The notes below the pieces were generated by a model, which saw only the letters and a list, made by a program, of their open reading frames with translations, searched no databases and was not told the origin of the DNA. A stretch of DNA of 64,000 nucleotides from the human T2T-CHM13v2.0 reference genome, Homo sapiens: the NCBI RefSeq assembly GCF_009914755.1, contig NC_060941.1. One strand, written 5' to 3'. This document shows, one piece after another, positions 1-64,000 of the stretch. The position numbers and the translations under genes were made by a program. Position 1 is the stretch's first letter. The number at the start of each line of letters is the position of its first letter.

Positions 1-199
1 TGCTGGGGTTGGGAGGTTTGCTTTGTTACACAGTGTGGGGATGGGTGCTACATAATGATCTTTGAGTGGGCCAAGCTTTGATGGCTGGGCAGAGCACAAG
101 GTTAACACAATTGCCAGGCCTTCAGTAAGTTACCCTCAGATGCCATTTAAATGTAACTGTGTATGTATCCGTTTCTGTGATGGTGGACCCAGAGTCATT

Positions 200-1269
200 G
201 AAAGGCCCTGCATTTTTTTTTTTAATTTTAAAATTCTTTAATCAATTTCCTAATTTTTCCACAATGCACAATTTCCATTTTAATTTTTCAAGGAATATAT
301 TCATACAGCACAAAAAATGAAAAAGATATACAGAAAAGTCTCTCTCCTATCCCTGCTTTTCCATGCACCCAATTTCACACCCAGAAAACTGTTATTAGTT
401 TCCTGTGTAAGCTTTCAAAATTAATTCATGCATAAATAAGATGAGTTAAATATACATTATCTATTCCTCCCTTTATACAAAAGACAATATGTTTTTTACT
501 TTGCTTTTGTTTTGTTTTGTTTTGTTTTTTTAGCTGAACAATATATCTTGAGAACTTCCCATAGGAGTATATATTTTCTTTTATCTGTTATGCTGGATTC
601 TGCCACGTGAATGTCTCTTTATTTTTTTGTTTGCTTATTTAAATAATTATTTGTAACTTAATTATTCTTACAATCAGAAAAGATAAAAGTATATGTTGGA
701 GACAATGATGATAGTAGCAGATCCCACACACCTCAATATGTAGTGTGATTCCACTATTTTGGAAATAGGCAAATATAAATAACTAAAACTTACCCTACAA
801 GAGTCCACATAGACCAATAACCATGGAAAAATGCTAGGAAATAACAAATATATTTCTCTTATGGGCTAGCCCAGAGGAAGAGCCTTTAGAGTAGTAGACT
901 CCCCAAAAAGGTCCGGTGTGCCTCCCCTCTACCACACCATGGTTTATGAAGTGACACCATCCTCTTTCCCTCCTCCCCATTTTGTTAATCTATTTCCTGG
1001 TCACACCCTACCTCTGACCTTCTTCTCCAGCTATACGTGCTCCTGGGTCATTGCTGCTGCTTCCATGAATTTAATTATCATCCACGGGTTAGCAAGACAC
1101 ACATTCTTGTCTCCAGTCCAGGTAGCTTCAGCACAATCACCCATGTGTGTGCACCGACAACCACACAGGTAGTGTCTGAGTCACCTAAGGAAAGAAACCC
1201 ACTCAACCTCACCCAAGTGAAAAATGGGGGTTATGGAAGAATGCAGGGATGGAAAGGCCCTGCATTTTT
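200..1269 (-). mobile_element. L1-mediated retroposed insertion lacking a young TE (orphan transduction or retrocopy) with 18-bp TSD
   Basis: Identical direct repeat gaaaggccctgcattttt at 200-217 and 1252-1269; T-tract 213-223; ATTAAA on the - strand at 237-242. Confidence 0.7.
230..620 (-). mobile_element. Old L1M (L1ME-like) 3' fragment carried inside the insertion
   Basis: AT-rich sequence resembling L1ME 3' ends (actgttattagtttcctgtgta...; gaacaatatatcttgagaacttccc). Approximate bounds. Confidence 0.5.
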
Positions 1270-2019
1270 CTCTCATTGTTTCAAGAAAATGTTCTTGAGT
1301 GTTCTACCCACAAAGGCAGTCTGATATTTGCCATTAATGAGAGGCAAGTGAAGGGGCTAAATTAATCAGTGCTTATAGTTCCTGAGAGTTATGCCATGAG
1401 GGTAGGGGAGAGCCTCACTTTAGAGTCCTAGAAGTTGCTTTGTAGACTCAGAAAGAGCTATTTTGCTGGTGTTCAGAAACAGTTTTCCATTTTTTTTCTG
1501 CCCATCACTTAGGTCTGACTAGAAGGCCTCTAATTCTGCTTCCAAGGCCAAAAGGACAGCAGATTCGCTCATAAGAAAACCCAAGGGATACTTAAAATTT
1601 ACGAGCCAGTCCTCAGCTCCTTACCAGTGTGAAGTTCTCATTCACGTCAGCAGGAAGCTAGCCTACAGGGCAGGGCATCTCAATTGAGTTCTTTCTCTGC
1701 TTTGCTGGTTCAGAATCAAACTTGCCCTGTGGCTGCTTTAAGTGTTGATGTCTTGGCATCCAAAAGCAGGGAGACAGCTCCGTTTCTCCTGGCGCCTGGA
1801 GCCCATGCTTCAGGGCAGCTTACCCTCCTCCCTTCGGGATTGCTTTGGAATCCTCACTGTTTATAAAGGAAGCCCACATTGGCCCCGTTGTAATGTGTGG
1901 CACTCTTCACTCAATAGCAATGGGGAGTTCAAAACGTCTTAAGTGACCCTCCAGGGTAACCAAAATCCCAAATCCCTAATATGGAGTAACTGTTTCTGCC
2001 ATAGTGCTGCCTTAAGGAG

Positions 2020-2210
2020 CTGAACAGCACTTTGTGTTTTCCAAAGCTCTTTCATATACTTGGTCTCCTGTGGTCTGGCAAGCCCTGTGAAAAAAAAGCA
2101 AGGCAGATATAGTTAGTCCCATTTCACAGATAAGAAAACTGAGATTCACACAGTTTAATCATGCTGCTAGTTAGTTGTAGGGCTGGGATGCAAACTCCCA
2201 GATCATTACA
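2020..2210 (-). mobile_element. MIR SINE
   Basis: cccatttcacagataagaaaactgagattcac is the MIR core in antisense. Confidence 0.65.
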
Positions 2211-5124
2211 TCTTTCACTGCCATGGCTGAGTATTTTACTTTCTCTTCCTTTCCACCCTTCTAATTTTCCTCTTTCCCTTTTCTCTCCAATTCTGTTTTC
2301 CTCTGCTCATTCCTTGCTCCCTTTTTACCTTCTTCCTCCTGCTCAATATGTTTCTCTTCATTCTCTTCAACTCTCTTGTTCTACAAAGGATTTCAGGCAG
2401 GACCAAGAACCCTCTAGAATTACAGCACCAACTTTACCGTTCACCCAGCAATTTAAACAGGAACTTAAATAACTCATAGGGAATCTCTTTGCTTTTCTGT
2501 GACTCATTTTCTCCAGCTATGAAATAAGAATATCATGTTTGTATTTACAAGAAAATAGAATTGTAAGGGTTCTTAAGCCAGAAGAGCCCAAGGAAATATT
2601 GATATAGGACCTACATGTAACCTATCTCTTTAGATCGAATCTATATATACCTTGATGTAGTGATTTAACCTTCTCTTAACATTCTGAATAATGTTAAACT
2701 GGCACATTTGAGTTGCAGCCAGGGCATTCTCCCCCACCATCCTTTCTACTTGGGGAAACATGCAAACTAAATATTTTAAGAGCCCAGTGAAGAGTTGAGT
2801 CTATTTGGTACTGTAAATAAGGATATCTCAGAAATTGAAAGTGAAAGTATTAAATTCTCTATTTGCAGTCCAGTTTAGGCAGGCAGATGGTAACTAATTT
2901 CATTAGCCACTGTACCATGCCTCTTAGTGACCCCTCTCATCTCAATTTTTATTGATTTGCAGATGTTTGAAAGAATATCTGATATCAAAATTACTCTTGG
3001 AACAGTGTCTGATCTCATTTCCTCCCCTCCTCTGAAAATTAACGACATGAAGACAAGCTTTCATGAGCACCTGTCTCCAGCCTCCAAGCCATGAGGGACT
3101 GGAATGCTTAGAGAACAATGACTTAATAAATGAGGATTTAAATAGTTCCATCCTAGAGAGGCAAAGAAAGGCAATATCTCAAAACCATGTCCCTCAACTC
3201 TTAAAAGTATTATTTCTAGTTTGAAAAGAAGAGTCTGGATCAGTCAGCCCCTTCTATCCTGACAAATGATCAGAATAGATAGACCCCTGTGGAAGCTGTC
3301 AGTAATTTCTGAGGGGGCAAAACATCTACAGGAGAATGTCACTGGATCATTTCAAAAATCTATGTGTATTTGATTCTAGGACTATGTCTCTTCAGAATCT
3401 TTTTTATATCTCCCTAAATTCCTTGTCTGGGATGGTATTTTAACTCATTATTGACTAAACATATGGGATTGTCTATTTTGAGTGGATTCACTCTTAGAAG
3501 ACACTCTATGACTGGGAGATACCTGCTTACAATGACAAGTAATGTCCAAGTAGGGCAAATCAATCTGGGTCAAGCCTATGTCAATAGACATGTGCTACCC
3601 TACTGCACAGAACTGACCTTCTGATACCCAGATGTCTAATAGCCACACATTTAGGGGCCTTATGGTATTATTTATTTATTATGATGATGATTATGATTCA
3701 TCCCAGCTAATTTAACTGGCTTCATTTAGCTGGGCTGACCTGAACACTGGCCAGCTGCCTATAACAGTGGCCTAGAGTAACCTTCACTTCTCTTGTGAAC
3801 TTGGCCTGTAGTTCTTTGCTGCAGATGGCCTAGCCAACTAGGATGCTATTGGCTCTTCCTGTGGGCCATTCAGAAATTCTTCAGGGGTCCTTCTGAAGCA
3901 AGGAAGGGTGACAGCTTCTGACACATGGTTCAGGACATCTGTTGAGCTTCCGTAGCCTATTCGCTTATTTCTCTAAAGTATCTTTTTAGCACCAAATACT
4001 TGCCTCACAAATAAATTGTCAAATGACCCTAGTTTAACAAAGAACCAGGAATTAGTTAGCTTAGAGAGGAAGGTACTTAATCCACTAGGCTACATGTAAT
4101 TCTCCTAAAGTTTATGAAAAATTTTTATTATCTTTAGGGCTGCACCTTTCGTATCTCCCAAATACTGCTGCCAGTATTTTGTTCTTCATTTTAGTAGAGC
4201 ATAGGAGAGCCAATCAGGTGGCATCTCAGAAGGAGGAGATTGGTGAGAATGTCTGTTACTAAGTAGTGGGCATCATTTGTGCCTCCCTCGTTTTCCTTTT
4301 CATGACTGGCATGGAAATCACAATGCCTTCCAAAGAGGCAGAGGCTGAGTCAGATTTTTGCTAGGACAAAGTAAAACTTGGTTTCCTGGGGAGTGTAGCC
4401 AAACTGACTCAGAGGTTAAGGATCTAACAATTGCAGCAGGAAAGTCAAATCAGATTTTAGTACTCTTAATCCTATATCATCTTAGGGCTGCCTTCCAGAA
4501 GCCAGAAGTGATGAGATCAAAAGAAAAATGCCATCTCCTCTTCAGAGAGTGTGGCTCTGAGAAGCTAAGGACCGTGCCTGGGGGAAATAAACTTGCTCTA
4601 CCAAGAGTGTTCCAGAATCAAGAAGAAATCTCTTGGAAGAAATGGAATGTCCACTCTTTTCTTGTGTCTGTGTTGGGTCTCCAGGTGGTCCTACGAGGAC
4701 AGAGGCACAGATGTCAGTATGCATTGCTCATTTCCTCCATATCTTTCTTTTCTCCAATACCAAACCAGAAAGCTTCTCTGTTAGCATCTGTAACCATTTC
4801 TAGTTAACATCCACATTCCCTTAAGCAACTGGGAAGTGAATCAAGCAAATGTAGCATCTCTAAGCAAAGCAGTTTGATTTAGGGGGAAAAAAAAACCACT
4901 GCCATCTCACCTGGTGAAAACTAGCATGCTAGAAAAGAGCACAGGATGAAGCCTGACTGCCTGGGCTGCTGAGTCAACAATAGGAAAAAGTTTCTCATGC
5001 TGAAAAAGCAACCATAGCCCTACTAAACAGTCATACTTTGCTCACCTGCCCATTATAATTACAATGTCTTTCCAGCTGAAATCTAATAACTATCACCAGT
5101 GAAGCATCTTTCCTTGCCTTGCAT

Positions 5125-5450
5125 ATTCATTCATTCATTTGTTCAGACAACATTTATTTCATGCCCATTTATATGCCAATGGTCATCAATTTTATGACTT
5201 CACTTATTCATTCAGAAATTACTCATTTTTGAACCCCTATAAATGGGCCAAGTACTGTCTTAGCTACTGGGTATATGAAGATATAGGAGACAAAGTCCAT
5301 AACATTAAAAATTTATGGTCTAGTCAGTAATTCACATTTTATTCATTCATCTGGTCATTCATTCATTCATTTGCTTATTCATTTGACAGATCGTTGCTGA
5401 AGATCTACTGCATGCCAGGCACCATGTTAGGCACAGGGCCAAACATATTT
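5125..5450 (-). mobile_element. L2 3' end fragments
   Basis: (TTCA)n tails followed by L2-like tactgcatgccaggcaccatgttaggcacagg. Confidence 0.6.
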
Positions 5451-7524
5451 ATCCTAATCTTCTCCCCATCTTGTTTTGAATTCATTGTATCACACAAATG
5501 CCACCATCACCACCAAGCACAGAAGCAAAAACAAACCCAACAACTTTTCAGGTTTGGTGTGTGTTTATGTTTGTGGTCATTTTAAAGGGAGAGGAGGGTA
5601 GGCTTCAGATGGGTGAGTAAGGTTATTGAGTTATTCCAATGTATTCTTGCACATATGCACTGGTTTCGTGCAGGGTAAGATATTAGAAGGCAGATCCCAG
5701 ATTCAGGACAGTACAAAGTGAACCTTTAAGTGTTGGTGACTGTGGGACAGTGGGATAAGCTGTCTCACAAAAGTGAGATGTGGTTGGAGGTCAGGTGATG
5801 ACCCACGAAGGACAGCACAGAACAGATGCTACCCAGGAGACTTGTGACCCCAAATCGAAAGACTTTCTACTCTGAGATTTGATTGCCAAAACAGTCTCCC
5901 TGGCACATACTAAGTCTTCAATAAATATTCGCTACATGAATGACTAAGTATTAGGCCATTTGTTGGTCCTTGGCTCCTTGAGGGAGAGAGCTGGGCCCTA
6001 ATTATCTCTTATAGTCCCAGCACCTCTGTCCCTTCTCCAGGGATCTAGGGAACAGATCTGGAATGCAGGCCCCCACAAGCTTTCTTCTTAATAACCTAGG
6101 CATAAACGTTTTCACCATGGGGTTTAGCCACCTGGCAGATTCTCTCCGCAAAGGAGGAATCCTTTAGGGGCATATTCAGTCATCTTTGTTAAATTTCGGG
6201 TTCTGTTTTCTTCCCTGATTAGCAAATTGTTGGTTCACCTCCATCACCGTGAGACCTTGTGTACTCAGGGAGCAAAAATTTGTTTTGCTATCAGCTAGAA
6301 GGGCAAAATAGCTATATAAAGAAACCAAATAATGCCTTCTCAAACCAAACACTAGACTTGGCTTCTGGTTTAGCTCTGTTTAGGGTTATCTGTGGCCCTG
6401 TTTCCCTCCAGTGGCTGGTAATCAAGAAGAGAATGCATGATTGCCCCTGGAAACCAAGTGATAGATCCACAGCACTATGGGCCAGGCACCACTGCCTGAA
6501 GAGAGGCTAGAGGCAGGGGAAGCCAGGAGCCGACTTCAAGATTCTTAGGCCACAGGCCACACCATAATTCAGGTCATTGGACTTTGCCAAGGAAGCTTAT
6601 CAAAGAAGAAAACAGACTTACATTTTCTAGTTCTCTGCTTCTCTCTCAGACTGCAAGCCTTAGAAATTAGACTGGCTTTCTCCATCCTAAGCAGAGGGAG
6701 TAGAGGTTTGAGAATTTGATTGTTTGGTAATACAGAATGTGTAGCCTAGTGCAGCACTTAGGATGCCATTCTACTTTACCAGAATAGTTCAAGACACAAA
6801 GAATTGTTCAAACTGGAACAAGGGTCTGACCTGCTTGTTTGTGTCATTCAGGGACAGCCCAAGTCTGGCAGAAATAGCAGAAACTTTCTGCCACATAACT
6901 CAACCCATTAATTTAGATGAAACTATTACTAAATGCTAATTCTAAACTTTCTGTACTCTGTACACAAAGAAACTTCCAGAATCAATGCATACAGAACAAG
7001 GCTTGAGCCATTGAGTCCTGGAAGAACTTTCACAAGGCATTTTGATGGGCAAATATGGGAAGCAATCACCATTCTAGCAAGAGACCATGATCTTTCTGGC
7101 AGCAGGAGGAAAATCCAATTTCTGTGACAGCTACAGAAAATGACTGAGTTTGTTTGTGACCATCTCTGAAATTACGTCAGGTAACAAAGAAGCCAATATC
7201 TTTTCCCATTATTGACAAAGAGGAGACTGTGTTAAGCCAGCCTATTGGAAAACACTGGGTTTCCTCTGGCTTTTATCTGTAAATGACCACCGCTGGGAGT
7301 TAAGGGCTACAACTCTTCCTTGGGGAAACCCCATGTCATGATATGAAAGACTCGGTTTGAAGTGGGCCCAATTCTTGAGACGGTCATCCTTTCTAGTTGT
7401 ATCACCACTCATTTCAGCAAAAAGGCAATGCAGTATGAATTCAAGGAAGAAAGGCAATTTCCTTTAAAATATTGTGGCAGAGTCTCCTTTCTCCAGAGTC
7501 AAGCCTTGGTATATCCTCTACTCC

Positions 7525-7710
7525 TATCATTCTCAAAGGTGATCCCAAGACCAGTAATACCTGTATCAGTATCACCTGGGAATCTTGAAGAGCAGCAGCT
7601 GCTTGGGTCTCACCCAAGACTCTTGAAGCAGATACTCTGGGATGGGGCCCAGCAGTTTTTAACAATCCCTCCAGATGATTCCAATGCACACTGATACATG
7701 AAAACCACTA
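7525..7710. mobile_element. MER5-family hAT-Charlie MITE
   Basis: atcagtatcacctgggaatctt...ctctgggatggggcccag...ttttaacaatccctccagatgattccaatgcacac...aaaccact. Confidence 0.7.
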
Positions 7711-7796
7711 TTCTACTCTTCATTAAGAAATCTGGGTTCCACCATGATATTAAAAAAAGCCGTGTGTGGGCGGTGTGTGTGTGTGTGTTCAGTTAC

Positions 7797-8162
7797 TGTC
7801 TTAGTCAGTTTTGTGCTGCTATAACAGAATACCACAGATTGGTTAATTTATATTAAACAGGAATTTTTTCTCACAGTTCTAGAGGCTGGGAAGTACAAGA
7901 TCAAGGCACGAGCTTCTGGCAAGGGCCATCTTGCAGAATGCACCACATGGTGGAAGGGGAAAGAGAGAATGAGAGAGAGAAGAGGGGGGCCAAACTCATC
8001 CTTTATAATGAACCTACTCCTGAGATAATAGCATTAAGCCATTCATGAGGGTGGAGGCCTCATGGGCCAACTTTCTCTTAAAGGTCCCACCACTTAACAC
8101 TGTTGCACTGGGGATTAATTTTCCAACACATACTTTTTGGGGGGCACATTCAAACCACTATG
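7797..8162 (-). mobile_element. MaLR solo LTR (MST family, MSTD-like)
   Basis: tgtcttagtcagttttgtgctgctataacagaatacc...ggggcacattcaaaccac, typical MST termini. Confidence 0.8.
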
Positions 8163-8558
8163 GATACACATGTATTAAATATATAAAAGTATGGATGTAT
8201 ATGTACTAAATTATGGATTTTTTAAATTCAGGTTTTTTTTTCAAATTAAGGTAGTAGCTTCTATTATTGAAACCTCTTGCTGTTTGATGTGATAACTCTA
8301 AGTCCCTTCCACACTAACCTGCACATGTTCCCTGTGATCTGAGTACGGAGGTGAGGGGGCAGGGTGTGAACCAGCAACCTAAGAAATCAGAGAACATTCT
8401 ATTGACTAATTTAAACTAGATTATTAAGAATCTACTCTACCATTTAAGATTCTCCAAAAAAAAGTGAAACATTTGGCCTTTGGCATTTAAATGAGTCTGA
8501 TGAACAGAAGATTAAATACTAGATATCTTTGTAAAAGAAGCTGATTAAAAAGGCTGTG

Positions 8559-9075
<517 letters not shown>

Positions 9076-10156
9076 CTGTTCAAGCAACACTTGGTCTCCT
9101 TGTTACTGTTATTTTACTGGGTTCACCCATGGTGAATAGTACCAGAGTGTCCAAAGAATCCTTCCTGTGAAATGTAGATTCATTGGATCTCTTTGGAATT
9201 TTTCTTCAGGGACAGTGTGAGACAATGAATGAGAAAGAGAGTCACTGATTTTGGTGAACTTTTGGGGAAAGGTAATGGATGAGAAGAAAGGCACAGGCCA
9301 TGGGGTAAGGGTGGAGGTTGCTTCGGATCATTGGCCTCTGAAGCTCTGTGGTGGCTGCAGTTTTCCTTTCTCCTTATTGTTACGGCGTCTGGGCAGAGAG
9401 GAGCTTCGGAGCCAGACCTCTGAGGCTGTGTGTGGTGAGCCTGCAGGGGCTGGCAGTCGCTAAGGGCGGAAACCACTGTTTGGGAGCTGCTGGCGGTTTA
9501 ACTGTTTCTGTTGCTCATTGCTGAGGATGAGAAAAGGGCAGGAGGGTGAGAGCAATCTACTCGTGATTCTGTTTGTGGTGAGTCTGCTCACCAAGAGCTT
9601 CAAAGGTCTCTTTGGAACCAAAGGTTTATCAAGCAGCTTCCAGAACAAGATTTTCAGCTGGTTGAACTTCAAAACAACAGCCTCTGAGATTCATTTTGAT
9701 AATCTCCTTCAAAAGAACCACCTGGTCCATTGTAGAAGTCACTGGTAGCAACCTCATGGGAGATGCAGCTTTCCTCAGCTTACGAGGTCCTTGCTGCACA
9801 CCTAAAATTATTTAATCAGGAACCTTCCTATTGATGGTGTGAGTGTTGTGATCTGATCCTCTAAAATGCAAAATAACCATAAGAAGTCTCCTAGTGCCTC
9901 ACAACCTTAGGTGTGCTTCTGTCTCAAGGCTAGAGTTATATCTCAGTCATCTTAGAATTATTTTGGTAAAGAAATATGAAACCTCCAATTAATGAGTATA
10001 GAAAAACTGTACAACACTGGGGAGTGGTTAATAAATCATGTAATAAAACATTTTGCAACCATTAGAAAATATACTTTTATGTAATTTTAATGGCTTGGGG
10101 GGAAATGCTCCTACGGCAATATACAGAGAAAACAGCAAGAACCAAGACCTTGTAGA

Positions 10157-10340
10157 GCAGTGGATCTCAGAGTGCGGTCCATGGACTAGAAGCAGCAGCA
10201 TCTGGAAACTTGGAAACTTGGTAAAAATGCCAATTCTCAGGCCCTACCTTGGAACTACTAAGTCAGAGACTCCAAGGGTGAGCAATTGCGTGTTTTAATA
10301 GCCAAGTGAATTGATGTGTGTTAAATTTTGAAAGCAATTG
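10157..10340. mobile_element. MER5A-like hAT-Charlie MITE
   Basis: cagtggatctcagagtgcggtccatggact...aaatgccaattctcaggccctacc...tactaagtcagagactc. Confidence 0.7.
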
Positions 10341-11479
10341 ATATAGAGCCCAAATCAATGGAAAATACATACATATGGAAGAAAATGCACCAAAAGATAT
10401 AGTAGTTCTCTCTATTATAGAATTATGGATGATTTTTGCTTTTTCCTGTTTATCTTTTGTGAGATTTTTTCTGTATATTCTACTTTTTAAAAAATGAGTA
10501 TATTTTGCTTTTATATTTAGATAAAAAAGTCAAAATAATAGTTATCATGTATTTCTGCTACACATGTGTCATGTCAACTCATACCATATTAAGATTGTCT
10601 TGAAGATTTATTCATGCATCTTCAGTGTTTTTCAATTTCTTTTTCTTACAAATCAACTTCCCTGTATTTTCCTTGATGAATTTTCTCAGCTTCGCTGCTT
10701 ATTTACTGACTTTCCCACCCCCAAGTCTTAAAGCCCCCTGCTATTATTTATAAACAACATTTTCATCAAAGATCTCTATGCTTTGTTTGTCAGAAACAAG
10801 CAAATAGTTGTTTTTTCCTTAAGCACAATATTTCTTTATATATATATAGAGAGAGAGATTAATATATTTTCATCCATTAGTAACAATTTTAAGTTTTGCA
10901 TATATTTTCACACACAATGTACAGTTTCTTTGAATTTATCTGTTTTTGGCTACATCTTCTCAAAGCATTTTTAACAACTTGACCCTTCTAATTTCAAGAG
11001 TTCATTTACAAAGTAAGCAGATATAGTGGATCTGCATTTATACAGGAGAGTTAAGTTCTAAAATCAGAAGATACAGCCAATATCACATATGATCACATTT
11101 ACCCCATCTCAGTGATACCAGCTTAGACTGGAACAGTCTTGGAATAGACTTCATCTGAGTCCCAGCCAACAAGGCAAGAGGCTATGTTGTGCAAAAACGT
11201 ACACCTTTAATCACTTTAGCACTGTGAGATGCTCACACCACAAGAGAGTCTCAGTCAGAACCCAAATGAGGAAATAACAGATTCCTTCTATCTTATACTC
11301 ATTTTCTGGGCAATAGCAGATGAAATTGCCTGAGCTATTTAAATTACTCTGGAGGATTTGTTTTTTGTTGTGGTGGCTGATAGTACAGAAGTGCATTTGC
11401 CTGGGTCAAAGCTGCATGTGGTGAGGTCTCCCCGCATCTCTCCAATACCTTCCAGTGTTCCCTGGGCTTCTCTCTTTAA

Positions 11480-12045
11480 TATCCTCTCCCCCACCCTTGG
11501 ATAGTCTCCCCAGCAGGAAGGACTCTGACCCCTCTCCTGGTTTTCAGGTTGTACCCATCCTTTAAAATTCTTTGCAAAAGCTTCCTCCTACATAAAGCCT
11601 CCCCAATCTTAGCAGAAAGTAATCCCTGTACATTCTGAATGTCTTTGGGATATTTATGCCTCTTTATTATATTTACATTTGAATACGACTTAGCTTGCCC
11701 AGGGGACTCCCAAGGTTCTACAAGGCAGCATCCAGGTGTCTCTAACATCAATCTGGGCTTTGAATCACAGATCTGTTCTTTCTGGCCAATCTTAGGAAAA
11801 CTATCAAATTCCTCTATGTCTCCCTCCTCATCTGTAGAATGGAGATAGTTGTAGCAGAGACCCCTGAGAGTTGCAGTGAGCATTAAATGAGATACTACAT
11901 GTAAAGGGGCTAGCACAATAGCTGGCACATGGTAAACCCCAATAAGAGCTAGCAGTTTTTATTTCTATTCTCCATTGTGATTCAAATAGTACATTTGGAC
12001 TCCATAAGCATTTGTTCGTTGGCTAAATGAATGAATGAATGAATG
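11480..12045 (+). mobile_element. L2 3' fragment with nested MIR (~11750-11960)
   Basis: Pyrimidine-rich L2 body, MIR core ctcatctgtagaatggagata, (TGAA)n end at 12028-12044. Confidence 0.6.
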
Positions 12046-14419
12046 CTATTAGTTAAATTTATACACACCCCTCTGAATTCTCAATGCTCAACAAAAAGTT
12101 TATACTTGTCATCTGTCTACAAATTCACCACAGAACTTAATGAACCAAGGATGTTCTGTACTTAAGGCAAGTGCGAGGTGCATATGGTAAATTTTCTGTC
12201 TTGAGAAATCTGCCACCAGTTCTCTAGTTTAGACCTCATGGAGCTCCGTGTTTTCACCCATGAAATGTGAATTATAACGCTGATCTCTGACTCTGCCTGG
12301 GTACAAGGAAAACCTGAAGAAGACTAGGCCTTTAGGGAGAAATCTTATAAACAGGGAATGCTTAGGGTAATTTGAAGAATCAGAGCATGAGTTTGTAAAT
12401 TAGCACATTTCAGTTACAGAGGTTCCAATCACACAGGACTCTAGATGTCGCTCGATGAGGGCACAGGGCAAAACCAGCTGCTTTTTGGGTTTGTCAAGCA
12501 TCTCAAGTTATTTCTCAGGAGTTGGGGTTTGGCAAAGCCTGAAATCCACGTTGCCAAGTCCTTCTTTCCCCCCTTAATTTTTAAGCCCATGTGTATTTTA
12601 AGGGAAATTTAATCCACATGTTTCTGTTTCCTTTACACTTAACTCATAAAAATGGTTTGTCAGAGCAATTTGATGTCCCAGAAATCTTTGGAGCCTTTAT
12701 AATGATATTTTTTAGCCTTTCCTCTCTCCCTTAGACACAGGAAATTGTTTTTTTTTTTTTTTTAAAGAAAACGAATTGAACTGAAAGTCTCAAAGTCAGT
12801 AGTGATGGGTCAGACAGACAAGCTCAAGGAGCAATGCATTTGAGAAAATGTCATCTTTCACTGCTGCTCCTAAGGTTGATAGGAAGATAGATTCCACACT
12901 TAGGCAGATGTCAATCATTGGCAATGTGCTGTGATGGAGTCCTCAGATATTTGATTGGTTGCCCACCAGCCTGAGAGTCTTTCTCCTATTTGTGCTTCTG
13001 TACTGAGAGATCTGTTCCATGTTGCTTAGAATTTGGGTCCCTCCACCTTAATCAAATCCTGAAGTTCAGCATTAGAAACTCATGCATACAAGTAGTCTAA
13101 GAGAACTGTAGCCACTAATTCCAAAACATAGTAACTGTTTTGTAGGATAGCTTTCCACATCGTCCCTAGAGAGAAAACACAGAATTTGGCATGCTTGTAT
13201 TAGTAGCCATAGGCAATGTTCTCACAAAGCTTGGTGAAGATGACATTCCTCCAAAGTTAGTGAGTTTCCTGTCACTGAAAGGATTCACACAATGTCCCAG
13301 ATATCCACAGTGCAGGCAGAAATGTCCCATGTATTTGTACCACCTCTCAGCCATAAGAGGGGATATCTGGAGTTGTTTGACCTGCATCAGCTCCACGTTG
13401 TTAGCCATGTCACCTCTTCCACCCTCAGCTGGCATTCATCTTTATTTGTCTCCTTCCTGGCAACATGCTCACCGCCAGATTGGGCTGAATCTTTCTGGAC
13501 ACTAAGGGTCACAGAGTCTTACATTGTGTGACATGTAATAGTTTGGAACTAATCAACCATAATGGCTTGGTTTAATCTGAAATGCTCTAAAATCATCTGG
13601 CTGGCTTATCTCAACCCATTTTCACTACACAGCATCAGAACTCTGTAGTGCAATGGCCCAAGCTAAGGCTTTCTCTGCCCCAGGGGCCAAAAGCTAGGGG
13701 AACACTTGTCTCCCAAAACAAAGCTGCAAATAAGAGATCCAATCAAAGAACGTCCTGGTGGCTTCTACACCTAGCCCCATTTAGCTGGATTTACTGAATG
13801 ATGAAGACACAGAGCTTTGAAGGGCTTCTCTCCATCACTAAATTAGCTTATAATAGAGATAGAATGGTGAAACTCTGAACCTGAATGGCTGAATGAAGAA
13901 TAATTGATAAGCATGTCTGTAGAACATGAACACCGAACCAGGGTACTGAGACTGCATATGACATTGACTTTGGATCTTGGAAGAGAATAGAAAACAACTG
14001 ACAGGAAGTAGCCAGTCTTAGAAATTCAGTGAGTCTACAGGGCCAGGTGGATATCAAGGTTTTACATGATTAAGATGTTGTAGGCAAGTGCAATGATCAG
14101 AAATCTACCACTCTTCAACAGTCTTGGCAATTGAAAAAGGAATTCCTTGGCAGGAATTTACTTTATAGATTAACCACTTTAAGCCTGGTCCTGGATCATA
14201 TATTACCTTACTGAATCTACAGAACTTTATGGTAAGTATCATTCTCCCTATTTTACAGATGAGGAAACTGGGGCTCCTAAAATTACTTACTGGGGAGACC
14301 AAGTAACTTGTCCAAATTTGCGTAGTTAAAAAAACTTGTCCAAATTTGTGTAATCTTCTGGAATTCAAACACAAGTCTGTTAACCTCCAAAGCCTGTACT
14401 CTTTCTTTAAAAGAAAAAT

Positions 14420-14730
14420 GCCGGTAATCCCGTTCCTTGGGGAGCCTGAGGCAGGAGGATCACTTGAGACCAGGAGTTTGAGACCAGTCTGGGCAACATA
14501 GCACGACCTCATCTCTACAAAAAATTAAAAACTTAGCCAGGCATGGTGGCAGTCCCAGTTAATCATGAGGCTGAGGTGGGAGGATTGCTTGAGCCCAGGA
14601 GTTTAAAGCTGCAGTGAGCCATAATCACATCACTGCACTCCAGCCTGGACAACAGAGTGAGACCTAGCCTCTACAAAAAAAAAAAAAAGAGAGAGAGAGA
14701 GTGAGAGAAAAGAAGAAAGAAAAAAGAAAA
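14420..14730 (+). mobile_element. AluJ, 5'-truncated, with (GA)n/A-rich tail
   Basis: gaggcaggaggatcacttgagaccaggagtttgagaccagtctgggcaacatag and ggaggattgcttgagcccaggag are J-type diagnostics. Confidence 0.9.
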
Positions 14731-15839
14731 ACGTATTTGTCTAATTACAACAAAAGTTCTTGATATTAATAGAAACCCATTCAAACTTAAAGAGATAGAG
14801 AACAGAGTTAAAAGTTAAAGTTCTTCATAATCCTACCCCCACAAGATAACCATGTTAATAAGACAGAGTATATATTTCTATATTTTCTACGCATAGGCTA
14901 CCAAACCAAGAGACATACATATAAATTTTTTACACAAAAATGAGAACTGTTCTAGAACTTGCTTTTTAAAATTCTTCTTGAATATCTTTCTGTGTCAAGT
15001 AATACATACCTACCAGATCCCTTTAAATAGCTGCATGGTATTCTATTCTAAGAATTGTCATGGTTTAAAGTCCATTAAATAGTTTGACTGATTTCAACTT
15101 TTGGTGACTAGAGGCACTACTGTAATGAAATGTATGCTGCCTGTTTATATGTTATTGCACATTTAGTGATGGATAATTATAGGATAATATGTAACTCATG
15201 CTCTGTCTACTACACAAGGGCACTTCCTTTGGCTTCCACCAAGGGATGTTGTTGATTTCTCAGTAAGTTGGATACCAAATTTTCAGACAAGTAATTTTAT
15301 CTTTCTTTTGGACTTCATCCCTAGGGAATCTAAAAGCCAACAATTCCATTAGACTTGAGGTAAAATCAACACAGTCCAACTCTGAGGCAGTACAGTTAGC
15401 AGAGTCATGAAAGTGTCCTTTTATTTATTATTACATTCAATAAATACCTATTGATTTGTTGGTGTTGGGGATGAGGGTACAGGCGTGTGCAAAGTGCTGC
15501 ACTGGATCCTGGTTAAACAGTGGTAAATCTGGTAGCATACCTCTAGGCCACTGGAGTAAATAGTATGTACAAAATTCATCTGCTGCTCAACACCAAATTG
15601 TTGCCATCCAAGCTGACGAAGCCATAATATCACCAGAACCACTCTACAATGCTCACTTTAGTTTTTATGCCAAGGAACCACTAATGGGAGGTATGTTAAA
15701 GGAGGTTAAACCAGACTATTGAAGCAGGCTATTTTCACAGTGGATCAACTTTTTAATTAAGCTTCTTATTTTGAGATAACTGTAGCTCTACACACATGCT
15801 GTTGAGAAAAATAATAGACGGAGATTCCATGTGCTCTTT

Positions 15840-16153
<314 letters not shown>

Positions 16154-17121
16154 AGATTCCATGTACTCTTTACCCAGGTTCTTCTAGTGGTAACATCTTC
16201 CATCCAATGATAACAGTACCACAACCAGAATATTGATATTGTCAAGAAACAGAACATTCCCATCACAACAAAAATCCTTTAACTTGCCATTTTATGATCA
16301 CACCCACTTCCCTCCTGCCCCTACCCCCTCCTTAACTCCTGACAACCACTAATCTGTTCTCTATTTCTATAATTTTACATTTCAAAAATGTTATATAGAT
16401 GGAATAATATAGTATGTAACGTTTTAATGTTGGCTTTTTTCACTCAGGATAACTCATCAGGGTGGTTATGTGTATCGAAATTTTGTTCTTGTTTATTGCT
16501 AGGTAATATTCTATGGAATTGATGTAAATAACAGTTTATTTTAACCATCTGTTGAAGGACAACTGAGTTGTTTTCAGTTTTGGCTAATATGAATAAGGCT
16601 TTAATAAACATTTGTGTACAGATTTTTGTGCAAACCAAAGTCCTTATTTCTCTGGGATAAATGCCTAGTAGTGCAGTTGCTGGAATATATGTTAATTACA
16701 TGCTTAGTTTTAAAAAAAATCTCCCAAACTGTTTTCCAGAATGGTTGTACAATTTCACATTCTTACTCAATGTATGAGTGATCCAGTTTCTTCACAAACT
16801 CACCAACATTTGGTGTTTTCTTTTTTTTTTATTTTAGTTATTCTGATAGGTTTAATGTGATTGTGGTTCAATTTGCATTCCCCTAATGGCTAATGATATT
16901 GAATATAATTTCACATACTTATTCAATGGCTAATGGTGTTGAGTATAATTTTACACATTTATTTAAAATGCTTGTTGCATTTTTGCCATCTATAAAACCT
17001 CTTCAGTGAAATATCTCTTCATGTCTTTTGGCCATTTCCGCATTGGAATATTTGGTTTTTATTCTTGAGGTTTGAAAAGTCATTATATATTCTAGATACT
17101 TGTTCTTTGTCAGATGTATGG

Positions 17122-17493
17122 TGTATTAGTCCATCCTTAGCCTGCTGTAAGGACATACCTGAGACTAGGTAATTTATAAAAGAAAGAAGTTTAATTGACT
17201 CATAGTTCTGCAGGGCTTGGGAGGCCTCAGGAAACTCACAATCATGGCAAAAGGGGAAGCAAACACATCCTTCTTCACATGGCAGCACCAAGAAGTGCCA
17301 AGCAAAAGAGGGAAAAGCCCCTTATGAAACCATCAGATCTTGTGAGAACTCACTCACTATCATGAGAACAACCTGAGGGTAACCACCCCCATGATTAAAT
17401 TACCTCCCACTGGCTCCCTCCCATGACACATGGTGATTATGAGAACTACAATTCAAGATGAAATTTGAGTGGAGGCACAGCCAAACCATATCG
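17122..17493 (-). mobile_element. THE1-family MaLR solo LTR
   Basis: tgtattagtcc...cagccaaaccatatc termini; 5-bp TSD tatgg at 17117-17121 and 17494-17498. Confidence 0.9.
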
Positions 17494-18502
17494 TATGGCT
17501 TGAAAATATTTTTTCTCACTCTGCAGCTTTTCTTATGGTGTTGAATATAATTTCACATATTTATTTCAAATGCTGATTTCATTTTTGCCATCTATGTATC
17601 CTCTTCAGTGAAATATCTCTTCATGTCTTTTGCCCATTTTCTCATTGGCATATTTGGTTTTTATGGTTGAGTTTTGAGAAATCTTTATATATTCTAGACA
17701 CTTGTTCTTTGTCAGAGGTATGCCTTGAAAATATTTTTGCTCACTCTGTAGCTTGTCTTTTTAGCTGCTGAACAGGATCTTTCACAAAAAGTAAGTTCAT
17801 GTTGTTAAAGTCCAATTTGTCATTTTTTAATGTTATGGATGTGCTTTTGGTGCCAAGTTTTAAAACTCTTCCTAGTACTAGACCCTGAAGATATTTTTCT
17901 ATGTTTTTTCTACAAGTGGTATCATTTTACATTTTATATTTAAATTTGTAGTCCATCTTGAATTAAATTTCATATATAAGATGTGAGGCTTAAGTTGAGG
18001 GTTGTTTTTTTGGTTTGGTGTTTTTTGCCTCTGGATGTTCACTTGCACCAGCATCATTTGTTACGGTACTACCTTTTCTATGTTGGATAATTTTTGCACC
18101 TTTGTCAGAACTCAGTTGGCTTATTAGTATGGGTTAGTTTCTGGATTCTCTGTTCTGTTTCATTAATCTATATGTCTATCTCTCTGCCAACATCAGACAG
18201 TCTTGATTACTATAGATACACAGTAACTCTTGAAATTGAGTAACCTTATTCCTCCCAATTTATTTTTGTCTTTCAAAATTGTTTTAGCTATTCTGGTTCG
18301 TTTGCCTTTTCAACTGTATTTTAGAAAAATCTTTTCCATACCTAAAAAACGTCTTGCTGAGAGTTTAAGAAGAATTGTATTAAATGTATATGCTAACTTG
18401 GGGAGAATGGACATCTTTACTATGTTGAATCTTCTAATCCATGAACACAGTATGTCGTTCTATTTATTAAGATCTTGATTTTTTTCCACTAGCATTTTGT
18501 AG

Positions 18503-20447
<1,945 letters not shown>

Positions 20448-20454
20448 AAGATTT

Positions 20455-21765
20455 TAATTTTTTTGAGCAATTGTAAATGGTATTGCACTTTTAACTTGCA
20501 TCCATGTAGTCATTACTAGTATACATAAATACAATTGATTTTTGTATGTTCATCTCGTATCTTGTGACCTTGCTGAACTCATTTATTAGTTCTAGTGGTC
20601 TTTTTGTAGATTTGTTGGGATTTTCTACAGACAATAATTTCATCTGCACATAGGAATGGTTTTATTTTTTCATGCCAGTGATTTTTTTCTAGTGAGCATT
20701 TCAATAAAATGCCTTTTATTGCATTTTCTTGCTTACTATTACTGACTAGAACTCACAAAATTATGATAAATAAGAGTGATGAGAGCTGCCTGACTTATTC
20801 TTGATCTTAGGGGGAAGCATTGTCTTTTACCATTTACTGTTCATGTTAGCTGTTGGATTTTTGGTAGATGTTCCTTATCAAGCTGAGGATGTTCGTTCTG
20901 TTGATATTTTCTGAGCGTTATTGTCATGAATGAATGAATGCTGAATTTTGTTTAATGCTTTTTCTGCATCAATTGATATGATTATGTGAGTTTGCGCCTT
21001 TTATCTGTTAATATGGTGAATTACATTGATTGGTGTCCAAATATTGAATAAGCCTCGCATCCATTGAATAAACACCACTTTGTCCTGGTATATAATTATT
21101 TTTATATGTTTCTGAATTCTATTTGCTAATATTGGTTAATGATTTTTTGCATCTACATTTGTGAGTAATATTTTCTTTTTTGGCACTGTCTTTATCCAGT
21201 TTTGTTACCAAGATAATATCAGGTTTATAAGACAAAATATTATGTGTTCCCTCCTCTTTTGGGTTGGAATTTGTGTTAATTCTTTAATTCTTTTTGGAAC
21301 GTTTGGTAGAAAATTCTCCAGTGAAACAATCTTGGACTAGACATTACTTTTTTTGATGTTTCTAAATTATAGATTCAATTTCCTTAATGGTTAAAAGACA
21401 GTTAAAATCATCCATTTCATATTGGGTGAGTTGTGATAGTCTGTGTTTTAAGAAAGTGGTCCATTTCATTACAGGTATCAAATTTATACTTATAAAATTA
21501 TTTATTATAGTCCCTTATTATCCTTTTAATATCTGTACAGTTGGTAATGACATCTCCACTTAATTCCTGATATTGGTAAATTGCATCTCTTTTTCTTTTT
21601 CTTCAACAGTTAATAGAGGTGCCAATTTTATCTTTTAAAAGACATTTTCTCTGTTTCATTGATTTTCTCTATTGTTTTTCTATTATCAATGTTATAGATT
21701 TCTGCTCTTTTTTTGATTCATAGATTGGAAGAATTTTCTAAAATCTTTTTTGGCTTTCTTGTGGT
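20455..21765 (-). mobile_element. Continuation of the old L1M
   Basis: Degenerate ORF2 antisense sequence continuing across the L1PA insertion. Confidence 0.7.
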
Positions 21766-21766
21766 A

Positions 21767-22470
21767 CAATGGTGCCCTTTCATCCACAGGGGATACATCC
21801 CAAAACCCCCAACAGATGCCTAAAATCCTGGATAATACTGAACCCTATATACACTATGTTTTTCTTATACATACATACCTATGATAAAGTTTAATTTATA
21901 AATGAGGCACAGTAAGTTATTAACAACAATAACTAATAATAAAATAGAATACTTATAACAATATTCTATACTAAAAGTTATGTAAATGTGTTCTCTCTCT
22001 CTCAAAATATCTTATTGCACTCTCTTCACCTTTCTTCTTGTGATGATGTGAGATGAGACAATGCCTACAGGATGAGATGAAGTGAGGTGAATAGCACGGG
22101 CGTTGTGATGTAGCACTAAACTACTCCTGACTTTCTGATGATACATCATAAAGAGGATCATCCGCTTCACATGATCCTGGATCGTTGAGCCATGATGATG
22201 TCAGTAGTTAGGTATCAGGAGCAGATGAAATCAATGACTAGGGGCGTGTAGTGTATACCACATGGATACGCTGGACAAAGAGATGGATTCACGTCCTGGG
22301 CAGGACATTGAGGTGGTGCAAGATTTCATCATGCTACCCAAAATGGTGTACAATTTAAAGTTTATGAATTGTTTATTTCTGGAATTTACCATTTAATATT
22401 TCCAGACTGCAGTTGACCACGGATAACTGAAACCACAGAAAGCAAAAGCACAAATTAGGAGAGACTGCTG
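21767..22470. mobile_element. MER44-family TcMar-Tigger element (~700 bp)
   Basis: gggatacatcccaaaaccccc...atacatacatacctatgataaagtttaatttataaa...ggataactgaaaccacagaaagcaaa. Confidence 0.8.
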
Positions 22471-22492
22471 TGCTTTTGCAAATTAAAAATTG

Positions 22493-22795
22493 GGCCGGGT
22501 GCAGTGGCTCACGCCTGTAATCCCAGCACTTTGGGAGGCCGAGGCGGGCGGATCACGAGGTCAGGAGATCGAGACCATCCTGGCTAACGTGGTGAAACCC
22601 CATCTCCACTAAAAATACAAAAAATTAGCCAGATGTGGTGGCAGGTGCCTGTAGTCCCAGCTACTCAGGAGGCTGAGGCAGGAGAATGGCGTGAAGCTGG
22701 GAGGCGGAGCTTGCAGTGAGCCGAGATCGAGCCACTGCACTCCAGCCTAGGCAACAGAGTGAGACTCCATCTCAAAAAAAAAAAAGAAAAAAAGA
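22493..22795 (+). mobile_element. AluY
   Basis: gagatcgagaccatcctggctaac and ggagaatggcgtgaa...gcggagcttgcagtg diagnostics; TSD aaatta[a/c]aaattg at 22480-22492 and 22796-22808. Confidence 0.95.
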
Positions 22796-22808
22796 AAATT
22801 ACAAATTG

Positions 22809-23365
22809 GATATAGCTAAGGTGTACAATTCCATGTTCTGATATATATTGTGAAATGATTATCACTAGCAAGCTAATTAACATATCCATCATCTCACAAT
22901 TACTTTGTGTGTGTGTGTGTGTGTGTGTGTGTAGAACATTGAAGATCTACTCTAATAACAAATTTCAAGTGTACAATTCAGTATTATTAACTATAGTCAC
23001 CATGCTGTACATTAGATCTCTAGAACTTATTCAGCCTGTGTAACGGAAATTTTGTAACCATTGACCAACGTCTCCCCATTTCCTCCTCCTGCCCCCAGAT
23101 CCTAGCAACCACCATTCTACTCTCTGCTTCTGAGTTCAACTTTTTTAGATGCTACACTAGAGTGACGTCATGAAGTATTTCTCTTCTTGTGCCTGGCTTA
23201 TTTCTTACTTCATTTAGCATAATGTCCTCCAGGTTTATACATGTTGTCACAAATAATAGAACTTCCTCCTTTTAGGGCTACATAATATTTCTCTCTCTCT
23301 CTCGCTCACTCTCTCTCTCGTGTGTTTGTGTGTGTGTGTGTGTGTACCACATTTCTTTTATCCAT
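22809..23365 (-). mobile_element. L1MA-type 3' end containing (TG)n and (CT)n(GT)n microsatellites
   Basis: aagctaattaacatatccatc...tattattaactatagtcaccatgctgtacattagatctctagaacttattc. Confidence 0.75.
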
Positions 23366-23545
23366 TACTCACTGTTCATGTGAAGGTGATTCTTTTTATA
23401 AAGTATTGGCTCTGCCACCTACTAGCCATGAGACTTGGGCCTTACTTTTCTCATCTGTAAATTCAGATGCTTCTAATGCTACTTCCCATCACAGGGTTGC
23501 TGTGGGGTTCAAAAGAATTGGTGAGTATAAGGGACTCATCAAGTA

Positions 23546-24067
23546 CAGGTTGAGCATCCCTAATCCAAAAATCCAAAATCCAAAATGTACCGAACTCCAA
23601 AACTTTTCAGTGCCAATGTGATGCTACAAACTACCCTGAGTACGTTATATTTTCACTGTATTAATGTATGTCATTTTTTTTACTGTTAAGTACTTATGTG
23701 TGAAAATGTATACAAACATGATTGCTTATTGGTAGCATATAAATTCAGAGACAGGAATGGCAGTGATGCCAAACAACCACAGATTGTCTACGTGGGTGGC
23801 TGTGATAGTGATACTTTTGCCTTCTGTTGGTTCAGTGTACACAAACTTTGCTTCATGCACAAAATTAGCAAAAAGTGTTGTATAAAATTACCTTCAGGGT
23901 ATTTGCATTGGGTGTATATGAAATGTAAGTGAATTTTGTATTTAGACTTGGGTGACATCCCCAAGGTATCTCATTATATATATGCAAATATTCTAAACTC
24001 CAAGAAAAAATCCAAAATCTGAAACACTTCTGGTCCCAAGCATTTCAGAGAAGGGATACTCAACTTG
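23546..24067. mobile_element. Tigger4/MER46-family TcMar-Tigger element
   Basis: TIRs caggttgagcatccct / agggatactcaacttg flanked by TA at both ends. Confidence 0.85.
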
Positions 24068-24839
24068 TAGTCCCATTATTTTGTGATATCGGTGCTGTTA
24101 TTTTGTGATCACTCTCTGATCACAGAATCTAGAACTCTTCGCGGTCTCCTCTTCAGGCCTATGGTTCACCTGAAAACTTGGTTCTAAAAAGAAAGAGCCA
24201 TTCCTAAATATTCTATTCCCATTGGACGTTATCTTCCTTCACCCCCACCACCCAGTGTTGGTCTGACTGCAGTGGGTCTGCCCCTCTATATCCTGAGGGC
24301 TACCATGTGGTTACTGGAAGCTATCCTCAGCCTATCTGATAGTAGACCTGTGTTCTGTGCTTCTGCCCACTCCCACCTTGGCTCTGATTTGCTTAAAATT
24401 AAATGATACTTTTCTGTGAGAAGGTGCTTGATATTCCACATGTGTCTGGCTGCCAATTCCCAGAGGCCTTTTGATTTGACCCTGTCTGTGGCCCAGCACT
24501 GCCTATCTAGTCTAGACCCAGAGTATAAAAGAAAGCCAATCCCAGGAGACCTCAGGGTTAGCATCTAGGCATTATTTCTGCTGATCTTACTCTGACCCAT
24601 TCTCCCAGTACCTCCTTTCACACTCCTTTAGTTGAATCCCTAACATAGGTACTTCCCACTTTCTCGGAGCCTCTCTCCTAATCCCGGCTGCCCTAACTGC
24701 CAAATCTCTGGCCCTCCATGGTCCTCCACAGACCTCCTTTCCTTTGCTCGTCTCCAGTTTTTCAGTCTTTGCTACCTGTCGCCTGCTGGAAAGGTCACTA
24801 GCTTCCAGCCTCACACCTCTCCAAACCTGCATCTGATTT

Positions 24840-25500
24840 TGTCGTTCATCACATATTTGTAGGGCACCCACTATGTGCTAGGCACTATGCTAAACCTTGG
24901 GGTATTATAGTGAATAAGGGATGGATTCCCTGCTCCCATGCAACTCACAGTCTAAAAGGGAGCAGACTAACAAACGACAAGTAAAGAAAGTAGTTACAAA
25001 CTATGGTTGGTGCTTTTAGAAAAACAACAGTGGGGGCGGGCACGGTGGCTCATGCCTGTAATTTCAGCACTTTGGGAGGCCAAGGCAGGTGGATCACGAG
25101 GTCAGGAGTTCAAGACCAGCCTGGCCAAGGTGATGAAACCCCGTCTCTACTAAAAATACAAAAATTAGCCAGGCATGGTGGTGGGCGCCTGTAATCCCAG
25201 CTATTCAGGAGGCTGAGGTGGAGAATTGCTTGAAGCGGGGAGGCGAGGTTGCAATGAGCTGAGATCATGCCACTGCACTCTAGCCTGGGCAACAGAGCGA
25301 GAATCCAACTCAAAAAAAAAAAAGAAAAAAAAACCAGGGTGCTGAAATAAAGATTAATGGACATGAGGGAAGGGTATTTCCTCTCTGAGGAAATGATATT
25401 TAAGCCAAGACCTGAGAGATGAAAGGGAGCCAGTCCCATGAAACAGGGACAGATGTTTTAGTCAGATGGAACAGTATGTGCAAAGATCTTAAACAGGACC
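24840..25500 (-). mobile_element. L2 3' fragment interrupted by Alu
   Basis: catatttgtagggcacccactatgtgctaggcactatgctaaac; continues after the Alu (ctctctgaggaaatgatatttaagccaagacctga). Confidence 0.65.
25034..25332 (+). mobile_element. AluS (Sg-like)
   Basis: ggatcacgaggtcaggagttcaagaccagcctggccaag; A-rich tail. Confidence 0.93.
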
Positions 25501-25939
25501 TCATATGAAGCTGTGCAGATTGTTCAGGGCACAAACAAGCCTGGTCATGGAGGTAAAGGAAGTGCTGAAACCCAGCCAGGCTCTGTTCCCCAAGCAGTGT
25601 GCCACAGTAAGGGGAAGGAACAGGTTCTTTTTCTGAGCCTCATAAAGACACTGTGTGAGCTAGTAGTAATCTGAGCCTTGAGGTGGAAAGAGGATGGCTC
25701 TCAGTCCTTTTCTCTTGGTCCTTGGGCTGCAGCCTGGGTTCACATCCTGGGATCTTGCACTCAGCTTACAAATACCCATCCCCATATGCCTGCCCATTCT
25801 TAGATTAGTCTATGTTTGATCTTATCTATCAAATGATAACAACTCAGATTTACATGGCATTTTACATTTGCTTCAAATCTCATCTGATCTTCCAATTTCT
25901 CTGTAAGGTAGCTAAGGCAGGCATTATTCATTAATTATA

Positions 25940-26740
25940 ATTTGCATAAAATACCATGAATAGATTTTGTGTTTTGGTTAGTTATGTTTCAATAATTGTA
26001 TATACCCCCTAACCAACACCTAAATCAAGATACAGAACATTTCCAACCGGCCTGAAAGTTTCCTTCTGCCACTGTCCAACCAAATATCCCACCAACCCAG
26101 TACAACCTAGGCAGCCAGTGTTTTGATTTCTGTCACTATTGATCAGTTTTTTCAGTACTTGGTCATCAGGGGAATGTAATTGTGTAGTAAGTATTCTATT
26201 GTGTCTAGCTTCTTTTGCTTAATCTGATGTTTCTGAGATTCATTCACATTATTGTATGTCTCAGTAGTTTATTCCTTTTTTATTGTTGAGTAATAGTCCA
26301 TAGAATGAATATACCACAATTTGTTTAGCTATTACTCTATTCATGATATTTGGGCTATTTCCAGGTTGGCTGTTTTAACTAAGACTGCTATATTCTTGTG
26401 TAATTCTTTCCGTGAGCATTTATTTCTCTTTCTTGTGGGTAGAACCCAGAAGTCGAAGTGCCGAGTCATAAGGTATATTATATTTAACTTTGTAAAAGAC
26501 TGTCAAACAGTTCTCCAAAGGTATACCATTTTATACTCCAATCAGCAACCTAAAGGCACTATAGTTGCTCCACAACCTCACCAACTCTTGGTTTTAGCCA
26601 TCATAGTGGGTGTAAACTAGTATCTCATTTTAATTTTATTTTATAATTCTCTGAGGACTAATCATATTGAGCACCTTTTTATGTGCTTATTGACCATTTG
26701 TATATCTTCTATTGTAATATGACTATTCTAGCATTTGCAG
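25940..26740 (-). mobile_element. Old L1M 3' fragment nested in a MIR
   Basis: aaatcaagatacagaacatttcc...gagattcattcacattattgtatg; MIR halves on either side. Confidence 0.65.
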
Positions 26741-29700
26741 GGTGACTACTATTAATTTCACTTTATAGATAAGAGAATTAAGACTCAGGTCAAGTGGCCA
26801 AAGACTGCAAAGATTCACAGCTAATAAGTAGGAAACCCAAGTCTTTTACTCATATCTCCTGACTCTAACTGGTGTTTCATTTCCAATATATTGGACTTTT
26901 TCCTACAATGGTTCTCAAGCTCAAGCTGCCCTCATCAGTAATCTTTACAGCATCCTGAACCTCAGGACCTTTTAGATAAGGGCACAGTCAAAAAATTTAT
27001 AGATGTAGACAAAAGAAGACATGAATGATTTTACATTAACTGAAAGCAACATAATTTTTTTTAATTAGTCATCAAAACCATCACTCTAATTCTGGAGTTC
27101 TTGTTTGGTACCTGATACCCTCTCAGGCAGAGATGTATTCTCAGTCTCAACTCCTCAATGCTGCCGAGCTCGAAATAAGCCCTTCTTGTTCAGGTGCAAA
27201 TGTGTTTCACTGGGCTACATGTAACTCTCTTCAGCCTATTTGTTTTTAATTCAATCAGTTAAAACAGCCACAATTTCTCCTGTCCATATGCCACATTGCA
27301 GTAAGTTAATGTTTGCTTAATGAAATGTAAATGCTCCTGAGGCTTGATTTTCTCACTAATATAGCTGGAGGAGATGGTGAATATGTAGCATGATTCATTC
27401 TCTCTCTCTCTCTTTCTTTAAGAATTAAATGTACTTTGAAGTTGCAAATGTCACAGAAAACTCCCACTTTTCCTTGATGCTGAAGATAAATCACTGAAGG
27501 AACAATGAGAATGGATAATCAGCCTTGGTTGTAGTTGTATTTGACAGACTGAGTTTGAGCATCTGACAAATGCGTGAAACACTGTGACTCCCCTTTCAAA
27601 CTAAGAGAAGACTATGCTAGCTAGCAGGGCAGCCCAGACAGAAGGTGCCTGTTGCTGTCCTTTTAATCCTCTCTGAGCAAAATCTTGTACTTTTCTCCCA
27701 AATAGTGAAGGAAGTGAATAAGCCATTGACCTTTTAATTCCATTCAACGCCTTTGCTGTGCTGCAAGGTGCATCCAGTAGGTTTCACAATGCAGAAGAAT
27801 GACATTGAGTATTTGGCATATGCAGTCCTTGAGAAAGCTCCTCTGAGCTTAGAAAGCTCCTCTACTCCTTAGAAAGTAGCCAGAGCAGCCCATTCAGACT
27901 CTGCTCTATCTGATTTCATAGGAGTTCAGAGTCTGGGACAAAATGAAGAAAGGGAATTTGGACAGGAGTCTGAAGACAGAAGAACTAGGCCAGAAATAAA
28001 AGGGTCACACCAATGTCTGTGAAGAGAAGATGGGAATAATAGAGATGAGGCTACAATTTAAAAAGATGAATCAGTCAAGGCTTCTTAAAAGTGTTCCTAC
28101 AACCTCTTCAACTTTCTTTTTGTTTTTCCTCCTCTGTTCTTCTTTCTTCTCCAATTCATTAAATGCCTCTTTGCTGCTATATGCCTTAGGTCAGACGCTC
28201 CTGACATTTGTACAGCAAACTTCATCTGACATTTTTAGAAGAAAGGGGACAAAGTTTTTATTTTCAGCTGAGAGTAATTTTAATGGGTAAAGTGGCATTT
28301 ACAGTCAACGTTTAACTGATAGTGCAGATGGCCTTTATAATTGCTGGGTCTTATTACACAGTTATGCGTCTTTATTATTATGCTTGAATGTGCAAATAGA
28401 ATTAACTTCCTTGCTTCTCTTGGTATTTCAAATTCTCACTGTGATTAATTACAAAGAATTCTCTCCTTAATACTAAGGATCTGATTCCATGAAGTTGTGG
28501 AGATAAACCAAGGAGACTTTTCCATTTGTAAAATGGAGGAGGTATTTCTTATGGCAGTAGAAAGCTGAGCAATTTGGCAGGAGACTGGGTCATAAGCCAC
28601 CCACTCAAGTATCATCTAAGGAACACTTAGGCTGTGAAATAAATGGAGAAAAGGACCTGGAAAATACGGAAGGCTTCTTTAGAGATTTATTCATTTAGCA
28701 GTTAGCCAAGGGTAGAGGACCCTTTTGGAAATTTGGTCTTGGGGGCCTAAAATTTAACTTAAGCCTGGATTCAAATGCCAAACAGAAGTATTCCTAGAAG
28801 AATTGACAAAAAACAAAAAAATCTCATTTTGACTGGCACTCAGGAGAGAAAAATAAATGAGGGTGGAAGGAGGAGAGTTTTCTTTATGGCTTGACTGACC
28901 ACCAAAGCTATCCAGATTCCTCACCCAAATCACCACCCACTGAGTGGGGCCACCTAGGGTAATTAAAGGATCAAATGCTCCTGTGCTATACTGTAAGCAT
29001 TTAAAAAGCACCAGTCCCACTAATAGAAACATCTTGTTGGCTTTCTCTGAAGAAAACCTGAATAGAGAATAGAATTCTATTAATGAGTGAGGCACATCTA
29101 CATTAGTTCCTTTTTAAAAAAGAAAACATTCCTGATAAATAACACACGTTTAAAGCAGATTTCAGCACACTCTCTGGAAAGAGAGATCACATATATTGAC
29201 TCTGAAATATCAGACCATATGTCCAATACAAACCAAGACTAGCTGGGTTGAAATAAAGCATTTTTTTCTTTGTGGCAGAGAAGTTCTTCTATGTGTTAAG
29301 TGCTCTATGGCTTCTTGACATCATAACATGTTAGAGCTAGAAGTGACTTTCAACGTCATCTAGCATGACCCCCTCACTTAGAGGAGAAAACTGAAGGTGT
29401 TTTTAAAAAAGAAAAAAGCCAGAAGAACCTTCAAGAACATTCCAGTTGCTGTCCAGAAACATTGCAAATCAACCTTTTTAGATGCTTTAGCAAAAGGGAA
29501 AACTCCAGCTTGCCTTCATCTTTGACTCATAGGAAAGGTGTAAATCCCACCCACGTAGTTAAAGCTTTCTTGCTGGACTCCCGCTTATTTTGAATTTAAC
29601 AAAGGCTAAAAAGCCCATTGTGAAATGTTTGTTTGGAGGGCCAGAATCTAAACTTGCATTCCTTGTCATGGTCATTTTTTTAAAAGAAGATGACAGATTA

Positions 29701-32139
29701 GAGTAACAGAAGGGGAGAGACTCCAGCAATGCTAGACATAAGAGACCATCAGAAGAGGATGCTCTTTCTTTCTGGCTTGCTGTTGTTATTTTTATTTTCC
29801 ACATACTCCTAAGGGTATCGGGTTTATCACCATGGCTGGGATGGGGCTTGGAATGTGGTGGACAATATGACAACAATTTCCTTCCTGGTGTGTCCCTGAA
29901 TGGCCAGTGCAGTCAACACATAATCAGACAATCTACAGCTGCACTGTTGCTGTTGACAACTTCATTATGCCTGTGATATTCAGCTGGGTAATTCATTTCT
30001 CCAGCTTGGCAATATCTCCTGATATGCCTAAATGGGTTCAATGTAATTTTGTAAGCTTTTGAAGATGCTTACCCTTCCCTTGTGAGACACGATACACATT
30101 GTCTCCCCTTGTGCTTAGCTTTGTCCTAATATGGGAAACAATGATAACCACCACCAGGAAATAGCATTGCCTTGTTCAGCTCTTTAGTGCAGATTGAGTC
30201 TCCAGACCACAAAGGCAGGAAATATTAGTGATTGGAATGACACAGTAGGTCACTTAATGTCCCTTGTAACTGCCTTTTTTTAAATTTTATTTTTATTTTT
30301 TGGCCTGCCTCTGCAATTAACCTTCATATAACCAGGGCATTTTTCTACAAAACCAGATGGCCTTGCCAAGGATGTAAAAATAGATAATTAATGGTTCTGG
30401 GGGGGGTGTGCTGGCCTTTGGCATGATACCTCTACCCTCACCAATACTGTCCTGAAATGGAAGAAGCAGATAAGAAAGTAGAAATATGAGCATGCATAGC
30501 ATCCAACACCAAAGCTGCCCTTTTCCTTAAACTGGGAAAAAGTATAAAATGCATTCCTCTGAGTTCTCTTTAATTCTTTTCAATTAAACCTATATGTATT
30601 GAAAATTATCTACCATGCACAGGGCCCCAGTCCAAGAGCTGAGAGGGAAATTCAAAAATCAATGAGGCCCGGGTCCTGCCCTCATGGAGATTTCAATCCA
30701 GTAAGGGAATTACATAGAGCCCCAAGTAACTCTAATGAAGTTAGGCTGTGCTGAGAGTTTTAACATCGTTATAAATACTACAAGGAGAGAGGAGAAAGAC
30801 ATTCATTCCATCGGGAACATGAAAGAGAGGTAAATAGTCTGTCTTCAGGGCCACCTTCCTTATTCCACCAGCCAATCTGTATTCTTTTAAGAAAATCTGG
30901 TCTGCTGAGAATCTTATTGGAGTCAACGTCTTAGTTCTGAGTTAGGACTACTCATCCTATCTGATTTCCAAGTGCTTGTTTGTCGTCATTGATAATGATC
31001 TGTTCCCAAGTATCTCAAATGAAAATGGAGAAGATAGCATAAAGATAGGTCAAAGAGTCTTTCAGGTTATTCTTTTATCTTTTTATCTACCTGTTTTCTT
31101 GACTTTATAAAGCTAAATTCTCCTAAGTGGACTCCTGTTGGCAAGTAGAAAATAGAGACTGAATCTGTGACTTTTAACTGCAGATATTTCAATATTAAGA
31201 TTTTCTTTACAAAAAAAATGAGGAGGAAGAAAAAACATAGACAAAGGAGGAAGAAGAGGAGGAGGGGTCTGCCTAAAATTGAGTAGTCATTTATCCTTCA
31301 GTATTTTGACTAATCAACGAAACCGTTTTGACTTGTCTATTGAATAGTCACCTCATGGATTCCAGCTTCCGTGCCTACTGGTGAAGATTCATATGATTTG
31401 ATGGGTAGCTGTACACATACATAGGGTTTTGAAAAAGCTGAAACCCTGAAGTCTGATAAATGTTCTATTTTTTAATCTAGACAAACATTGGTTTATGAGT
31501 TATCAAATCCTAGAGTATTAACTATTTCATTTTCAAATTGTTTGAGAATTCTGCACAACATCCTTAAAGTAAACCAGGGCACAAAAATCATCTTTGGCTT
31601 TGAATCACCAATAAAAGACTTCCCCAGAGGAACGGCCAAAATGAGTGTTGTAAATGGAGAGGGATCCCAACATCTCTGCCATGGATAACAGTCCTCTACC
31701 ACAACCGCACTACAGTCCAGATATCCCTATACAAAGGCATGATTGAGGTCCAATTAGCCACCAACCTATTACACACTTTATTCATTATGACCAAATCTAG
31801 TGCATCAAAGAATACAGATGGCCTAGGGATTGGTCATAAGAAGCAACCTGTGCTGGCTCCTTTTAAAGAGAGTTAGGTGAATACTGCCACCTATTGATAG
31901 GTGAAATTTATGCTACAAATTCCTACTGATGTGCTAATGCTTATCAGAGCTGATCTCATTTCTCAGTTGGCCAAAGCATTTTATCAGCCCGAACTTCATA
32001 ATTATTTACATGTTTTTGATGAAAAATAATTATGTTACATTAATGTAAAACAACTAACGAAATGTATTATATTTCTTATTATATTATTATACATATTATG
32101 TATTATTTCTTATTTCTTGGCAAAGGAATGAAGTGGAAA

Positions 32140-32335
32140 TACCACAAACTTTGCAGAGACCTGGGTCTGAGTCTCAGCTCAGTCCCTAAATGCACATAAA
32201 CAAGCTGATTAATCTCTCTGAACCTGAGTTTCCTCATCGATAAAAAGTGGGTAATCCTACTTTGTAGAGTGTGAGAATTCAGAGATACCATTGCATGGCA
32301 CATAGAAGGTATTTGATAAATGGCAGCATTTATTT
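32140..32335 (+). mobile_element. MIR SINE
   Basis: ctctctgaacctgagtttcctcatcgataaaaagtggg. Confidence 0.65.
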
Positions 32336-33428
32336 TTCCACTGAGCTATTAAAAGTAACTATTTTGATGCAATGATTGGTAATATGACAAACCACATCAT
32401 GTATCAGACTCTGGTGAACTCTTCCACATGGTTCAATTATCCTTTGGCAATGCTACTTGTCTAGTATAGTATCTTTGACATCCAAAATTAAGACAGTGTG
32501 AACATAAATATTATAACCTGAAGTGTGCCAATTGAGAAAATAAGGATAAATGGGCTTCATTACCAAATGTCTCCTGACTGCCCTAGAGGATATATGGGGC
32601 CGAGCAGATAAAGAATTATGATAAAATGTTGGAACTGCATATAAATGGGGCTTTGTGACCTGCTGGATAAGGTTGAGACTTAGAGCCAGACCCAGGAGGC
32701 TCACATTCCTTCCTCGGCATGGTGTGGGGGATCCTGGGCTCATACAGACAATAGGGGATTCATAGCTTGAGAATTCTAATGATGACTGAAAGGAGGGTGG
32801 CAGCCAGGACAAGAAGGCTTTTCAGAAGCATGGACTCCGATTATCACGTCGGTGCTACAGCCCGGTGAGAGGCTGCTGAGAGGACGGATGAAGCTGTTCT
32901 TGGAAAGCTTTCAGTGAAGTGTTTGTAACCTCCTTTAAGAGAATCCCGTTTCTCAAAAATGTGGCACTGGAAAATCCCACATGATTAGTTCAGATAAACA
33001 CTCTGTCATCGGATTGCACTACGAGGAATATGGGCCATCTCTTTTCGAAGAGTCTTTTTGAATGCAATGTGTCTCGTCTCCAAGACTTAGAGAAAAATTC
33101 TAAAAGAGGCTTTCTCAGGATATTTTGAGACCGTTACTTTTAGTCTGAAAGGTCAATTGGTGCTTAAAACAAAATAATCAAGAACTAGCATGCCCGTGAG
33201 CAGTCTGCATCTTTTCTTTAGGAAAAAAAAAAAAAAAAAAGTCTGCTTTGGATTGAATAGCCAATGCACTCCCCCACCCCTTTTCTTTTTTCTTTGGGGA
33301 TTAGAAATTGAGAGGGAGGAGGAAGAAGAGTTTCACATTCATTACTAACAACTTCGCACATAATAAGCATATTCAGATACACCCTGGGGTGTTAGTTTTC
33401 TTTTCCTATTTTTTTGTCTCCTTTTTAG

Positions 33429-33437
33429 CAGCTTTCG
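33429..33437 (+). CDS. ANKFN1: Candidate ANKFN1 microexon (9 nt CAGCTTTCG, or 6 nt CTTTCG via NAGNAG acceptor)
   Basis: ~30-nt pyrimidine tract, then TAG|CAG|CTTTCG|GTAAGT with a perfect donor hexamer. TACTAAC at 33343-33349. Both lengths are multiples of 3 and stop-free in the phase-2 frame. No transcript evidence is available here. Confidence 0.55.
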
Positions 33438-33909
33438 GTAAGTAGCACATTTTATTTTTAAAAAAAGAATCGGAGCCGTTATTGAGCAGCCTCGCCCTAA
33501 GGAAGGTCAAGAGATTAGGGAACGGAAGTAGGCTGGCCAGGCTCTTTGCTGACCACAGTAAGGGAATGCCACTTTCTTATAATTTAATTTTGAGATCCTG
33601 ATGAAAAGGCACTCCCTAAGAAAAAAAAAAAAAAATCTTCGCTGAAAAAAAAGTGAAAAATTGTTAGAAAATAGCCATCAAAAAGTGATCAATTTAAATT
33701 TATGTCTAACAAACAAACCACATGGAACTAACCACAGGGCAGACATGCATTTGCAGCGATATATGGACATTCTCAAAATATGGTCAGGATTTTGCAGGGG
33801 AAAGTGGACATTACTGGCTTCTGATGTTGGTGGGCTTTGGCCTAATTTTGCAAGTATTCTGAAATTCTATACATCATATGTCACAAATCAGAGGAGAGTA
33901 TACTAAAAG

Positions 33910-34075
33910 AGACCTTTGAATTTAACTGGTCCAATGCTCTCATTTCACAGGTGAGAATAATGAAGCCTAATGATAAAAAGTAACTTGCCCAAGATCACAC
34001 AGCTGGTGAGGGGCAGCTCAAGGACTGAAGTTCAAACTCCCGTTTCCCAGACCCAGGTTCTTTCCAATGAGCTAA
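33910..34075 (-). mobile_element. MIR SINE
   Basis: aagtaacttgcccaagatcacacagctggtgag. Confidence 0.65.
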
Positions 34076-34329
34076 ACAACTGTAGTGGGAAACCGCAGAC
34101 TCTCACATTTCATGGAAACCCTGTACCCATGCCCCCTGGAAATGGCCCTCAATGTTGCTAGAGGCAGCTCATCTGTCACAGCCTGGGCTAAAATCTTTAC
34201 CTGGTGCTAAATGGGTTCTTCAAAGCATTCTATGAATGTCTAGGCACATTGACATGACTCCAAGGACTCAGCTTCTGTTCTTTTCTCTGTCTTAAAAAAA
34301 AGAGCACAGACCACAACCTGCATGCCATA

Positions 34330-35030
34330 ATTATCTCTAGGTGTATGTACTGGAATAAATTAATGTCATCATCATCCGCCATCATGTAGGCTAAAACTTT
34401 AAGTCACCTTCAACGTGTCTCTCTCTCTCATCCTCCCCATCCCCCACCTATACTATTGACAATCCTGTAAGTTCTATCTCCAAATATAAGACTTTCATCT
34501 CCTAATTTACATCTTCACGGGCCTTCACACCATCAGTGTCTTCCTGCTTCTGGGTTCTCACCACTATCCACAATGGCCAGGCCAGGTGGATCCTAATCAA
34601 CTGTTCTGGCATTCTCCTGCTCAGCTCACTGTCACCTATGGCATAACATCCAAACTCTTTAACATGGTGTTCGAGCTCTCCCCAATTTAGCTCCTGCTTA
34701 CTTTTTGAGACCAATTCCATCAGCTCTTCCCTGCATTATTCACTCCAGTACACTGGACTACTTGTCATTCCCTAACAGCCCCGGAACTCTATGCCTTGAC
34801 ACTATGCCGTGACGCCGAACCTGTTTCTTCTTTTCAACCTGTAGAGAGATCTTCATTCCTCCAGTTCCAGTTCAAACGCCACCTTCTCTGTGAACATTTT
34901 CTATGTGTTACAGAAAGAAGTAATAATTCTATGTTCCCTTAGCACATTGCTCATACTTTTTTATGGCATTTACTTAATTCTGCCTTTTATTGTAATTGGT
35001 TGCATATCTCATGCTAAGTATATCTCTTTT
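34330..35030 (+). mobile_element. L2 fragment
   Basis: Pyrimidine-rich L2-like body (aatcctgtaagttctatctccaaatata; tccaaactctttaacatgg). Confidence 0.55.
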
Positions 35031-35864
35031 ATCTTTGAAAAGATGCCCTGTTCATCTTTGAATGGGAGCAATGCGCCCTCCCAACCACATTGCTTCATTT
35101 AATATCTGCATATAATAAATGATTTTCTTTCTTAATTTTACTGAGCACTTACTAGGGCTGGAGGTGTAGTGGCTGAAGGAGAAAGATGCAAAATAAAACA
35201 CAATCCTTGTATTTAAAGGAGCTTTTAATTGAATCAGTGAGACACATTCGCAAATATCCTAAGCAAGTTAAATAACTGTGGGGGTGGAATTGGGTGGAGG
35301 GGAAGTTCTGAGTGTGGAACAAACATTCTCAGTGTTCCAAATGAGAACATTAGTATTATGACATGGAGGGTGGAGTAATGGGGGAGGAGTAGAAGGAAAG
35401 AAAGGGCAAAGCTGCCTTTAGATCCCATCTCGTGCTGTAGTCATTATTAGAGTCTTCTCTAGGTCTGGCTAATCTCACTTATACTTCTCTCAGAACCAGA
35501 GAAATCTTCCTAAAACAAGACTGTGATCATTTAACTCCCTGTTCAAGTGTTTGATGTTCAATGAATCAAGCATCAAATAATTGCAGGCTTATGCTAAGAG
35601 TTATAGAGCACCAGTCTGCAGAGACGAGACGAACTCCAGGAAACAGCCAGAGAACAAAAAGGAAGAACATCCTGTAAAAGTGCTAGGAAGTGGGAGACAA
35701 AGTAAGAGTGTGATCAATATGGGCTGAGATTAATCCAGAAGGATTAATTGGAGGAGGCAAGCCTTCTGTGGATGGTCACTTGGCAAGAAAGATTAGACAT
35801 ACCAAGAGAACTTTAAGGTTCCTTTCAATTCTGAGACCCCATTTCCCATTATTACTTGAGGTGA

Positions 35865-36400
35865 TTTATGTATTCATTCAATAAATACATGCTAAGCACT
35901 TCAACAAAACATCAAATATTTATTGAATGCCTTCTATGTGCCAGGAACTCTGCTAAACCCTGGACATACAGCAGAGAATAAGAGACTTTGCACTTAAACT
36001 CTTACAATATAATGGGGATGACTGATGCTAAACAATGAAGTGCAATAAAATATAAGGGATATAATGATGGCAGAGTATAAGGTGTCGTGCTTTCAGACCA
36101 CAGAGCAGGGACCCTAACAGCCTAGGGGCTAGAAAAATATCTCTGAGAGTTGATGTTTAAGCCAAGATTCCAAGGCTGTACGGGAGTTAGCCAGACATAG
36201 GAAACTGAGCATCCAGGCAGAAGAACACCCATCATATTTGATGATCTGGTATTCAGAAAGAATATAGCATGTCCAAGGAACTAAGAGATATTCAAAATAG
36301 CTACAGCATGGAATGCAAATAGAAAGGTGGTGAGAAATTTGGCTAGAGAGATAGGAAGAGCCAGAATATGGGAAATTTTTCTAGGGTATGTCAGGGAGTT
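35865..36400 (-). mobile_element. L2 3' fragment
   Basis: caaatatttattgaatgccttctatgtgccaggaactctgctaaaccctgg. Confidence 0.65.
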
Positions 36401-37420
36401 TATACTTCATCAATAGGCTCTAAGTAACGTTAAAGTATGTAGCACAATGAATCTAACCTACTAAATACTTACTAAATGTCTATTGAAGAGTAGACTAATG
36501 AATACATGGATGAATTAATGAATTTCCTTTGCAATAAACATGGGCTTTTTGACTCAACTTGAGTATTTGCTCTAGAAAGTGTTGCTACTATTATCAGTGG
36601 CACTCTCCCCTTAGGTCTGCATGGCACGTGTAACTCATGACCCCTGTGAGGCAACCCCCTAACCTTAGTAGAGTTACTCAGTCACCTAGCTTACCACAGC
36701 AGATGTAATTCAAGTAAGTCTGCATTCAAGCCAAAATTTTTCTAGATGAAAGGGTAAAGTTTTACCTGGCAATCATTTTGGCCTAAGGTGTGCAAGAGAA
36801 GCCGGACTCTTTCTTAATCCTTGATGAAAAACATAGCCCTCTAAACCTCAAGGGCATGAATATTCCTAAATTAGATTATTCATAGCAACACTTCCATGGA
36901 CAAATAAATCCAAGGATAGAAAGTGATAGTAAATGTTCGAAGGAGAGATTTTGCCTTTTTAATAAGAAAAGAAAAAGTAAGACAATTGTTAAAAGCTAAA
37001 CCAAGCTCTTCCTTTGGCCACCCAGGTTTTATGAGTCACTGAGCCCTGCCTCAGATCGGAACTCCAGAACAGACACCTGTTGGGGGTGAGCGAGCTATCA
37101 GGGGGAGATAATGTCTCTAGAAAGGGGGAGAGTTTCATGAATACAAGATGTCATTTCCAGGATTCTAAGCAATTACCAGGCCAAAGATTAACTCTCCACC
37201 CTCTTGTTTATGATCAAGAGACTTTCTCCTGACTTGCTACAGAGTCTCATTCAAAATTTGAGAGTTTATTTGGCTCCAGGTATAAATAACAGACTAGTCA
37301 GTGCCTAGCAGAAGAGTCCAAAATTACTCCTGAAGTCATCACAGCAGCTAAACATTCATTTGGCAGAGAAAGAATCAGAACAGAGCTTTAGAAAGATTCT
37401 TAATGCTGTTGCTAGTGTCG

Positions 37421-37421
<1 letters not shown>

Positions 37422-37451
<30 letters not shown>
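37422..37451. repeat. (TG)n microsatellite
   Basis: About 15 TG units. Confidence 0.9.
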
Positions 37452-37452
<1 letters not shown>

Positions 37453-38379
37453 ACGTGTGCAGTATTCATATGTGCTATCAATCGGCAAGTCCCACCCCTC
37501 AACATAATAAACAGCCTGTGAAGGTCATTTGCCATTTTATTTCAGTGAGAGCCATTAAAAATGCCTACATATGCAGCTTTCTAGGAAATCTATTTGTGTC
37601 TTTCATTAGTCATGTAAAGCACAATGCTGTGAAAGGAGCCGGGTATACCCATATGTGTCTGGCATAGAAGCAGCACTGGAATCTTCTTCCTGAGACTGAG
37701 CCTCTTGCTGTCCTAAGTCCCACATCTGCTGACTACTTTCTCAGAACCCGCTCAGACAAAAGCCCATGCACAGCTTCAGCAGCCCTGACTGGATTTAGAG
37801 CTTTCTTAAGATGCCCCCTAGCTCCTGCTAGGAGCTTATAAGGAATTGCGCAGGTGCCCTGTGGTGAAGGGATGTGACGGCCACTTGTGTGCTTCTGGTC
37901 CCAGACGGCTGTGGAAACAAGGCGGTGTCTGGCCCCAGAAGGGCTGTAGATCATTTGCACTCACAGATTGCTGGATGAGCTCTTGGATGCCAGACAATAT
38001 TTCTTTCCCTGCCGGTTGATGTAGTGACCCACTGCCCCTCTGCTCACCCCTGAGTGACAGTCGGTTCGGATTCAGTCTTGTTTACTATGTAGCTAGTTTT
38101 CTCCGCAAGCCGTTTCAAATGGTCCTCACGGATACAATAGGCTAAGCACACACTGAAGTCATGGTATCCTTTCACTACACGCACACAAGCTACAGGAATC
38201 AAGCCTTCCCCAGGCTGCAGTCTAGAGAATACACCTAGCCTCTGAGCCAAGCTGTTTACTTCTCCCTTTCTCTCCCTATGCATCATTTCCTCTTTTATTT
38301 TGCATTAAGAGTATCTTCATGATCATGGACTTCGGCTCTTGCCTGTAGTGATCCTGTTCGCATTTTATTCTTTACACAG

Positions 38380-38514
38380 AATAGGAAGGAGATTCGCTTG
38401 CTTTGCACAGAGGCTGAGCCACAGGAGAAAGCAAAGCCAATGTGATTTATTGAATGAAAGCACTGGACAATTACCAACAACTTGTTCCTCTGCTGCCTCG
38501 AACAGCATAAACTG
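38380..38514 (+). CDS. ANKFN1: ANKFN1 internal coding exon (135 nt, phase 2 to phase 2), N-terminal region
   Basis: Acceptor cattttattctttacacAG|a at 38378-38379 and donor tg|GTAAGT at 38515. Translates as IGRRFACFAQRLSHRRKQSQCDLLNESTGQLPTTCSSAASNSINW, which I recognise as the ANKFN1 N-terminus. Joins in frame (tg|g = Trp) to the exon at 62943. Confidence 0.95.
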
Positions 38515-40337
38515 GTAAGTCAAATTTACTGTTGTCTTTCTTCATGTGAATATGGAGCTTTCTTAATTACTGATTATTTTTAAATGTGTATATGTTGCTG
38601 TGGCTTAAATGATACTTAAAAATCTGCATCTTCCAAAGTTAGCTGCAGGTGGTCCATGAAGAATACACACAAGCACACACACACACAGTGGTCTGCAATT
38701 GTACATACACGTCCCTGTGGAGAGAGAGGATGGGGGTAGGGAAGCCCCATTTCTGATAATTGGGCATTTTGTTTGCAGTAAGCTTAATCACATTAAGTGC
38801 TTGCATAACTGATTAGCATTGGCTATGAAAAATAAATTACTGTTTTGTTGTATAAAATCATTTTCCAGTCAGGTTCCTGAGTACCTAACAAAACACCTGT
38901 TGGGTCAGGTAAAGATGGGTTCCATCATGCTGATAATCCTGAATGCAAACCCAGATATATTACTGTCTTTAATCCAATTTTCAGACTGGGCAAGCAGAGT
39001 GGAATGCCAGCACTCTGTTCATCCTGGGTGAGTGTGCCCATAAATAACATTATGACTGTGATACTGAGGATATCTGCCAAGGGAATCAATGGACATGTAT
39101 TTAAATCCTTGCTTGATCCACCACTACTGTTGCATCTGTGTTATCTAAGTCTTTTCTTTATTTCATAAAGATATGGTTGCTGAGGTGTACTGGGTTCAAA
39201 GTGGGATGTTCTAAGTATCCAGTTACCCGTGCTGATCATTGGCCTGGTCACGGCCATCAGGAGCTCCACTGATAATCAAGACTGAATTTGCTTCTGTACT
39301 GGGCTCCAAAAATCCCCATACTCACTTGGTTTCTTCATTTCCTAAATAAGAGGTAGGCCAACCTCAGCAGATAGAGAAAGTGAATGTAGAAAGATCTTGC
39401 TTTTCTTACCACCATCCCCGCCCCCACCAGTCTCCTTAGTCTTTTGTTTGCCTGGCTACCCCAAGGCTTTATGGCAGCATCAATCCATCTCTGGTGAACT
39501 CAGAGTCCATATAAGTGTCATATAGAGTTTAATGTCTTTGGTGCACTCTATCTGCAGTATATCACTGGCTGTTCAGACAAAGTTGTGGCCTTGGGTGTGA
39601 CAAAGATGAATGATGTCACAACAGTGAGCAGCATGCTTCTCTAAATAAAAACCAAAGTTAGGAAACTGGAGAGATGGGTGAAGTTTTGCCTGGTGGAAAG
39701 GATCTCCAAGCCACTCAATCACAAGAGCCAAGGTCATTCTCCCAGGTGATTTGGCTATTTCACAAATGATGGCATTCTAATAGCAAGGAGACCGAGTTGC
39801 CTACTGGTTACAGGAATGGTGAGATGTCAGGATAGTTGCATATTTGTGCTGGCTCCCAGATTAAAGATGTGTCTTTTGGAAATTTCCTTAGCCTCTGTGG
39901 ATCTCTGTTCTGCCATTCCTTCTATTCCTAATTGTTTCAAAGAAGACATGCTAAACTCAGTTAATGTTTTCATGAGAAACTACTTTAGGTTCTTTTGTTA
40001 AATGATGAACTAAGTATTCAAGATCATTGTTCATGTACTTTAATCCAGAGGTCGTTCATCAGAAATACACAGATGAGGGTTTATGTGAGGATGAGGGGAT
40101 ACATGTCCCTTCCCTCATCTAAGGGATCCAGAACACTCTGAAGGAAGCATGATCACACTTAGGGAATTAGAAGAGGAGAATGGAGCTGAGAAGTGATGTT
40201 AAAAAAATTCAAATTCAAATAAATAGGTCATGTAAATAAAAAGGATTTTAAAAAATATTGATTAGTGATAACTGATTTGCTATACTTACGAGCCCAAGAT
40301 CCCAAAGATCATTAGTATTTTGAAACAAACATGGAAG

Positions 40338-40480
40338 TATTTTTTTCAGAGGGTAGTTCAGGTATGGGTATAATCCATGTATAGAACTTATGGCAACTTT
40401 CAGTTGCTCAAATTGCTCCTGTTCCCATGCATATGGAATTAGCAGCTGCAAATGTACTATGATTTGAGAAGCTCTAGAAG
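40338..40480. repeat. Left arm of a perfect 143-bp inverted repeat
   Basis: Base-by-base reverse complement of 43345-43487 (143/143). The ORF track shows the same peptide QLLIPYAWEQEQFEQLKVAISSIHGLYPYLNYPLKKI on opposite strands. Confidence 0.97.
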
Positions 40481-41699
40481 GCTTATTTGCACCCCCCAAA
40501 ATTTGTCCCATCTCTTAGTATTAGGGCACCTGAAATTCTTTCATCAGAGACTCAATTAAGTATTGATGTCTTTTATAAAATTCAAACATTCCTAGGGGAA
40601 ATAGTAAAGTAAGCCACTGATACTTTATGATAAATGAATGTATTAAATTGTTTCTACCTCAAAGGTAACCCAAAGGATGTGGAATTAGTATTCTATTAAT
40701 TATTCTGCTTTGTATTTGCTTCATACCTGTCTCTAAGAACTTCACTTATAATTATTATTTCACTCTTCATCAGAAAAATAAGTACGCTTAGGGCAAGTTA
40801 TTTCCTTCTTTTATGGAATATCTGGATTAGACAATACCATCTCAATTTCCTATAGGCTTTTGAGAGTCACATTGTGGAAAGCCAAACTCATTATCTTTTC
40901 CCTTTCTAAACTCACTTCTCTGCCTATGTTCCTTTAAAAAAAAAGGGGGGGCAGGAATCTATCATGCACCCAGTCAGCTAATAAGGCTCACAGAATTTGT
41001 CACTGGGTTTCCTGATCTCTCTAGCCCCTTCATCCAATCACTAACAAAATGTAGTCTATTTTATTTCCTTCATCTTTTGAATCTGTCCAGCCCACCCCAT
41101 CCCCATTGCCACAAGCTTTAGTTGAAGTCACCAGCTCTCATGGGGTAATTTTTTAAGAGCTCCATCCTTGGTTGTCCCCCACCACTGTTCCTACATCCCT
41201 CCCCTTTCCAGCAATCCTCTAGCTGCTACCAGAGCAATTCTCTAAAAAAGCAAATCTCAATTTTTCCTTCAAAGTCTCCAATGCTGCCCTGTTGGGTACA
41301 GGTTAAAGTCTATGATTCTTATCATGGCATGCAAGTTCTTTGGTGGTCTGGCCCTGCTACCTCTTCAGGCTTCTTTCCAAAGGTCCTGGTGTGGTTGATG
41401 AAATGTACCACTGTGAGTGTCAAAGCCCAGAAAAACTTCATGGGGGCCCTCACTGGTACTGACTTACCAGTGACACCATGATGTTTCCCATCTCTATATC
41501 CTAAGCTGAACTATTATACCTAGAATGCCCCTTTTCCCCTTCCTGCTAGTTAATTCCTCATTCATCATTCAAAATCCTTCTCAGGCATCACTTTCTCTAG
41601 CCCATTTTCCCACAACCTCTTATCCAATGACCACATCCTGTCACACAGAAAGTTCATCACTCACCCCTCTGTGCTACTTCTATGTTTTAGGTTTTTTGA

Positions 41700-41876
41700 G
41701 AAAAGTGTTTAGAGGTTAAGATCTCAAATCTAGAATCATACTACCTAGGTTTGAATCCCAGATTTACTACTCTTTAATAGTGCCTCAATTTCTATCTGTG
41801 TAAAATGGAGATAATAATAGTCATTCCTTCACATGGCTATTATGGGATTCAATACGTTGATACATGTAAAAACACT
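41700..41876 (+). mobile_element. MIR SINE (resumes at ~42233-42270 after MLT1A)
   Basis: ctaggtttgaatcccag...gtgcctcaatttctatctgtgtaaaatggagataataatag. Confidence 0.7.
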
Positions 41877-42232
41877 GCAACACACTGAATGCTTATGTTT
41901 CTCCGAAAGCCAAATGTTGAAATCTTAACCCCCAAGGTGGTGGTATTAGGAACTGAGGCCTTCAAGAAGATATTAGGTCATAAGAACCCTGCCCTCATCA
42001 TTGAAGTTAGTGCCCAACCCCAGAGAGCTAACTAGTTCCTTCCGCCATGTGAAGCTATAGCAAGAGGGTTCTGTGTTTGAAGCAGAAAGTCAGCCCTCAC
42101 CAGGCACCAAATCTACTGGTTGCCTTGATCTTGGACTTTCCAGTCTCCAGAACTGTGAGAAATAAATGTTTACTGTTTACAAGCCACCCAGTTTATGGTA
42201 TTTGGTTACAGCAGCCTGAAGGGACTAAGACA
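41877..42232 (+). mobile_element. MLT1A-like MaLR solo LTR
   Basis: tgttgaaatcttaacccccaaggtggtggtattagg...gccttgatcttggactttccagtctccagaactgtgagaaataaat...gactaagaca. Confidence 0.8.
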
Positions 42233-42278
42233 GGTATTATTCTAAATAGCACCTGGCTCATAGAAAGTGTTATAGAAG

Positions 42279-42667
42279 TGTATTAGTCTGTTCTCACACT
42301 GCCACTAAATGAAATGTATAAAGGAAAGACTGGGTAATATATGAAGTAAAGAGGTTTAATGGAATCACAGTTCCACATGGCTGTGGAGGGCTCACAATCA
42401 CATGCTCACAATCACAGCTCACATGGCTGTGGAAGGCAAAGGAGAAGCAAAGGCATATCTTACATGGCGGCAGGCAAGAGCACTTGTGCAGGGGAACTCC
42501 CATTTAAAAAATCATCAGAACTCATGAGATTTATTCACTACCATGAGAATGGTATGGGGGAAACCGCCCCCACGATTCAATTATCTCCACCTTGCCCTGC
42601 CCTTGACATGTGGGGATTATTACAATTCAGGGTGAGATTTGGGTGGAGACACAGCCAAGCCATATCA
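42279..42667 (-). mobile_element. THE1 (THE1D-like) MaLR solo LTR
   Basis: tgtattagtctgttctcac...cacagccaagccatatca; TSD agaa[g/a] at 42274-42278 and 42668-42672. Confidence 0.88.
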
Positions 42668-42778
42668 AGAAATATAAGCTAGTATTATTAGTCCATAATT
42701 TCGCATACCACACTATTTCATAGCTATGCATTTGCATAACTGACTTCCTTTCTAGCGTATGAGCTCCTTGGGAACAGG

Positions 42779-42894
42779 TAGGGTAACCAGCTCATTTCAA
42801 TTTGCCTAGTACTTTCCCAGTTTTAGCTCTGAAAGTACTGCATCCTGGAAACCCTCTCTCAGTCCTGAACAAACTAAGACAGTTGGTTACCCTA
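42779..42894. mobile_element. MER81-like hAT-Blackjack MITE
   Basis: TIRs tagggtaacca / tggttacccta; internal gttttagctctgaaagt. Confidence 0.75.
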
Positions 42895-43344
42895 TGTGGG
42901 ATACTATCTTACTTACTTTTTAATCCCTTGGGTCTATCACAGGATACACAGGTTACAAAGTAGATCATCCATAAGTATTTGTTGAACTGTAGAATCAATA
43001 CTAATCATCTTTCTATCCTCTTCTTCATAAATGTATGCTTTCATACTTCAAAAATAGTGTTCCTCTTGCCAAGGAGTTACTGCTGACTTTTCAAAACTTA
43101 TCACTTAATATATATACATTAAAGTGCACAGGAACTAGAAAGGTGGCTTCCACTCTGTGTCATCATTGTAATAGGATTGGCCACCCTTTAGCACTCAAAG
43201 ACACACCTGTTATGTTAACAGCAGGTGAGGAATGGAAAGAGTCTAACTTTCTTTTCTGCCTAGTGACAGGCAGGTTGAAGCCTTAAGGTCCCCTAGTTCA
43301 CATCACAGCTAGAAAAGCAATCTTTTGCTTTTAGAAGCCAATTG

Positions 43345-43487
43345 CTTCTAGAGCTTCTCAAATCATAGTACATTTGCAGCTGCTAATTCCATATGCATGG
43401 GAACAGGAGCAATTTGAGCAACTGAAAGTTGCCATAAGTTCTATACATGGATTATACCCATACCTGAACTACCCTCTGAAAAAAATA
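43345..43487. repeat. Right arm of a perfect 143-bp inverted repeat
   Basis: Exact reverse complement of 40338-40480; spacer 2864 bp. Confidence 0.97.
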
Positions 43488-43959
43488 TTTCAATCCCAGT
43501 CAGAAATGTCCCTCTCACTGACTATATCTGTCTACCCACCTGTCAAGCATGGTTAGAACTCCTATTTTGAATATGCTATGTCTTACAACTGCTTCTCATC
43601 CAGACTGGCTCAGACCTTTTGTCACAGTACAAATATGCTGAGAAAGTCCCACAACCAAGCTCCACTGAAACATGAACTCTGGAGGTGCCAGAACTCACAA
43701 CATGACAGGAAGTCTTGACTTCAGAATCAAGATCTAGGGAGATGAAGCTGACAGGCAGCCAGATCAAGTTCCCTTAGAAATAATAATAGCAGAGTTGTTG
43801 TAAGTATGGACTTTGGAGCCAGAGTTCAAATCCTGCTGCTCCATTTACTGGCTGTAACATCTTGGACAGGTTAGCTAACCTCTCTGGGCCTCAGTAAAAT
43901 GAGAATATGGTCAAAGCAGCTATTTCCTCAGATAATTATTATTATATCTTGTTTTAGCA

Positions 43960-44400
43960 TGTAAAAACAAAACTTAAGGTAAAGCCAATTGCAAATTATC
44001 TGTTGGGTATTGGGAGATACAACCTCAGGGCATCAAGAGTGAAGAAAAAAGGGAAGTGAGTCAAGGAAGAAAGGAAAACAAAGGTGGCTGTAACTGAAAT
44101 AGCACTTGCTTCACAAGAAAACACATCTTGTTGTTCTTTTATATATGTTGGCTTCCAGGTAGCCCTCAGAACAGTCTATAGCAAGCAATAGAGAAGAAAT
44201 TATCTACTGGCTACTGAAAGTCTCCTGTGTCTCACTGGTCCAATGTTCTCCATTTTCGGTGGTGTTACTCAGTCTCTTAGGGTAGCCACAAGCGAAGCGA
44301 AGGCCTCCATGGGTCTTGTTGGGTCAGGGCTGCTGCAGCTACTGTCACAACAAGCATGATGGAGACCATATCAAAACACGCCCTCTCCCTGAGACAGCTG
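43960..44400. mobile_element. Possible old ERVL LTR (LTR16-like)
   Basis: ttgggagatacaacctcaggg...aagggaagtgagtcaaggaagaaagg resembles LTR16; highly diverged. Confidence 0.35.
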
Positions 44401-44549
44401 GTAGTTTAGGAGACAGGATGATGGCGGCAATCGAGGCTCTCTGCTTATGTAAGCAGCAAAGCCCAGGGAACAGGTGCTTGTGAAGCCAACATGAGGAGGC
44501 TCCACTCTGCACAGGCTACTCTTCCCATTTTGGACCTGCATTCTCCAGG

Positions 44550-45930
44550 CCAATGTACTATTTTTTTCCTATGTTTTGTTCTAAACATTTTATAGTTTTA
44601 GCTTTTACATTTAGGTCTAGGATGATCTATTTCAGGTTAATTTTTGTATATGATGTGAAATAGGGATTGAGGGTTTTTACATTTTTCAGTATGGATATAC
44701 CATTGTTCTAGTACAATTTGTTGAAAAGATTATCTTTTTTCCTATTGAATTACCTTGACATCTTTTTCAGAGATGAATTGATCATATACGTACAGGTTGT
44801 TTCCTGGCTCTCTATGCTGTGTCATTCATCTATATTTCTATCTTTATGAAATTGTCTTTATCTATATGGCTAGCCTTAATCTAATCCTGTATGTCTTAAT
44901 TACTGTAGCTTCTTAGGGAGTTTTGAAATCACATAGTGTAAGTCTTCCAACTTTGTTCTTCTTTTTCAAAATTGTTTTGGCTATTTTAGATCCTTTCCAT
45001 TTCTGTAAAAATTTTAGAATCTGCTTGTCAATTTCTACTGAAATAAAAAGCCTGCTAGGATTTTGATTGAGATTGCATTGAATGTATAGGTCAGTTTGGA
45101 AGAACTGACACTTTAACAATACCTATTCTTCCAATCCATGAACAAGGTGTGTATATATGTGTGTATATATATATATCTTCTTTAATTTCATTATTTAATA
45201 TCATGTCATGTTCAGCATCCAGGCTTTTCATAAGTAGATTTTTATAGATTTATTAGATTATTCTATGTAAACTTTCATGTTATCTGCAAATGAAGACTAT
45301 CTCATTTCTTTCTTTCCAATATATATGTCTTCGACTTATTTTTCTTGCCCTACTTCACTGGCTAGGATGCCCAGTACAATAGAAAAAGTAGGAGTAGACA
45401 TTTTTGCCTTGTTTCTGATCTTAGATAGAAGAGCTTAGTCTTTACTCATTAAGTATGATATTGGCTATAGGTTTTAAAATATTCTTTTAATCAGATTGAA
45501 GAGGTTCCCTTACATTCCTGAAAGATTTTTTTACCATGAATAAATGTTGTATATTATTAAATCCAATTGCTTTTTATGAATCCATAGAGATAATCATATA
45601 GTTTTTCCTCCTTGTCCTCTCTTTTAATATATTAAATTACATTGACATTAATGGGTAGATAAATGTTATACTAACCTTGCCTTCTTGGAATGAACCCTGC
45701 CTAGTCGTGATGCATTATCCTTTTTATAATATACATTGCTGGATTTAATTTTGCTAACGTTTTGTTGAAATTTTTTGCCTCCATGTTCATGATAGACATT
45801 GGTCCATACCTTTTTTTTCATGTCTTGCCTTTTTCCTGGTTTTAGTATCAAGGCAGTACTAGCCTTGAAAATGAAGCCAAAGTTTTGGAAGAGTTGTATG
45901 TCGAATTGGTATCATTCCTTAAAGGTCTGG
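44550..45930 (-). mobile_element. Old L1M ORF2 fragment
   Basis: ORF 44913..45119 (IAKTILKKKNKVGRL) is degenerate L1 ORF2. Confidence 0.75.
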
Positions 45931-46249
45931 TAGGCTGTAACATTTAACATGACATTTATTAAAGATTTTAGGATAAAGTATTAGCATACGGAAAAAGAAA
46001 ATGTAAAACTAGAAATTAACATTCCCATAAAAGGTGGTCTCCTAGCTAATATCTCCTAAAGCCTGGTCCTATAGCCAAGTTGTAGAGACCAGCCCACCTT
46101 TGACCAACCGTGTGTTTCCCTCTCTTTGGAACTCGGGTCCCCTACATCTTTATTAAGGAAGAAAATGATACATCTTGTTGCTTAAAGCAAACCCCATGGG
46201 ATTTAATTTCATTATTAAATATTAAGTATTATTAAATTAAAATAACATC

Positions 46250-46690
46250 TAACAATTGAATAAATGAATAGTGGCATATCCATACAATGGAATACTTCTC
46301 AGCAATAAAAACTGAAGGACTATTGACACGAAGAGTATAGATGGATCTCAAAATGTTTACGCTGATTTAAAGAAGGTGGATTTTAAAAGTGTGCATACTG
46401 AATATTCCATGTGTATATTCAAGAAAATGAAACATGATCTATAGTATCAGCAAGAATGTTGATACTTCCCTAGAAACTGTGGGGGCAGTGAAGGGATTTT
46501 AATCAGGGGAGGGGGGAAAAGATTACAAAAAGACACAAAGAAACTTTTAAGGATAATGTATATGTTCATTATCTTGATTGTGACAAATGGTTTCATGAGT
46601 GAACACTTATGTCAAAGCTAATCAAATTGTACTTTTTAAAACATGCAGTTTATTTTATGTTAATTATACCTCAAAAGACCTGTTAAAGGA
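46250..46690 (+). mobile_element. Old L1M 3' end
   Basis: atccatacaatggaatacttctcagcaataaaa...tatgttcattatcttgattgtg...aattatacctcaa. Confidence 0.7.
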
Positions 46691-46984
46691 TAATAACTAA
46701 TATTTATTGAACACCTATTTTTTCAAGCACTCTGCTAAACAATGTATACGTATTTGCTCATTTAAAATTCTGATATCCCTTTTTGGACAATACATGACTA
46801 CTATTAACATGAGGAATAATGTTAATTATGAGGAAATTGAGGTTCAGGGAAGCTAAATAAGTTGCTCAAGGTCATACAGTTAATAAGTTAAAAAGTCAAA
46901 ACATAAATAAAGTTCAATCAGTCTTATATCAGAGCCATACTTTTAATACTGTGCTTAAAACCACCATAAAGAATGGAATAAAAT

Positions 46985-50628
<3,644 letters not shown>

Positions 50629-51479
50629 TAAAGAATGGAATAAAATGTAATGATAGACTTCAACCTGTGGGTTTTTCAGTGAAAATGGCTAATAAGGAAC
50701 GCTCTCTTAAGAGTGATATCCCAGATTTAACACAACAGATACAGTTTCCTTGTCCAGTCTTTTTAAAGGACTCTATATTTATTTTACCTGCCATATATTT
50801 ATTTAACACTTGAGGTTTTTTTTTTTCAGTTCAGTTTAAAGTTGCAAAGAGTACCGTTGCTATCCATTTCAAGATACTCTTATGGATGCTATAGAGATTA
50901 CATGATGTATTATTCAAGATCCCAGCAAGAATCATATAGTGCATTCAAACAGAAGAACAGAGGGGAGGTTACTAATAAGAACACTTACAAAAGAATGGGC
51001 AAGTTAGTGAAAACCAGTAAGGAATGGTAAAGCCTGAAGGGACAAAAGGAGGAGCAATTTCTGTAATGCAGAGGAAATAAGTTGTATTGAAAGGGATACC
51101 CCACAGATGAAGAGGGGTAAATATCACTACCTTACTCTCCAATTTCCAGCCAGTGCCTCCCATTGGGTGGGCAATATCAAGGCTTCTAATCCATGAACAA
51201 GGAATGTCTTTCTATTTGTTTATATTTTTCTTAATTTATTTCAATGGTGTTTTGTATTTTCTGAAAATTAGTTTTTTTACTTCTTTTGTTAAATTTATTT
51301 CTAAGTATTTTAATCTTTTGATGCTATTGTAAATTAAATTGTTTTCTTTATTTATTTCCATTTCATTGTCATTTAAATCAGAAAGGAGAAAAAATACAAA
51401 AATAAAAGATAAGTTTATGCTCTCTTTATATTTATACTGTATTTTATATTTGTCTGTATAATTTCCTTCTCGATGCTTT

Positions 51480-54400
51480 CTCTTTTTTAACTTTGGTTTA
51501 AGTTCAGGGTATCAGTGCAGGTTTGTTATATAGGTAAACTTGTGTCATGGGGTTTTGTTTTACAGATTGTTTCATCACCCAGGTGTTAAGCCTAGTACCC
51601 ATTAGTTGTTTTTCCTGATCCTCTCCCTCTTCCTATCCTTCACCCTCTGAAAGGCCCCAGTATCTCTTGTTCCCCTCTATGTGTCCATGTGTTATCATTT
51701 AGCTCTCACTTATAAGTGACAACCTGCAATATTTGGTTTTCTATTCCTGTGTTAGTTTGCTAAGGATAATGGCCTCCAGCTCCACCCATGTCCCTGCAAA
51801 GGTCATAATCTTGTTCTTTTTATAGCTGCATAGTATTCCATGTTATATGTGTACCACATATTCCTTATTCAGTCTATCATGGATGGACATTTAGGTTGAT
51901 TCCATGTCTTTGCTACTGTGAATAGTCCTGCAATGAACATATGCATGTATGTCTTTATAATACAATGGTTTATATTCCTTTGGGTATATACACAGTATTG
52001 GGATTGCTGAGTCAAATGGTATTTCTGTCTTTAGGTCTTTGAGGAATCACCACACTGTTTTCCACAATGGCTGGACTAATTTACACTCCCACCAACAGTG
52101 TATAAGTGTTCCTTTTCCTCCACAAACTTGCCAGCAACTGTTATGTTTTGACTTTTTAATAGTAGCCATTCTGACTAGTGTGTGATGGTATCTCATTGTG
52201 GTTTTGATTTGTATTTCTCTAATGATTAGTAATGATGAGCTTTTTTCATATGATTGTTGGCTGCATGTATGTCTTCTTTTGAAGAAAAAGTGTCTGTTCA
52301 TGTCCTTTGCCCACTTTTTGATGGGGTTGTTTGTTTCTTGTAAATTTGTTTAAGTTCCTTGTAGATGCTGGGTATTAGACCTCGTCAGATGTATAGTTTG
52401 CAAAAAATTTCTCTTTTTCTGTAAGTTGTCTGTTTACTGTGTTGATAGTTTCTTTTGCTGTGCAGAAGCTCTTTAGTTTAATTAGATCCCACTTGTCAGT
52501 TTTTGCTTTTGTTGCAAATGCTTTTGGCATCTTCATCATGAAATATTTGCCCATGCCTATGTCCTGAATGACACAGCCTAGGTTGTCTTCCAGGGTTTTT
52601 TTTATAGTTTTGGGATTTAAATTTAAGTCTTTAATCTATCTTGAGTTAATTTTTATATATGATGTAAGGAAGGGTTCCAGTTTCAGTCTTCTGCTTATGC
52701 CTAGCCAGTTATCCCAGCACCATTTATTGAATAGGGGATCCTTTCCCTATTGTCTTTATCAACTTTGTCGAAGATCAGATAGTTGTAGGTGCACAGTCTT
52801 ATTTCTGGGTTTGCTATTCTTTTCCATTGGTCTATGTCTCTGTTCTTGTGCCAGTACCATGCTGTTTTGTTTACTGTACCCCTGTGTTATAGTTCAAAGT
52901 TGGGTAGCATGCTGCCTCCAGCTTTGTTCTTTTTGCTTAGGATTGTCTTGACTATTCGGGCTCTTTTTTTGGTTTTATATGAATTTTAAAATAGTTTTTG
53001 CTAGTTCTGTGAAGAATGTGAATGGTAGTTTAATAGGAGTAGCATTAAATCTATAAATTGCTTTGGGCAGTATGGCCATTTTCATGATATTGATTCTTCC
53101 TATCCATGAGCATGGAATGTTTTTCCATTTGTTTGTGTCATCTCTGATTTATTTGAGCAGTGGTTTTAGTTCTCCTTGTAGAGATCTTTCACCCCCCTAG
53201 TTAGCAGAATTCCTAGGTATTTTATTCTTTTTGTGACAGTTGTGAATGGGAGTAGATTCCTCTTTTGGCTGTTGGCTTGACTGTTGTTGGTATATAGGAA
53301 TGCTAGTAGTTTTGGCACATTGATTTTGTATCCTGAGACTTTGCTAAAGTTGTTTATCAGTTTAAGAAGATTTGGGGCTGAGACTGTGGGATTTTCTAGA
53401 TATAAGATCATATCATCTGCAAACAGGGATAGTTTTGACTTCCTCTCTTCCTATTTGAATGCCCTTTCTTTCTTTCTGTTGCCTGATTGCCTTGTCCAGA
53501 ACTTCCAGTGCTATGTTGAATAGGAGTAGTGGGAGAGGGCATCCTTGTTTTATGCCGGTTTTCAAGGGGAATGCTTCCAGCTTTTGCCCATTCAGTATGA
53601 TGTTGGCTGTGGGTTTGTCATACATGGCTCTTATTATTTTGAGGTATGTTCCTTCAGTACCTAGTTTATTGAGAGTTGTTAACATGAAGAGATGTTGAAT
53701 TTTATCAAAAGCCTTTTTTTCATCTATTGAGATAATCATGTGGCTTTTTTTCTTTAGTTCTCTTTATGTGATGAATCACATTTATTGATTTGCATATGTT
53801 GAACCAACTTTGCATCCTAAGGATGAAGTCTATTTCATCATGGTGGATATACTTTTTGATGTGCTGCTGGATTTAGTTTGCCAGTATTTTGTTGAGGATT
53901 TTTGCATCAATGTTCTTCCAGGACATTGGCCTAAAGTTTTTTTTTTTATTATAGCTCTGCCAGGTTTTGGTATCAGGGTGATGCTGGCCTCATAGAATCA
54001 GTTAGGGAAAAGTCCCTCCTTTGCAATTTTTTGGAATCGTTTCAGTAGGAACGATACCAGCTTTTCTTTGTACATCTGGTAGAATTCAGCTGTGACTCCA
54101 TCTGGCCCTGGGCTTTTTTTGCTTGGTAGGCTATTTATTACTGCATCAATTTCAGAACTCATTATTGGCCTCTTCAGGGATTCAGTTTCTTCTTGGTTCA
54201 GTGTTGGGAGGGTGTATGTGACCAGGAATTTATCCATTTCTTCTAGATTTTCTGGTTTATGTGCATAGAGGTGTTTATCATATTCTCTGATAGTTGTTTG
54301 TATTTCTGTGGAGTCAGTGGTAATATCCCCCTTATAATTTCTGATGTGTTTATTTGAATATTCTCTCTTTTCTTCTTTATTATTCTAGCTAATGGTTTAT

Positions 54401-55370
54401 CTTTTTTTTTTTTTCAAAGAAAAAGCTCCTTGATTAATTGATCTTTTGAATGGTTTTTCATGTCTCTACCTCCTTAAGTTCAGCTCTGATTTTGGTTATT
54501 TCTTGTCTTCTGCTAGCTTTGGGATTTGTTTGCTCTTGGTTCTCTAGTTTTTTTTGTTGTGATGTTAGGTTGTTAACTTGAGATCTAACTTCTTAATGGG
54601 GGCACTTAGTGCTGTAAATTTCCCTCTTAACACTGCCTTAGCTGTGTCCCAGAGATTCTGGCACATTGTATTTTTGTTCTCATTAGTTTCAAAGAACTTC
54701 TTGATTTCTGCCTTAATTTAATTATTTACCCAAATGCCATTCAGGAGCATATTATTCAATTTCCATGTAATTGTATGGTTTTGAGTGAATCTCTTAGTCC
54801 TGAGTTCTAATTTGATTGTAACGTGGTCCAAGAGATTGTTTGATATGATTTCAGTTCTGCATTTACTAAGGAGTGTTTTACTTCCAATTATGTGATCAAT
54901 TTTAGAGTAAGTACCATGTGGTGATTAGAAAAGTGTATATTCTGTTGTTCTGGGGTGGAGAGTTCTATAGATATCTATCAGGTCCATTTGTTTCAGTGTT
55001 GAGTTCAGGTCATCTTTGTTAATTTTCTGTCTTGGTGATCTGTCTTATACTGTCAGTGGGGTGTTAGAGTCTCCCACTGTTATTGTGTGGGAGTCTAAGT
55101 CTCTTTGAAGGTCTCTAAGAACTTGCTTTATGAATCTGAGTGCTCCTGTGTTGGTTGCATATATATTAAGATATTTAAGATAGTTAGACATTCTTGCTGA
55201 ATTGAACCCTTTACCATTATGTAATGTCTTTCTTGGTTTTTGTTGTTGTTCTTTGTTGGTTTAAAGTCTGTTTTGCCAGATACTAGGATTGCAAATTCTG
55301 CTTTTTTCTGTTTTCCATTTGTTTGGTAGCTTTTCCTCATCCCTTTATTTTGAGTCTATATGTGTCATTG
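51480..55370 (-). mobile_element. Older primate L1PA (about L1PA11-15), 5'-truncated within ORF2
   Basis: 3' UTR antisense ataggtaaacttgtgtcatgggg...aagcctagtacccattag; multiple broken ORF2 frames (53166-54237, 55128-55340). Confidence 0.9.
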
Positions 55371-57021
55371 CTCAATTATTTATCTTTCTTCATGTGGATT
55401 TGCATTACTATCTAGTGTTCTTTCATTTCAACCTGAAGGTGTCGTGTTTGTGTTTATTGTACAGTAGGTATAATATCAAAGTTTTTGTTTATCTGGCAGT
55501 ATCTTAATTTCCTCTTTATTTTTGAAATGTAGTTTTGTTGGGTAGAGAAATTCTTGACAGTCTTTTTTGTTCATCACTTTGATTATGTTTTACCACTTCC
55601 TTTTGGCCCCTGTGATTTTTGGTGAAAATTAGCTGTTAATCTTTTTGAGGATCCTTGTAATGTGATGAGTCTTTTCTCTCTTGCTATCTTTAACTTTCTC
55701 TCTATGTCTTTGGCTTCTAATGGTTTGATTTTGATGTATCTAGATGTGGCTCTCTTTGAGTTTATTCTACTTAATGTTCATTGAGCCTGTTGATGCATAG
55801 TTAAATAGGGGCATATTTTGGCCATTATTTCTTCAAATAGCCTTTCTATACCTCTCTTCTTCTCCTGGGACTCCTATTATTTGTATATTGGTATACTTGA
55901 CAGTGTTCCAAGGATCTCTGCACTCTTCACTTTTCTTCATATTTTTTCACTCCTCATACTGGATAATCTTGATTGATCTATCTTTATGTTTGCTGATTCT
56001 TTCCTCTGCCTGCTCAAATCTGCTGTTGAGTATATTTTTCATTTGTTAATGTACTTTTAAATTTTAGAATTTCTATTTAGTTCTTGATTTTCTTCATAAT
56101 TTCTATCTCTTTATTATATTTTCTATTTGGCAAGACATCATTCTCAGAATTTTCTTTATTTCTTTGGGTATGGTTTAGCTCTTTGAACATATTTAAAATA
56201 GCTAATATAAAAGTCTTTGTGTAGTAAGCCCAATATTTGGGCTTCTGCAGGAATCATTTCTATTGACTGCTTTATTTCCTCGTATGGGACATAGTTTCTG
56301 TTTCTGTGCATGCCTCATACATAGTTTTCTTGAAAACTAAGCATTTTATTAATGATGTAGCAACTCTGGAAACTATATTACCCCTTCTCCCCAGTGTTCA
56401 TTGTTGTTTAATGATTTTTCAGAATTAAATTTGTAAAATCTATATTTTTTTGTTATATGTGGCCACTGAAGTTGCTACTTGGTTAACTTAGTGGTGAGTT
56501 AATGATTGAACAGAGATTTCCTTAAATGCCTAGAACTGATAAGCATCCTAGTTTTTGCTGAAGAGCTCTGCATGTGTGTGTTGGGGCACACCTTCAATAC
56601 TCAGCCAGGCAGCTGAAAATACCACCTTAGTCTTCACTTCCTGCTTGCAGAGCCATGAAGTCAGACAGAGATGAGATTTTAGGATCTTCTCAGGTCTTTT
56701 CTGAGCATGCTCCCTGCCCTGTAGTCTGTTAGATTCTCAGGAAAATGACAGAGCTTTTCAAAGCTCTCTGTGGACATCTAATTCTCCATCTAACATAGTT
56801 AAACTACTGTTAAACAATTACTAATCTTTGTTTTTGGAAAGAAAAAAAAACAACAGAAAAAAAGGCTATTAGCCCTTCATGAGCTCTAAGTCAGAGCGAA
56901 TGAAGATAAGCCTTGTGAGTAGGATTTTCTAGAAAACCCCCAGACAGATGAAATAATGACAGTTCTCTGGAAGAGGCATTTTAAAGGAGCTACAACCCCA
57001 TTCTGCCCCCTTCCAGTGGCT
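55370..57021 (-). mobile_element. Old L1M ORF1/5' region, resuming at ~58623-58905
   Basis: Degenerate L1M-like antisense sequence (aaattagctgttaatctt...gaggatccttg; tttggccattatttcttcaaata). Confidence 0.6.
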
Positions 57022-57037
57022 GACAGGCTACTGTTTT

Positions 57038-58622
57038 TTTGTTTGTTTGTTTGCGTGTTTTTTAATTTTACTTTGTGTTCTGGGATACATGTGCAGAATG
57101 TGCAAGTTTGTTACATAGGTATACATGTGCCCTGGTGGTTTGCTGCACCTATCAACTCATCATCTAGGTTTTAAGCCCCGCATGTATTAGGTATTTGTCC
57201 TAATGCTCTCCCTCCCCTTGGCCACACCCACCGACAGACCCCAGTGTGTGATGCTTCTCTCCCTGTGCCCATGTGTTCTCATTGTTCAACCCCACTTATG
57301 AGTGAGAACATGCAGTGTTTGGTTATATGTTCCTGTGACAGTTTGCTGAGAATGATGGCTTACAGCTTCATCCATGTCCCTGCAAAGGACATGAGCTCAT
57401 TCTGTTTTATGGCTGCGTAGTATTCCATGGTGTATATGTGCCACATTTTCTTTATCCAGCCTATCATTGATGGGCATTTGGGTTGGTTCCAAGTCTTTGC
57501 TATTGTAAACAGTGCTACTATAAACATACATGTGCATGTGTCTTTATAGTAGAATGATTTATAATCCTTTGGGTATATATCCAGTAATGGGATCACTGGG
57601 TCAAATGATATTTCTGGTTCTAGATCCTTGAGGAATCACCACACTGTCTTTCACAACAGTTGAACTAATTTACACTCCCACCAACAGTGTAAAAGCATTC
57701 CTGTTTCTCCACATCCTCTCCAGCATCTGTTGTTTCAGGACTCTCTAATAATTGTCATCCTAAATGGCATGAGATGGTATGTCATTGTGGTTTTGATTTG
57801 CATTTCTCTAATGACCAGTGATGATAATCTTTTTTTCATATGTTTGTTGGCCACATAAATGTCTTCTTTTGAGAAGTGTCTGTTCATATCTTTGCCTACT
57901 TTTTGATGGGGTTGTTTTTTTCTTGTAAATTTATTTAAGTACCTTGTAGATTCTGGATATTAGACCTTTGTCAGAGGGGCAGATTGCAAAAGTTTTCTCC
58001 CAACCTCTAGGTTGCCTCTTCACTCTGATGATAGTTTCTTTTGCTGTGCGGAAGCTCTTTAGTTTGATTAGCTCCCATTTGTCAATTTTGGCTTTTTTTG
58101 CAATTGCTTTTCATGTTTTAGTCATGAAGTCTTTGCCCATGCCTATGTCCTGAATGGTATTGCCTAGGTTTTCTTCTAGGGTTTTTATGGTTTTGGGTTT
58201 CACATTTAAGTTTTTAATCCATCTTGAGTTAATTTTTGTATAAGATGTGATGAAGGGGTTCAGTTTCTGTTTTCTGCATATGGCTAGCCAGTTTTCCCAG
58301 CACTATTTATTAAATAGGGAATCCTTTCCACATTGCTTGTTTTTGTCAGGTTTGTTGAAGATCAGATGGTTGTAAATGTGTGGTGTTACTTCTGAGGTCT
58401 CTGTTCTGTTCCGTTGGTCTATATCTCTGTTTTGGTACCAGTACCATGCTGTTTTGGTTACTATAGCCTTGTAGTATAGTTTGAAGTCAGACAGCATGAT
58501 GCCGCCAGCTTTGTTCTTTTTGCTTAGGATTGTCTTGGCTATACGGGCTCTTTTTTGGTTCTAGATGAAATTTAAATTATTTTTTTCTAATTCTGCCAAG
58601 AAAGTCAATGGTAACTTGATGG
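57038..58622 (-). mobile_element. 5'-truncated L1PA (L1PA8-like)
   Basis: ttttaagccccgcatgtattaggtatttgtcctaatgctctccc; TSD gacaggc[t/c]actg[t/c]ttt at 57022-57037 and 58623-58638. Confidence 0.92.
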
Positions 58623-60613
58623 GACAGGCCACTGCTTTTACCATGAATGTAAACTGTTGGTTTCCAAGACTGCCACAGAGCTGGAGAAGATGGGAATAGG
58701 GCAAGTTAAAATGCCACAAAGCTTGCTGTTCTTACTAAATTTAGCCATTTTTCTTGAATAAAGACATCCTGGATTGCTGCAAGCCTTTGGTTAATATCCC
58801 AGATCCTGAAAAAGTTAATTTTAGCCATTTTTGCTATGGTTCTCTTTGCTGTTATGGAGAAAGGGACTTTTGGAAGTCCTTTCTCTGCCATTCCCATTGA
58901 CGTACTATTTTTTTTTTTAATTTTGAATCTTTATGTGAAATTTTTTTTAGGTGTACCATTTGTAAATGGCTTTTTAGGAATTCTGCTTGGAGAGTCTTTG
59001 TCTTTTATTAGGAAAAGTAAACTTTTGAATATATTGTGCACACAGATATATTCAACCTATAGTTTTGGTTCTGGAATTTGGCAGGCCCAAATGAAATTCT
59101 GATACTGTTACCTACAATCTCTGTGACTTTGGGCACCTTATTTAAATTCCCTGAGTTTATTTTATCATTTATGAAAAGACAATATTAGGACATTAACCTT
59201 ATGACTTCATTTTACATTTTCTATTTATTATGTTTTTTTATTTTTTTATTTTTAAATTATTTTAGATTAATCTTTATTCCACCCTTCCCTCTAATAGTTT
59301 GAAGTTTCCACTTCCTATATCTGTTTTAGTATATGTTACTATAAACAAACACACAGAAGTCTCTACTTGAGTACATAAAATTAGTTTCAAGACATTATTT
59401 AAGACAAGCAATAAAACTATTTAAATTGTTATGATATACTTTGGTGTCTCTATTTTGAGAAAAAGACTTAAGGTGATAATTTCTACTATTTATTGAGTGG
59501 ATACTATGCACAAAACAGAATAGGTACCTTTCATTTGTTGATTAATCTTCACAATTCTAGAAAAAAAGAGTTTTGATAAGTGTCTTTTGATAATGATGAC
59601 ATGAATTCATAGAATTGAAATGAGATTCCCAAAGTCACACAGATTATAGGTAACAATATCAAGATTCCAATTGGGTCTACCAAATTCCAAAACTAAAGCT
59701 ACACTGATTCTCAAATGCTTGTCTCTTTCCATAAGGGTAAAAATTTAAGAGCACAATTAGTTGGGAGGGTCATGCATATTTGTAATAACAAATAACAGAA
59801 AGTTGTCTTTCTTACCATCTTATCTGACAAAATTTTAAATATAGAGGAGAAAAAGAAAACATAATGATAGATGAAAGCTAGAAGAGTGGAAACGGCTACA
59901 GAATAGCCTGGAAGGAAGGGACAGCTGGGGGAGGATGAGAAGGAAGTCAGAGAGACAGAGAAAGTCAACCTATGTTGACTGAAGGGAACAGATGGGAGAT
60001 GAGCAAAGACAAAAGGGGCCATGTGGGTAGGTGTCATCAGTTAGAGGGCAAGTAGCTGGAATTTGATCAATAGACAAGAATTTATTTACTGGACTTCTGG
60101 GCATTGTGGGAGATACAAAAGAACGTAGAGTTATTTTGGGAACAATAATGATGTAGAGAAAACAGATGGCTTGAACTGGGGCATTAATGCTGAAGGAAAA
60201 AGCTAGAGACAGAAGGCAGAAAGAAAGAGGTTAAGGCAATCCCCATGTGAGCCAGCTTGCATATGAATCTGAAATTTTTATGAGAATGGAAAAAAATAAG
60301 TTAGAGAAAACCTCCTATTTGCTATTGAATCAAAGGTAAAGGATTTGTAGATGGAAGAAAAAAGATGCCAGATAACCTCCCTTTCCATTTCTACTTTTGA
60401 GAATGTTATTAAAGATTTATAAAAACATACACATACATACACATTACAGACAATGCTTGGCATCATCCTTCCAAATGTAAATATGTCCATTTAGCTAAAA
60501 CTGGGTAGGGCCTCCTGGACATTACTAAGATTGACTAAGTAGGACCACCTTAAAAGGATCTAGGAAGTCTTTTTGTTTTGAAGAAAGTTGCAGACAAAAC
60601 TTAAAAGGTGCCT

Positions 60614-61581
60614 CAGCAAAAGAAACTATCATCAGAGGGAACAGACAACCTACAGAATGGGCAAAATATTTGCAAACCACGCATTTGAAAAGGTCTGATA
60701 TCCAGCATCTACAAGGAACTTGAACAAATTTATAAGAAAAAACAACAACCCCATTAAAAAGTGGGCAAAAGACATGAACAGACACTTCTCAAAAGATATA
60801 CATGTGGCCAATAAACATGCAAAAAAGCTCAACATCACTGATCATTAGATAAAATCCACAATGAGTTACCATCTCACACCAGTCAGAATGCCTATTACTA
60901 AAAAGTCAAAAAACAACAGATTCTGGCCAGATTGTGGAGAAAACAAAACACTTTTACAGTATTGGTGGGAGTGTAAATTAGTTCAATGATTGTGGAAGAC
61001 AGTATGGTGATTCCTCAAATACCTAGAGGCAGAAATACAATCCCAATACTGGGCATACACCCAAAGGAATATAAACCATTCTATTATAAAGATACATGCA
61101 TGCATATATTCACTGCAGCACTATTCACAACAGCAAAGACACAGAATCAACCTAAATGCCCATCAATGATAGACTGAATAAAGAACATATGGTATATATA
61201 CACCATGGAATACTATGTAGCCATAAAAAGAAATGAGATCATGTTCTTTGTAGGGACATGGATGAAGCTGGAAGCCATTAGCCTCAGCAAACTAATGCAG
61301 GAACAGAAAATCAAATATTACACGTTCTCACTTATAAGTAGGAGCTGGATGATGAGAACACATGGACACATGGCGAGGAACAACACATACTGGGTCCTGT
61401 CAGTGAGTGCGGGCTGGGAAGAGGGAGAGCATCAGGAAGAATAGCTAATGGATGCTGGGCTTAATACCTAGGTAAACGGATAATCTGTGCAGCAAACCAC
61501 CATAGCACACATTTACCTATGTAACAAACCTACACATCCTGCACATGTAGCCACGAACTTAAAAGCTGGAAAAAAAAAAAA
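60614..61581 (+). mobile_element. 5'-truncated older L1PA with polyA tail
   Basis: cagcaaaagaaactatcatcagag...gagagcatcaggaagaatagctaatggatgctgggcttaataccta...polyA at 61570-61581. Confidence 0.88.
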
Positions 61582-62942
61582 GCCTGAGGACATTTAACAA
61601 TATAATGAAGATGAATCTCCATTTCTTAAAGTCAAGGCGAATCAAAGTTAGTTTGTGCTAGCAGACATGGAACCCAGTTCAAAGGCATGAGGATGAAATT
61701 AACTTCTGGGTAGTGCTCTAGTATATTAAATATAATAGACTCTCATATGTGCACTCATTTATTCTAAATTATCTATTGAAAGCCTACAACAACAAAAATA
61801 TTAGCTACTATGAGTCTTCCTAGATACTAGGCTCCTAAATATTTAACGTGATGGGAATCCCAACTACACTGATTTGATCTTTATAAATTATATAAATGTA
61901 CTAAATTATCACATATACCCCAAAATGTGTATATTTATTATATACCAATTTTAAAAATTAAATTTAAAACATCTGAGGGGAAGTGGTGAGAAGGCAGTGA
62001 CATGCTCCAGAGAACGCTGGGCCCAGTGCATCAGAGGCTCTACCAGGGAGACACTTTGCACATAATTACCTTGGCTAGTTATTTCTCTCATTCCTTTGTT
62101 CATCCAATACATATACACATGCCAGGCAGCCAGAGTCTTGATAGCATCAAAATTTCAAGAGCAATACCCACAGTTATTGTGGATGGCTTTTGAATGGCAT
62201 GGCTGATCTGGAAACTGACTTCAGTTGTGACATTGGTGAGGACCTCGTTAGAGATTTCTGAAACAATGGTCAAGTACTAATTGAAGAATGCCAGTAGTGA
62301 GTGCCTTGGTGGGCCCCAGCCAGGGTATCTGGGGTAAGCAGGGATGGACCTATGGGTACAAATTCCCCAAATTTATGCATACTGGGATAGTTCACCAAGC
62401 CTCAGATGGACAGAGGACAGATGCAAGTTAACTGCTACCTCAAGAGATTGGGGCTATGCAGAAGGTAACTTGTGTCTGTCCATCTGAGACAAAGCCTCAC
62501 TTTCTTATATACCCAACAGAAGCCAACATCTAGGTGGATGTAAGTAGAAAAGTCCCAATTATATATACCCAAGAGGAATTGAACAGACCCCCTAGGTTAC
62601 AGAGAGACACTTCCTCACTTGGGATAGAGAAGTAAAGACTTGAGTCGAGGTTCAATCATATATATGTCTGTATGTGAATGAATATGTTTATATAGTAAAT
62701 GGAGGTTGTCGTTTCATTCCTGCCACCAATTAGCTCTGTGGCCATGAGTAAGCTGCTTCCTTTCCCTGGGTTTCAGCTTTCTCATTTAAAACATAAAAAA
62801 AGCTGGGTCTGATAATCTCTAAGGTCCCTACCAGCTCTAATATTGTATTTGGATTCCAGATACTGACTGGAGATGATAAAATTATATGTCAACTTATAAT
62901 TTGTGGTGTAAAAGATATAACATCGGACTTTCCTCTTCTTAG

Positions 62943-63144
62943 GAATTGTCGTGTGAAAATGACGCAACAAATGCAAAATTTACATCTCTGTCAGTCAAAA
63001 AAACATAGTGCTCCCTCATCTCCCAACGCAGCCAAACGCCTGTACAGGAACCTCTCTGAGAAACTGAAAGGGAGCCACTCTTCCTTCGATGAGGCCTATT
63101 TTAGGACAAGAACTGATCGGCTGAGTCTCAGGAAGACCTCGGTG
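62943..63144 (+). CDS. ANKFN1: ANKFN1 internal coding exon (202 nt, phase 2 to phase 0), upstream of the ankyrin repeats
   Basis: Acceptor ctttcctcttcttAG|g at 62941-62942 and donor gtg|GTAACA at 63145. Translates as (W)NCRVKMTQQMQNLHLCQSKKHSAPSSPNAAKRLYRNLSEKLKGSHSSFDEAYFRTRTDRLSLRKTSV (ORF track 62953..63204), recognised as ANKFN1. Confidence 0.95.
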
Positions 63145-64000
63145 GTAACAAAACTGTTTTTATTCTTGTGTCAGTTTGATTTATTCATTTATGTTTGGGT
63201 TTAAGGATATTCTAAGATGATTCATGTTTACTTCAGAAGTTGATGCTTGCAGTTTTATAAATGCTGGAATAGATTCAGGTAGGGTAGTAACTGTACATAT
63301 TTATGTTGTTAGACAAAGTCTGAGTGATTGTGAGCTGTTTCTCTTTCTTTTTGTTTCTTTTTCTTCTCTCTTAATTTTTATTTCACCACTACACCAAAAA
63401 ATAAATAAACCTCAAAAAAAAAAGCAGCTTGACAACTATGAAGTCTCAGGTTAAATGGGCTTTCTGAGAGTTCCAGTGTTCATTCAAATAATGATATTAT
63501 TACTTATTTCTGATGTATACCACACATTCTTTCCAAAGGCATTCAAAATAGAATCCAAAGAATGCACATGTATTATATGATAGACAAAGAGAGAGGAGGA
63601 AGGAAGGAAAGTAAGGGAAAAATATAAAAAAAAAACAACTAGGAAAAGAAAATATTGGGTATAAGAATAAAAATAGATATATCAAAAACTCTAGGCAAAT
63701 ATAGTACCTGTACCTGAAATTTATCATTACATTCATCTCTGACTTCCCAGAAAGTCAAAGCAGAAAAAGAAACACAATTGGTTATAGCATCCCATCTGTT
63801 GATAACTAAAAATGTCTCAGTCCATCAGGAGGAATGAATATTCACCTGTTGCTCAGTCCTCTGGACCTTGTAGATGTCATAGTGAGTTATGTAATAGAGA
63901 ATGGCGTAAATAGTGGAACTCATGATGTTACAGGTATTCTCATATAATAGTTTCTCAGAACAGCCCTCAGTAAAAGCTGAGAGCATAATATTAACATGCT

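What the first reader, a model, noticed from the sequence alone, without database searches (positions are those of the whole stretch)
40338..43487. Perfect 143-bp inverted repeat of apparently unique DNA bracketing 2.9 kb of old repeats, 1.8 kb downstream of an ANKFN1 exon
Seen: 40338-40480 is the exact reverse complement of 43345-43487 (143/143, checked base by base). I do not recognise the arms as any repeat family, and no TSD flanks the pair. Complementarity decays just outside the core (5/7 at 40331-40337 vs 43488-43494). The spacer is made of heavily diverged L2, MIR, MLT1A, MER81 and THE1 copies. Established: human DNA transposons are long extinct, so their TIRs are not expected to stay identical over this length, and nearby inverted repeats can be homogenised by gene conversion and drive recurrent inversions. 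Inference: three options. (a) An old arm pair kept identical by conversion, making the spacer a flip-flop inversion cassette. (b) Selection for a long perfect RNA duplex in the ANKFN1 pre-mRNA (ADAR/Dicer substrate or splicing control). (c) A very recent template-switch duplication. Under (a) or (b), the arms may once have been only several hundred bp apart before the L2 and nested elements expanded the loop.
Basis: partly seen in the sequence, partly recalled or inferred. Interest (0 to 1): 0.85.

Follow-up and report, generated by a model that had tools for sequence, protein, structure and literature searches.

The report
Young 143-bp inverted duplication in intron
A 143-base stretch of unique DNA in an ANKFN1 intron is present twice, in opposite orientation 2.9 kb apart and letter-perfect, which is best read as the scar of one recent local copying accident rather than a transposon, a maintained switch or a selected RNA hairpin.

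Summary
40338-40480 is the exact reverse complement of 43345-43487 (143/143). The arm occurs only twice in the whole assembly. No target-site duplication flanks it. Similarity stops sharply at both ends.

It is not a transposon terminal repeat. Perfect identity needs no special force. The arm has no CpG, and with recalled human mutation rates zero differences in 143 bp has probability 0.33-0.52 at 6.5 Myr. It only drops to 5% at 17-30 Myr.

The left arm begins just after GAAG and ends in GAAG. This is the only 4-bp match among four independent end-versus-flank comparisons (null 2.4%). The inner edge of the right arm lies in a 19-bp quasi-palindrome. Both features fit a microhomology-guided template switch that copied the right arm, inverted, to the left site.

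I could not decide whether the 2.9-kb spacer was inverted in the same event. No old repeat crosses a junction, and no other human or primate assembly was available.

Small inverted duplications are the commonest non-mobile-element inversion-type variant in 1,019 long-read human genomes (277 events, median 284 bp; PMC12350158). Verdict: a real but ordinary new member of a known kind. Low interest.

The parts
40338..40480 (+). Left arm of the inverted repeat (143 bp, 38% GC, no CpG). Probably the derived copy.
   Evidence: Exact reverse complement of 43345-43487. It starts right after GAAG (40334-40337) and ends in GAAG (40477-40480), the only 4-bp terminal match among four end-versus-flank comparisons.
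43345..43487 (-). Right arm of the inverted repeat (143 bp). Probably the original, contiguous with its right flank.
   Evidence: for identity. Polarity is inferred from the microhomology pattern. Only two copies exist in the genome.
40481..43344 (.). 2864-bp spacer of mostly unique or very old DNA. It holds a repeat at 41836-42240, a ~390-bp THE1-type LTR at 42269-42669 and a MER81-like palindromic element at 42772-42901. Its orientation relative to the ancestor is unresolved.
   Evidence: GC skew is -0.13 (lowest 0.3% of sliding windows) but TA skew is +0.04 (typical), so this is inconclusive.
40331..40337 (+). Outer 7-nt extension with 5/7 complementarity to 43488-43494. It contains the GAAG microhomology partner.
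   Evidence: (P = 0.015 by chance).
43332..43350 (+). 19-nt quasi-palindrome (7-bp stem, 5-nt loop) spanning the spacer/right-arm junction at 43344/43345.
   Evidence: It is the only one of the four junctions inside such a hairpin. The null is 1.7% of 20,000 random window positions.

Best explanation
This is a single, evolutionarily recent local rearrangement. During replication or break repair, a growing DNA end left its template at the left site, at ...GAAG (40337). It re-primed about 3 kb away on the opposite strand and copied 143 nt of the sequence now at 43487 down to 43345. It stopped where the template forms a small quasi-palindrome, then returned to the original site using the 4-nt match GAAG.

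The result is an inverted duplicate (left arm) of a native sequence (right arm), with the 2.9-kb spacer left in its original orientation.

Shown: the arms are perfect and two-copy, with sharp edges, no TSD, one 4-bp junction microhomology and a palindrome at the donor edge.

Inferred: the direction of copying (right to left), the mechanism (MMBIR/FoSTeS-like or polymerase-theta-type templated insertion), the absence of inversion, and neutrality. The duplicate is most likely a neutral intronic variant, fixed or polymorphic, with no designed function.
For: The arms are identical at 143/143. Only 2 copies exist in the 3.1-Gb assembly (at E<=1 add none for the arms).

Flank similarity beyond the arms is at chance level, as expected for one discrete copied tract. 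There is no TSD.

Among 4 independent end-versus-flank comparisons, 1 shows a 4-bp terminal match and 3 show 0 bp. The null is 0.6% per comparison and 2.4% for four. The junction at 43344/5 lies inside a 7-bp-stem hairpin (null 1.7% per position).

Zero differences is expected for a young event.

For class frequency, in 1,019 long-read genomes inverted duplications are the most common class among 733 non-MEI inversion-type SVs. There are 277 of them, with median length 284 bp. Most have 1-15 bp of microhomology, which the authors read as a replicative origin (PMC12350158, section 18 and passages).

The THE1-type LTR in the spacer is antisense to ANKFN1, the usual orientation for intronic LTRs. 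This rests on a recalled consensus and a recalled bias, and gives only weak support for an uninverted spacer.
Against: No outgroup or second human assembly was available, so the ancestral state was never observed.

The microhomology is short (nominal 2.4%) and the palindrome was noticed post hoc (about 7% for four junctions). The same 4-bp match fits an inversion-plus-duplication with the right arm native equally well.

The first switch has no perfect microhomology: 5/7 with a mismatch next to the junction.

The spacer has the most negative GC skew in the window, which could hint at an inverted segment, although its TA skew does not follow.

It is not stated in what I read of PMC12350158 how far its inverted duplications lie from their source.
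Confidence: 0.45

Rival explanations
1. Inversion with a flanking inverted duplication (dupINV/INVdup class, or the staggered-break model known from Drosophila). The ancestor read A - B - X' - C. The segment B+X' was inverted and X' was retained or re-copied at its old place. The spacer is therefore inverted relative to the ancestor and the arms mark the inversion ends.
For: The arms abut the spacer directly on both sides, which is the structure this class predicts. CNV-flanked inversions (dupINV, INVdup and others) are a named class of human complex SV (PMC5338099, passages). Inverted duplications at inversion breakpoints from staggered breaks are documented in Drosophila (PMC1885836, search listing and abstract only). 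The 4-bp match (CTTC on the other strand) fits the new junction at 43344/5 in this model as well. The spacer GC skew is the lowest in the window.
Against: The TA skew of the spacer is typical of the window. The quasi-palindrome across 43344/5 would have to have arisen by chance at a new junction. This model needs about 3 kb of synthesis on the switched template, against 143 nt in the best explanation. The LTR in the spacer is now antisense to the gene, the common orientation (recalled). No old repeat crosses any junction, so nothing shows a broken element.
Confidence: 0.3
2. An old inverted pair kept identical by gene conversion, making the spacer a recurrent flip-flop inversion cassette.
For: Perfect identity and inverted orientation are what conversion would maintain. 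Nearby inverted repeats can mediate recurrent inversion (PMC6748972 and PMC3961182; passages of the first, listing only of the second).
Against: The arms are 143 bp, whereas the inverted repeats of the 24 NAHR inversions in PMC6748972 span 654 bp to 24.2 kb. There is no decayed homology outside the arms. Zero differences needs no conversion at ages under about 7 Myr. The locus is not among the 45 common inversions of that study; its chr17 entries, in the searched 12 of 14 supplement files, lie at 18.4 and 25.9 Mb.
Confidence: 0.07
3. An assembly artefact, or a change private to the CHM13 cell line.
For: Only one haploid assembly was seen. Perfect identity is compatible with an event of any recent date, including in culture.
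Against: The region is unique euchromatic sequence with no other copies to confuse an assembler. From recalled knowledge, this assembly was polished and validated with several read types.
Confidence: 0.05
4. Selection for a long perfect RNA duplex in the ANKFN1 pre-mRNA, as an ADAR or Dicer substrate or for splicing control.
For: Both arms lie in the same intron on the transcribed strand (hub annotation). The predicted duplex is -266 kcal/mol.
Against: Selection on pairing tolerates G-U pairs and compensatory changes, so it does not predict letter-perfect arms. Recency does. The arms bracket no exon (hub annotation). Rfam finds nothing on the arms. No paper links ANKFN1 with A-to-I editing at this locus: 1 paper holds both terms and it is unrelated by title and abstract.
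Confidence: 0.03
5. Terminal inverted repeats of a DNA transposon, or a retro-copied fragment.
For: The orientation is inverted. The outer end of each arm is an A7/T7 run, which faintly resembles a poly-A end.
Against: There are only 2 copies in the genome and no TSD. The spacer is a mosaic of unrelated old repeats and unique DNA. A retrocopy landing 2.9 kb from its source by chance is about a 1-in-a-million event (inference).
Confidence: 0.01

Closest known systems
Small inverted duplications and templated inverted insertions in human germline structural variation (replicative MMBIR/FoSTeS-type origin), as catalogued in PMC12350158
   Same: It is a short inverted copy of nearby unique sequence (143 bp, against a median of 284 bp). 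It has sharp ends, short microhomology at a junction, and no mobile-element hallmarks.
   Different: Here the copy lies 2.9 kb from its source. I could not establish from what I read how far source and copy lie apart in that catalogue. Polymorphism of this locus is unknown.
Duplication-flanked inversions (dupINV / INVdup; PMC5338099) and staggered-break inversions with inverted duplications at the breakpoints (Drosophila, PMC1885836)
   Same: The layout is identical: an inverted duplicate at each end of a segment.
   Different: Inversion of the spacer is not shown here. The human events described in that paper were called with 3.5-kb jumping libraries and are mostly far larger.
NAHR-mediated recurrent human inversions (InvFEST set, PMC6748972)
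   Same: Inverted repeats bracket a few kilobases.
   Different: Their repeats are 654 bp to 24.2 kb and more than 90% identical, not 143 bp. This locus is not in that set.
Inverted Alu pairs forming intronic dsRNA (recalled knowledge)
   Same: Two inverted copies in one intron could pair in the pre-mRNA.
   Different: Those are multi-copy elements at 70-91% complementarity, like the other pairs in this window. This pair is unique DNA and perfect.

Membership tests
DNA transposon with terminal inverted repeats | Arms belong to a multi-copy family | tested here: not met
   There are 2 matches in the whole assembly, both at this locus. No extra arm matches appear at E<=1. nhmmer finds none in 161-295 kb of other human DNA.
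DNA transposon with terminal inverted repeats | Target-site duplication flanking the unit | tested here: not met
   No direct repeat of 4 nt or more at the outer flanks, allowing 3 nt of slop.
Small inverted duplication / templated insertion (replicative template switch) | Inverted copy of nearby single-copy sequence with discrete boundaries | tested here: met
   Flank alignments are at chance level.
Small inverted duplication / templated insertion (replicative template switch) | Microhomology at a breakpoint junction | tested here: met
   A 4-bp GAAG is shared by the left flank's end and the left arm's end. The other 3 comparisons give 0 bp. The null is 2.4% for four comparisons. This is weak support.
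Small inverted duplication / templated insertion (replicative template switch) | Ancestral allele lacking one arm, with the spacer in the same orientation | not testable with these tools
Duplication-flanked inversion (dupINV/INVdup) | Segment between the duplicates is inverted relative to the ancestral allele | tested here: inconclusive
   No repeat crosses a junction. The skews give mixed signals.
NAHR inversion cassette (recurrent toggling) | Inverted repeats long enough for homologous exchange (published range 654 bp - 24.2 kb) | tested here: not met
   The arms are 143-150 bp. The range comes from a PMC6748972 passage.
NAHR inversion cassette (recurrent toggling) | Both orientations present among haplotypes | not testable with these tools
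   Only one haploid assembly is available.
Functional intronic dsRNA (ADAR/Dicer substrate) | Both arms on one transcript | tested here: met
   Both arms lie in the ANKFN1 intron between the exons at 38380-38514 and 62943-63144 (hub annotation). The duplex energy is -266 kcal/mol.
Functional intronic dsRNA (ADAR/Dicer substrate) | Editing, small RNAs, or conservation of pairing across species | not testable with these tools
   No expression, editing or comparative data are held. Rfam finds nothing on the arms. The literature search was empty for this locus.

The most novel reading that the evidence does not exclude
The pair is not a passive scar. It could be a segregating or recurrently flipping 2.9-kb inversion cassette inside ANKFN1. 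Alternatively, the perfect 143-bp intramolecular duplex in the pre-mRNA is heavily A-to-I edited and affects splicing of the neighbouring exons. The sense-strand left arm also carries a splice-acceptor-like run, 12 nt, and then a donor-like GTATGG, so it could offer a cryptic in-frame-length microexon.
Probability: 0.06. Interest if true: 0.55.

Novelty: new member of a known kind. Interest (0 to 1): 0.2.

Why it matters
If the reading is right, the locus is one more small inverted duplication, and a clean one. Its arms are unique DNA, so the junction microhomology and the palindrome at the donor edge can be read without interference from repeats.

It also gives a general caution for scans of this kind. 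Perfect identity over about 150 non-CpG bases says only "younger than a few million years"; it does not imply conversion or selection.

The locus would matter more only if population or primate data showed both spacer orientations, or if RNA data showed heavy editing at the arms.

Tried and rejected
1. Old-repeat continuity across junctions, to tell inversion from simple copy. Whole-genome searches with both junction regions and nhmmer of six to nine flank and junction pieces against 161, 261 and 295 kb of other human DNA found no element within about 230 bp of any junction. The nearest is a MIR-like core at 43818-43895.

2. Strand-composition asymmetry as an inversion signal. GC skew is extreme but TA skew is ordinary, so this is inconclusive.

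3. Extended or gapped homology beyond the arms. None was found.

4. Literature on this locus.
- ANKFN1 + inversion: 7 papers, none about this site by title or abstract.
- ANKFN1 + chimpanzee: 1 paper, unrelated.
- ANKFN1 + A-to-I: 1 paper, unrelated.
- PMC6748972 supplements (12 of 14 files searched): no ANKFN1, and chr17 entries elsewhere.
- PMC10150506 supplements: no coordinate or gene match in 2 files.
- PMC12350158 supplement: one file, cut when stored. No ANKFN1 and no '57204'. Only 2 of the 6 '5629' occurrences were shown (both shown '57207' passages are on chr14), so chr17 is not excluded.
- The ape-genome paper's supplements could not be opened. They may hold the answer.

5. Retro-copy idea, prompted by the A7 run at the outer ends. 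Rejected because there is no TSD and the proximity to the source is implausible.

6. Rfam scan of 39500-44500. Nothing on the arms.

Full report
**Observation**

The two stretches were read on both strands and compared by script. 40338-40480 is the exact reverse complement of 43345-43487, 143 of 143. The repeat finder gives 150-nt arms at 99% (40331-40480 and 43345-43494) with 2864 nt between them.

The match has E = 2.5e-71 inside the window and 4.8e-67 against the whole 3.1-Gb assembly. Among the 25 longest of 35 inverted pairs within 10 kb in the window, every other pair is 70-91% complementary. These lie in the stretches the hub lists as masked repeats.

**What the arms are not**

A whole-genome search with the arm finds two places only, the arms themselves. 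Searches with 1.3 kb around each arm at E<=1 add nothing for the arms or their immediate flanks. nhmmer against 161-295 kb of other human DNA finds nothing for the arm or for pieces spanning the four junctions.

No direct repeat of 4 nt or more flanks the unit. Rfam finds nothing on the arms.

The spacer holds:
- a repeat at 41836-42240;
- a ~390-bp LTR at 42269-42669, which matches at least 40 scored copies at 77-88% and which I read, from a recalled consensus, as a THE1-type LTR on the minus strand;

A transposon with terminal inverted repeats is therefore excluded on copy number and TSD.

**How old it can be**

The arm has no CpG and is 38% GC. With recalled human per-year mutation rates of 0.35-0.6e-9, the probability of zero differences between two 143-bp copies is 0.33-0.52 at 6.5 Myr and 0.08-0.22 at 15 Myr. 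It reaches 5% at 17-30 Myr.

Perfect identity therefore says "young", but it demands neither gene conversion nor selection. Local alignments of 60, 150 and 400 nt of flank beyond the arms, outer and inner, are no better than shuffles: 59-411 of 500 shuffles reach the observed score. The copied tract was discrete, and there is no halo of decayed homology.

**Junction anatomy**

There are four independent comparisons that can reveal junction microhomology, each pairing one end of an arm with the flank on its other side. Three give 0 bp. One gives 4 bp: the left flank ends in GAAG and the left arm ends in GAAG. The null is 0.6% per comparison from 200,000 pseudo-segments, or 2.4% for four.

This marks the left arm's outer junction as new and the right arm plus its right flank as ancestral. 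The spacer/right-arm junction (43344/5) lies inside a 19-nt quasi-palindrome with a 7-bp stem and a 5-nt loop. It is the only one of the four junctions in such a structure, and 1.7% of 20,000 random positions are.

Both features were found by inspection, are individually weak, and share the same arm end, so they are not fully independent.

**Mechanism**

The simplest reading is a two-step template switch. A 3' end at the left site re-primes about 3 kb away on the other strand. The match there is imperfect, 5 of 7. It copies 143 nt and stalls or dissociates at the quasi-palindrome. It then returns using GAAG. This gives an inverted duplicate with the spacer unchanged.

The same 4-bp match fits an inversion of spacer plus right arm, with the right arm retained (dupINV). 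I could not separate the two models, for three reasons:
- No old repeat crosses a junction. The nearest is a MIR-like core at 43818-43895.
- Strand skews are mixed. GC skew is -0.13, the lowest 0.3% of sliding windows, but TA skew is +0.04 against a window mean of +0.05.
- No other assembly is held.

I put the uninverted copy at 0.45 and dupINV at 0.30. This split rests on the shorter synthesis tract, the palindrome being natural at an ancestral junction, and the antisense LTR. The last two are weak.

**Comparison with what is known**

In 1,019 long-read human genomes, inverted duplications are the most common class among 733 non-mobile-element inversion-type variants. There are 277, with a median of 284 bp. 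Most have 1-15 bp of breakpoint microhomology, which the authors read as replicative in origin (PMC12350158; section 18 and passages read).

Duplication-flanked inversions are a named class (PMC5338099; passages). Staggered-break inversions with inverted duplications are described in Drosophila (PMC1885836; listing and abstract only).

Recurrent NAHR inversions in humans use inverted repeats of 654 bp to 24.2 kb (PMC6748972; passage). This locus is not among that study's 45 inversions, in the 12 of 14 supplement files searched.

No paper in the library links ANKFN1 to an inversion, to chimpanzee comparison, or to A-to-I editing at this site (listings only).

**Other readings**

- Conversion-maintained flip-flop cassette: 0.07.
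- Artefact or cell-line-private change: 0.05.
- Selected RNA duplex: 0.03. The duplex is predicted at -266 kcal/mol, but perfection is not what pairing selection predicts, and no exon is bracketed.
- Transposon or retrocopy: 0.01.

**Limits**

Supplement look-ups closed, so the ape-genome inversion tables were not seen, and I made no further paper reading. The PMC12350158 supplement was cut when stored and only partly displayed. The mutation rates, the THE1 consensus, the MER81-to-mir-584 link and the intronic LTR orientation bias are all recalled, not from calls.

**Verdict**

This is a real feature with an ordinary cause: a new member of a known kind. Interest is 0.2.

Noticed in passing
window 42772-42901: A palindromic ~120-bp element matches Rfam mir-584 (RF01016) on both strands at 34 and 28 bits, well below the gathering score of 80. 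It has many 73-81% copies genome-wide. It is probably a MER81-type MITE rather than a miRNA gene.
   Followed up: partly
window 40338-40370 (+ strand, left arm only): The sense-strand arm begins with a T7 run plus CAG (acceptor-like), then 12 nt, then GTATGG (donor-like). This is a possible cryptic 12-nt microexon pattern in the ANKFN1 intron. There is no annotation or evidence for its use.
   Followed up: no
window 40481-43344: The spacer has the most negative GC skew in the 64-kb window (-0.13, lowest 0.3% of sliding windows of the same length), while its TA skew is typical. No explanation was found.
   Followed up: partly
window 41836-42669: A repeat at 41836-42240 lies directly next to a ~390-bp THE1-type LTR (42269-42669, minus orientation by recalled consensus). 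The same two pieces lie about 940 bp apart in locus L020. This may be a truncated MaLR element (internal part plus LTR).
   Followed up: partly
window 51553-57280: There is a very strong T-over-A skew (+0.29 to +0.33) over about 6 kb, coinciding with stretches the hub lists as masked repeats. It is probably antisense LINE sequence.
   Followed up: no
window 43818-43895: A ~75-bp core matches scattered genomic copies at 74-83% (one short 37-nt match at 95%). It is MIR-like, and the element may extend over about 43724-44050.
   Followed up: partly
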